Shown: piece after piece, positions 1 through 64,000 of the stretch | Position numbering within the stretch: the stretch's first letter is position 1 | How the letters are laid out: the number at the start of each line of letters is the position of its first letter | The notes under the pieces: generated by a model | Databases searched by the model: none | Seen by the model: only the letters and a program-made list of their open reading frames with translations | Told to the model about the DNA's origin: nothing | Assembly (NCBI GenBank): GCA_021613535.1 | Contig: CP075494.1 | Location: 5,580,001-5,644,000 of the forward strand | Source: Adineta vaga | Lineage: Eukaryota; Animalia; Rotifera | Length of the DNA stretch: 64,000 bases | Reading direction: 5' to 3' | Translations under genes and position numbers: made by a program

Positions 1-114
1 AGTGAAAGTGATGATAATGATATTCATGTGGTGTATACATATGAAAGACAAACAATCAAATATGTTCGAATGAATGAAAAATGGATTAAACAGAGTAAAA
101 AAACAACTGACTAA
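1..114 (+). CDS. 3' end of an upstream paralogue of the Asp-box sialidase-like gene (partial, runs off the window)
   Basis: Frame 1 reads SESDDNDIHVVYTYERQTIKYVRMNEKWIKQSKKTTD*. Nt 1-92 are identical to 4107-4198. Confidence 0.8.
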   Translation, partial: SESDDNDIHVVYTYERQTIKYVRMNEKWIKQSKKTTD

Positions 115-732
115 TTCGTAGGTTTCTGTCTTTGCTTAATATTATATAGTTTCCTTTCTGAATTTACAATTATATCCATTTTAAATAAAATATTATGAGT
201 AAATAACGACACAAATATGTCGGTATGTTTACTTCTTTATGCAATACTGAATATAAAATTATAACAAAACTTAGTAATAGAGTAAATTCTTTTGTTAATG
301 ATACTACTCTCTTTTTTTTGGAAAAGAGATTTATTCAAAACTTTACGGTTTTTCTTCTTCTCTATCAGCATGATAATCAAACTAGGGAGAAAATTTATCT
401 GAAACACCCACTTAAACTGCTCAATTATTTCGAGGGTCATTTTAATTTACATCTCATTAAGAGTCATTAACTTGCATATGATTCATTTTTAACACGAAGA
501 AAAGCTACAGCAGATTGAAGATTTTCTTGAATGAAAACATGCAAATGTCGACGTGTTACGTTAGAATTTCTTTTGGTTCTTCCAGGATCGAGAGAAGATC
601 GCATTTTTTCAAATGAACTTAATGAATTTGATCGTGCCTAAGAGTTTCCTTATCTTTAATGTGTCGTCTGTATCCATATATAGATGTTAAAACGAAGAGA
701 AACTCATTTCAAATAGGCAGCTTTCTTTTCAA

Positions 733-1826
733 ATGTCCGATCCCTTTATATTATCGTTGAATTATGCTTCCACTCAAATCTATATTTATATGGGAATTGT
801 ACTTATTATCAGTGGTGTATTTGGTGGATTGATGAATATCATTGTTTTTCTCAGTCTTGAGATTTATCGACAAAATTCTACAGCATTTTATCTAATTATT
901 GTTTCAATTGTTAATATTGGTCAGTTATTAACAGGTCTACTTTCTCGAGTTCTTATCAGTGCGTTTGGATTTGATTGGACTGAGTCGTCATTAGTCTTTT
1001 GTAAACTAAGATATACTATTTTTCAAGCATGTGGAATCATATCTCCCATGTGTTTATGTTTGGTAACTATCGATCAATTCTTAGCAACATCTGCTCGTCT
1101 ACAATGGCAACGATGGAGTAGTATTAAAGTTGCACATAGATCATCATCTATATGTATCATCTTTTGGCTTCTGTATGGAATTCCATATCTGATTTATTAC
1201 AATCCAACTCTTATAAACAGCACTAAACAAACAGGTTGTATGATAACAAATTCAAATTATCTAAAATATTACAGTAGTGTTCATACTCCTATAATAATGG
1301 GTGCTATTCCAATTATCATTACAACTGTCTTTGGCTTCTTAGCATATCGAAATGTGAAACAATTTTCTCATCGAGCAATTCCACTTGTTCGTCGTCGACA
1401 TGAAACTCAATTGACAATTATGGTTTTTGTTCAAATTATTTTCAATATATTTGCTACAACACCTGTCTTTGTTATACGTACTCTTGCCTCTCAAACTACT
1501 CTAACGAGCGATCCAAAAATTGGTGCTCAAATGCAATTTGCAATTGCGTTAACAACTGGTATCTATTATTTCTATTATGCCGTAAGATAGAATTCTTTTT
1601 TTTCTGTGAGATGAACTCGATGTGTTTATTTTAGGTTCCATTTTACATTTACGTATGTGTATCGGAACGATTTCGAAACCAACTTCGTTATGTGATTATT
1701 GATATACATATGAATCGATGTCGAAGATTGAAAAGAAATGATGTGACACCACAGACACAAGTTGCACCAAAAAGTGGAGGACAACAAATAACAGTTGAAA
1801 ATATCGAACTTGTCTCGAAAAAATAG
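733..1826 (+). CDS. Orphan rhodopsin-like 7TM GPCR, copy A (2 exons; intron 1582-1634)
   Basis: Hydrophobic helices with GxxxN in TM1 and IDQF at the DRY position. GT..AG splicing restores TM7/helix 8 VPFYIYVCVSERFR. Confidence 0.85.
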
Positions 1827-3046
1827 TTTCATTTTATTGTAAAGTTTTGATTTATATCAATAATATTTTTGGGGAAAAGTCATTTAGAACATTTTTAAAA
1901 ATTGTTTTTTAAGAACATTTCTATTTCTTTTATCAAAGCGTAAATAAAATTCTTTTATATAATTAGTAAACCAATGTTCATTGGTTCGGGAAATTATCAC
2001 TTAAGCGCGAATAATTTCCATGAAATGTTATCATTATAAAAACATATCAAACAAAATAAACTGAATACAAAGTCACGTACATTCTTCAGGACATATAATT
2101 GTTCTTGTACTATTAAATTTATTATCAATAACGAAGCTCTTGAATGATACTGTTGTTTTTCACATGATAGTAAATGTGTCCTAGTTATTTTAATTATGAA
2201 AGAAAGGTCAACCCCTTATAAGAAAAATGCATGACTGATGGCACAAGTTTCGAATAACTGTTTTTCAACATAGACTAACCTGTATAGAACAGTTCATAAA
2301 ATAACCAATTATAAAATATCTTTAGTCGAAATAAATTAGATATCTATTACAGCTTAATCGAATATTTGACCAACTTTTAACGAAAATCGAGATTCGTAAA
2401 TATATTATCGATGAAAGAAAAAACGGAATTATATAATTAGCAACTGCACTCCAAACAACACTATTAAAATGAATCATCGATAGAAAACAGTAATGTTCAT
2501 TAGATAAAATAAACGAAAGAAAGTCTAGAATAAAAAAGAAAATAATCGTTTCTTATTATAATAATTTAGTTTAAAAGTCACTATCTTCACGAGAAAAGTA
2601 CTGTATAAGGCACACATAAATATACTAAGAAAAGAGCCATAGAATTCTCTGAAGTTACGATACTAGTTAAATGAGACAAACTTGGACTTCAATTTTGAAT
2701 TTGTGCATCGGCAGTACTCCCTTCCAAAGTAGAATAGCTCGAGCAATTAGAAATGTTAAATCCATTTCGTTTCTTCATTGTAAATATATGTATTTTCTTG
2801 AAGAAAATATTGAATGAGTTTAAGAAGTGAATTCACATTATGTTATCATTTATTTTAATCTGATTTTAAGCAATGCATTACTCGCAGATTGTGTGCAGAA
2901 AAGTGCTTATCAAATATGTCCAATAGTCTTTCAAGACAAACAGTATGATGAAAAATGCAAAGAAAGAAATATGAGAAAATGACACAGATGTTTTTCCATT
3001 CAGGCATCTTTTTGATCTTTGATTTTATGATGAGAAAAATAATATA

Positions 3047-4208
3047 ATGAAAAGAGTGTTGTTCTCGATGCTTTTATTCTTTATTCTTTTTTCACAATCA
3101 TCTCTGACAACAACAACAATTCCATATGATGGCATCATTCATCGATCATCAGATGGTACTTCATATGCATACCTTGCTCCACCTCGTACTGGAAATCATG
3201 CAGCATTCATTGAACAACTCACACCTCACGATACACTCGCCATTGCATGGTTTACAGGTGGTGAAGGATCACCTAATTGTTCCATCGCAGTATCACTTCT
3301 TCAACGAGGATCACAACAGTTCACTCCAGGTGTCATTGTGAGTGAACGTGTCAACTATTCCAATCAGAATCCTGTTCTTTTCTGGGATAATCACACACAA
3401 ATTCTTCATTTGTATCATTCGTCACAATTAGGAAATGCAGGTGAAACCAACTCACAACTCTGGCATGTTCAAAGTGAAGATCGAGGTGAAGAGAATTGTG
3501 TTTACATGAGAGAATGTTATTTGTATTTCGTATGTAGGTGCAACATGGTCTCGACCGGAAGCATTCTATACAGTAGCAGGTGCATTTGATCGAAATCGTA
3601 TCATTCCAACATTGAATAACAACGGTCTCATCTTTCCATGTTATAATACATCAACAAATGATGGTTATTCCTTTATACTTCGTTTATTATTCTCAACATC
3701 TACATGGACACGAACTGATATATCAGAAAGTGTTCATCTTGTTCAACCATCGATTGTGCGTTTGCATCAATCATCACAATTACGAGCATATTTTCGTGAT
3801 CGAAATGCCCTCTCCGTTTTTTATGCTGATAGTTTTGATGATGGTTTAACATGGTCACCACCTTCACCCACATCATTACCGAACAATAATGCAGGTATTC
3901 AAGCTTATACATTAAGAAGTGGTGCTATCATTATGACATACAATAATCTCAATGGTACACATCATCCACGATCACCCTTGACTGTTGCACTTTCATATGA
4001 TAATGGAATGACATGGCCATACAAACGAGATATTCAAGTTCATGATGATGATAATAGTACAATTGTTGGTGAATATTCGTATCCATCTTTGTTGCAAAGT
4101 GATTGGAGTGAAAGTGATGATAATGATATTCATGTGGTGTATACATATGAAAGACAAACAATCAAATATGTTCGAATGAATGAAAAATGGATTAAACATG
4201 GACAATGA
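3047..4208 (+). CDS. Secreted BNR/Asp-box sialidase-like beta-propeller glycoside hydrolase (intron 3486-3537)
   Basis: Signal peptide. Asp boxes SEDRGATWS (restored by splicing), SFDDGLTWS and SYDNGMTWP. NQNPVL, QPSIV, RSPL and EYSYPS motifs of the bacterial/fungal BNR_2 family. Confidence 0.85.
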
Positions 4209-4684
4209 ATTGTCAGTGAATCTTGAAATAGCTGATTATAAACTGTTGCTTAGTTTTTTTAAAGATAGAATACAGTAATCGATAGTTCGTTGATTTAAGA
4301 AAATAAATTTAAATAAGATACAATATATTCATTGTGAAAGCACTTATGCAATATACAGATTCGAACTTGGAACTGTCCGGTTCAACGTAATATACTTTAT
4401 GCTCATATTAAATAACTGTATGAATTGCATATCAACATTTGTATTTTAATCGAATACCTTCAACAAAATACTAATCCTTTCTATGATTTTCATCAATGAA
4501 AGACTGATTCATTTTTTCATATTCAATAATCATTGAAAACAATTATGAATATTCAAGTACCACTTAATATTATTCTGATTCATACAAACGAAAACCCTCG
4601 CCTCAATTTGATTTTTCATGAAAAATACTACTTTGGGTATATAAAGAATCTAAAAAAAGTAATCGATTCAAAAGTACCTTTAAC

Positions 4685-7201
4685 ATGACTGTTAATACCG
4701 ATAGTATTCGAACGTTTATTCGTGAATTAGAAACATTTTTACTACATGATAATATCTTCAAGGAAAGTGACGCTCATCCATTACTCATTCTTCGTAATCA
4801 ATTACAAGAGATGGATGATCAATTACAACTGATAGCAATTGATACACAACGAAAACTGGTCTCTGATCTTTATTGTTTGGAAATGAAGTATTGTTTCTAT
4901 TTAATTCAACAATATTCTGCACTAATTCCATTATCTTTGATCAAAGCTTTACTCGATACAATTCGTTTTCAAATCAACATGAACATGAATCTTCATCCAT
5001 CACTTACTGATCATTATTTTCACTTATCTTTAATATATCTAACTACAGATTCAACAATCAATTATCTCAATAATAAAAAAGAAGTTTCGACTAATTTCGA
5101 TGAATTATTTCTTCGTTTCTTTTCTTCCATTGGTTCACGTGCTGTGTATATTAAAACAAATATATCCTATTCAATCTGTGTATCATATAAAAATATTCCC
5201 GAATTTTTCCAACTAAATTCATCCACGGAAAGTCTCCTTCAAGCCATTCTAATCTATCTGAATAATTACTTTTTCAATAATCATCAACAATATGAATGTC
5301 ACACATCAATCTTACAATGGCTATTAACATTAACAAATATCTACGGATTCGTACCGTATTTTGTTAAAACTGATTATCCGAATAGTGTCTTACAATGGTT
5401 GAAAATGAAACCTGATCAAGCAAAACATATATCTCTTCCTTGTTGGTTTTTAATTCTGAATTTATTACATAATATCGCACGTCATCGAATGGGCGTTAAG
5501 ACACTCAATAAATTGAAAGCGATACCAATTCTAAAACAATGGAAAGATCAATTTATATCGGAATTAATCTCCTTAGAAAATAATGAAACGGATAAAGATA
5601 TTCTTATTGCTTATCATCTTGTCTATGCAATTCTATTAGAACCCAAAGAATTAAAAAAAGAAGATATATCAAATATTCAAATTGTACTTGATTACATTCT
5701 CGAACGAACAATTCAAGCATTTCAATCGATAGATTTATGTTTTGGTCCTTATAATATCTGTGAATATTTAAATGGATTAACAAAATTTGTTGTCAATGAT
5801 CAATGTCTTTTGTATATCATCTCTCGTGAGAAGATGTTCGATTTATTTATGGAAAATTTTCTTCGATTAAATACGAATTATCAATCGACAGATTTAAATA
5901 CGATTATTTGTTCATTACTTTATACAATTTTTTGGTCGATTAGTTTTCAAGGTGAATATCATATGAAATTGAAATCGAATGAACAATTTCTTCCCTATGT
6001 TGAACAAATCTCGAAAATTGAATCGATTGATGAACGTATAATTATGATGAAACGAGCAGCAAAAGGAATTCTATTTAATCTTGATCTTATTCAAATGGAT
6101 ATTCAACCCATTGAAGAATCAATCAATGATAATCAAATGAAAATTATGATTTCCTATGCACATAAAGATACAACATTTTGTCAAAAACTTGTGAAAAATC
6201 TTCAAGAAATTTGTCAAGATGATATTTGGGTTGATTTTAATAAATTATCAGCACCCTATGAAGATGATTGGGAAGAAATAGCTATTGCAATTACACAATG
6301 TGATGTGATTTTAATGATTGTTACGGAAAATTATTGTAGTTCGAAAAGTTGTCGACGAGAAGCGATACATGCTGATAAACGTAATAAACGTATGATACCG
6401 ATTTATCAAGGAAAAGATTATAAACCAGATGATTGGTTTGAAATTCGTTTGGGTTCAGCGATATGGGTACGTTTTGGAGATAAAAAAAGTGATGACGATG
6501 TATTGAAAACTTTACTGGAATTAATTCATGCAAAAGATAAAGTCAAACGAATTGTTAACGATCAAAATTCTACTCATGAACAACAAATAAATACATCTGT
6601 AATTACAGAAAAAAATCTTTCTTCAATACCAAAATCTTCTCATGTCAATCCGGTTAATTCATCAAATTTAACTGTATTGACATCTTCAATCGAACAATGG
6701 ACTTGTGAAGAAATACAACAATGGCTTCATTTGCCATCAGGAATTCTTCAATTCTCATCAGGTCAAGCATTAATAACTTATATGAATTTATTATCATATC
6801 CCGAGGCACAATATGATGAATATAAACATCGAATGCATAGTCATGGTGTTAGTCGAGAACAATTCGCAAATTTAATAGGATCATTTTCATCTATTCGTTC
6901 AACGGAACAAAACTTGAATGCAAAACTAGCAGAGCAATGGACGTATGATGAAATGAAATCTTGGTTTCAACAAAATCATCTATCAAATGCTTTATTTCAT
7001 ACATTGAACTTTACTGATGGATCACAACTGTTGACCTATGCACAAATACTAATCGGTTTCTCATCCCATACTGAAGATGAATACAATCGATTACGAAATC
7101 AAATTGGAAAAGATCTTTTTCATCTTGATGAATATGCTCGACTTTTAAATGGTTTAAAAAACCTTCTTCATCCTTCAAAATCACAAAAAAACCTAAAGTA
7201 A
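4685..7201 (+). CDS. Helical/ARM-like + TIR + 2x SAM-like protein, intronless
   Basis: TIR box MISYAHKD...IWVD and SKSCRREA (catalytic-position Glu). SAM-like starts IEQWTCEEIQQWL and AEQWTYDEMKSWF. Confidence 0.85.
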   Translation: MTVNTDSIRTFIRELETFLLHDNIFKESDAHPLLILRNQLQEMDDQLQLIAIDTQRKLVSDLYCLEMKYCFYLIQQYSALIPLSLIKALLDTIRFQINMNMNLHPSLTDHYFHLSLIYLTTDSTINYLNNKKEVSTNFDELFLRFFSSIGSRAVYIKTNISYSICVSYKNIPEFFQLNSSTESLLQAILIYLNNYFFNNHQQYECHTSILQWLLTLTNIYGFVPYFVKTDYPNSVLQWLKMKPDQAKHISLPCWFLILNLLHNIARHRMGVKTLNKLKAIPILKQWKDQFISELISLENNETDKDILIAYHLVYAILLEPKELKKEDISNIQIVLDYILERTIQAFQSIDLCFGPYNICEYLNGLTKFVVNDQCLLYIISREKMFDLFMENFLRLNTNYQSTDLNTIICSLLYTIFWSISFQGEYHMKLKSNEQFLPYVEQISKIESIDERIIMMKRAAKGILFNLDLIQMDIQPIEESINDNQMKIMISYAHKDTTFCQKLVKNLQEICQDDIWVDFNKLSAPYEDDWEEIAIAITQCDVILMIVTENYCSSKSCRREAIHADKRNKRMIPIYQGKDYKPDDWFEIRLGSAIWVRFGDKKSDDDVLKTLLELIHAKDKVKRIVNDQNSTHEQQINTSVITEKNLSSIPKSSHVNPVNSSNLTVLTSSIEQWTCEEIQQWLHLPSGILQFSSGQALITYMNLLSYPEAQYDEYKHRMHSHGVSREQFANLIGSFSSIRSTEQNLNAKLAEQWTYDEMKSWFQQNHLSNALFHTLNFTDGSQLLTYAQILIGFSSHTEDEYNRLRNQIGKDLFHLDEYARLLNGLKNLLHPSKSQKNLK

Positions 7202-7932
7202 TATATGATTTTGTGACATACTATTTGATTCGATGAATTTGACATTCTCATAAAATAATTATTATGTCTTTTGGACTAGTAGTTATAGATTCTTTGTAAA
7301 CAATAATATTCATTCGCTGATCTCACAGTTTCATGTACGTCTATGTTTCTATCCCTATTAGCTATTATAATATGAGTTTGATAGACACAAGATTAAAAAC
7401 CAAATATTCGATTAATAGAATAAGACTTTACATTGAACAGGGTGCTCTATAAAAATTGCATATTTATTTATTTATGTAGATTATATTTGACGTCGTTGTA
7501 TGTCAGCTTGACTGAAATACAATATCCATTTCTATTTTCATCTTTTCAACTAAATCTGCTGATATATAGTTTTCAGATGCAAGCATTCATAATTCGCAAA
7601 GAGCTTTTGTGCTTCTTAATGATTTACTCAAAGTAAATGGTTTTTTAGAATAGAAATAGAAAGAAGGATCGGAAATTGAGTCGGAAGAAAGTGTTTGTTT
7701 GTTTGTTTCATAGAGTATCATTTAAACCTGTTCATTATATTCATGGATACGTCTGTTCTAAGATCAATTGAGAAAAATAACAAATCCTTGACTTAAATTG
7801 AATTTATTTTTTTATGTAAAACAACAATTTCAAAGCATAAAGAAGAGCACACGACATAGAATACAATAGAATTTTCATCAGTTCATACTTCACATATAAT
7901 CATATGACGAAGCATAGGTTTATTTACAGTTT

Positions 7933-9033
7933 TTAATGATGATTAACATGTGTTGTGCATGCTTTTCTCGTTTTTGTAAATGAATTATTTATACTGTCTA
8001 TTCCATTTTCTGCATTAAGTCCTTGTTGAAGTCTCATAGGAAGACATCTCATGATACAAGTTGCTGTTAAAATAATTTTGAATCCATAAAGAATAAATTG
8101 TTTTATTTCAAGACGAAATTTTGGACCAGAAAGAGTATAAATATAAAAACTAACAGCTGGATTCATGTAATACAACATTCGAGAAACATTAAATGCAAAA
8201 TTATAAATCGCTTGATTCATTGTTGAAAATGTATATTTCAAAATAGTTACACCAATGGCACTGAACATATTAATCAAAGCCCAAGGTGCAACGATAATTG
8301 TAGTAATCAATACTTGACATAAAAGCATAATAACTAATTGACGATCATTAGAACGTAAACGTTCATTTCTTCTATTGTTTTCTTGTGGAATAATACGTTT
8401 TCGAATTAAACGAACATTCAGAATTGTTAAAATACCAAAAGTACCCATTAATATAATCGGTAAAATACAAGAAACAATAGGCACAAAAATATTGAAGAAA
8501 ATAAGATATTCATTTGGCAGAATTGTACAAGTTGATATACCATTGATAGGTTCAGCTCGAGCAAATACTAATACATGGATATTACTTAAAAATGTTAGTA
8601 AAGTTGTAATTAAAATAATCTTCCATGCGACTGATACAGTACTCAATTGACGAAAACGTATATTACGTGAACTTGAAAGATATCGATCAATACTTGCAAG
8701 AACAATAAACCAAAGGACTAAACTAAGAGAAGGATAGACAAGTATATGACGTGTTTTACACCAAATCATACTAGTTGCTGAAGGATCGTACGCCCAACTA
8801 GTTGCCAAATAACGTGTCAATAAAGCGACATAGATAACAAGAAGATTAGCAAGTGAACCAGCTAAAAAATACAATGAACACGGATTTGTACGTAGTGCAG
8901 GACGAGTAAAGATAATAATATTACAAAAATTTCCAAATGTTCCAAAAATAATAGTAATGATTGGACTGAGACGATTGATCCAAAATGCAATACAATCAAG
9001 AATTGCAATGACATGATTATTTGAAGTCAACAT
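7933..9033 (-). CDS. Orphan rhodopsin-like 7TM GPCR
   Basis: GTFGN in TM1, SIDRY, and NPAVSFYIYTLSGPKFR in TM7/H8. First ATG is at 9033. Confidence 0.9.
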   Translation of the reverse strand: MLTSNNHVIAILDCIAFWINRLSPIITIIFGTFGNFCNIIIFTRPALRTNPCSLYFLAGSLANLLVIYVALLTRYLATSWAYDPSATSMIWCKTRHILVYPSLSLVLWFIVLASIDRYLSSSRNIRFRQLSTVSVAWKIILITTLLTFLSNIHVLVFARAEPINGISTCTILPNEYLIFFNIFVPIVSCILPIILMGTFGILTILNVRLIRKRIIPQENNRRNERLRSNDRQLVIMLLCQVLITTIIVAPWALINMFSAIGVTILKYTFSTMNQAIYNFAFNVSRMLYYMNPAVSFYIYTLSGPKFRLEIKQFILYGFKIILTATCIMRCLPMRLQQGLNAENGIDSINNSFTKTRKACTTHVNHH

Positions 9034-9705
9034 TGTTCTAAATCTGATTTCGATAATTAGAAATCGAATAATCAAGTCTATTTTTTTTCCAGAAAATAAT
9101 TAATATCCTTTATAACACAAGTGAACTAAAAATTCCGTGAAGTTGAACAAGAATTGATTAGAATAGCAACTTTCTCACTGTAATACTAAGCCATTTTTGG
9201 TGTAGAAGTTGTGAGAACAGTTCTTTTTTGTCAAATGACAGTAAGAATTTGATTGAAGATATTCTTAAATACTTCGAAAGAAAAAGATTGAAAATGATTT
9301 CTCGGATTATCTGAATAGAAACTCTGATGCGTATGAAAACTGTAAACAAAAATTCAAGTAAGAACAGTATTTCTTCATGCATTCTCATTAATTGTTAAGT
9401 ACACTCAAGACGAATTTTAATCACAAGAAAAAAAATTGCTTTACTCGATTTATCTTCTAAATAATGATCCTGTCAATTTGACCTGATGGAAATACAATGG
9501 TATTTGAGTGAGTTTATGTCAAAGATTAATATCAAGTTCTTTTTTCTTTTCACTTGCGTGAGTTTTTCATCTGCTTCTACTAGGAAAACTAAATGATAGA
9601 TATCAACATCAATTTCAATTCTTCGAATGATTGCTTTCAGAAAACTATACTGATATTTGAAAAGTACAGAACTATTTTAATTAATTAATAGAAAACAGAA
9701 AACTA

Positions 9706-10675
9706 TTAACATGAAGAAACGTTTTGTGAACATGTATTGTTAATACTTTGGATAATATCAAGTACATCATGGGATTGAATAACATTGATTCCATGTTTTT
9801 CAAATTCATTAAGTCGATTTTCAATTGATTGATGATCAACACCTCTACATGCATCTTCGATAACATATGTTTTATAATTGAAAAGAGCTGCATCAATTGC
9901 TGTTGATCCTACACAATAATCTAAAGCTAAACCGGTTACAAATACATGTGTGACATTTTGTGCTTGTAATTTGTTATGTAATTCTGTCAATTCTAATCGG
10001 TTATTATCGGCAAATGCTGAATAACTATCAATATCTGGATCAGTTCCTTTTCTTATATAAATAACGTTTGAATCTTCAGATAATTGAATAAGATCTTCAT
10101 GTAATTCAGCTTCTTTGGTATTTTTAACACAATGTGTAGGCCATAGAACTTGTTCTGTTTGATATTTTGGACCAGTATATGTAACTTTATCAAATACTTT
10201 TGAATCTTGATGAGTTTTATCGAATAAAAAGTCTTTTCGATGTAGAAGATTATCAATAAATGATATATGATCTTTCGGATGCCAATCTAATGAATAAGCG
10301 ACAACATCAAATGGAACTGTTTGAATTAAATGATTGATATGTGGAATAACATCACCACCATTATGTTGAGCAGGACTATTTGATAATGCTAATGCACCAT
10401 CGATAAAACAATATTGAACATCAATAATTAGAAGTGCAAAGACATTCTTTGATGTACGGGAAACTACAAAACAAAAATAAGAAGTATTGACAGGTGTTAT
10501 CAATCAAAATAAAAAAAATAAAGGATGATTAGATGTTAATCTGTATGTCTAGTGAAAGGAAAGGAGGATTATATTGGTCGATTATGATCAACTTACTAGT
10601 TTCTGTTTTATTATCTAATATGTTTGCTCCAATCGAAATGATTTTCACAAGAATGAAAATGAACAAAGATTTCAT
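9706..10675 (-). CDS. Nicotinamidase (PncA/Pnc1/Naam, isochorismatase family) with a signal-peptide exon (exon 1 10597-10675, intron 10464-10596)
   Basis: Motifs LIIDVQ, DWHPKDHISF, LWPTHCV, RKG..DSYSAF and GLALDYCV give the catalytic D/K/C and metal-binding D/H/H. Upstream exon MKSLFIFILVKIISIGA splices in phase. Confidence 0.9.
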
Positions 10676-11156
10676 TGTTTTTATATCTAAAATCTAACAT
10701 TTTTATTCATTAGATTTTTTCTCACTAAAAAATGATCGATAAAAAAGAAAAACAATGTATTTATTTCATGTAAAATATAAAAAATCTATATATTTATATA
10801 CTCTATAGTTAACGGTTATTTCACGGATCAATAGTTTGTTTGCTATTTAACTTTTGACACAAGAAAAGAAGAAAAAAATACAACTAAACAGTACAGCTAC
10901 TTTCCACCTACGAAAATATTTTTCTCGTGGACGGTAATTACGATATTTATCGTACCGAGAAAAAAACAAAAGAATCTTATCGTTTATTTTATGAAGTCTA
11001 TCAATAGTTTGTATGTGGGCAGATAAAAATGATGTACGCCTACGAATTTATTGGATATTTCTTGTAAAATCAAATTAAAACAGAAATTACTTAAAAATAA
11101 CAACTAACATCGTACAGAATGAATTTACAAAAAAAGAATTAAAATGATTTCTAAAA

Positions 11157-14090
11157 TTATCGCGAATGCTTTTGTAATTCCTTTATAATATTATCGAAAT
11201 TATTTCGTCGAGCTTCATTAACGGGAAGATTTCCCCATCGATCTTGATGTGTAACACCATCATAACCATATTTCATTAGAATTTTTATAACATTTAAATG
11301 TCCATTTGCTGCAGCATAATGCATTGGAGTTCTACCAAGATAATCTGCATAAAGTTCTCCTGTATTGAAATAACGTCGAAAAAATAATCCATCAATGCGT
11401 TCGGATTGACCAGAAGTAACTAAAGTTAAAAGAAAATGAATTTTATACCATTTATGCAATAGAGAAACAATCTCATGCTCATTTTCTTCTGTTGTTCGTT
11501 GAAATTCTTTGTCTATATTTTCCATAATAAAATTACACACTTGAAAATGTCGATTACGATAGGCATCATCTAACGGTGTTATACCCCATCGATCTTCTTT
11601 CAACATAATTTGTTGAAAACGTGTTTTTTCAGTAAATTTTGCTATGAATTCAATAGTTTCAAGTCTTCCATCGGAAGCGGCAACATGTGCAATCGAACGA
11701 GAATCGTAATCAAGACATTCGGACGCATTTAAATGTGGAAATTGTTGAAGAAAATGTGATACTTTCTTATTATCATTCTGAGCAGACACGATCCAAAATA
11801 ATGAAGGTAATAAAATTTCATCTAAACTTTTCACTAAACTTCTATCATCTTGTTTTTCCGTCGTTTTTCCTTTTGGCATTGGCATTGAAATAAATTTTTC
11901 TGGATTGATACTCAATGGATTATGTTGATGTGCTAATTTATCTAATAAATAAATTTGTATCGTTGAATCTGGTAATGTTAATGCATAGTCAAGTGCTGTG
12001 CGATGAGAATGATCAGGTATATCATACCAAACACGAGTTTTTTCAACTAAATAAGTAACAATATCAAACTGATTCGTAAGAACAGCGACATGTAATGAAT
12101 TTTTTCCATCATAATCTCCTATGTTGGGATTTAAACCGCATGAAATCAAACATTTAACAGCATCAAGATTTCCTTCGAATACAAATGCGTTCATATAGAA
12201 TGCTAATTCTCGAGATTTATCACCAGGTAATCGTGCACCATGAAGATAAAGATATGCAAGTAAATGAAAATGTCCATTCCATAAAGCATCAAATAAAGGT
12301 GTATTTCCATGTCGATCAACTAAATTAATATCAATTTTAACATGATCGATAAGCCATTTGGTTATTTTAAAATTTCCTTCCGATACACTAATATGTAATG
12401 GACTACGATAATTTTGGTCAGCGAATCGAGTAATATTCTCTTGTTTAATTAACATTTTTAAAGAATTAAAATCGTTGAGATAAACATATGAACACATTAA
12501 TATCGGAAGAAATTCTCCTTTGATTTTCGACAATTCTTCCCAAGTTAACTCATCATCGGTTGATAGGGAAAGATTTGTTAGATGATTTAAAAAATAAAAT
12601 TGATTTTTTATCAATTGTGAAACACGATAACGTCGATAATGATCTTCAGGAATACTAACTGATGTAACTTTAACGGCAATTAATTTGTTCGAACCAGCAA
12701 TCAAGCAAAATATCCAACAAATAAAAGTAAATGGAAATGTTAATGTTGGCATACCAACTGGATTTAAATAAGCTGAAATAGCACCTTGAAGAAGTATTGT
12801 CATTAATGATCCGTACAATGTAAATAACCAAATACTATAACCATAGAGAACAAAAAACATACCACCTAATGCTTGACATGTTAAAACAGTATTATAACCC
12901 CAAAGACCAGCATGAATCGATTGAGGCGATACACCTAGAAGATATGCAGCTATTAATTGACCTGTGACACTACCAAATAACGCGAAGAATGCTAATATTC
13001 GAGAACAAAGACAAACACCGACAAGAATAATTGCACCGGTATATGGACTTTCAATAAAATAGACTTGAGCAATACCAGCAAAGAAACCGACAAAATTATC
13101 TTCGACTGAATAACCGGGAAAGGTAACATTAGCTAAGTCAGGTTTTATATTGAATGTTGTTAATACGGAAGGAGATAATATTGTACCATCAATAAAGAAA
13201 TATCGATATCTGAAAGAGCCAAGTAACCACATCCAAGTACAAATTTGAAAACTAAATGTATATGGTGAAATTTCAAGCTTTTGTACGAGAACTTTACCAA
13301 TTGCCATGGCAAATATTGATGAAAATATACTCATAATTATAATTGGAGGAATCATTTGTGGTGAATGTGGAAAATTAAAATAAGCAATTCCCATTGCAGC
13401 TAAACATCCATTATATCCATATAGGCCTGATCGTATAGCACTCATATTAAATCCTAAAACATGTGCTGTAAATGTTGATACTGTTGTACCAAGAAGAGCA
13501 TATAAAGCTAATTCCCAATTTCCAATAAATAATCCAATGGTAATAATAATACCTGATAGAGGATTATTAGCAAACATAACTTGACTGATGCCACGAAAAA
13601 CTGAATCGAAAAAGATAAGTGTCAATCGATGATAGGGATGATTAGGAAGAAAACCATCTTGAGAATAGATATGATCCATTCCTGACATTGTTCCAAGAAA
13701 TGTTCGCCAAGTTAAACGATATTTTTTTCGTCGAGGTGGACGATGTCGATCAATATAAGAAAGAATGCGGTCAACACTTCGTTCATCAACTTTCAAGTGC
13801 GTTTTTTCATGTTCAGTTTTTCGAGAAAAAAGAGCACGTTGTTGTCTTGATGGACCTTCACCTAAATAATTTTCGGCAGTATTTAAACCTGATGACCATG
13901 CTCGATGTTCCGCTGGCTGGTCATGTTCATCTTCCGGAATCAAATTCAATGTTACATAATTTGAATGATGACCATGCGGAACTGCTGACCAACTACGAAG
14001 TTCTTTAATATCATTATCATTTGAAGAAATGATGGCTAGAAGAAAAACAATTGACTCGATGATTAGTTTGTTTTTGTTGATAAAAAACAC
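11157..14090 (-). CDS. Urea transporter (UT/SLC14 family) fused to C-terminal ankyrin repeats; true start exon uncertain
   Basis: UT motifs RGISQVMFANNPLSG, GLYGYNG, GIAQVY, GLWGYN, PTLTFPF and SIPEDH. Ankyrin pairs such as DYDSRSIAHVAASDG..DRWGITPLDDA and DYLGRTPMHYAAANG..DRWGNLP. Confidence 0.9.
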   Translation of the reverse strand: MFFINKNKLIIESIVFLLAIISSNDNDIKELRSWSAVPHGHHSNYVTLNLIPEDEHDQPAEHRAWSSGLNTAENYLGEGPSRQQRALFSRKTEHEKTHLKVDERSVDRILSYIDRHRPPRRKKYRLTWRTFLGTMSGMDHIYSQDGFLPNHPYHRLTLIFFDSVFRGISQVMFANNPLSGIIITIGLFIGNWELALYALLGTTVSTFTAHVLGFNMSAIRSGLYGYNGCLAAMGIAYFNFPHSPQMIPPIIIMSIFSSIFAMAIGKVLVQKLEISPYTFSFQICTWMWLLGSFRYRYFFIDGTILSPSVLTTFNIKPDLANVTFPGYSVEDNFVGFFAGIAQVYFIESPYTGAIILVGVCLCSRILAFFALFGSVTGQLIAAYLLGVSPQSIHAGLWGYNTVLTCQALGGMFFVLYGYSIWLFTLYGSLMTILLQGAISAYLNPVGMPTLTFPFTFICWIFCLIAGSNKLIAVKVTSVSIPEDHYRRYRVSQLIKNQFYFLNHLTNLSLSTDDELTWEELSKIKGEFLPILMCSYVYLNDFNSLKMLIKQENITRFADQNYRSPLHISVSEGNFKITKWLIDHVKIDINLVDRHGNTPLFDALWNGHFHLLAYLYLHGARLPGDKSRELAFYMNAFVFEGNLDAVKCLISCGLNPNIGDYDGKNSLHVAVLTNQFDIVTYLVEKTRVWYDIPDHSHRTALDYALTLPDSTIQIYLLDKLAHQHNPLSINPEKFISMPMPKGKTTEKQDDRSLVKSLDEILLPSLFWIVSAQNDNKKVSHFLQQFPHLNASECLDYDSRSIAHVAASDGRLETIEFIAKFTEKTRFQQIMLKEDRWGITPLDDAYRNRHFQVCNFIMENIDKEFQRTTEENEHEIVSLLHKWYKIHFLLTLVTSGQSERIDGLFFRRYFNTGELYADYLGRTPMHYAAANGHLNVIKILMKYGYDGVTHQDRWGNLPVNEARRNNFDNIIKELQKHSR

Positions 14091-15220
14091 ATCATCACTC
14101 CATGTATTGATGAGAAAGAAAAAGACAAATCATCATTTTGCATTTACTCTTAAAAAAAGACTCTTCTCTCTCGTCGATAGATAGATAGATAGATTAGTTG
14201 GACGAAAATATCAGGATTCTGATTTTGTGAGGAGATATACTGTTGTTTTTTCCTACTTACACAATCGGTCTTGATCACCCATTCAATACGAAAGATATGT
14301 ATATTATTTGATAATGTATGTGTGAAACGATTGATAATACAATTATATCAAACTTATTGAGTTATATGTGCGTCTAAAATGTTTTTTTTTTCTTTTTATG
14401 AAAAATGACGTCTTGCTATTATTATTATTATTATTTAATGAGATTTGTGTTTTCGCATCATTTGTTCGCTCTATTGAATAAGCTTTTTCAAAGAAAATAA
14501 TCTTTACACGTTGAAACGACAGTAGATAATATATCTACAATAACACGGAGAGGTGCGAATCAGTCATTGGATATTTCTCAATAACATAATAACAGCTAAT
14601 TGTAGAGGAAAACAGTACGATTGAATATGAACACATCTTCTATATTTCACTTCGGAGTTAATGGTAATCAAACCTTTCTTTATCGTCTAATAAAAATCTT
14701 TTGATATGTACGAATGTCATTATTTTTTTACGAAATTATCAAATCTTCAATTACCTCCACCTTTCTATGCAATACCTATAATCATTAACTTTCTTTGTTC
14801 TCATCTATATCGACGAATAATTATTCTTATTAAACATTCAAATCAAAACAATGAATGTTAAATAGATATAATCACATCAAATATAATATTTCTCGAGGAA
14901 AGAAAACATTCGAATGATAATTAAAGTATGACTCTTTTCTTCGTGATAAAGGTCATATTTTTCTCATCCTTTGAGAGTGACAACTACGCCGAGATGCTTA
15001 TTATATTGTTTATTTCGCACATTGTGATTCATATTCGTATGTTATTGCTGGATCATCAAAACTTTTAGTCGTTGCCTTTCGTCATCAAATATTTTGATAA
15101 CAATTCTATGATGTCAATATCATCAATGAAAGTTTTGAATTGAATTCTTTTTCTCAGAATAGCAGAAAATAAAAAAAAACTTATACGGTGATAGATAAAT
15201 TAATTAAATAGATGATTTTT

Positions 15221-16207
15221 TCAATATTTCTGTGATAGAACAGCCATCATACGAGGTAAAACATTTGTTAATGCAGCACTCCAACATGGAAAATCATGTC
15301 CTCCTTTACAACCTTGACCAATCGATGCTCCATTACCATAATCATTAAAATATACAGGAATATTCAATGATTTAAGTGTATCACGCATACGATAGTTTGT
15401 ATCACGAATAGTTCCTTCAAGAATTCCTTGATTACCTGTATAAATTGCCAATGTAACACCTTTTAATGATGCTGCATGTGTAATGGGATTTTGTGCGATC
15501 CATCCTTCTTTAGTCCATGGTAAAAGTGCAGCACCAAATGGTCCATCCAGAGGTTTTCCGTCGATAGTTACTGAACCTAAAATACCAGCTTGAATTCGTA
15601 AATCAAGTAAATCAAGTGCACCAGACAAGCTAGCAGCAAAAGCAAATCGATCAGAATACAATTCAGCATAACGCATAGCACCGAATCCACCCATTGAAAG
15701 ACCAATTAAAGCTCGTCCTTTCTTTTCATTCGTAGTTCGAAGATTTTGATCTATCCATGGTACTAATTGTTCCATATGAAATGTTCGCCAATTTTGTGGA
15801 GCAACATGACCAGGATTCACCCAATTTGTATACCATCCGAATTTTCCGCCATCAGGCATGACTGTAATTACAGAAGAATGACCGAGAATAGTTTGTGCTT
15901 TGCCGCTTGCTGTCCAATCAGCAGCATTACCAAGACTACCATGAAATAGATAAAGAACGGGATATCGACGAGTTTTACCACTACTCATATAATCACGTGG
16001 AAGAAGTATACGAACTTTTTGATCACCTCGTACAGCAGTTGTTGATAGAGTTAATTCATAAAGTTCATTGTTAAGTTTAGAAACAGAACGTACAGTGATA
16101 CCACGTGATGAAACAAAATTAGGTGCATCACTTAAACAAATAACTGTCAAATAAGATAGGATTATTGAAAGTATGGCGAAAAGATGGATACAAGTCATAA
16201 TTGACAA
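15221..16207 (-). CDS. Secreted alpha/beta-hydrolase esterase (antigen-85 / putative esterase family), bacterial-like
   Basis: Signal peptide, YPVLYLFHG, GWYTNW, GLSMGG nucleophile elbow, GGHDFPCW His motif. Intronless. Confidence 0.85.
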   Translation of the reverse strand: MSIMTCIHLFAILSIILSYLTVICLSDAPNFVSSRGITVRSVSKLNNELYELTLSTTAVRGDQKVRILLPRDYMSSGKTRRYPVLYLFHGSLGNAADWTASGKAQTILGHSSVITVMPDGGKFGWYTNWVNPGHVAPQNWRTFHMEQLVPWIDQNLRTTNEKKGRALIGLSMGGFGAMRYAELYSDRFAFAASLSGALDLLDLRIQAGILGSVTIDGKPLDGPFGAALLPWTKEGWIAQNPITHAASLKGVTLAIYTGNQGILEGTIRDTNYRMRDTLKSLNIPVYFNDYGNGASIGQGCKGGHDFPCWSAALTNVLPRMMAVLSQKY

Positions 16208-17172
16208 CGATATTGCAATTTATATAGATTATTTATAGGGCAAACGATCGTATGATAAGAAAAGTAACAACATTTAGAAACAGGTGATATCGTTCTCATA
16301 AGTTATAGGCCACTAACGCCTACAATGCAAGGACATATGGAGGGATGATCTAATTTATTTTTCTATCAGTACTATTCTTTTCTTAGTTCGGAATCAAATA
16401 TTATTGTCAAATAGTTATAGTCATATCTTTGATTCGATTTTCTGATGAATTGATATTCGACTATGAAAAAAGATATTTTCGTCACAAATATAATTAGTTT
16501 TGATTTACAATGTAAATTGTATCATTGCTACCACTGATGCTTTCTCAAATGTTATAAAATTCATATTTTCATCGCAAAACAATCATTTGAATATAAAACC
16601 ATTTGTAGAAAGAAAAAAGAAAATGTTGATAGGAAGTAAATAAAGCACGAGACTTGTGTATTATCCTTTAATATCGTCTATCGAGCAATATTACAGTTGT
16701 TAGTAAGTCAAATTCTATATCCTTATTCTCCTCTAACGTATGTTTATAGTTTTCGATAATAGTGTAAACATGGGATTTAATAATTCAAAGGCAAACATTC
16801 TTGCATTAGAAAAACGATAAGTGCTTCACAGATTGAAATTGAAGATATTATATTCTAGAAAATTTAGCAACACCACGACGACGAGCACATACAGTAACAG
16901 TAGCTTCTTATTCATCCAACTATAGTGAGTATATGCATTTATACAAATGTAAAAGTCATTCATGATCGATATATAAAAAGAAATGCAGAAATCGTTTCAG
17001 TAAGTATTGCCATTAGGTAGATATGAGTACATTGGTGTTTTTTTTTCTTATAGCTGAACCGTGGCGTCCGTGTCGATATGAATCACAATGGGATATTCAC
17101 GTGAATAAAATAAATACTTTTCATACTCTAAAATTTCATTACTATGAACTTTTTTTTATTTGACAATATCTA

Positions 17173-19881
17173 TTAGAAATATTCAGCAAGTCCTAAACGT
17201 CGTTGCTCATATTCACAAGGACATATACTCGAGTATTTACTACACACGTATTGTTTTGCATTGCCAGATGAGATTGATAAACTATCCGAAGTCAAACCAT
17301 AAAATTGTTCTAATCGTCTACAGCGTAGTTCGAGTGATAAATAGTGTAAAACATTTACCCTTCTTCCATTTAAATCTTCGTCTGATAAAAATACATGCTG
17401 ATCGTACTTTTCATCAATCGCAGAATATGGCCATCGAAAAGCATGAAAAAAGCTCGTTTCATTGATCAATTTTTGTTGCACATAATTTTCAAAATTTTGA
17501 ATATTTTTGATTGAGTCAATCATATTTGTCATAGTTTCAACATTGATTATTACACTAAATGAGTGCCAATCAATAAAACGTTCAAATGGAAGTACAATAC
17601 TTTCAGCTAATATCAATGGAATTGCACCGAAAGAAATCGATTCATACAGACGAGGTGACCATGGACTCACGCCTTCAAGACATAGGTGAAATATACTTGA
17701 ACGAATCGAATTCACATAATTATTCGATGTTTGATAACCATCAATAAATATCAAAGTATTCAATTCTTTCTTACCGAATATGGTTTTATTTTTATAGATA
17801 CGTTTCTCTCCAATTGTTTCTCGAACGAAAGATGAAAATCGTTGTCGAACTGAATCTTGTGAATTGGATTTATTTACTGTGCCAGCAAAGAATAAAAGAT
17901 TCTTCTTCTGTCTGTACCATTGATTCCAATCATAGTTCATCGTTACCGGTTTATTATTCAATCGTTGTAAACGATTGAACGGTGGAATGATAATATCATA
18001 GTTATGACGATATATTGGCGTTATATTTCTATGAAGATACAGAGGCTGTGCATAGTAAGGTAATAAATCTTGTCTAAAACCTGTTAATCCTAATTGAATG
18101 ACATTCTTGAGTCGATCTTGTATTGTACGATTTTGAACAACACCCATATTCTTTCCAAGTGTGAACGCTATCAAATGATTTGAACCAAATGTCATATTCC
18201 AAAAAGGAAACAGTTTTTCAATATTGATCAATAATGGTAGAAAATATTCGTGATTTAAACGTTTATAAAATGCTCGATATTCGAAATCTGTTAATGTTGA
18301 TCGATAATGATCAAGAGCCATACACGCATAATCATGTGGAATTATATAATAATCTGCTAGAAGAGGATCTTTCGACCAGATGATATCATGTTGAGATTTC
18401 GGATAGATGTTTTTCAATCGTTGAAAATAATCTTGTAAGATATATTCGACGGAATACATTTGATTAGCATGGACATTTCGACCACAATCCGTTTTCATTG
18501 TGGTTGAATAATTGCGATAGTGATCATTTTGAATAAGTTCAGATTTATTGTACATCCAAATACGTAAAGGTCTACGAAGAAGATCTTCAATTTTATATTT
18601 AGATCGATAAGTATCAATCTCATTCAACCAATCAACTGTCCGATCAAGATGTTGAGATGTCATCGAATGTTGACCATAAAGATCACCACAAATCTCTTCA
18701 CATATATCAAATCGAAATCTTTTCCAATCTTGGACGTAATCATGAAAATGGTGCTGTTCGATATCTGACCATGTTTTAGTTACATTCGGAAATTGTGTAT
18801 AATATAAAAAGTTTATTTTCATACACCAACAAGTATTTAATGTTCGATTCTTTGTGATATACTTCGCTTTCGTATGATGTTTATAAAAAAATTGAGATGA
18901 CCATGGTTTACAAAACCATTTATTGAAATTTTTATGCATATAATCAGAAGATATCGGTACTGGAGTAGAAATGGAAAGTTTAATACTCTCATTATGAGTA
19001 AGAAGTGAACCACCAAGACGAAAAGCATCTTTCCGAATATCGAATATAAGTTGCAGGTAATGATCTAATTTCAATAAACGATCATTCGTTGCATGAATAA
19101 AATAGGTTGGTGGAACAGGATTGAAATAATTCTTTGATTGATTATGAAAAAGACAATAATTATTTGTTATGAAACTTTTTCGTGAACAAAAATCAAAATA
19201 AAACCAATTAGCAAATATGGGATCTAGTACAAGTCGATTTTGTATTTCTCTATCATAGTCAGAATGAATAAGTAAACTTGGTTTATAACCTGGATATATA
19301 TATAAAATCTGAGCTTGAATTGGAAGAACACGACTAAGTAATGAACCCATACGTGAACCTTGACTAAGACCAAAAAGATAAAGACGAGGATAATGTTGAA
19401 ATTCTTTCAAATAAATACTCTTCATCCACATTCGAAAGGTCACATCGATCCAATAGACATCTCTATTCTTCTGTATAGGCATTCTTACAGTGTAATCTTT
19501 TTTATTTGTACATAGAGCAAGAATAGAATAGCCAGCGGAACGCATTTTTGAGAGAATTTTATCACCTACAGAAAATCCCCACCAATCGATACACGAACGA
19601 CCACGACCAGTTAGTAGAAGAATAAGACGTGATTCATTTGACGAATTTTGTTTTAAGTTCAATTCATAACGATATTCATAATGATACGAAGATGAAAGTG
19701 GATAAAATATCACATGATGTTTAGCGATTTCGACGGGTTTACATCGAGAATGATTCGCTTTTATTTGAATTGCATAAAAAGAATTTAATATTTTGTTTTG
19801 ACTTCGCATCAAATAAACAGTTGCAATTAGAAGATCAAGTAAAATTATGAAATATACAATACTTCGTACATCAAATTCCAT
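17173..19881 (-). CDS. Type II membrane protein: alpha/beta-hydrolase domain fused to an exostosin-like GT47 glycosyltransferase domain
   Basis: N-terminal TM. Hydrolase motifs GLSQG, PPTYFIHATND and QHSMT. GT47 motifs LRIWMY, DPLLADYYIIP, LLFFAG and SSIFHLCLEGVSPWSPRLYESISFGAIPLILAESIVLPF. Confidence 0.8.
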   Translation of the reverse strand: MEFDVRSIVYFIILLDLLIATVYLMRSQNKILNSFYAIQIKANHSRCKPVEIAKHHVIFYPLSSSYHYEYRYELNLKQNSSNESRLILLLTGRGRSCIDWWGFSVGDKILSKMRSAGYSILALCTNKKDYTVRMPIQKNRDVYWIDVTFRMWMKSIYLKEFQHYPRLYLFGLSQGSRMGSLLSRVLPIQAQILYIYPGYKPSLLIHSDYDREIQNRLVLDPIFANWFYFDFCSRKSFITNNYCLFHNQSKNYFNPVPPTYFIHATNDRLLKLDHYLQLIFDIRKDAFRLGGSLLTHNESIKLSISTPVPISSDYMHKNFNKWFCKPWSSQFFYKHHTKAKYITKNRTLNTCWCMKINFLYYTQFPNVTKTWSDIEQHHFHDYVQDWKRFRFDICEEICGDLYGQHSMTSQHLDRTVDWLNEIDTYRSKYKIEDLLRRPLRIWMYNKSELIQNDHYRNYSTTMKTDCGRNVHANQMYSVEYILQDYFQRLKNIYPKSQHDIIWSKDPLLADYYIIPHDYACMALDHYRSTLTDFEYRAFYKRLNHEYFLPLLINIEKLFPFWNMTFGSNHLIAFTLGKNMGVVQNRTIQDRLKNVIQLGLTGFRQDLLPYYAQPLYLHRNITPIYRHNYDIIIPPFNRLQRLNNKPVTMNYDWNQWYRQKKNLLFFAGTVNKSNSQDSVRQRFSSFVRETIGEKRIYKNKTIFGKKELNTLIFIDGYQTSNNYVNSIRSSIFHLCLEGVSPWSPRLYESISFGAIPLILAESIVLPFERFIDWHSFSVIINVETMTNMIDSIKNIQNFENYVQQKLINETSFFHAFRWPYSAIDEKYDQHVFLSDEDLNGRRVNVLHYLSLELRCRRLEQFYGLTSDSLSISSGNAKQYVCSKYSSICPCEYEQRRLGLAEYF

Positions 19882-20321
19882 ATTTATAATCTGTACAATG
19901 CACTGGAATTGAGATCGATACAAAATCCTTGAAATGTCTGTTCGTTTTTTGTTCTCTAATTTACAAATTCATACTGTTCGTGCATATGAAAGCGAAAAAA
20001 AAGGAATACTTACAACTATCTTCGTAAATATTATCGAATGAAATTAAGAAGAAATCGCGACTGTGACGCTCTCGCTTACATGTGCTGTACGCTTGCTATC
20101 TGTCCTTATTTCGATACATTTTGTTGCATTTTTATTACCTTTTCTTTCCTTCTATTGATGAATGAGTATATAAACGTATGTTTTGTATCAAAGCGACGCG
20201 ATTTAAGAAGAGATAAATAAAGGCGTAGTTCCATCAACGCATATATCTCTTCCATAAAAATCGTCACAACGACACAATCGGTTTTGAATAAACAAAATCT
20301 CGTACAAAAAAAAGACTAATC

Positions 20322-21386
20322 ATGCCATGCTCAAAAATGATCTTATTCAAAGCAATTGGTATTAGTTATTTCGTTCTTGCAAGTTATCATGAACCTTCAT
20401 TTATCTGCATTCCAATTCAATCATTTTTAGTCGCTTATTTTTTCTTCATTGTTGGTTATAATTTTAAACCGTTTTATAGTTTATGGAGTAAAATACGTTT
20501 CATAAAAGACAAAGCAGAACAATACATCCTCATGTACTTTGTCTATAACATTCTATTTGCACTTTTACGTACGTTTATTAATCTATATTTGGAAACAACA
20601 ATTCTAGGACCTTATCCGACGTTGTATAACTTCTTTCTTGAACCAATTTTTCAATCACGATTGTATCCATTAAGTGGATCAACATGGTTTTATCCACAAT
20701 TATTTCTAACAATTGTTATCGTTCAATTTATTTATTACAATAAAACGGAAAATATCTATATTGATGGAATGTATATCATTAGTTCAACTAGTTTATTTGC
20801 TATTGGAATTCATCAATTCGAAGTTCGAAATTATTTTCAAATACTTTTCATTCGCATAACATTTTCGTTAATTTTTACGTTTCTTGGTTATATTTACCAT
20901 CAATATTTCGAATCAAACAAAGAGAAATTATTTTTTACATCATTTTATTGTTTTCTCGCGTTTGCTCTTCTCAGTTGGATTCTTTATTTCTATCCGAACG
21001 TGCGATTTAATTATGTAAAAGCTGATTTTCAGCAACAACCTTTCTGGATTCCTATAATTCTCGGTTGTATTCATATTTATATTCATTTATTTTTAAGTTA
21101 CACTTTACAAGATATTCTAGACGAAAACGATATTCTTAATACCATTGCTAAAGAATCTTATCATATTATGTTTTTACATGGATTGTCATTTACATTGATA
21201 AATTTATTTGTTTTTAAATGTTTATTAAAGATGGATAATCAGATTTTTGAAATGTCTTTTCGATATAAACCAGATCTTACATGGCCATTCTATTTTGCAG
21301 GTGGCATTCAAATTCCAATTTTATTTATAAAATGTGTTCGATTTGTCAAAATGAAATGGTTTCCATTTTTATTTTCTTTCCTATAG
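20322..21386 (+). CDS. Multi-pass membrane acyltransferase family 3 (OafA/NodX-like O-acyltransferase)
   Basis: About 10 TM segments. KAIGI, FFFIVGY, STWFYPQLF and IAKESYHIMFLH motifs. Intronless. Confidence 0.75.
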   Translation: MPCSKMILFKAIGISYFVLASYHEPSFICIPIQSFLVAYFFFIVGYNFKPFYSLWSKIRFIKDKAEQYILMYFVYNILFALLRTFINLYLETTILGPYPTLYNFFLEPIFQSRLYPLSGSTWFYPQLFLTIVIVQFIYYNKTENIYIDGMYIISSTSLFAIGIHQFEVRNYFQILFIRITFSLIFTFLGYIYHQYFESNKEKLFFTSFYCFLAFALLSWILYFYPNVRFNYVKADFQQQPFWIPIILGCIHIYIHLFLSYTLQDILDENDILNTIAKESYHIMFLHGLSFTLINLFVFKCLLKMDNQIFEMSFRYKPDLTWPFYFAGGIQIPILFIKCVRFVKMKWFPFLFSFL

Positions 21387-21711
21387 ACAATAAAACATTC
21401 TATCTATCAGAATTGATACAATAGTAATTCCAAAAATAATCAAGTCTAAGATGATTCATGTTCTTATCGATCATAAAAATCCTAATTGGGAAAATTCTTT
21501 TCATGACTAAGATCGAGGCATGATAATGGAAATAAAAAACAAACCTTTTCTTTTCTTTTTTTGTACTTTAACATTAAATCACAGTCGAAACTTTTCCGCG
21601 GGTGTCGTCATAGTCAAACGTTAAAGCAACTATAAACACATACATACAAATGCTACTGTATAAAAGAGAACACTTGAAGACAATTCTCAAAAACACTGCT
21701 ACATCATTTCG

Positions 21712-22688
21712 ATGATGAAAACTACAAAAAGGTATGTATTGATTTCATTCTAACCGTCTATGATCGGCAATATAAAACATCTTTAGAAATATTATTACGG
21801 ATACCTTTTGTGTGGAATGTAATAGAACTGGACCAGGCCTTTTTCCATGTGCCGGTTGTGAGAATTCTTTTTGTTTCGAACAGTTGACAAAACATTTTCT
21901 CATTCAATTTTTGATTGGATCAATAAATGGGAACAAGAATCGATTGGTAAAATTCAACAAACAGCTGAATTAGCGAAGAACTTTATTCAGCTTATCAGAT
22001 GCAAAATTTCTTCGAGATCGAACTTATATAATGGACAGAACATGTAAATCAATTTCGAAAGGAACTAAATACACAATTAGCTGTAAAGGCTGTTACTGAT
22101 GATGCTTTATCACCTATTCATCTGATTAAAATAGTTTACACATCATCAACAACTGATCGTGATGTGAATGAATTAAAAAGCAATACGGATTGTTTCGAAA
22201 CGATTGCTGGTCCCCTTTTATTGTCGGAAGAGAATCGATTAGTAACCTATATCGTTAGTTTTTTTGGTACTTATGGTAGAGTTCGTTCTCTCAAACGATA
22301 TTCGAATGATATACACATGCTTCGTTTTCGAGTGAAAAATAAAGGAGATAATCCTATTTTTGTAGGGATTGTTTCTGAATCCAAACCATTTATTCCATGA
22401 ACTTATCGATTTTCATCAGCTTATGATTGGAGAGATATTGGTTTAGTAGTAAATCAAGGTCAATCAACAACTAAACTGACGAAAAATAAAACACAATATT
22501 TTCAGACTGGTGATGAATTACTTTTAACACTAGATTTAGATAGTAGACGTCTGATTTTGTTACATGAACGAACGAAAATATCTGATACATTAAATGTTGA
22601 TCTACAAAAATGTCCTTTACCATGGCAAATTGCTATTAGTATGGTTGGCATGAACGATCAAATGCGTTTAATTCATGAAGATAAATGA
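21712..22688 (+). pseudogene. Decayed B-box-like/coiled-coil/SPRY-like gene
   Basis: CVECNR..FPCAGCENSFC, INKWEQESIGKIQQTAE and FQTGDELLLTLD..CPLPWQ lie across shifted frames, with an in-frame TGA at 22398-22400. The first intron (about 21732-21787) is intact. Confidence 0.65.
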
Positions 22689-22866
22689 TTTTTCAGTTAA
22701 ATCGATTATTTTCTTTTAGTGAAACAATAAAGACGTTTAGTTCTTGATTTTCAACTATGTGCAGATAAGATTCACTAATTATTTAGCAAAAAGAACGATT
22801 TCTTCTCTTCTGTATCTCGTATATAATGACCAAGTTTCTTTTGTCGTTTTATCTTCTTTTGTCATT

Positions 22867-23727
22867 ATGGCGTCAACAAAAGAACAACAACGTGTGATTC
22901 TTGTCACAGGTGCAAACAAAGGCATTGGATTTCATATTGTTAAAAGACTTCTTGAACAATCATCATCTGAGGATACAGTAATTCTACTTGGAAGTCGTGA
23001 TTTCGAACGTGGTCGAAATGCAATCGAACAATTAGGTGCCCCATCCAATGTTCATCTTCTTCAATTAGATGTCTCCTCGGTAGACAGTATCAATCAAATA
23101 GTCAATGAAATCAAAGAAAAATATGGTGGTCATTTGGATATAATTATTAATAATGCTGGTATACTCACTAATGAGATAAACGTCGATGTCGCTCGAAAAT
23201 CTTTTGCTATTCATTATTATGGTATTAAACTTTTAAATGAAAAATTATTTCCTATTATTCGAGAAAATGGACGGATTATTAATGTATCTAGTCAAGTAGG
23301 TGCCGTCGCATTGTATGAATCATCAAATGAACTTCAAGATAAATATACATCGCCATCATTAACGATAGAAGAACTTGATCAATTAGTGGAAGATTTTATT
23401 TCAGCTATCGAAACGAATACTCTGGAAGAAATTGGTTATCATAATAAAACATTTTCAGTAATATATGGTGTATCAAAGGCAGCATTGAATGCCCTGACTC
23501 GAATCGAAGCACGAAAATGGGGATCTTTAAAAAATCTCCTTGTTATCTCGGTTACTCCAGGATTTTGCGCTACTGATATGACCGAACATGCATCTAATGC
23601 TCGTTCCCCCGAATTAGGTGCAGATTCGATTTTATATGCAGTTAATACGCCTCCACATGAACTACACAATGGCGGATTCTATCGTGATGGGAAACAACTA
23701 CTACTCATTTCCCCACCCACAACATAA
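22867..23727 (+). CDS. Carbonyl reductase-like short-chain dehydrogenase/reductase
   Basis: TGANKGIG, LDIIINNAG, NVSS, YGVSK and PGFCATDM motifs. Confidence 0.9.
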   Translation: MASTKEQQRVILVTGANKGIGFHIVKRLLEQSSSEDTVILLGSRDFERGRNAIEQLGAPSNVHLLQLDVSSVDSINQIVNEIKEKYGGHLDIIINNAGILTNEINVDVARKSFAIHYYGIKLLNEKLFPIIRENGRIINVSSQVGAVALYESSNELQDKYTSPSLTIEELDQLVEDFISAIETNTLEEIGYHNKTFSVIYGVSKAALNALTRIEARKWGSLKNLLVISVTPGFCATDMTEHASNARSPELGADSILYAVNTPPHELHNGGFYRDGKQLLLISPPTT

Positions 23728-23958
23728 GAAACTCAAGTGGAGCAAATAACCTTTTTGATTCGAATATTTGAATTATACTGTTCTTTTTTTTTTGTTTTGT
23801 TCTTTACTACTTATCTAATTTTATTCAGTTGGTCTCTTATCAAATTTGATAACTAAGAATACAAAATGATAAGTATTTTTCTGTGTTGATATCGTTTGAA
23901 AATCGTGTTCGTTATAATTATTTCTATTAAATCGTATCATATTCCTACATAAATATCA

Positions 23959-24972
23959 ATGGAAAATACAGAAACGTTGTCTTCTATTGATCCTGCACAA
24001 ATTCCAATTGGAATCGTCGGTTTAGGATTGATGGGTTGTAGTATTACTACATGTCTTCTAATAGCTGGTCATCCAGTCATAGCAACCGCACCATTACCTA
24101 TCGATCTTGAAACGGCTGAAACTCGTATCAATGATCATCTTACACAATCATACGAACAAGAAATTTGTTCAAAACAACCTACATTCTATTTGAAAAATCT
24201 GATTATCACCGAAGATCATCATCGACTTGAAGATGTGATGGTTGTCATCGAATGTACTCTCGAAGATATTTCAATTAAAAAACAAGTCTATCAAAACATC
24301 GAAAATGTAGTTAGTCATCGAACGATTATTACAAGTAATACATCAGCTATACCAATAAGTCTTCTTCAAAAAGAAACACAATTTCCTAATCGTTTTTTCG
24401 GATTACATTGGGCTGAACCATCTCATACAACACGATTTTTAGAGATTATCTGTGGTGATGATTCGGATCAAGAAAAAGCTGAATGGTTATATAAACTATC
24501 ACATCGATGGGCAAAAGAACCAACACTTGTGCGAAAAGATATTCGCGGTTTTATTACTAATCGTCTTATGTATGCTTTATATCGAGAAGCTTTCTATTTA
24601 GTTGAAAATGGTTATGCTACTGTTGATGATGTCGATCGAGCATGTCGAAATAATGCTGGTTATTGGATGACATTAGTTGGATGTTTTCGATGGATGGATC
24701 TGACTGGTGTAGCAGCTTATCATGCAGTTATGAAAGATCTATTTCCTACTCTTCATAATGGAAGTGAAGTACCAAAAATGATTGATGATCTTGTTAAAGC
24801 AGGTGGTAAAGGAATTTCGAATGCTCATGGTTTTTATGACTATACACCTGATGAAGCTCATCAATGGCGTGAAACTTTTGAAGAATTTAGTTATGAAATT
24901 CGACGATTAGCGTTGAAATATCCTGTTGATGTTGTTAAAAAGAAATTAGAAAATGAAAAAAAGGCAGACTAA
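23959..24972 (+). CDS. 3-hydroxyacyl/3-hydroxybutyryl-CoA dehydrogenase, bacterial-like, intronless
   Basis: GLGLMG, SNTSAIP, GLHW (catalytic His), LEII and GFITNRL motifs. Confidence 0.9.
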   Translation: MENTETLSSIDPAQIPIGIVGLGLMGCSITTCLLIAGHPVIATAPLPIDLETAETRINDHLTQSYEQEICSKQPTFYLKNLIITEDHHRLEDVMVVIECTLEDISIKKQVYQNIENVVSHRTIITSNTSAIPISLLQKETQFPNRFFGLHWAEPSHTTRFLEIICGDDSDQEKAEWLYKLSHRWAKEPTLVRKDIRGFITNRLMYALYREAFYLVENGYATVDDVDRACRNNAGYWMTLVGCFRWMDLTGVAAYHAVMKDLFPTLHNGSEVPKMIDDLVKAGGKGISNAHGFYDYTPDEAHQWRETFEEFSYEIRRLALKYPVDVVKKKLENEKKAD

Positions 24973-25074
24973 ATAAAATATGCATTTCATATCCGACATA
25001 TTTTGTTTTGATATTCTGTATTATTTAATAAAATATCAATATAAATCTGCATGTCTACTACTCAATCTCATTTT

Positions 25075-25094
25075 CATATATATATATATATATA
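25075..25094. repeat. (TA)n microsatellite; similar tracts at about 28354-28370, 47758-47774 and 55672-55689, (CA)n at about 25296-25309, (GATA)n at about 14177-14194
   Basis: Read directly from the sequence. Confidence 0.8.
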
Positions 25095-25318
25095 TTGCTT
25101 CACTTATATTTCAAGAGTAGCAATAAATGTTAAAACGACTTATTCATTAAGAAATTCGTCCTCGGAAAAGCAAAGACATTTATCATCGTCAAATACAGGC
25201 ACACACATATAGATTTATTCGTCATTTATCAATACCAATCTATTAGCAAACAAATATACAAAAGAAAGCGACAACAAAGAGAAAACACGCACGCGCACAC
25301 ACACACACATATATATAT

Positions 25319-27565
25319 TCATCTACAATGACACGCATCGACAATCATATTAGGTAAACGACGAATAAGATAATTATAGTCTGAACTTTTATAGAATACA
25401 TTCAATGATGAATATCGATCAGGTACACATCCAGCTTTTGGTAAATCAAGATCATTTCGAATACCTAATCGTTGAAGAAAATATTGAAGAAGTGCATGAT
25501 TTGTCATTGACTAAAGTAAAGAAAATGATTATGATTGATAAGTTCAAATGCATATTAAGTCAAATGAATTTACTTTCGTTTGACAGGAACCTGAGCATAG
25601 ATTAGCCATGAAATTTTTCGGTTCAATCATCCATGAAGCAAAACCTAAATCAGCAAAATCAATAACAAAAGGTTTAACTGAACAGGTCTCATAATCCATC
25701 GTGGGGATGGTTTCATTCCAATTAGATAAGAGTAAATTCGAATCTGTTGTTGATTGTTTACTTTGCAGAGAACGTCGTGCTCTAAAATGAACGTATATTT
25801 ATTCATTGATATTTTCACATGAATAAATACTGAATTACTAACCTGATTCGTTGATTGACATCTTTTTCAAATTGTTCGTATGTTTTCACATCTTGTTCGA
25901 AATTTTTCGGAATAAATTCTTCGAAAATATTCGGAGATTTCGAATCATTTGAATAGATAATTAAAAATGGTGTATAAACACTAAATTTTTCTAATTCAAT
26001 TATATTTCTTCGTTGAGTTGGCGTCGTTACAGTTGGTTTCAATGTAATACCAAAATATTCAGATTTTTGTGTTAATGTTAAATAAGATAATTGACGTTGA
26101 ATAATATCACCCATAGGAAAAGATTGCCAACCATAAGAATCGGATTCTAATTGTATCTGAGCAGATAATGAAGAAAGTCGATGTGAAGAATAAATTTCAT
26201 TGATAGAATAGGATATTGGCCAACGTGTTCGTCGTTTATAGAAATGCAATGAAACAGCATAGATACTTTCCGTACGACGAATGACATTTAAATCAAAGAC
26301 ATACATTGTAACATTATCGATATCAACTAGAATGAAGATGAGAAGAAGAATTAGTCTCTTTGAACATCAATGAAATATTTCTCTCAATGGACTGATAAAG
26401 AAAAAAAAGAATGTCAGATTTGCTAAATTTTTTATGACAGATGTCACAATTAACTTTCATACTTTGATTGAAGACAATATATGATAAGATAGTATTCAAG
26501 TTAAATAAAAACTAATCGCTATGATGATCCTCTATGAAGGACATCGTTGTATAGTTGACTTCTCAGATTACTTTCAATAGTCGATAAAAAAATCAAGAAA
26601 AATGAAATGAAGTGTCTTTCTTCAGTGAGTAGATTTCGATTGATAAGAGAGAAGAAAAAAAAGATTCAATATGTTATTCTTTCTTTCTTCTTCAATGACT
26701 CTACTTAAGATGATACTTGACTTCGATAGGTATGTCAATTTACTTCTTCGAAATACATACATCATTGTTTATCTCTATTATTGTTACATAGTTCTTTATA
26801 GTCAGTTAAATAAACAACAATAAAGATCTGTTTTTATTGTTTAATAGTTCAATGGAAATGATGAAGAAAGATTATGTGATCACATAGGTCAACGAGCAGA
26901 CAACAATTGATCATTATGTTCTACGGAAGAGAAACGATCCGCCTATTCATTACGTCAAATCGGATAGTTAACTTTAGAAAGAAATTGTCTCTTATTGACT
27001 AAATCTTGTTCAAAAGAAGAAAAAAATCATTCAATCAGAATCTTTTAATAACAATGCAATACTTCCTATCATGAATTAGTTGTGTTCATTGAATACATTC
27101 GGTTTTCTTTTTAGATTGCATGTTACTTTGAACTGCTCATGAAAGTAAACGTGTCTCGTCGTCTGGTTTATTTTACCATGTATATATCGATTTATGATCA
27201 TACTCAACAAAAAAAAAAGAGTGACTAAAAGCACTCAACATTTTGTTTTAATTCTAATCTAATATGACACACATTAAACTCATAAAACTAATCTTACCTA
27301 TACGTGGCGCAAGAGCTCGAATGAGATTGTAATCAGTTTGTTTAACATTTTGTTTCGCTTGCTCATATAATGTTCTCATGTAATCAATCAATGCTGCTGT
27401 TGAACTTGAATTTAATGAACTATAATACGATTTTGTTGATTGATATGAGGATGATTTATCTCCATTATATTTGACTAAATTTGATTGCAATGGAAGATCC
27501 AAAAGAACAAAAGTATTGGATAGATGAAAAATGATTAAGAAAGCCAATAAATGAATTGTTAACAT
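25319..27565 (-). CDS. BMP/TGF-beta family ligand precursor (exons 27298-27565, 25843-26326, 25574-25781, 25319-25510)
   Basis: Signal peptide and prodomain. Furin site RARR is formed across a splice. Mature domain CSVKPFVIDFADLG..WMIEP..ANLCSGSC..TNHA..CVP..PNMIVDACHCR. Confidence 0.9.
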
Positions 27566-29226
27566 GACGATAAAATTTTAATATCTTAAATTACATCTAG
27601 AATAGTGTTAAAAGAAAATATTTGATCGGAAATGAGATGACACCTGTTCAATTTTGTTAATGTATTTTAAAACTATTTATAGATTTGATCTAAAAGAAAA
27701 GAAAAGAAGTTCAACTGTTTCTTCTTTCTTGCATGATGAGAAAGTTGTCTTTGAAGAAGAAGAAGAAGAAGAGGATCATCACAGTTTAATGAGAAAAACT
27801 TTTTCTTAAGCTTCTTTTCTATTCAAAAGATCAATCTATACTTATCAACTTACAAGGTTGAAAGATTCTTTTCTGTCTACTGTTTAAATATGCATACGTT
27901 TAATGATGAAGAGAAATTTTTTCGTTTATATTTGCTAAATGGAAACCTAATCAAAACGAGCAATTTGAAGAAAAAAATTGATCGAAAACAAATTATTCTC
28001 TTGTTGAATACCTACTTCCGTGCTTGTTCATTATACCGCCAAGACGATCAATGAATGAATGAATAAATAAATGAAGAATGCATTTTTTTTCTTCTTCTTG
28101 CCGTCGTCTTTTCTCTCCATCTCTTTCGTTCTCTCTCTCTCTTTCTCTTTTTTTGAATAGGCGAAGAGAATCGGTTAATAGTCTAATGGCTTTCTTTCAC
28201 TATTGAATGATGGTGAACAGGCGCAATAATGAAGAGAGATGGTGGGTAGTTCTATGAGCCGTGATCGATGGCACGCCTCTACTTCATTTACCTGAACGGT
28301 GGGTTGGACTCACCTCTCATTTTTTTTCTTCTCTCCCTCGTTTTTTTTACATGTATATATATATATATATAAATATATTGCGTCACTTTTTCCTTTTTGA
28401 TTTGATATTAATGAACAGAAAAGAAAAACTGATTTGACTGGAGACATCGGAAGGACAACGATAGTAATGCTTCTGTATATAATTCAGGGATATCGAGATA
28501 AATCGGTTTATAACGAGGAAATGAAACGAACATTCTTTACTTTACGTCATTGTCTACCGATTAAAGTACGATTCAAGAAGAAAACTAAAAGAATATAAAT
28601 GAGATAGTATCATCATAAATAAACTAACCTGTAGAACGATATAGTTCTATATCTGGTTTGCCAAATCTATGGTACATAATGTCTTGTCAAGCGTAAAACA
28701 AGCAAGAAATGAGATGTTTTGTTTTATTTAGCTTGAAATTGAACGAAATGAAATATGTTTTGTTAAAGAACAATCAACTATTGTAAACGAAGAACGAATT
28801 AGATTTGATAAGAAGATTGTTTTTTTCTTATTTGATAGAAGAAGAAAAGTTTGATTTTGTCGAAGGTTATTTGTAAAATAATACAAATTTTGTTTGATTA
28901 TACTCTATCAACCAGAGTATTACCTGTGATTTATCTCTAGTTGGATAGATGAAAATGAATACTCTTTTGAATTTTATACAAAACATAGATAAATTGGAAA
29001 TCATTTGATTATATTTCGGTAGCATTGACCTCGAGTATTTCTCAAGAGAGATTCTTTTCTACCGATTGCAATAGAACAGTATGATTTCTTGTTAAAATAT
29101 TTATGAATTAAAAGAGTGCAACATATTGATAGGAAATGGACAGAGTCAGTTTTAGAATTATAGTAAACATAAAACGATCTTTTCTTTTTTGTATTTGATC
29201 AAAATTTAAAAAAGAAAACAACAATT

Positions 29227-29721
29227 TTAATTGGATCTCATTGACATTGTAATAATCAAATCAAGACTACAAGCTAATGTACATAAGAATCCCACAGAAA
29301 ATGCTAATGTTCTCCATGGTTGTAAACCAAATACATACGAAATGGCAAAAACTACACGAGCAAATAAATAAATTACACCATAAACAATTGTTCTAGTACA
29401 ACTTGTACCAGCTACATCATCGGAGAAAGCAGCTGTTGCTAGTAGAAGAATAAAAAAATACGGATCATTTTCACCATCATTACTAATCACTTTATTAGCT
29501 CGGACGTCTTTAGTAAATTCGGCTTGTACGGAATGTCCTGATGCTGGTTCGACAGTTTTACTTTTGAGTATTTTATCTTCAGGAGGACGACTACCTGGTA
29601 CAAATGGTCGATTTCGTGAATATGCAGCAGCAATAATCAATATAACCAAACGTCGAGCAACCATAAAGAACATAAACCATGCAAAGACAGTACCTGCTTG
29701 AATTGTATATACATCAACCAT
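29227..29721 (-). CDS. MAPEG family protein (microsomal glutathione S-transferase-like)
   Basis: 4 TM segments. NDGENDPYF and ARVVFAISY..QPWRT motifs. Confidence 0.8.
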   Translation of the reverse strand: MVDVYTIQAGTVFAWFMFFMVARRLVILIIAAAYSRNRPFVPGSRPPEDKILKSKTVEPASGHSVQAEFTKDVRANKVISNDGENDPYFFILLLATAAFSDDVAGTSCTRTIVYGVIYLFARVVFAISYVFGLQPWRTLAFSVGFLCTLACSLDLIITMSMRSN

Positions 29722-29968
29722 GATGAGCTACTGAAATTTATCAGAAAAAGAAATCCTTTTTACGACTATCGTACGATGAAATGTGATGGCTACGAATGAT
29801 TCTTTAAATCAATTTCTATCGACTTGTTATATATAAACTTCGTGCATGTTTACCGTTGCCTGATCAACAGTATAAAAAAACATGGCAATCCGGTTACATA
29901 CGTCACATCTTTTTTTTTTGAGAGTTTTCTTTTTATTCTTTTCTCTTTTTGTTTATTCTGCACATGGA

Positions 29969-29976
29969 TGACGTCA
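29969..29976. promoter_or_regulatory. Perfect CRE-like palindrome TGACGTCA in the divergent MAPEG/epoxide hydrolase intergenic region
   Basis: Sequence match only. Further ACGTCA half-sites near 29901 and 30011. Confidence 0.3.
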
Positions 29977-30424
29977 ATACATGCCAATACAATACTTTAC
30001 TGAATGAGTAACGTCATTATACAGGCGGTTTTCTTCTATTTTTGTTTATGATGATACGGCGCACGTTTTGGCGATTTCTGCTAATATCATACTGAAGAAA
30101 ATAGATCAATTGATGGATTAATGTCAGTTCTTTTATTTTCTCGTAATCCGTTGTAAAATAACAACAATGAAAATATCTTATAGAAGAAAGAAAACTTTAC
30201 CGTTTTAATACAACTGATTTTCGATTTGTATCATAGATGTCTGTAGTAAACGGTGCGTTAGTAAAGTCTATTTAAATACGACTCGTGTAACAACGAAATA
30301 AATAGGAGGATGAAAAATTAAGCTTACAACCCACACGATAAATAAGGAATAGAGAAACGATAAAAATAAATTGTATGTATTATCAAAGCATATTCAGGTG
30401 ACTTAGTAAAAAGAAACTTACCAT

Positions 30425-31387
30425 ATGACAATGTTCGAAACACAAAACTATGAAGTTGCTAGTGGTATCAATTATGAATATGTTTATATAAAAGCAAATA
30501 ATGATTCAAAAGCAACTCTTTTATTTCTTCATGGATTTCCATCTTCATTCTATTGTTGGCGTCATCAAATTAATTATTTCTCAAAACAGGGCTACGGATG
30601 TTTAGCACCTAATTTAATGGGTTATGGAAAAACCTATTCTCCATTGGATAGTAATGAATACAGAACAAAATGCATGGTGGAACATTTGATAAGTTTATTG
30701 AATCATTTAAAATTGGATAAAGTTATTGTTCTCGGACATGATTGGGGTGTTCGACCAGCAGCACGATTTGTTTTATATCATCCTGAACGTACATTAGGTT
30801 TGATCTTATTTAATGTTGGTTATCGAAAACCTGCTCAATTAGATTTACAACAAACACTTCAGTCTACTAAGAAAACTTATGGCTATGAACTTTTTGGTTA
30901 TTGGGAATTTTTCAATTCTGATGATGCTGCAAAAGTTATTGAAAATAATGCTGATCGTTTCATTGATCTCGCTTTTACAGATGATCCAAAACTATGGAAA
31001 ACTGATTTCGCTCCACTTGGTAAAGCTCGAGAATGGTTAACCAATGGTAAAACTACAAATCGAGCTTCGTATTTAACAGAAAAAGATTATGAAGTCATGC
31101 ATAAATGTTTGACTGTAGGTATACAACCAAAATTAAATTGGTATAAATCAGCGATTGATAATATCGATTGGAATGATGAAAAAGATCTTGATCCAACAAT
31201 GAAACGACCAGTTCTTTATATCGCAGGAACAAAGGATTATATCTGTGTTCCTCAAACATTTGTTAATCAAAAAGAACTGATTGCTGATTTAGAAACAGTC
31301 GAATTAGATACAAGTCATTGGACAATGGAAGAAAAACCGGATGAAGCAAATGCAATAGTTGAAAAATGGATACAAAGATTTATTTAA
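30425..31387 (+). CDS. Soluble epoxide hydrolase (alpha/beta hydrolase), fungal/bacterial-like
   Basis: LHGFP, GYG, GHDWG (Asp nucleophile), LNWYK and TSHW motifs. Confidence 0.9.
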   Translation: MTMFETQNYEVASGINYEYVYIKANNDSKATLLFLHGFPSSFYCWRHQINYFSKQGYGCLAPNLMGYGKTYSPLDSNEYRTKCMVEHLISLLNHLKLDKVIVLGHDWGVRPAARFVLYHPERTLGLILFNVGYRKPAQLDLQQTLQSTKKTYGYELFGYWEFFNSDDAAKVIENNADRFIDLAFTDDPKLWKTDFAPLGKAREWLTNGKTTNRASYLTEKDYEVMHKCLTVGIQPKLNWYKSAIDNIDWNDEKDLDPTMKRPVLYIAGTKDYICVPQTFVNQKELIADLETVELDTSHWTMEEKPDEANAIVEKWIQRFI

Positions 31388-32110
31388 ATTCTTTTAAAAA
31401 CTATTCTTTCTTTTCCTGATTATCAGCATTGATAGTTTTAAGATAAAAATAATTTTTGGAAAAGTTCTTTTATACAATACATTTGTATCTAGAAGACAAC
31501 GAATCATTTGAATTTATAATACTTCATTTCGTTTTGGATATCCAGTCTGTCGAGGCTCGGATGATTATTGTTTATCGTCTCACTTACTTTCAGACTTATA
31601 GTTTATCATTTTATCTGTTTTAAATATAACAGCAGAATAATACGCATGAGAACGTTTATTTTCTTTGAGAGGAAAAAAAGAATTTTCTTCTAATTTGTTG
31701 GAAGAACCTCGTCGAAATGATGTTTTTCTCATTTTCTATTACTAAATTAGAGATCTGATCGGAAAAAAATATGTTTTCAGAACTCATCAACTAGTAGAAA
31801 AATAGCAATATTTTCTTACAAAAAGCAACATATCCACAAGGCCATCATCATTAGACATCTATTCTATATCGTTTATTCATAAAATATCAAGCACAACAAA
31901 AAGAAAGCAAATAACAAGCATAGGTACGGTTCGTTTACAGCCATTGAGAAGAAAAAGATTCATGACGTTTCATTTTTTTTCTTTCTTTTGCGTTCTTGCT
32001 TTCAAATATTTGCTATTTTGTACGTATATGATCATTGAATGAGTAATATCCATTTTTAGAGTGTATTCATATACATAATTTGAAAAACTTTGAAGCTAAT
32101 TTCACATATT

Positions 32111-35100
32111 ATGGATTATTTTATACGAAAACAACGTCAACGATTGATCGAAGATTTACTTGAATTGTAAGTTTTAAAAAAATCTTATCGAATGATAAAT
32201 AATTGTGTTCTTTTTTACTTTTAAGACAACGTGAAGAAGATCTTCACAGACTTTATCAATCTATTACTTATAATACAAACGTATGATAAACTTATTTTAT
32301 CTAAATAATTCAAAATCTTATTGAATTATTTTCCTTAGAATTTCGAACAACAACAAATCGATTCTGATAGTGATGATTATGAACGTTATCATTATCGGGT
32401 TTGTATTTATTATAGTCGTTTGCTTTTCTCGTTCTATTTATTCTTTTCTATTATTAATTCATAGCGAAAAGAATATTGTTTGATATCAGTTATCTATCGA
32501 GATTCTCATAGTCAACGAAAAAAATCTATGGATGAAATAATCATCACACAACATAATCGAATAGTATATAAAGGTTGTTTAAAACATGGAGGTAAATCGA
32601 ATAGGATAGGAAATACGATTGATTTCCATTGAATTGTTTTGTATACACAGATCAATTTACATTCAAATCAAAACGTTATCGAAATGAATCACATATACGA
32701 TTGAAATTTTACATAAATGATGTATTAGAAGATGAAATGACAAGTTGCTGTGAACATGGATTAATTAATAGAAATAGACGAAAACATTTATTTCGTATTG
32801 AACGTATTATTGGATCCAAACCATGTTATGAGTAAAATAAAATTGATTTCTCTTTTGAAGAAAAAACTGTAAGTTTTATTTTGATTTAGATGTCGACTAG
32901 ATTATGATTCAGTGAGTCTTGATATTTAATTCAAATTATTTAGGATTATTTGTTTGTTTAGACATCATCAGGATCTCATTCATTAACAAGTTCATTCTCA
33001 AAAGTAATTATATTGATGTTGTTTTTTTTTTTTATAGAAAACCATCCCTATTTTATTCTTTAGTATAATAGTTGTCCAGCATGTCATCGATCATCAAGTA
33101 CTTTATCTGAAGGTATTGTTCTTCTTTTCATTCGATTTTTCATCATATAATTTAGATCAATCCGATGCATCCAAATCAAAGGTTAGAATTTTGAATTGAA
33201 ATTCAACGGAAAACATTTGTCTTTCGTAGAAAAAACAATCACGACTTACCCTTCCAAAACTGTCGAATAGAAAAGCTTGTAAGTTTATAAACTTAATCTT
33301 CATTCAATTCTTTGAGTATACTTTTTTTCCTTTAGCAAGTGAAGGTTTTATCGCTAATATCAATGATATCGTCGAAAATGATACATATCTTCGCAAGAAA
33401 GAACAAAAATCTGATGAAGATCTAACTGATACTTCAACTGTAGAATCACCATCCCCATCTAAACGAACATATGGTATAAATCCTTCTAACAAATTATAAA
33501 TATTTTATAATTTCACAAAGGTCCTCCACAATTATCCATGATGTCTGCTTCCGATGCACATGACGATTCACCAGTACCTTCAGTCCATGAACAACCATTT
33601 AATTCATCACAAACTAATGAACAAAATTCAGGTTTGAGAAACATTTTCTAGAGAAGGAAAGTTCTAATTTTTTTTTCGTTCGTTCAGTTTCTCAATCTAA
33701 TTCACGACGAACTATACAACGACTTGAATCTATTCCATCACGAGCTGAAAGTAATGCAGATGAACAAACAGTTTCCTTATCGCTCAATCATTCTAATGAA
33801 ATTGCTATTGCTAATGATGCAACGCAATTATTATTAGCTCGACTAGGAATTTTACGACGTTAGTAACTTCTTCTGTCTTTTATTAATCAAAAATCTTCTT
33901 GTATTTCAGAACAACAAGTTGAACGTCCTGAAGTATCAACGAATGTAACTATTCGAGAAAAAGGTAATGTAGAATATTTCACTCTAGTCTATCTTCATTC
34001 AACATATCCCGATGATGGAACTATACGACGACTTCGAAGTTTGGTGAATTTCTTAAAAATTTTCAATGATATCGATGATTGTGTGGCATTTATAAATAGT
34101 ATTGTTTTCGAAAAGATCATTCTTATTCTTTCAAATATGTTCTGTGAATCGATTCTTTCACGAATCGAAGAACTTCAACAAATTTATACCATTTATGTTT
34201 TACATGATACAGAAGGTGTTATTGATTTTTCCTCAACACAATCGAAAATTCAAGGTTTCTATACTAATATCAATGATATTTATAATGAAATGACAATAAA
34301 TATGAATAAAATCTCACGAGATTTAATCACTTATTTCAATGCGTCATCAAATGCAGTGACACTCGATTCTATGTTTGTATATTATCACTTATTAATAGAA
34401 ATTATACTTGATAAAAATGAAACGAGCAATGGTTTCAAAGAATTAATTGATTTTGCACGAGAAGAATATGAAGGTAATGAAATTGAATTAACAATTATCG
34501 ATGAATTTGAAAATGCTTATCAGTCAAATAAAGCAATTTATTGGTTTACAAGAAAATGTTTTCTATCAAAAGTAAAATTCACTTCTTCTTCTTCTTCTTC
34601 TAAAATTCTTTTCGACAAATTTCTTCTTTAGATGATTAATAAAGCATTACGTATTCCTGAAGCTGATGTTCTATATAAACTACGTGTCTTTATTCAAGAT
34701 CTATATGAACAATTGATAGAAGAAGCAACAAATAGTTCTCTAACAGTTTATTTTGCACAAACAATTCAACGAAGTGATTTAGATGATTTACATAAGAATA
34801 TTTTAAGCAGTAATCTAATCATTCTTCCACAATTTCTATTCGGTTCAACAGATCGAACACGAGCTATACGTATTGCTCATGATATTCCACGTTTAACTGC
34901 TGATTTCGTTCCACTTATCATCTGTATAAATATTCCTGACGGTTTCAAATGTGCTAATCTTCATTCTCATCGATATGAAATCGATGAAGATAATGATGTG
35001 TTATTAAATATGAATACTATGGGACGTTTAACACAAATTGACAAAGAACATACGAATGAAGATCATATTGCTTATATTTATGTAACTGTAGTTAAATGTG

Positions 35101-36251
35101 AACATCAACAACAAGTACAACAAATACTTGATGTGAAACGAACAGAAATGAAAAGTTTTTCACCATTTGCTACATTAATTAAATTAATGATAGCAATGAA
35201 TCAACAAACATCTGCCGAAAATTTTACAGTTTCCATGTATAAAAATCCATTTCTACGTGATAATACAAATATTCAAAGTTCAATTGCTGCTTGTCTACAT
35301 GTTCTTGCAACAAATTATCGAAATCAAGAAGATTTTCATCGTGCTGTTCATTTATATCTTCTATCATTACAAGCATTTCTTCGTGTTATTCCACCAAATG
35401 CTCTTGAATTATCTACATTGTATATAAATATCGCAACTATGTATTTTCGTATTGATAATTATGAAAAAGCACTTGATTATTATCAGAAAGGTCTTGATAT
35501 ACATCTTCATTCGAATTCACCAGATCTTTATTCGATAAGTAATTGTACGAATAGTATTGGAATTGTTTATCTTAAACAAGAACGATATGAAGATGCAATC
35601 AAATCATTTGAACGAACTTTAAAAATTCTTCATCAAATTCCTGATTCACATGAAAGTGAACTTGCATTAACTTATGATAATATCGGAGATGCTTATCTTG
35701 CCTATGGTAAATATGATGAAGCATTAAATCATTATACAAAATCATTAAATATTCAAGAACAGATTAGTCCAAAAAATCCTCAAACATTAGGCACATCTTA
35801 TCATACAATTGGAAATATTTATTTAAAACTTGGCCGATGTCGAGATGCATTAGTTCATTTAAAACGTGCTTTAGAATATCAACAACAATATTTACCTTTA
35901 GTTCATCCAGCCTTTGCTTTACTCTATAATAATATTGGTTTAATGCATTATCGAATTGAACAATATAATGAAGCATTACAATGTTATCATAAAAGTTTAG
36001 AAATTGCTGCTATTGCATTACCAGATAATCATTCAATGGTCGGAATAACATTGTTTAATATGGGTCTAGTCTATTCAAGTGAAGATAAATATGATGAAGC
36101 AATGGAAAGTATAGAAAAATCGACGATACAATTTTTAAAAACATTACCACCTGATCATCCAGATGTTCTAGAAAATCAATCATATATGGAATCCATTCGA
36201 CAGAAGAAAATGTTAAAAGACCTTTTTGAAGAACACACCACAACTTTTTGA
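32111..36251 (+). CDS. 15-exon gene: DUF4590/ERICH3-like N-terminus, micro-exon linker, degenerate ADP-ribosyltransferase-like domain, TPR repeats
   Basis: All 14 GT-AG junctions traced in phase. VYKGCLKHGDQFTFKSKR..SCCEH..KPCYEC. AIYWFTRKCFLSKMINKALR. About 7 TPRs of the type LYxNIGxxY. Confidence 0.75.
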
Positions 36252-36573
36252 CGTTTTTCTTTTTGTATATTCAATAAAATTCAGAAGTTATGCTGATCTT
36301 TACTTTACAATTATCTTAAAATTTCAATCAATTCTGTTTCTAATTCATTGATTTACATAGTCAAATTACAGACTATACATTTTTTTCCGATGACCTACTT
36401 TCTCTATCTTTACATCATTTTTTTGGCATCATTAATATGGTTTGAAAAGAAGAAGAAAAAAAGAATTCTCTCTGTTTCTCTTTCTTTTAGAGTGTCGTCA
36501 AGACGAAGTCGCTTTTCACTTATAGTCTTTCAATAATTTTAAAAGAAAAAGAGAAAAATAAACGTCTTGAGCG

Positions 36574-38542
36574 ATGGCAATGAGCAAAGAATATACAGAA
36601 GATCTAATTTTAGCCGTTCAGCAGATTTGTTCTCCTGCATATCAAGAAGCATTCAAAGCTGTTACTAATGAACAATTCTCTTTCATCACAACCGAACAAC
36701 ACACTGTACTTGAATCTTATCCAAATACGATTGCGTGGTATGCAGGTGATCAACGTCAAACTATAATTGAGCAAATTCGACGTACACACTTGAAATGGTT
36801 TGATAATTGGCTTAATCAATATGGTACTGGCCAAGGATTAATCATTAAACAACAAATGCTTTTTAACCATGTCATGTTACATGTAGAAAACATATTATTT
36901 CGAATTGATCATGGTGATATACCTGCTACTGAAGAGACACGTAAAGATTTTTGCCAAATTGCCAATACTATTAAACATTGTCTACATACAATTAAAGAAT
37001 TAAATTTAACAGTTATTGATGAAGTAACTTCACCTTTTGTTGAACAACATCTGCAAATTCTCTTCTATTTTACTTTGGATAATGATCTTGTTATTCATCT
37101 CAAAAGACTTGAATTAGTTGATCTTGTAAATACATTCATACAGATAGCAAACGATCGGAAGGAGATCCTTCTAAATGCTTACCGAATTTTGGCAGTCTTA
37201 ATGACTGAAGCAGACATAAAACAATTACAAAACTCGAATAGAATCGCTTCTGTATTTATTCAATTTATTAGTAGTAGCATTAATGGCGGTGCCAGTACTC
37301 AAGATCGTTTACAGAATAATCTTCGAAGTCTCAATGGTAAGTTTAGACATATTTCAGTCGATTTTTCATACAGATTCACAATATTATTTAGTACTTACTC
37401 AACATGATGAAATTCGTGAAGAATTAATTAAACAAAATGGTCAGAAATATTTTCTTCGTTGTGCTCTTGAAGAAAAATTCGATCCAATCAAAGCGAAATT
37501 ACCAGCACTTTATATCCTTCTAACATTATCATTCAATGAAACTTTTGCGACAGCGCTAAAAACTAACACAAACTTTATGGAACATGTTCGTAAATTGAGT
37601 TTATCATCAAATGAAGATCTACAACGAGTTGCTACTGCGTTAATCTGGCAATTAGAAGAAAAATCCGAAAAAAAAGATAATCACAAAGAAAACAATTCGC
37701 AACCTTCTGTATCATCCATACCAACGAAGAAACAATACGATATTATGATTAGTTATTCTCATAGTGATAAAGAACTTTGCCATCAGATTGCGAAAAGTTT
37801 AGAACTAGATAATTTACGTATATGGATCGATTTTCAACAAATCCATGGTAATATGGCTGATACAATTGCGGAAGCAATTGAAAATTCTGAAGTTGTTCTT
37901 ATCTGTATGTCAAGTACTTATAAAGAAAGTTCTGTTTGTAAATCAGAAGCAACATATGCAGTTAAACGTGGTTGCCATATTATTCCACTTGTTATGACAC
38001 CTCAATATAAAGCAGATGGATGGCTTGGATTAGTAACTTCTAGTCTTATCTATGTTGATTTTAAAAAACTTCATTTCGATCAAGCTTATGAACAATTAAA
38101 ACATCAAATTCAACGTAATCGAACAAATCCTACGCAAGAACTACCAATCAAACAGCATCCATCGCAAGATGATCATAGTTCAGTGAACAATATCATTCTC
38201 AAAACATTTCCAACTGTAAATATTGTCAAAGAATATCCTCATTGTATTGATATGTGGACTGAAGATCATGTTAAATCGTTTTTAATCGAAAAGAAACTTC
38301 CTATTCTTCTCGGTGCATTCGAAGGAATGAACGGTCGTTTATTACATAGAGCTTACGACATGTGTCAATCAAATCAACAAGCCATGTTTTCATCACTTAA
38401 AGATGATATTCATCAATCGTCATATAGAGCTACTCTTACTTTAAAAGATTATCTTATTTTTTTAGAAGAAATCAAAGCTTATATACCATATAAACTTGGT
38501 CAGCAACTGAATCCAACCTCTGCTGTTTGTAATCTAATGTAA
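36574..38542 (+). CDS. ARM-like + TIR + SAM-like protein with C-terminal CaaX (intron 37337-37391)
   Basis: YDIMISYSHSDK, IWID, SSVCKSEATYA, DGWLG and IDMWTEDHVKSFL. The protein ends CNLM*. Confidence 0.88.
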
Positions 38543-38761
38543 TAGTCGATTCTTTTTTTGTTTAATATTTGTTTGAGAAAAAAAAATAAATATGTCGATC
38601 ATTTTTTTCTTCTTCTGAAATACAGAACGAAAAAAGCGTCAGGTTTGTTTTCTTTTCTCCGTTGTTGCACAATCATTCGTCAGTCACGTTGAATCGTTCG
38701 TTTTGCCACAAAAATAATAAATACTTGTGCAAGTCGATTCAGGCATCAATCAAAAGCAAAA

Positions 38762-40400
38762 ATGAGTGAAAACAACACAGACGATGATGAATGTTTTTAT
38801 AATATGTCCGAAGTATTACCAAATTCACCATCCAAACTCGACGGCAACGAACCAATTACACCTGGAGATGAATTTGATGAAAATTTCTATGAAATTGATG
38901 AAGATGTGAAAGATAAAGATATTCAAGCATATATCGATGAACCAATAACTCCCGGTGATGATATTAGTCCAAATTTTCATTATACAGTCTTAACTTCGAA
39001 TGAATATGTTACATTAATGATGAAATATGTTGATGAAGTCAAAGATATTCTTCAATTATCATCGTCTATAGTGAAACTTTTATTGCATCATTTCAAATGG
39101 AATAAACAACGATTATTAGAAAAATTCTATGAAATGGATTCAAATGAATTCTTTCAACAAGCAAAAATTATTAATCCATTTTCACAAACAATCGTTACAT
39201 CTGAAGAATCGACAGCGATGAATATTTGTTTAATTTGTTGTTCCGATGAAGAGAAACAAATGTTTAATTTAGAATGTAAACATACATTTTGTAATGATTG
39301 TTGGAAGAATTATTTAATTAATCAAATTGTTAATCAAGGTCTTGCAGAAACGATTGTTTGTCCTGATTCTGAATGTGAAATTCTTGTTGATGAAGATACA
39401 ATTCTAAAATTTTTAGATAATAATGAATTTGTTCAACATATTTATTCGAAAATTATATTAAACTCATATGTTGATAATAATCCACGGGCTCGTTGGTGTC
39501 CAGGAAAGAATTGCGATCGAATTATTAATTCATCATCTTTAACATCAGCATATAATTATGCACAATTGATAACGTGTAATCATTGTCAAATATCATTTTG
39601 TTTTCAATGTTCACAACCGTGGCATGATCCAATCAAATGTGTCTTATTATTACAATGGAATAAGAAATTATTTGATGATAGTGAAACAATTATTTGGTTA
39701 AAAGCAAATACAAGATCTTGTCCAAAATGTCAAATTAATATAGAAAAAAATGGAGGTTGTAATCATATGACTTGTCGAAGTTGTTCACATGAATTTTGTT
39801 GGTTATGTTTCGGTAAGAATTTAACGTGATAGATTTGCTCAAAACACATCGATTTTCTTTTAAGGCGATTGGAATAAGCATTCAGAATGTAATCGTTTCA
39901 ATGAACCCACAAGGACTGATAAAGTTCAAGAACAATATGCTCTTGCGCTAAGTCGTTATCTTCATTATCATGATCGTTTTCGTGCTCATGAACATTCTTA
40001 TGAATTAGAATCGAAATTATATAAAAAAATTCAACGAAAATTACTTCGAAATAAAGAACAATTATCAATTAATGATATACAGATAATTAATAAAGCATTT
40101 AAAATTTTATTAGATTGTCGACAAACCTTAACGTATACCTATCCATTCGCATATTATCTCTTAAAAAATAATCAATCAGATGTATTCGAACAAAATCAAG
40201 CTGATTTAGAACGTGGATGTGAAGAATTAAGTGAACTTTTAGAAAAAGATTTCTTTAAAGAAAATGTTTTAGACAATGTTCGAAAAAAAGTATCAGATAA
40301 ACTGATTTATTGTAATGCACAAAAATGTGCTTTATTAAAACATGTGAAAGATGGTTATATCAATAGTTATTGGCAATATATTGATGATACAAATAAATAA
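38762..40400 (+). CDS. Ariadne-family RBR E3 ubiquitin ligase (intron 39813-39864)
   Basis: Acidic N-terminus, RING1 (CLICC..CKHTFCNDCW), IBR, RING2 CPKCQINIEKNGGCNHMTC, and Ariadne domain CRQTLTYTYPFAYY..FEQNQADLE. Confidence 0.93.
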
Positions 40401-40635
40401 ACATTTCTTTTTTTCTTTTTTGAATAAATAAATTTGATCATGCACGTAGATTTATCATTTCTGTTTTTTCATTGATAGTGTACAGTGTACGTCTTACCTG
40501 TATAATACTCTAAGTGGTTAAATAGACACACGAGTTTACATCATGAAATGCATTATCGATAAAGAGTATATACTTATTTATAGTTATAATGAAACCTCTC
40601 GATTTTGATCTACCTCAAGATATATTTAGTTTTAG

Positions 40636-41528
40636 ATGACTCAAAATGCTCTCGTTACTGGTGCCGCACGAGGTATTGGACGTGCTATTGCACTTCGTTT
40701 AGCTAAAGATGGTCTGAATGTTGCTGTGAATGATACCAAAGCCAATGCTTCTGAACTTGAACAGACACGACAAGAAATCGAACAACTTGACCGACATTCA
40801 TATTCGATTATAGCAGATGTTTCCAATGATACACAAGTTGAAAATATGATGCGAAATACTGCACAAAAATTGGGTAGTTTGAATGTATGTACACTTATCA
40901 ATAGAATATGTTGTTGTTGTTGTTATTGTTGTTTTTTCAATCAATAGGTAGCTATTGCTAATGCTGGAATTGCTCAAGTAAAACCATTACTTGAAATAAC
41001 AACTGAAGATTGGGATAAAATGTTTGCTGTGAATTTGCGTGGTGTATTTCTTTGTTATCGAGAAGCTGCGAAGATTATGATTGAACAAGGAAAAGGAGGG
41101 AAAATTATTGGAGCTTGTAGTATTGTTGGTTACAAGCCATTTCCAATGCTAAGTCATTATTCTGCAACTAAATGGGGTGTTCGTGGTCTTACACAAGCAG
41201 CTGCAATGCAGTTAGCTCAATATAAAATTACAGTAAATGCTTATTGTCCTGGTATGTTTTTGAAGGCTATATGGAATATTTAATTAAGAATTAACTTATA
41301 GGAATTGTTGGTACAGCAATGTGGGATTTAATTGATGAAAAATTAGCTAAATATGAAAATAAAGAAAAAGGAAAAGTTATTGAAGAATATACAAATAAAC
41401 TTATTGCTCTTGGTCGTACTAGTGTTCCTGAAGATGTAGCAAATTTTGTTTCATATTTAGCTAGTTCAGATTCAGATTATATGACTGGACAAAGCGTGAT
41501 GATCGATGGTGGAGTCCAATTTTCTTAA
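40636..41528 (+). CDS. Acetoin/diacetyl reductase-type SDR, copy 1 (introns 40885-40947, 41252-41301)
   Basis: [33 protein letters not shown] and YMTGQS motifs. Confidence 0.9.
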
Positions 41529-41996
41529 CTGACAAAAAAGTAATATGACATTATGATTTATAAAAAAAAATATCAATTTCTCCTCTTTTGATTTTTTTGT
41601 AATAAAACATGAAATGTATTTTGATCTTTTTTGCATTCAGTTTTAAGTACGAAAATGTGTCTGGATGTCAAATGTGGATAAAACAAACGCCAGGTAAATT
41701 TACCATCTCATCATTAATGTGTTGTGCAATATAGCATGTTTTTCGTACATAAATAAGGATGATTGGTGACAAACAAAGGAATCTCATATTTACCTTCGTT
41801 TAAACATAGAAAATATTTTGATGATTGTATGAAGAACCAGTCTTCTAGTCCAATTGAATTCGATTCGTCGCACAATAAATATCATGCACATCTGTGTTGA
41901 GTAATATTATTTTTTTATGCAAATAAAAGAGGCTAGTATTGGCTATTATGGTTAATATGTGAAATGTTCTTTATGTTTTAGTTTACCTGAATAAAG

Positions 41997-42890
41997 ATGT
42001 CAAGAAATGCTCTTGTTACTGGTGCTGCACGAGGTATTGGACGTGCCATTGCACTTCGTCTTGCTGAAGATGGTCTAAATGTTGCTGTGAATGATCTTGA
42101 TGTAATGTCTGATGAACTTGAAGAAACAAAACGAGAAATTGAAAAATGTGGTAGAAAATCGATAACAATCATAGCGGATGTTTCCAATGATAAACAAGTT
42201 GAAACCATGATGAAAACTGTCACTAAAGAATTAGGTAGTCTGGATGTATGTACTCTCTACACATTTATTTATTTTTTTTTAATGAACTGATTTATTGAAT
42301 ATGATAGGTCGTTGTTGCAAATGCTGGAATTGGTCAAGCTAAACCCTTCATTGAAATAACTACGGAAGAATGGGATAACATGTTTGCTGTCAATGTACGT
42401 GGTATTTTTCTTTGTTATCGAGAAGCTGCGAAGATTATGATTGAACAAGGAAAAGGTGGCAAAATTATTGGGGCATGTAGCGCTGTTGCACATAGAACAT
42501 TTCCATTGATGGGTCATTATATTGCTAGTAAATGGAGTGTTCGTGGTCTTACACAAGCAGCTGCGATGGAATTGGGAAAATATAACATTACAGTAAATGC
42601 TTATTGTCCTGGTAAGTGTTAAACTTTAGTCAAGAGAAATATTATATCGACGTTTTCATTACATAGGAGTTGTTGATACACCGTTGATGAATGCTCAAAG
42701 TGAAGAATTCGCTAAATTACAAAACACAACAAAAGAAGAAGTGATAAAAAGTTTCGCTCAAATCACTACTCTTGGTCGTACAAGTGTACCAAAAGATGTA
42801 GCAAATTTCGTTTCATTTTTAGCTAGTAGAAATTCGGATTATATGACCGGACAGAGTATTATTGTTGATGGTGGAATTGCTTTTTCTTAA
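41997..42890 (+). CDS. Acetoin/diacetyl reductase-type SDR, copy 2 (introns 42246-42307, 42612-42666)
   Basis: Same motifs (YIASK) and same intron positions as copy 1. Confidence 0.9.
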
Positions 42891-43179
42891 TTTGTACTAT
42901 TATGTGTGCTAATAAACATTTGTTTATAATAATGAACAGTAATGATGTCAATGTCAATAGGCAAAAACATGTTTCTCTTTTGTTTTTTGCTTTATCGAGA
43001 CGTGAAAGAAGCGAACAAAGTACACGTGTTTCTTTTCCGTGTATTTCACAAGTAGATGTAATACAATGAATCATTTGGATGAAAAGAAAAAAAAAACTAA
43101 GTGGTGACAACCGATAAACATTTGACAAAAGTGAGAAATATTGCTAACGAAACGAAATTTTCCTCAGTTTGATTAAAAC

Positions 43180-44061
43180 ATGACGAATGTCAATGAAGAA
43201 CTATATGAAGAAGAAGAAGAAGATACAACACCAGTTTATGAAAATGAAAAATTAGATATACTTATTCGACAAATGCGCCTATGTAAAACAGCAACATTTT
43301 ATGTTGAAACATTATCGAATGATGACATACGATTGATTGCTGATGAAGTAAGAATCAATCAACGTTGGAATACTTTGCGTATTATTGGTCATAATCAAGT
43401 TCAATTAGATGGTGCACAATATCTTTTCGATGCATTAGCAGCTAATCCAGCATTAAAAAGTCTTCATCTGGGTGGAAATTCTCTAGGTGATGCTGGAGTA
43501 TCAATATTTATCCCATTGTTATCATCGAATATGACTATAACGGAATTAATTTTAACAGATAATCAAATAACAGAAGTTGGTGGACAAATAATTGCTGACA
43601 TGCTCCGAGTAAATTCAACACTGATGACTCTTGTACTTCATGGAAATCCATTATTGGATGCTGGTGTAGTATCGATCGTTGAAACACTTCATCGAAATCG
43701 AACAATGACTGTTTTGAAATTAACTCGAACGTCAATGACTGATCTTGGTGCACAAAAAATAGCATTAATGCTTCAATCAAAACCAACAATGGAAGTCCTA
43801 TCGCTTGATAGTAATGATATCAGTGATGTAGGAATGCAGGCAATTTGTTTAGCGTTGGAAGAAAATCAAACGTTGAAATGTCTTAATATTCGACAAAATC
43901 AAATTACTGATAAAAGTCTGGATACTATCGTTAAAATGCTTGAGACCAAACGAATATTCGATCGATTAGATCTAGCACGTAATCAATTTAGTGATCAAGC
44001 CAAAGAAACTATCCGACAAACAAATACAAATATCAACACTGTTAAAAGTCTTATATTGTAG
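43180..44061 (+). CDS. Stand-alone RNI-like (NLRC3-type) leucine-rich repeat protein
   Basis: 28-residue repeats LxxLxLxxNxIxDxGxxxI. Confidence 0.88.
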   Translation: MTNVNEELYEEEEEDTTPVYENEKLDILIRQMRLCKTATFYVETLSNDDIRLIADEVRINQRWNTLRIIGHNQVQLDGAQYLFDALAANPALKSLHLGGNSLGDAGVSIFIPLLSSNMTITELILTDNQITEVGGQIIADMLRVNSTLMTLVLHGNPLLDAGVVSIVETLHRNRTMTVLKLTRTSMTDLGAQKIALMLQSKPTMEVLSLDSNDISDVGMQAICLALEENQTLKCLNIRQNQITDKSLDTIVKMLETKRIFDRLDLARNQFSDQAKETIRQTNTNINTVKSLIL

Positions 44062-44557
44062 ATCTCGTAGATCGAATTAGACTATTCACATGTTTGTTGT
44101 TTTGTTTTAGACACGATTAATTTTCTTTTATGTATATATATTTTTCATAAAACGGAATGTTTTCTCTTCAGAAGCTTTCTTTTATAGAAAAGTAGCAGTT
44201 AAAATTGCGCAAGGTCATTAACTCATCCCGATGCAGATAATTTTTTTTTCTTTCTTCCTGTCATTGAATGATGATTATCTTCGTCCTAATACAATCCTAC
44301 GTTTGTCTTCTTCACGCAACACATACATAAATATACACTCTATGAATAATTGAAAAGGAATGTAGAATTACCTTCAAAACATGTATACATATTTATCATC
44401 CGATTAAAAAGAGACAAAGAACAATTTAACGACCTCAAATCTTTACTTACATATTTCAATAGAATAAATGATTAATTTCTTCTACAGAGAGAGATTCTAT
44501 CATTATCCATCACAAATATATATAGATATATAATTAAAATAGACTGTCGACACTTCA

Positions 44558-44908
44558 ATGATGGCCTCCTATCATACAGAAACACCGGAAACTGTATACA
44601 TCTCTTCTGCTCATCATATCAATCCAATTGTTGAAATTGAAAAAGTTCGTGATTGGTTACCATGGTCAGTCGTAAATATATTTGTTGGATGGGGTATTGG
44701 TGGTCTACTTCCACTCATCTTTACATTATTATGTCGAAATGATAAACAAAGAAATGATTTACAAGGAGCTCGAACAATGAGTACATTATCATTAGTATTC
44801 AATATTATTATAACATTAACTGGAATAGCTGGATGGATTTGTTTGATTGTTTTACTAGTCAACGCTCGGCGACTATATGATATGTATTATACAAATTATT
44901 CATACTGA
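44558..44908 (+). CDS. CD225/dispanin (IFITM-like) small membrane protein
   Basis: DWLPWSVVNIF..LIFTLLCR..NDLQGARTMS followed by a second hydrophobic segment. Confidence 0.75.
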   Translation: MMASYHTETPETVYISSAHHINPIVEIEKVRDWLPWSVVNIFVGWGIGGLLPLIFTLLCRNDKQRNDLQGARTMSTLSLVFNIIITLTGIAGWICLIVLLVNARRLYDMYYTNYSY

Positions 44909-46559
44909 TTCGAAATAGTTATTTGATAATCGCTCTTACAGAACTTCTCTTCTTGTGTGTATTATGTAAGTGAATTCAAAATATAAACTGAAATGATAAA
45001 TAAAAGCATCAATGTCCAAGTCATACGACTATCATCACTTCCTATGATCAAAGTGTGACATGAAGTCGACGTCTTGTCGTGTACCATATTTTAATTTTTT
45101 GTATTATTTTGATAATTCAAGGTGATCACCAGCGTAATACAATAGCTAATCTTTCATGTAGATCAATTAAAGTAGTTGCAACATAAAGTAAATTGGCATG
45201 TTCGACATACGAACATGAACAAAAACTATAGACATGCATTGATGAAAATAATGATCATAATGAATTTCTTGATATGTAATTAATCGAACAAACGCTATAG
45301 GTGCGTATAAACGTCCTGTAATGCAGGAATTTGAAATAAATGAACGAATAGCAGAATCCATTTGTGTCACAGATTGTTGACACACGCTATGTATTGGTAA
45401 CAAAAATAAAAGAACATTTTGCATAGTTAATTCCCTTTTAGCAAGTATAGAGAGTTAAATAAAAAGCGAACTTATGTACAATCTTGTAGCATATCGACAT
45501 AGATTTTCTACTGCATTGTGATTGATATTGTCATTAATAAAATGTTGATCAAACATACGAAGGTTGATTACTCGTCATACGTACGATTTTAAGCCATCTT
45601 TGATAATATTTCGAAAAAGATTGATCAAAGACAGACGTTCTAATAAGGAAAGTATGTACTTATATTCATTGTTGATCAAATAGTAATGATACTTAGGAGA
45701 TTGGTTTCCTATAGGCATGCTTTGACGATCTTTGAGAGTGTGGATGGGTGTGAGAGTGTTGGTGTAAATCAGTATTTATAGCCATATTTACCCACACTCT
45801 CAAGATGGGAAGATATGATTTTTGTTCACACGCCAAATTTACATATTCTTGATATTCAACTGCATCATATCGATAAAATAATACAGATTTCATCTTATAT
45901 TGTTCCGACAGAAATCATATTAATGAATTTAAAAAGAATAAAGACTTGTAAAAATTCATTTTTGTGTATTAAATCGTATGAGTGCACCAGAAAGGTCTTC
46001 GATACTCTCCACTATTAATTCAGTAGCGGAAAAAATTCTTCCATTATAGTAAAAATATGTAAATGCAATTAAAACGAAATTTCTTAGGAAATATTTGCTT
46101 TACTGATAAAGCAATGCATATTCATCGGGCTTTTTCTCTAAAATTGACTAGTTGATACATCTTAGGACAAGTGTTAACAAAAATCCATATAATTTAACTA
46201 ATTAAGAGAAGATTAATAGGTGGATCAGTAATGGGCGAGTGAGAATGACCTTCACTAAAGAAATAATGATCGATTCGTTTCCAAAATGTAAGATCTCAGC
46301 AATTAATTTATGTTTCTCAAAAATAGTCTATAATATGTTCCTAACAAGACAAGTGCTAAATTTTTAATCACATTTTGATTTTCGCTTTCTAAGATGAGAA
46401 TATCGTAAACTTGCGGTTATTCGACATATTTTAATAGTCATTTATTTTAACTCGTTTTATAAGTAGAGCAAACAAGGATCTAATTTTAAAAGAATTTTCG
46501 ACCAATTTTTAACAATTTTTTGGGAAAAAAGAATAATGCTAATAGGTTTCTCTTTTTCA

Positions 46560-47248
46560 GTCGAACACATTTCAAATTTTATTGTCATGAAGACAATGAA
46601 TTATGTTCAACAAACTGCCTTTAATTCAGTTGAACACGTTCACATTTATGGTGATAGTTTAAATAATACTAGGAAGAAATATTTTATAAATACCCATGTC
46701 GAGTAGTTTGGGTCGGATCCGGCAGGTGTATTCATCCAGTTTTCTCCGGAACTGAGTAAAACTGGTCGCGGGAACCGGAATCATTGTTCTGGGTGCTAAG
46801 TAAATTAACGACAGATTATGATGTCGAAACATGTCATTCGTTAACAAAAATATTAAATGAAATTATTCCCTTATATCAAATTAGAACGTTAAATATCATA
46901 TATGTTGATTTAGATGATGATGTACTTGAAAATATCCTTTCTCATGTAAATAATTTACATATGATTAAAATAGATTCATTAAATTTAAATAATCCAAGTG
47001 AATATTCAAGCAGTAATTCTGTGGTCCCTTTATGTGAAAGAACAGAAAACAAAGCAAACATTTTTTCACATTGATTGTAATTGTACGTTGGAGATTGTTA
47101 AGTTGATAGTTGAATTATTTCTATAAGCTTATTAAATACATCGAAAATATATTTGAAAGAAATAATTGAAACTATCAAAAGAAAAGATTTATTTGAAGAT
47201 TTTGTTTTTAATATTAGGAATCATAATTTATATTTGTGGTGGCGTAGA
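46560..47248 (+). pseudogene. Remnant of the C-terminal part of an F-box/LRR-like multigene family member
   Basis: Fragments FNSVEHVHIY..KYFIN, LNEIIPLYQIRTLNI and FVFNIRNHNLYLWW are separated by stops, frameshifts and an insertion. Confidence 0.5.
46692..46794. mobile_element. Short GC-rich MITE-like insertion
   Basis: ACCCA...TGGGT inverted ends and an internal hairpin CCAGTTTT..AAAACTGG. About 50% GC in a roughly 25% GC context. It interrupts the pseudogene frame. Confidence 0.45.
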
Positions 47249-47439
47249 TGTTTCAATCTTCATCTTTTTATTGTATATAATTAATAATTAGATTTAATAA
47301 ATACAGATTTTTAATTGTTTATATTTTCAAATTTTTTTATTGATTTTAATTAATGTCAACGGACTGTGACACATCGGTGTAGATTATCGTATTTTGATTT
47401 TCGTTAAGCTTTGTCTCGCTCAAGTAGACTGTGATTCTT

Positions 47440-47730
47440 TCACGTCATAAATTGACTGTCCAAATGTGTTTGATTAATATTTTCATATGTGTGATACATG
47501 ACTCATGAAGGTGAAGTTCAAAGCGATCGTCTTGATTTATATGTAAAAGAAACTTTTACATACATTCTCTTCCATCTTAAACAACTGAGACAGCCAGTCT
47601 ATATTCTTCTTCTTCCTCATCCAATAGATTCCTAGGTCATGACATGAATAATCGTTCTTATTCTATTGGCTCCGTGAATAGATGCTGACGTCATGACGTA
47701 TTTTTTCTCTATCTGCATAAACTGACTCAT
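47440..47730 (+). promoter_or_regulatory. Cluster of bZIP-type sites upstream of AIM24
   Basis: TGACTCA at 47499 and 47723, TGACGTCA at 47686, CCAAT/ATTGG at about 47621 and 47665. Confidence 0.35.
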
Positions 47731-47861
47731 TTTTTTCCCGTCTCAATTCAAATTCGTATATATATATATATATACATAAGGTTTAAGTTGTGTGTAGTCG
47801 TCATCTTATCACATAGAAGTAAAAAAGAACGTTCTAGCTCGCTATACATTCTCACAAATAA

Positions 47862-48703
47862 ATGGCTACAGCACACCCATCTCTTTCAAATAGTTTAGCC
47901 GATACTGTAGGACAGTTTAATGGTGGTTTTTATAAAATCGATCATCGTGATACGAATGCACTTCTTTCCGTAACACTGCAGCCAAATGTACCATTCTATG
48001 GTCAACCTGGTGCCATGGTTGCTATGAGTCCAGAAATAACATTAAAAGGAAAATTCAAATTTTCATTCAAGAAAATGTTAACTGGTGGAGAGATGGCTCA
48101 ATCCACATTTACAGGTCCAGGAGAAGTCTTACTTGCTCCACCTATTTGGTAAGATCATCTTCCATTTCAGTCAAATTCTTTTATTTACGATTTTATTTTT
48201 CTTTTTCCAGGGGTGATATCGTTCCTATTCAATTGGACGGTCAAAGTCAATGGAATATTGGTAAAGGTGGTTATTTAGCTATGAGTCATGGTGTTGTTAA
48301 AGAAACAAAGTCACAAGGATTGGGAAAAGCTATGTTTTCTGGAGAGGGTCTTTTTGTTCATCGTGTATCAGGTGTTGGAGTTATTTTTGTTACTTCACTT
48401 GGTGCAATTATTCAACGTCAATTAAGACAAGGTGAACAATGGATTGTTGATAATGGACATTTAGTTGCATGGAATTGTTCTTATTCAATTGAACGAACTG
48501 GTGGTGGACTTATGAGTGGATTACATGCTGGTGAAGGTCTTGTTTGTAGATTTACTGGTCCTGGTACAGTTTTTATTCAAGTAAATTATAAAAGCGAAAT
48601 CATTATAATTCGATAAATGTATATATTTCTTTACTTGTAGACACGAAATCCGGAAGCTTTATCTGAATGGATCACAAGTCATGTATCTTCATCAAGCAAT
48701 TGA
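47862..48703 (+). CDS. AIM24 (TRAP-like fold) family protein (introns 48149-48210, 48581-48640)
   Basis: PGAMVAMS, FTGPGEVLLAP, FSGEGLF, VDNGHLVAW and GEGLVCRFTGPGTVFIQTRN motifs. Confidence 0.88.
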
Positions 48704-49475
48704 TTTCAATGTACATCATTTAGCTCTAATATTTTGAATTGATTTTTTTGCTTTTATTTTCTATGGCTATATTCATTATACTTAAATATATATTCGATAT
48801 GGGGGAAATAAGCTAAACTATTGCTTTGTCAAAAATAATAACATGACATAAGATCTTTTGTTCTATGAATTGTTGTTAAAAACTGGTACGCACTTTCGTC
48901 AAAGCTATCGTATTGTTTGATGAACAAGTTTTAAAATTGAAGAAAAAAAAACAGATTCTTGCAAAGTATAACTATTTCCTCTTTTTCTACAGTGTTTGAC
49001 TGTCTTCGTCGAATCAGATTGATTAGTCTGAGTGTAAGAAACATTGGTACTAATCGAACTGATTTTTGATGACATCTGTGTATCTATTTCAATCATTATT
49101 ATCTGGATATATTGATAATACGTGAATTATTCTACATTAATTATATTATTTAGAGACTAGAAAAGCAACATTCCAGTATTAGATCTAATTATTGAAAACT
49201 TATTCGAAAAGTAAGGAGGTCATTGTGGAGAAGTAATGTTGTTCTATTTAGCTATAGTTTGTTTTTCCATCTGTATTGATGATTCATCGAGTTCTTAGAA
49301 AGAAATCAAGTATGCATTTTTCTTTCTTTCTCTTCTCGTTGATGTATACTGCTTCCATCTCTTGTTGTTTGTTGTTATTGCGTTTCTATTCTTTAATATA
49401 TTTTTATTCTTTATTCAGATTCAGCAGATTATTTATAGCACATCAATTCTTTCTTACAAACTCAACTAAACAAAT

Positions 49476-49688
49476 ATGTCGTCTTCATCTGATCAAAATA
49501 CTGATCTTTCTAATGGAAAATTAGCTACTGAATCAGCACCGGCAGGTATGAATTCAATAACAAATACAGTTGGTATGCATCCAGGTACAAATGAAGCATC
49601 ACCAAAGATTGTTCCATCGAATACTCGACGAGGTAGTTGTGATCAACCAGGCTGTACTACAGAACATAGTGGAAAAGCACATGAATAA
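49476..49688 (+). CDS. Small hydrophilic uncharacterised protein (70 aa)
   Basis: ATG in an A-rich context, codon composition unlike the intergenic DNA, and AATAAA overlapping the stop. Confidence 0.5.
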   Translation: MSSSSDQNTDLSNGKLATESAPAGMNSITNTVGMHPGTNEASPKIVPSNTRRGSCDQPGCTTEHSGKAHE

Positions 49689-49850
49689 ACTTTCATAAGA
49701 TTTTTATCTCTTGATTATATTATAATCTAGCATGAAATGCACATTTCTCTTTTGTTCTTATCAAATAAATCAATAGAATTTATTGTTGATATAAACACCT
49801 CTTCATAAGAAAAAATTTCTTTTAAGTTTAATACAGAAATGAAAAAAAGT

Positions 49851-52800
49851 TCATTCTGTTTGTTGAGCCAACCATGCTTCAATAACATTTTTAAAAGCAT
49901 GATTTGGTGAAACATTGGTTACATTTGTTCGACAAATTGGACATGCATGTCCACCAACTGTCTTTAAATAAGCAGTAATTGCATCCATATCAAACATATG
50001 TCCACAAGGTGTTGTTGTTGCTGGATTTTCCATAATATCCAATGTAATTGGACATGTAAAGAATTCCTTATCGAGAACTGCTTTTAAGGTATTGACACTC
50101 GATTTTGTCGTGGCTGCTTGTTCCGGAATTGCTTCTAAATCATTCAGTCCTAAAACTTCGTCATTACCAGTTGTTGATTGTAGTTGTTTAAGTAAAGTTG
50201 ATAGACTCGAAAATTGTGGTGGATTTGTAATTGATTGTAATGCTCGTACTAATTTCTTCTGTAATTTTTCTAAATATTCATGAACACCTGGTTTATCGAA
50301 ATGATTAAAACGCATTGTTTCATAACTTGGTACTGTTACCGATTTTTGTCCACATTCAATCACATAATCAAGTTTACTTATACCTTCTGATGATTGTTCT
50401 TTGGCTACGCGTGAATATTCAATCGATCCACGTAATGCACCAGCAATAAATGGATCATTACAATGTGCTACTAAATAATCGATCACAACACTTCGTGAAA
50501 TATTGATAACTACAGTTTCATTTGGTAGGACAGCACCTTCACAAGCCGCTCGGACTTCATTTATTTTGTCAGTCAATCGATTAGTCTGTCTCCATTGAAC
50601 AATTGGAATAGATTTATATCGATCTCGAATAGTATAAATATGTGCATTGATTTGATCAGCGGAAATTGAACCATGATTCAATTCCATCAATTGATCTCGT
50701 AAAATATCAACATCTTTTTTAGTAGACGTATTATAAAGTTCAATAGCACCCTCAGGTAAACTTGGATTTTCAAGTACACTTAGATATCGTGGACGAACAA
50801 GTGAACCGTGCATAACTAAATTTCTAGCATAAAATTTGGCAACTTCAGCAGGATTCGTAATCAAGGTTGATGGAGCAATCACTTTACCAGTAGAGGCATT
50901 CACTCGATTATTTTTTTCATCGATATAAACACACCATGCTTTTGGTTCGTCAGTATCAATGAATGGTTCGACATTTTCGTAAACTGGTTTTTCGTAACTG
51001 ACTGAACCATCTGTTAATCGCAATAGAAAACCAGTGAGAGCATGAACAGATAGGATCTGATGAATCGTTTGGAGAGTTTCTGACGGAAGATTGAGTTTTG
51101 GTGCTAATTCACGTAGAATTTTCATCCAAAATGCTGTTCGATTTTCATCGAGATTTAAATCAGTTAATAATTTAGTTGGTACGACTAAACTTGGCAATGC
51201 ACCAGTGAAAAAATCAGAAAATGTTCGACCTGAAACATCCATAACCCATGCTAATCGAATGGCTGCTACTGGTTGTAATGTCCATGGATTATCCAATGGA
51301 ATATGTCGTGAATATTGAAATTGTTGAAGACATAATGGTAACAAACGTATGATTGATAATAATTCAATTGTACCATCAGATTTTCTCCAAATTGGTATAT
51401 TCGAAGATTCAGGACCAGGTAACGGTTTTTCATTGATTTTACATGAACATAACAAATCAAAGATTAAAGATAAAAGATCTAAATCGACAGGTGCATATAG
51501 CACTTTCAAATTTTGTAACGCTTCACTCAACATTTCTGCAGTACAAGTTAAACTATCGACTCGAAGATTTAAATAACCAACTGGCGGTCCATATTTCTTT
51601 TCATTATCAGCAATAATTAAGTCTCTTTCGCTGAAACTCATTGCATTATCCCAAAATTTATTAATTTCGATTTTAGCTTTTTCATCATTAATCAATTGAC
51701 TGATTAATTTTTGTTTTTCCGTTGTAAAAGTACTTAAAATTTTCGATAAATAACCGTATAATTGTTGACATGCTGCACTGGTTTCTAAGTGTCCATATGA
51801 TGTTTTAACCAGAGGAGTTATTAATGACATAAGACTTTGAAATTCGATACTTTGTAAACATCGTTGAAAATTTAATTTCGCTGTTTCTTCAAGATATCGA
51901 AATAGACCAAGTAATTTTTTAGTAAAAAAACTTGCAATACTCTCATCTTGATTGATACATGTCACGAATATTTTCGTCATGACTGTTGGTGCAAGAAGAT
52001 TCGATGGAAGTACATAATGACCAACAGAAGTGTAACCAGTTAAATGAGCAAATGAATGATTTTCATGAAGATATCCTTCGATAATCGTATCAAGCTGAGA
52101 ATATTGTTCAGAAGCAACGCCAATATATGGAACATTTGTATGTACACATGATGAAATGGATTTGGCATGTTTTTGTTCAACATTTTTTGGTGACCATGGT
52201 GGTGCAATAAAAAAGACAGTTTTACATTGATTTTGAAATGTTAATTGAGAAATATTATCAGTAAATTCACCGTCAGAAATAATAATAGCATCATATGCAT
52301 TGGGAAAATCTTTTGTTCGTTCAAATGATGGACAAAAAGCAGTTCCACCTTGTGGTCGATAGTTTCCTTTAATAAATTCATCCAAGGTTAACAATCGGTT
52401 GTTGAGGTCTCTGTGTACATTCTCTTGAACACTTCCACCAAATAGAGATACATGGATTTGAACACCTTGTGATTGTATTTTTGTACATAAATTTGTAATC
52501 GTATGAACTAATGGAGCAAAACCAGCAACATTCATCGAACCACTCATATCGAAATGAATAATAACTGATCGTCGTTCCATTTCGATACCCATATGTTTCA
52601 GATCGTCCAGTGTCAAAATTGTCATCGATGGATGATACATAACATATTGATTAACAACATGATTGATATGATCCGATGAAATTATCACTTTTTTTGATAA
52701 CAATTGTAACATTCGATGATAAATTTGTTCAATATATTTTGCTCGTTCTTCTGCTATTTTACTATTACAAAGTTCATCGATATTGGCAATAATTTCAAGA

Positions 52801-52922
52801 AATTGAATTTGACTACATGATACAACATCGAGTTCAGACAAGAGTAGTACAGGAATAAATGCATCCGAATCAACCATGTTTCGTGCTGTAGCTGCTAACA
52901 TTTGTTTCATTCGACGTGCCAT
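49851..52922 (-). CDS. vWA-domain protein with C-terminal U-box/RING, intronless, 1023 aa
   Basis: MIDAS motif FDMSGSM, GGT, IISDGE. C-terminal FTCPITLDIMENP..CGHMFD..CPICR. Confidence 0.85.
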   Translation of the reverse strand: MARRMKQMLAATARNMVDSDAFIPVLLLSELDVVSCSQIQFLEIIANIDELCNSKIAEERAKYIEQIYHRMLQLLSKKVIISSDHINHVVNQYVMYHPSMTILTLDDLKHMGIEMERRSVIIHFDMSGSMNVAGFAPLVHTITNLCTKIQSQGVQIHVSLFGGSVQENVHRDLNNRLLTLDEFIKGNYRPQGGTAFCPSFERTKDFPNAYDAIIISDGEFTDNISQLTFQNQCKTVFFIAPPWSPKNVEQKHAKSISSCVHTNVPYIGVASEQYSQLDTIIEGYLHENHSFAHLTGYTSVGHYVLPSNLLAPTVMTKIFVTCINQDESIASFFTKKLLGLFRYLEETAKLNFQRCLQSIEFQSLMSLITPLVKTSYGHLETSAACQQLYGYLSKILSTFTTEKQKLISQLINDEKAKIEINKFWDNAMSFSERDLIIADNEKKYGPPVGYLNLRVDSLTCTAEMLSEALQNLKVLYAPVDLDLLSLIFDLLCSCKINEKPLPGPESSNIPIWRKSDGTIELLSIIRLLPLCLQQFQYSRHIPLDNPWTLQPVAAIRLAWVMDVSGRTFSDFFTGALPSLVVPTKLLTDLNLDENRTAFWMKILRELAPKLNLPSETLQTIHQILSVHALTGFLLRLTDGSVSYEKPVYENVEPFIDTDEPKAWCVYIDEKNNRVNASTGKVIAPSTLITNPAEVAKFYARNLVMHGSLVRPRYLSVLENPSLPEGAIELYNTSTKKDVDILRDQLMELNHGSISADQINAHIYTIRDRYKSIPIVQWRQTNRLTDKINEVRAACEGAVLPNETVVINISRSVVIDYLVAHCNDPFIAGALRGSIEYSRVAKEQSSEGISKLDYVIECGQKSVTVPSYETMRFNHFDKPGVHEYLEKLQKKLVRALQSITNPPQFSSLSTLLKQLQSTTGNDEVLGLNDLEAIPEQAATTKSSVNTLKAVLDKEFFTCPITLDIMENPATTTPCGHMFDMDAITAYLKTVGGHACPICRTNVTNVSPNHAFKNVIEAWLAQQTE

Positions 52923-54383
52923 AATTTGTTTTCTCTATTGTTTTCCTTCGTATACTTCGGTTTTTATACGGGTTGATAAGCAGATTATTGAATGTAAGTT
53001 TCGCAATGCTATCGTTCTATTTACATCATAAGAGAATGACGAAACATTACGTCACTAATGCATAAGCCACGTGAATAATATTTTATCGAGATATTTACAA
53101 AAACATGTTCGTTTCTCTTTCCAACTGTGTTTTTCATTTAATGTCTCTATGATGCAAGACTACTGATGTGTCCTATCCCATCCCATCCCATGGTAAAATA
53201 TCCATCATAAAGTGTCATTATTTCTTCCCAAACGTTTTTGATATACTATTTCCTTATCTTAACAAAGAATGGTGTAGATTTTCTGATAAAATCGAGAGTA
53301 TTTGAAAAGTATGAGATGATCATTTATAATTTCAACGATGCTTCATTTCAGCGCTATACAAATAAATCTGTGTCATTTTCTGTTGCGAGATATTTTGTAT
53401 TATACTCTAAACAGTACCACAATAGAAGACTTGTAAATGCTTCTAGAGTATATGTTAACCCTTAGAGAACAATCAATTATTATTTCCATTAATTATTTTT
53501 TGTCTTTACATATACTTTCTGTCTTTAAACGATTAATTCAAAGTTTTCTTTTCTTTGATTAAACAATAGTATATCAAAATCCTTCAAAGATTGAAGTTCG
53601 TCTTATAATATCTAAAGTCGTCTTCCACATATAGGTCTGTTAGTTTATTAAGTAATATTACATCATTATTTATATGATTATTGCGATATCTGATCGTAAG
53701 AGAATTTATGAGTCATCGACTGATTACTTATGCAAGCGAAAGTACCGAATTGGATTGTAGTGTAAGTCATATTCTTTTCAAACGTCGATTTATGCATCGA
53801 AGAAGATGTTCTACTATTATATACTAAATCCTTGATATTCGAATAAATCGGATTTTAATATATCAAGCTTTCTTTCTATTCATACCTGTCTTTACCAGCA
53901 ACTGAGTAATTACATGATCATATTTCATTTTTACCAAGGATATCAGTCAATTTTTTAAATACTTCACTATCGATTTCAACAAAATTTGCTTTGTTCGGTT
54001 GATAGTCTTAATTTATGCTATATCAACTAGAAGCCATCCACCTTCCTACTTATTCGCTTACACACAATGACACCATCGAAAAATAAAACAAAATTTTTTA
54101 CTTGATTACAATCATATTCTTTCGAACTGTTTTATTCATGTAAAAATCAGAAAAATATGGAGATTGATACTAGCAGTCGATTCAATTGTGACGTTAAACT
54201 TTCTTGTGAATATTAACTCAGTATTGTTTTGTCGATGACTATTGTCAAATATTTAATACTTGTGATGAATTAAACTCTGACTCAAATAAAACAAATTATG
54301 CTCTCGATAGAAATGAAATAATCAGTCTTTTCAAATTTATACGGTTAGTGAAATCTATACATTCATTTCTTCATTCAAATATC

Positions 54384-55649
54384 ATGAAAGAAAATAAAAA
54401 CGCTACTTCTTGTTTCGATTGGCTTCAATTAATTATTTATATATGTATTCCTGTTGCTATTGCTGTTTATACAGTATTAGAAAACAATCGTGAATCAGCT
54501 ATTGCAATGGCTAATCGTGCACATGATCTTCATATAGCTGATGATGAACAAAAAGATTTGATTCTTAATGAATGTCAAAAAGTATTGAGCAAATTAATTG
54601 AAAAACACGGAACTGAATTCGATCCTGGTTCATCGACTTCACTTGTAGTTCGTTTTGCCGTACTTTCCGCATTAAATCGACTTGATTTAACTCGACGAAA
54701 TTTTCTTATTCGATTATTATACGAAGCGAAATTAATTACTTGTCAAACACCAAATTGTCGACCATCGATTGATCTTCAATCTGCAAATTTAATGGATTTA
54801 AGTTTCGATTGTGAGTATCAACGAAAAGAATTATATTATCTTTCATTAGAAAATACAGTTATGTCAAGAGCAGATTTTTTCGATATGAATATCCATGGTG
54901 GAAATTTCAAAAGAGCTAAATTAGATCAAGCTAATTTTGCATGGACACGAAATGATTATACGTTTGAGAATTGTGCAAATTCATATTGTATGGAAAATGT
55001 TTCTACTCCATTATCTTTTGAAAAAGCAAATTTAACAATGGCATCATTTCATACTGCTACCTATGGTACGGCTAATTTTATCGATGCAATTATGACGAAT
55101 GTCAATTTGGACAATTTTTTCTGTGGAAATTGCATATTTCAAGCTACGGATTTAAGTGGAGTCAATTTTCGTGACGCAGGAATACATGATTCTTCGATGC
55201 TTTTTATTATTCTTGATAATGCTGATCTTCAACGATCTGTTTTTGGACCTAATGTAGAATTTTCCAGTTCTTCAATGAAAAATACTAATGCAGGTTATAC
55301 TCATTTTATGGAATGTCAATTCTCAGATTTTGATTTTCAAAATACATTATTCGATCATGTTTCATTTACAGAAGTTACTTTTGCCAAATCAAATATGATT
55401 AAAGTATCAATGGAGTATAGTAGAATAATAAATACAACATTTACATCAATCAACTTAAGTGATAGTAATTGGCGTTATGTTCATTGTCAGAATTGCATAT
55501 TTGATCGAGTAAATTTTATGAATGCTGATTTCTCATATGCAACATTCATTGAAAGTGATTTTACAAATGCCATAATTACAGAAGGACAATTAAAACAAAT
55601 GAAATCTTTAGAACATTCATTACTTCCCAGAAAAATGGTATTGAATTAG
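54384..55649 (+). CDS. Membrane-anchored pentapeptide-repeat protein, bacterial-like
   Basis: N-terminal TM, RRNFLIRLLYEAKLI, and long A[D/N][L/F]xx repeats. Confidence 0.85.
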   Translation: MKENKNATSCFDWLQLIIYICIPVAIAVYTVLENNRESAIAMANRAHDLHIADDEQKDLILNECQKVLSKLIEKHGTEFDPGSSTSLVVRFAVLSALNRLDLTRRNFLIRLLYEAKLITCQTPNCRPSIDLQSANLMDLSFDCEYQRKELYYLSLENTVMSRADFFDMNIHGGNFKRAKLDQANFAWTRNDYTFENCANSYCMENVSTPLSFEKANLTMASFHTATYGTANFIDAIMTNVNLDNFFCGNCIFQATDLSGVNFRDAGIHDSSMLFIILDNADLQRSVFGPNVEFSSSSMKNTNAGYTHFMECQFSDFDFQNTLFDHVSFTEVTFAKSNMIKVSMEYSRIINTTFTSINLSDSNWRYVHCQNCIFDRVNFMNADFSYATFIESDFTNAIITEGQLKQMKSLEHSLLPRKMVLN

Positions 55650-56024
55650 CAATAAATGATCTTTCGATGCGATATATATATATATATATCAAGACTTAGC
55701 TCACTGTTATATGAAAGAAACATTATCAAAATGTCTATTTTTACAAAAGTAGTACGATGTTGATTTTTTTTTCTATGTAAAATATTCTTTGTGCATTCTG
55801 ATAATATTAATGTGTCAATAAGGAAAAATCTTCAGGTTATATCCTCGATGTACGTCAAATAAATAATTACAGGATGTTCTTTGCCAGTATTATGAAATAT
55901 TCGAAAAAAGAATTTGTTTAACATCAATTTCTCTCTCTCTCACTTTTCATTGAAATAACATGAAATAAAGCGTTACGCACCTTTCATAATACGCCAACTT
56001 ATTTATCTCAAAATTCACATTCAA

Positions 56025-57114
56025 ATGTCTGACCATTTATTTATAAATTCACTTAATTACGCTACAAATTACACAAATATATTTATTGGTATACCACTTA
56101 TTATTGGTGGAGTTTTTGGTGGATTATTGAATATCATTGTTTTTCTCAGTCTTGAGATTTATCGACAAAATTCTACAGCATTTTATCTAATTATTGTTTC
56201 AATTGTTAATATTGGTCAGTTATTAACAGGTCTACTTTCTCGAGTTCTTATCAGTGCGTTTGGATTTGATTGGACTGAGTCGTCATTAGTCTTTTGTAAA
56301 CTAAGATATACTATTTTTCAAGCATGTGGAATCATATCTCCCATGTGTTTATGTTTGGTAACTATCGATCAATTCTTAGCAACATCTACTCGTCTACAAT
56401 GGCAACGATGGAGTAGTATTAAAGTTGCACATAGATCATCATCTATATGTATCATCTTTTGGCTTCTGTATGGAATTCCATATCTGATTTATTACAATCC
56501 AACTCTTATAAACAGCACTAAACAAACAGGTTGTATGATAACAAATTCAAATTATCTAAAATATTACAGTAGTGTTCATACTCCTATAATAATGGGTGCT
56601 ATTCCAATTATCATTACAACTGTCTTTGGCTTCTTAGCATATCGAAATGTGAAACAATTTTCTCATCGAGCAATTCCACTTGTTCGTCGTCGACATGAAA
56701 CTCAATTGACAATTATGGTTTTTGTTCAAATTATTTTCAATATATTTGCTACAACACCTGTCTTTGTTATACGTACTCTTGCCTCTCAAACTACTCTAAC
56801 GAGCGATCCAAAAATTGGTGCTCAAATGCAATTTGCAATTGCGTTAACAACTGGTATCTATTATTTCTATTATGCCGTAAGATAGAATTCTTTTTTTTTG
56901 TGAGATGAACTCGATGTGTTTATTTTAGGTTCCATTTTACATTTACATATGTGTATCGGAACGATTTCGAAACCAACTTCGTTATGTGATTATTGATATA
57001 CATATGAATCGATGTCGAAGATTGAAAAGGAACCAAGTAATCCCGCAAGTACAAATAATATTAAAAAGCGAAATTCAAGACGTTATAGTCATCGATACTA
57101 ATATCGTTCAATAA
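56025..57114 (+). CDS. Orphan rhodopsin-like 7TM GPCR, copy B (intron 56877-56928)
   Basis: Core is near-identical to 733-1826; N- and C-termini differ. Confidence 0.85.
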
Positions 57115-57788
57115 CTCGAAATTTTTCTGTTGTTTGTTATTTTTTCTTCATCATTGTTTCGTAATGTATTCTAAAATACAATATCGACGTTATTTTCACA
57201 TGAAAATATTATCGTGAACGTGAAGTTAATTTAATTAAGACAATGGCATTGACATTGTATGAGAAACATGATAAATAATATAAAATTATTTATTAGAATA
57301 TAATTTATAAGAATCAAAAATTAATTATAAATCCTGCCTCTAAATGCCTATTCATTTATAATATTTTCTAAGGATAGAATAGATGAAAAGAACTTCCGTT
57401 TCAGATTAATTTATAGGCTATATTTGATGCTTGCCTTTAACATTATTAAGTGTAATGTTATTCATTTAAATTGATCTATATCACATGTTGAATACACGTG
57501 ATTGCATAATTTCATGGTTTTGTTCGACGTCTCGTATTCAAAATGTATTTAATCATATTAGTTTTTCTTTTCTATGTGTTTTCTTTGGACGATTCCCTCG
57601 ATATATTTCATAGATCGACGATAAAATTTGATCGTTCAGTGCAAATAATTATATAACACAGATAAATGTATTGAATGAACTCCGGTACACTGTATTTTCC
57701 GCAGTATAAATACAGCTGATCTTTCAATAGAAAGTATAATATTCGTTTACATTTTTCACTTATTCATTCGTCGAATTTAACTGCAATT

Positions 57789-58310
57789 ATGCCAAACATT
57801 TCAAATCAAGATAAATCACATACCGATATGCGTCTTCGTGATAATCGCGAAGAATCTGGCAAGGAACATCTTACAAAAGATGGTCAACCCGATCATCGTT
57901 ACAAGGAAAATCGTTCCGATAATGAAAACAGCAAAGATCAACGATCAAATGATCAATATGATGATAATGATGGTATGTTTGAATATTTTTTCAATACTTT
58001 CTCTTGATTGAAATCAATAGATTCATCAAAATTGGCCGATATTCCAACTAAAGCTGATGGAACAGCCGATATGCGTTATGCTGAAAGTAAAGAAGCTGTA
58101 GCAGCCGGTCTCATTGAAAAAGATGAAGTCATCGAAGGTAAAAATATCTTTTAATTTCCAAACAATTTTTCAATTATTTTTGTTTGTATAGAAGCTATGA
58201 ATGGTGATGATCATCAGCATAACCAACAACAGCAAAGTAGTCATCGCAAGCAAGATGGTACTGAAGATAAACGATACAAGGAAAATCAACAAGATCGAGA
58301 TGAAGAATAA
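57789..58310 (+). CDS. 139-aa hydrophilic repeat protein, hydrophilin-like (exons 57789-57972, 58021-58137, 58192-58310)
   Basis: In-phase splicing, TATAAAT at about 57705, and a repeated KxDGxxDxRYxE motif. Confidence 0.75.
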
Positions 58311-58681
58311 AAACAATGCAATACTAGATAGATATTTATCTAGTTATTTATTTTCCTACTATTTATTTGTTATAATCTAGCTCGTTTAAATATTTTCTAA
58401 TATGATCAATAAATATTATTCTAAACAATCTAATTACAGTCTTCTTTGGATAATGAACATTCACCTTAATGATTCTTATTTATTGTAAAACGAATAAAAA
58501 AAAGGTCCCGATAATAGCATCGTTTATTTTTATTTTCTCTTCTTTCAAAATATAGAAATGTTTTCGTTTAACAAAATAAACAAAAGAAAAACGTTTCAAC
58601 CGAGTTAATGTCACTTGCACTCCAACGGATACTGACAAGTGTGAAAAAAAATAAAAACAGAAGAGAGTAGTTTTTCTTATT

Positions 58682-61600
58682 TTAAACACTAGCATGATGA
58701 TTCATAAAATGATTGCTCGATCCAACTGGTGGAGATGATGTTGATGAGACAGATGAATTCAATGCATTTGCTAATGCTTGACGTTCTTCATTACTTAAAA
58801 CGTTCATACATGTTTGAAAGATTTGTGGAATTGTCTAGTAAAAGAAGAAGATTTGAAGAGAAGAGAAAAGAATCAATTCTTACTTGAACATGTTTTAAGA
58901 TTAGGACCATACGTTGACCAACAACAGAATTAACTTCAATAGCTGATTTAGCAAAAGCATCAGCGAATAGTTTAATCACATTCGGAACATTCGAATTGTC
59001 TTGACCGATTATCACCGGATTATTTCTGAGACAGACAGATAGAAAGATAAGAATGTTATTTTTCTTTTTCTACTTACGATTCAATTAAATCACATAGATA
59101 ACCATAAACATGTGGTGTTTCTTCTGTATCTTCATGAATTGGAAGCCATGATAACCAGATTTGATGAAGCTAAATAAGTTTTGTTTCAGTTTTCATTCAT
59201 TATTCAAATGTATCGATTCTTCTTACTTTATCGATATTATCCACACATGAGTTATTAAATTTAAAGATCTTTGTTACTGCACTAACTGCATTCTCTGTTG
59301 CTGTATTATTTTCAACCGATCGACTATCAGGTGCGCTGATGAGTGCAAACAAAGGTGGTAAAGCTTCAGCACATGCACGTGCATAAACAGGACCACCATT
59401 CATACCCATAACACCAAATCCATAAGCAGCAGCTTGACGAATCTTTGAAAAGAAGAAAGATAAAAGTTAAAAACTGTTCAGATGATTTACTTCAGCTGAT
59501 TGATCAGAGAGACTTTCAGCCATACGAGAAAGAAAGAATTGTGAATAACGATGTGAATGTGCTCCAGTAAATTGAATAACATCATCGAATACACATAATG
59601 CCCATTGACGATCAGATATGGTTCGTGTTTGTTGAAGAAGTGTATAAAAATGTGGAACTAATGTATCGAAATAAACCAAATACGATTCTGTATAGGTAAC
59701 AAGAAGTGAATGAATTATATCGGATAAACGATTTAAAATATATGCATCAAAATCATCTTCTTCCATCATTTCTTCTTCTGCTTCTTCATCATGATCTTCG
59801 TCATGACGTTTTTCTGCACGTTCATTTGAACGTTCGAAATGTTTCTTAAAGTGACTGTCAAGAATTGTTGTTAATTCTTTCAATTCATCGGCTGTTAAAC
59901 ATGTTACACCTAATGTTTCAATACACTAAAAATAAAAACAAATTAAATTAAATTAAATTAAATTTTATGTCAAAATCTTACTTTGCCCAAGGATAAAAAT
60001 AATTCTCCAAGAACTTCATGATCAGGTTCTATTTCAATAGCTTTGAATAATTCTTTATTCATATATTGCCACATTTGACGAACATAATCGTCACCACGTA
60101 ACTTAGCACAATCAAGTAATAATGGTAATGATTCAGCCGCAGCAGCACGAACACCTACAAAAGAACAACGAGAAGTTTTCTATGATATTTATTCACTTAA
60201 ATATTTCGATACTGAATTATATAAAGATCTATAGTGGGTTACGAATACATTACCTTCATGGAAATAAAATCGTAGTAATGGAACCATTAATTTCGTTGTT
60301 TCTTCAACATAATTAACAAAACCTTCTTTTAATTCTCTTGCATAACAAACTAACATTGAACATGCGCTTGCTTTTTCTTCTAAACCTGTTGTTTTAATTC
60401 CAAATGCCTGTTAAATTCAAATCGATTCCTTCTAATTCATCTTTAAACAAAAAAAGTCGTACTTGATCGCCAACATTCAAAACTTCCCAATTATCATCTT
60501 CATCAACTTCTGTTTCGTCATCAGCAAGTACAGTTACTTCTGGTTTGAATGCTGCTGCTTTAAGAACTGGTCCCATAACAATAGGTAAATATTGTTCAAA
60601 ATCTTTGCCTAATATTTTACATATTCTTGTCCAAGCACCAATCAAATAAGCAACTTGTGGATCATCATTACCAAGATTATCGAAGTCCACTTGAGTTTTA
60701 ACTAATTCTTGCATAACTTCATAACAATCATTAATAAACTAGATAGAAAGGAAACAAATAGGATTTAATCGTATATGATATAAACAACAAACTTTTTCTT
60801 TGCCAACAGCTAAACCAATTAAACTAATACATTCCATTGTTTTACCACGTAACATACGATAATCAGGTGAAATAGCATTTTTAAATAGATATTTCAATTG
60901 TGGCATAAATCTTTAAAATAAGAAAAACATTGATTTACTAGAGCACAAACAGCAAAAAAGATAATAAACTAACCGGTCGTAATATGGTGAAAATTCTTGT
61001 GCAACTGTATCAGCAATAGCAGCAAGTGTTGTTACGATTTGTTCAAGTACCAATTTGCGATTATGATGAACAAGCTAATGAATAAAATAAAGTGACTTTC
61101 ATGTAACAATGATAATCAATTTGAATTACCTCTTGATATTTTCGACTTAAAACTTGTTCTAATTTTTCAATAATTTGTGGAAGATGTTCGACAAGTAAAC
61201 GTGCTGGACAATCTTCTGAAAAATTAACTAATGCAGCACCACCATGAGCTTGTGTTCGTGGATTATCATTATCATCAAGTATTGAAAGAAGACCTGGAAT
61301 AACTGTCGCATGAAATTTCTTTTGAAATGTTCCTTGAAAATCAGTTGACATTTGTCCTAATGCATTACAAGCTGCATAACGAACACGTGGATGCTAAAAA
61401 TATAATTAAATCATTTTCCAACAAATTCTTTGTGTCTTGCTCTTTACCGAATCTTTAAGAAACACCAAGATACCATTGACAAGATCATCAAGAATTGCAG
61501 CCATTTCTTTATGACAACCTTCACCGGTAGCTGATAATGCCATTAAACCAGCATGACGATAACGCCAATCAGCTAGAAAATACAAAAACAAACTATGATT

Positions 61601-63207
61601 AGGATTTTGTTTTTTCTTTCTTCAAATGAATTCATTACGATTTTGAAGCATAGTTTGAACAGTAGTTAAGATGTAATTAAGTACAGTTTTTCCACCAAGT
61701 GCACATGATAATCGATCTAATGAACTTTCACCAACGACAGCATTACTACAAAAAATGAAATGATAAAATCAATCTTTCATTGTACATATCTTTACCTATC
61801 ATCTTCTTCATCTTCGATTGTATCTTTTGTTGACCATTCTGAATCATCATCTAAATCGACCATCATTTCCAATAATTGAGGAACTAAATATCAATATAAA
61901 TTTATTGATTTTTATTCGTTTTCTTATTTCGAAGTTTTTACCAAGTCTATTAAGATATTTCTTAGCAACTTTTCGTACCATTCCACTAGCTGTTTCTGCA
62001 AGAGTAATTAAAACTTCAAGTGCTAAATGACGACGTGATTCTTCAAATTTTTCTTTTTCTTGCATTGTCTAAATCCCAAGAAATTCATAAAAGTAACCTT
62101 CATACATATAATTTCAATACAAACTTGAAGACATAGATTGAAAATTTCATCGATTGCAGGCCGAAGATATTTTGGAATATTTTCCGCAATATCAACCAAT
62201 GCTTTCAAAACGGTATCATCATCCGTATGAGTTAAACTATGTGTGACAGTCTAAAATTCATTGTTAGAGAATAAATTGAAATTGAAACTAAGTAAAGAAG
62301 TCAACCTACCGAAAGAAAAGATGGTAAACAATCTCGATAGATATTCAACACTTGTGTATTATCGCAATTATGTTTAAGATAAGCAGCAAATGCTGTTGCA
62401 GCTGTATAACGAACTTTAGTTTCTTGATCATTTAAACAACTCAAGAAAATTTGATGAATTATTTGAGTTAATTGTTCAGCTTGATTACCAAATATTCCTG
62501 GAAAAGCTCTAAAGAAATTGTTGAATTAGGAAAACGAATGGATTATGAGAGTATTCAATTACTCAAAAATGATTAAAGATGCTTCTTTTAATGCGCTATG
62601 TGGTGAATTAGCCGATTGAAAAAGAAATTCCATAATTTCTGGCCATTGTGATTGATCATTTTCATCTGAATGAAATTGAATTGTAAGAGAAAATATTCAA
62701 ATCGATTTTGTAATACAATACCCATTAAATTTCTGGCTAATTCAGCAGCAACATAACAAACTTTTTTTCGAATATTTTCATCATCATCTAATTGTGTTAT
62801 ACGAGTGAGCAATTCTTTTTTCAAAGCCATTTGTTGATCAGGGGAATATTTTGACCAAAAATTCTCGAAATTTGATTGAAATAATCGTCGAAGTAAAACA
62901 GCAGCGAATGCTCGTAACTTGAATAAAAATGGATTGATAATCAAAGAAGATTTCTCAGACAAATTTGCACTCTTACCGGTGTACCTAATGCTAAATTTCG
63001 TAATGTTGACATTAACAAAATTGTTTTTTGTTCATCGGGTATCTCTTGATAGATTGCCTAGTAAATATGATGATTTGAAATAGAAAAGATCATTTAGTCT
63101 ATGTTTAAACAAACCTCGGCAGCTGTTCGTTTATCATTATCGGGTTGTAAACATTCTTGTAAAGTAACAAGAAATTTTTGTTCATCTGTTGTTGATTCTG
63201 TTGTCAT
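58682..63207 (-). CDS. IPO5: Importin-5 (karyopherin beta-3/RanBP5), multi-exon
   Basis: [80 protein letters not shown] and [12 protein letters not shown]. Confidence 0.93.
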
Positions 63208-64000
63208 TGTTGGTTGTTTTGTTATTGTTTTTTGATAAAGAAAGAAAAGATTTCTATTACAGATGATTAATAGAAAGAAAAACTTAAAAGAGAAGTATTA
63301 TCTAGAAAAAATAATTAATAAAGTAACTTATATAATACAACAAATGAATCAATGCGCCATCCAAAGAAATCCTTAGTAGTAATTATGGAATACGACCCTT
63401 TGTTTGTTACAAATGATGTCATCCAATCAAGAATAGCATTCCACTATTTTAGAACAAGTTTATAGTTTTAGAAATTATATGGGAGAAAAATTATGAGATT
63501 TAGAGAAGAAAATGTAGAAAATATTTTCGAATTTCAATTTGAAAATTCATGAATTTTTATTATTCATATCTGAGCGACATCTATCGAAAGATTTGATAGA
63601 CGATTTCATAAAACTATATTGTTTAGAAAAATGAATTTGCTTTATAATTCAGAATTTTCAATTCAATAAATCCATCACCTTGATCTTCAAGTCGCGAGCA
63701 AATGAAAGAACTATTATTATCTATCTCTTTGATTTTGAAAGCGAAATAAAATTATGGTTGTGCGACACGATACATAATGATTGAAATCTTCACCTTGAGT
63801 TTCTCATCCGACAATTATGTACGCTTCAGTTGCATAACTATACTTTTGAAATATTTCTTTAAAAGGTTATTTAGTTCTTTCTTCTTTTTTTATAAATAGA
63901 CACAAGTTGACGAGGGGTTCTTCACTTTTTAGGTATCATTTACATTAAGTTTCATTTCATTTTTTCGAGTACATATAATGTTTCTCTTCATTGCACACAA

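Follow-up and report, generated by a model that had tools for sequence, protein, structure and literature searches.

In the 64,000-nucleotide window of the Adineta vaga genome analysed here (by the window we mean that whole stretch), a gene encoding a fused alpha/beta-hydrolase and GT47 glycosyltransferase stands head-to-head with a gene for an acyltransferase-3-like (AT3-like) membrane protein, and this pairing recurs at other loci, while the secreted esterase gene next to them is an incidental neighbour, outside the conserved pair. We give about an even chance to the reading that the fusion gene and the AT3-like gene are a conserved two-gene module, with both products acting on one glycan, which lies by chance beside an unrelated esterase; the chemistry of such a module is uncertain.

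The original prediction of three adjacent intronless genes, coding for a secreted esterase, an esterase-GT47 fusion and an acyltransferase-3, is borne out by the open reading frames and by Pfam and fold matches. The three frames lie exactly where they had been placed, at 15221-16207 (minus strand), 17173-19923 (minus strand) and 20322-21386 (plus strand); all are unbroken, and alignments to homologues run end-to-end without intron-like gaps. The first frame reads 328 aa from a TTG and, from the likelier ATG start at 16198, 325 aa, placing the gene of the secreted PF00756 (CE1-like) serine esterase at 15221-16198. Likewise, the second frame reads 916 aa from a TTG and 902 aa from the likelier ATG at 19881, a start that puts a short tail ahead of a hydrophobic anchor of 19 residues, and the fusion gene (signal anchor, luminal alpha/beta-hydrolase and GT47) is therefore given as 17173-19881. 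Downstream, the esterase gene follows the fusion gene on the same strand after a gap of 965 bp, and the intergenic region from which the fusion and AT3-like genes diverge, predicted at about 440 bp, measures exactly 440 bp (19882-20321). In searches of the A. vaga genome with its own genes, both the fusion gene and the AT3-like gene came out as single copies, no syntenic second (homoeologous) block was found, and the urea-transporter/ankyrin neighbour had one degraded copy only (41-44%, on C3).

Read from its sequence, the fusion protein begins with 6 residues and a 19-residue hydrophobic segment, followed by a domain rich in cysteines and N-glycosylation sequons (15 sequons and 17 Cys in the protein, with 6 Cys invariant), a topology that points to a type II membrane protein having its catalytic part in the lumen. 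Its GT47 domain (exostosin-type, GT-B; 17509-18573, minus strand) matches PF03016 Exostosin_GT47 with an E value of 2.3e-31 and 109.7 bits against a cut-off of 33.4 bits (ORF residues 451-805), spanning profile positions 3-289 of 293, and the match was seen again in a genome scan. Human EXT2 and EXTL3 resemble this domain only marginally (E 6e-5 over 75 residues), and its nearest neighbours by language-model features, taken as a lead only, are haptophyte and streptophyte GT47 clusters. No Pfam family matches the N-terminal half, and searches of PDB sequences with the profiles of the hydrolase domain and of the AT3-like protein were both blank, so that fold searches were needed for the two of them. 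The AF2 model of the hydrolase domain (18592-19719, minus strand; pLDDT 85.8, pTM 0.87) matched feruloyl esterases and monoglyceride lipases in Foldseek (probability 1.0, E down to 3e-8), esterases and a PHB depolymerase in VIA-align (Z 15-17, rmsd 2.6-3.2 Å over 190-224 residues), and PHB-depolymerase-type esterases in an Atlas fold search (TM 0.5-0.6), with the Atlas search by features returning unnamed clusters only. As judged from these models, the N-terminal half of the fusion protein has an alpha/beta-hydrolase fold, and the esterase-GT47 call stands on the Pfam match for one half and on the modelled fold for the other.

From homologue conservation, a putative catalytic triad is proposed in the hydrolase domain, formed by Ser173 (19363-19365), Asp267 (19081-19083) and His405 (18667-18669), all on the minus strand and conserved in 25, 27 and 27 of 29 homologues, respectively. 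In the AF2 model, the nucleophile elbow GLSQG that carries Ser173 sits between the strand at model residues 137-143 and the helix at 145-153. Asp267 comes after the model strand 230-235 and His405 ahead of the final long helix, with about 100 residues inserted between the model strand 271-276 and this histidine. Thirty-five full-length homologues of the fusion protein were collected, and those with names are bdelloid. The fusion resembles the exostosins and plant-type GT47 enzymes (EXT1/EXT2/EXTL3 and the MUR3/IRX10 type) in its PF03016 domain, its type II layout and, presumably, its role in Golgi glycan synthesis, but it differs from them in its N-terminal alpha/beta-hydrolase domain. We found no known GT47 enzyme with such a domain, and a paper search for GT47 together with rotifer gave nothing relevant. 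The hydrolase-GT47 fusion, common among bdelloid rotifers, is labelled in databases as a GT47 protein only, and we found no paper describing it.

The AT3-like gene (20322-21386, plus strand; 354 aa) encodes a TmAT-fold membrane protein that scores 22.7 bits against PF01757 Acyl_transf_3, below the 31-bit cut-off; two of its close homologues pass (P0002 with 35.3 bits and P0005 with 34.1 bits), and three others score too low or do not match at all. A search with the clade profile gathered 377 relatives at E <= 1e-3. Its AF2 model is confident (pLDDT 90.5, pTM 0.90), and in the PDB only HGSNAT and GWT1 match its fold at a probability of about 0.9 or higher, with a TM by query of 0.40-0.50; the model keeps the TmAT ten-helix core. 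The acyltransferase-3 assignment made earlier is supported. The nearest relatives that bear the catalytic histidine, by profile search, are NolL-like AT3 proteins of 350-380 aa (E 1e-35 to 1e-25, about 25% identity), and a scan of genome contigs with an alignment of the His-bearing relatives found relatives widespread in Clostridia, Melainabacteria and Bacteroidota. The likeness is to the standalone NolL-like AT3 group (COG3594, “fucose 4-O-acetylase-like”), and IMG gives this name to two of the relatives; in contrast, the TMH1 His is S or N in the rotifer clade, the loop His of the GHQ motif is R and the basic residues ahead of TMH3 are D or E, and the rotifer protein is animal-encoded beside a eukaryotic-type GT47 gene.

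In characterised AT3 enzymes, the R/K-X10-H motif of TMH1, with its “absolutely conserved” catalytic His, and the RXXR residues have been reported to be essential (PMC9833829). In the A. vaga protein, the K10 of the first motif is retained, and position 21 (20382-20384) is a Ser; of the 6 clade members, 2 have Ser and 4 have Asn at this position, as against His in 127 of 131 aligned relatives. At the RXXR-equivalent site, on the cytoplasmic face of TMH3, Asp63 (20508-20510) and Glu66 (20517-20519) replace Lys/Arg, and K64 is the only residue of that region still retained; within the clade the two positions are D/E and E (with R in one member), and in about 137 relatives they are K or R in 101 and 97 cases. 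We considered His23 as a displaced catalytic histidine and rejected it, given that it is Tyr in 2 of 6 clade members and would require a two-residue shift inside TMH1. The clade has invariant residues of its own, R83, R113 (T and H in the relatives, respectively) and E278, in addition to the universal H286 and W122-F123. The gene is under purifying selection, with dN/dS of 0.17-0.35 where dS could be estimated, the most diverged pairs being left out for saturated dS. The O-acylation step assigned to this protein is weakened by these replacements, given that the protein and its five closest homologues all lack the TMH1 His and both RXXR-equivalent basic residues. The prediction was to fall if essential residues were missing and purifying selection was absent; the residues are indeed lost, and the selection is present.

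The conservation of the pair in relatives, proposed as a check on the cluster, was found at every informative site: in 4 of 4 AT3 loci with a visible upstream flank, namely the window and the loci L013, L022 and L023 from three different samples, the AT3-like gene is head-to-head with the fusion gene. The fusion and AT3-like proteins of these three loci share 54-58% identity with the window copies, their equivalent spacers measure about 197, 434 and 739 bp, and the GC content of L022 is 55%. All four AT3-linked fusion genes fall in one clade (SH-aLRT 100), and at informative loci the AT3-like gene was found only beside a fusion gene. A metagenome scan with the AT3 alignment gave one short contig and no added upstream flank. 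Four fusion loci of the same clade have no upstream AT3 gene (L015, L017, L018 and the Didymodactylos locus L019/L020), from which it follows that the fusion protein does not need the partner. On the other side of the AT3-like gene, the window carries a decayed zinc-finger-like gene copy (21812-22673, plus strand), recovered by tblastn as three pieces in three frames and leaving short ORFs only, and a short-chain dehydrogenase (SDR) gene (22867-23727, plus strand) kept downstream in the syntenic block. An intact zinc-finger-like gene (333 aa) follows the AT3-like gene in a related contig, L014 and L021 both carrying it intact, and the decayed copy belongs to that same syntenic block; the SDR, a member of a large family, has 68% identity to its L014 counterpart.

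The esterase (105.3 bits and E 5.9e-30 against PF00756, with a 22-bit cut-off) has a hydrophobic, signal-like N-terminus, as read from the sequence, and a GLSMG nucleophile elbow with Ser168 at 15695-15697. Its family in the A. vaga genome has five intact paralogues and one broken copy, all dispersed and none near a GT47 gene, and no esterase stands beside the fusion gene in any of the 7 other fusion loci. In A. steineri, the orthologue (85% identity) occupies the same syntenic position with neither a fusion nor an AT3 gene beside it; the locus there keeps the TGF-beta gene, HCDH and the esterase in collinear order, and other genes stand where A. vaga has the SDR, zinc-finger, AT3 and fusion genes. 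This congener comparison removes one third of the proposed cluster, the secreted esterase, from membership. The nearest non-rotifer relatives of the esterase are from Actinomycetota, at 45-49% identity over more than 90% of the length (CE1-type/PF00756 esterases of Solirubrobacterales, Actinoallomurus and others), and some of them are fused to CBM4_9; the rotifer gene differs from these in being animal-encoded, in its small paralogous family, in its eukaryote-style signal peptide and in the lack of any conserved link with the fusion gene and its AT3-like partner. A bacterial-type ancestry is supported for the esterase and the AT3-like gene, and to that extent the proposed foreign derivation holds. 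Expression was viewed through the assembled contigs of four probable RNA runs, which cannot measure expression levels; they cover the esterase in 4 of 4 runs, collinearly with the genome, the AT3-like gene thinly in 2, and the fusion gene by short partial matches only.

The first explanation offered for this locus was that the three genes are co-regulated and form one pathway, with a polysaccharide built by GT47, O-acylated from acetyl-CoA by the AT3 protein and deacylated by the esterase. The three genes are indeed adjacent and intact with the predicted domains, the pairing of two of them is conserved, and the esterase family includes carbohydrate esterases, with bacterial relatives that often carry CBM4_9 (PF02018). 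However, as to the esterase this pathway is already largely refuted by the syntenic A. steineri orthologue that stands without the other two genes and by the separate whereabouts of the paralogues and of the other fusion loci; the AT3-like clade moreover lacks the His and basic residues of the canonical mechanism, and the RNA-like coverage of the esterase differs sharply from that of the other two genes, so that we regard the whole three-gene scheme as very improbable. The bdelloid genomes offer here a case in which neighbouring horizontally acquired genes are easily mistaken for a pathway. A stronger competitor, although still rather unlikely in our estimate, is that the fusion gene and its AT3-like neighbour lie together by inherited synteny and are unlinked in function, the latter encoding a diverged membrane protein in an unrelated role. 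The zinc-finger-like and SDR genes, for which no functional connection to the pair is apparent, have been kept beside the AT3-like gene at similar divergence, so that plain synteny could account for the pairing just as well. Of the fusion loci in clade A, to which the linked genes belong, half carry no AT3 gene; the linked loci number only four and may represent few independent lineages, and part of the A. vaga spacer is a later LTR insertion, so that a shared promoter is not evident. Against this, local gene order is labile, A. vaga and A. steineri (orthologues of about 80-85% identity) differing exactly at this place, and yet the head-to-head pair persists in all four loci at the divergence given above, with the AT3-like gene never apart from the fusion gene; an acyl-handling fold beside a hydrolase-glycosyltransferase fusion is also a functionally coherent combination.

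Under the two-gene module that we favour, the fusion and AT3-like proteins would be partners on a single glycan in the Golgi: a polymer would receive a sugar from the GT47 domain and gain or lose an ester group through the hydrolase-fold domain, and the AT3-like protein, without its His, would no longer be a canonical acetyl-CoA-dependent transferase. It would instead offer the hydrolase-fold domain a non-canonical conduit or a partner to dock on, comparable to the hand-over from a bacterial AT3 to its fused SGNH domain, or alternatively may be a non-catalytic accessory; the esterase would be a separately acquired, bacterial-type CE1-like secreted enzyme, more probably digestive, and not a deacylation arm. 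A more specific form would be a foreign-derived machine that both makes and acylates a glycan in an animal, with a transmembrane acyl transfer independent of the canonical His and Arg residues. In it, the AT3-like protein and the hydrolase domain of the fusion would amount to a Golgi version, in two pieces, of the bacterial AT3-SGNH O-acyltransferases, physically joined to the GT47 that makes the acceptor. The bacterial systems (OafA/OafB of Salmonella and OatA of Staphylococcus) share with it a multi-pass AT3/TmAT component, a serine-hydrolase-fold domain across the membrane and a glycan target (PMC9833829, PMC7448272); in the rotifer, in contrast, the parts are separate genes, the hydrolase part is an alpha/beta-hydrolase and not an SGNH domain and is fused to GT47, and the AT3-like protein, known here from sequence and models, lacks the R/K-X10-H His and the RXXR-equivalent basic residues, and we hold this specific form to be decidedly improbable. 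It is also quite improbable, in our view, that the AT3-like protein is a working acyltransferase through other residues, making the pair a synthesise-and-acylate unit with AT3 as the catalyst. GWT1, an active TmAT-fold acyltransferase without the catalytic His, would be the precedent (PMC12423673), and the purifying selection on the clade and its own invariant residues, with the universal H286 and W122-F123, agree with this; on the other hand, R/K-X10-H and RXXR are reported to be essential wherever they were tested in the AT3 family proper (PMC9833829), and three of the four such residues are lost here, two of them now acidic and expected to repel the CoA phosphates. GWT1/PIGW, although among the few PDB fold matches to the AT3-like model, has no detectable sequence relationship to it and belongs to another branch of the TmAT superfamily, with the inositol of GPI as its substrate. 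If the pair does work together as a module, it would be an animal case of glycan synthesis coupled to ester modification via a bacterial-type partner, and a natural test of AT3/TmAT function without residues thought indispensable.

In the divergent intergenic region, nearly half of the bases (about 207 of 440) belong to a dispersed solo-LTR-like repeat at 20063-20269 (plus strand), oriented towards the AT3-like gene. Its ends read TGTGACG...CGTCACA, it contains a TATA box and an AATAAA signal, and a near-perfect duplication of 5 bp flanks it; at least 40 copies were found, with 74-89% identity and sharp common boundaries. An error-free RNA-like contig of the AT3-like gene begins within the repeat, at 20238. 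Related copies of the repeat yield abundant short polyadenylated RNA among the RNA-like contigs, and a spliced-leader or other small RNA gene was considered as its source; an Rfam search of the intergenic region gave no match, and a solo LTR fits better because of the TG...CA ends, the TATA box, the AATAAA signal and the copy number.

The three open reading frames lie on contig C5 of the six-contig, 100.8-Mb assembly where the original prediction had placed them, and their Pfam domains and 440-bp divergent spacer bear out what it had observed. On the reverse strand are the secreted esterase gene (15221-16198 or 16207; 325 or 328 aa; PF00756 Esterase, E 5.9e-30) and, with the esterase 965 bp downstream of it, the fusion gene (17173-19881 or 19923; 902 or 916 aa), the C-terminal half of which matches PF03016 (Exostosin_GT47, E 2.3e-31). 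Across the spacer, on the forward strand, the acyltransferase-3-like (AT3-like) gene (20322-21386; 354 aa) scores 22.7 bits against PF01757 (Acyl_transf_3), compared with a 31-bit cut-off. On balance, the evidence best supports a conserved module of two genes, one for a hydrolase-GT47 fusion of Golgi type and one for an AT3-like but His-less membrane partner, with the secreted esterase beside it as an incidental neighbour that was acquired separately.

Read directly from the ATG at 19881, the fusion protein begins with six residues and a 19-residue hydrophobic segment, a predicted type II signal-anchor layout. This anchor fits a luminal location, as do the 15 N-glycosylation sequons and the 17 cysteines, of which six do not vary across the homologues. 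Its N-terminal 400 residues gave no Pfam match and no PDB sequence match; the AlphaFold2 model of this domain, built from 29 homologues (pLDDT 85.8, pTM 0.87), predicts an alpha/beta-hydrolase fold, matching feruloyl esterases and monoglyceride lipases in Foldseek (probability 1.0, E down to 3e-8), esterases and a PHB depolymerase in VIA-align (Z 15-17 over 190-224 residues), and PHB-depolymerase-type esterases in the ESM Atlas (TM 0.5-0.6). In the model, the GLSQG elbow with Ser173 sits between strand and helix, Asp267 comes after the next-to-last core strand, and His405 lies ahead of the last long helix; this putative triad is conserved in 25, 27, and 27 of the 29 homologues, respectively, and the modeled domain is likely to be catalytically competent. 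The GT47 domain is only marginally similar to human EXT2 and EXTL3; language-model features, a lead at most, put it closest to GT47 clusters of algae and plants. The complete hydrolase-GT47 architecture occurs in 35 database proteins, the named ones being from Didymodactylos, Adineta steineri, and Rotaria and labeled there as GT47 only; our literature search turned up no article dealing with rotifer GT47 proteins or with this fusion. The fusion gene is single-copy in A. vaga, the genome of which has three further GT47 loci.

The AT3-like protein has only five close homologues in the word-indexed database (54-61% identity), two of which pass the PF01757 cut-off, and a profile search with this clade of six among 1.8 billion representatives recovered 377 relatives. 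Two of the nearest are named in IMG as “fucose 4-O-acetylase-like acetyltransferase”, a group with relatives widespread in Clostridia, Melainabacteria, Bacteroidota, and other bacteria. The only credible PDB matches of its AlphaFold2 model (pLDDT 90.5) are HGSNAT and GWT1, both of them solved TmAT-fold acyltransferases. Given these profile relatives, the confident model, and the two structural matches, both the TmAT fold and the relationship to the family are genuine, and, since at least 18 other A. vaga loci exceed the PF01757 cut-off, the gene is an outlier within a large superfamily of that genome. Two outgroup proteins, nearer than the other relatives and 33-37% identical to the window protein, are encoded on eukaryote-like metagenomic contigs (L024:8001-9005 and L025:8001-9092) from the same long-read metagenome as the homologue-bearing contigs L013 and L015, with no fusion gene within 8 kb of either. 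The L025 copy (P0043) keeps the TMH1 Gly-His, and the L024 copy starts downstream of that position; A. vaga seems to have no AT3 gene of this type.

The OafB study described an “absolutely conserved” R-X10-H within TMH1, plus an RXXR on the cytoplasmic side of TMH3, and in several AT3 enzymes experiments have shown each of these four residues to be essential (PMC9833829). Comparing the clade of six with 150 relatives, we found that position 10, commonly Lys or Arg in the relatives, is Lys in all six, and that position 21, the catalytic His in 127 of 131 aligned relatives, is Ser in two members and Asn in four. Positions 63 and 66, Lys or Arg in about 100 of 137 relatives, are Asp/Glu and Glu (Arg in one member), respectively, and the loop His of the GHQ motif (position 113), the commonest residue in the relatives, is Arg. 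Judged by these residues, the canonical AT3 catalytic apparatus is not intact; His23 is unconvincing as a replacement, being Tyr in two of the six. The original prediction was to fall if essential residues were lost and purifying selection was absent; the residues are indeed lost, but all six reading frames are intact, with a mean column identity of 69% and a dN/dS of 0.17-0.35 in the pairs with estimable dS, indicating a clade under evolutionary constraint despite the residue loss. The universally conserved W122-F123 and H286 are retained, and the clade has invariant residues of its own, R83 (20568-20570), R113 (20658-20660), and Glu278, where the relatives have Thr, His, and Asn; these may compensate for the lost basic residues. 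GWT1 shows that a TmAT-fold acyltransferase can lack the catalytic His (PMC12423673), and this precedent and the constraint mean that the residue loss weakens the notion of a canonical AT3 enzyme more than that of a protein handling acyl groups.

The synteny of the pair is kept in relatives, as the original prediction required. Besides the window, three AT3-like contigs from three different samples have usable upstream sequence (L013, L022, and L023), and in all three the fusion gene stands head-to-head with the AT3-like gene, across about 739, 434, and 197 bp, respectively; L014 and L021 carry the AT3-like gene without an upstream flank and are thus outside this count. The L022 contig (SRR10663368, 3544 bp) has 55% GC, versus about 30% in A. 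vaga, and its fusion protein, flagged for deviant composition, is the tree sister of the A. vaga copy; all three fusion proteins group within bdelloid sequences. A tree of 38 fusion proteins places the four AT3-linked genes within one clade of ten (SH-aLRT 100), and, because they occur on either side of the deepest split in this clade, the linkage would most simply be ancestral to it. Four other loci of the clade have no AT3 gene in the upstream flank inspected (L015, 8 kb; L017, 1.4 kb; L018, 2.1 kb; Didymodactylos, <1 kb). The pattern is therefore one-sided, with the AT3-like gene never seen without the fusion gene and the latter often alone, which fits an accessory-partner role of the AT3-like protein. 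Plain inherited synteny is equally compatible with the pairing, because conservation extends to the zinc-finger-like and short-chain dehydrogenase (SDR) genes that lie downstream of the AT3-like one, the former intact (333 aa) at the same spot in L014 and L021 and a frameshifted relic of three pieces in three frames in A. vaga (21812-22673, forward strand); we regard such mere descent as a serious rival, if a rather unlikely one. Under the two-gene module, glycan extension would fall to the GT47 domain, and esterification or de-esterification of that glycan to the hydrolase-fold domain, while the AT3-like protein would be a docking partner, an accessory without catalytic activity, or a conduit of a non-canonical kind.

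The esterase had also been counted in, as the deacylating member of a three-gene build/O-acylate/deacylate pathway, and here the original prediction fails. Gene order in the A. steineri contig matches that of the window for a TGF-beta gene, a 3-hydroxyacyl-CoA dehydrogenase (HCDH) gene (80% identity), and the esterase (85% identity), but the HCDH-esterase interval there (L026:4384-9932, 5.5 kb) contains a kinase/zf-CCHH gene together with an unassigned 418-aa gene, with no similarity to the SDR, zinc-finger, AT3, or fusion genes that fill the 7.7 kb of A. vaga (16208-23958). An esterase of this type is absent from the vicinity of each of seven other fusion loci, and the closest fusion homologue in A. 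steineri, at only 44% identity, sits in a different context; for these reasons, the fusion-AT3-zinc finger-SDR block is a unit, adjoining the esterase in A. vaga only. With the esterase outside the block and the AT3-like protein deprived of its canonical residues, the three-gene pathway is very improbable, the proximity of its three genes notwithstanding. The best non-rotifer matches of the esterase are actinobacterial esterases (45-49% identity over >90% of the length, several with CBM4_9), the usual bdelloid signature of a gene of putative bacterial derivation. Five intact paralogues and one broken copy are scattered over C1, C4, and C5; the broken one (C1:11654738-11655504, L009-L011), in three pieces with TAA, lies 10 kb from an intact paralogue (C1:11666525-11667496). 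Beyond the esterase, synteny with A. steineri breaks, with a urea-transporter/ankyrin gene in A. vaga versus an ART/TPR gene; the former is a 977-aa reading frame (11157-14090, reverse strand; PF03253 plus ankyrin repeats), and its only other copy (C3, 3574636-3577321) has 41-44% identity and is broken by stop codons.

Assembled contigs of four probable RNA runs, each from a different study, were placed on 15400-21399; such contigs do not rank expression levels. The esterase has error-free contigs in all four, ending near 16199; the AT3-like gene has thin but exact cover in two, one contig running from 20238 into the coding region; and the fusion gene has short partial matches only. On such cover, any co-expression would be conjectural, and the contrasting cover of the esterase argues against a common regulon. 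Rfam gave no match in the spacer, nearly half of which is a 207-bp repeat (20063-20269, forward strand) with TGTGACG...CGTCACA ends, a TATA box, AATAAA, and a near-perfect 5-bp flanking duplication, leaving about 233 bp without it. We read this repeat as a probable solo LTR directed towards the AT3-like gene, and it may supply the transcription start of the latter. The genome has at least 40 copies of it (74-89% identity), many of them close to chromosome ends, and in cDNA runs related copies yield a short polyadenylated RNA of very high abundance, the source of the very deep signal at 20207-20260; in one run, cDNA 5' adaptors and poly(A) tails mark the start and end of this transcript.
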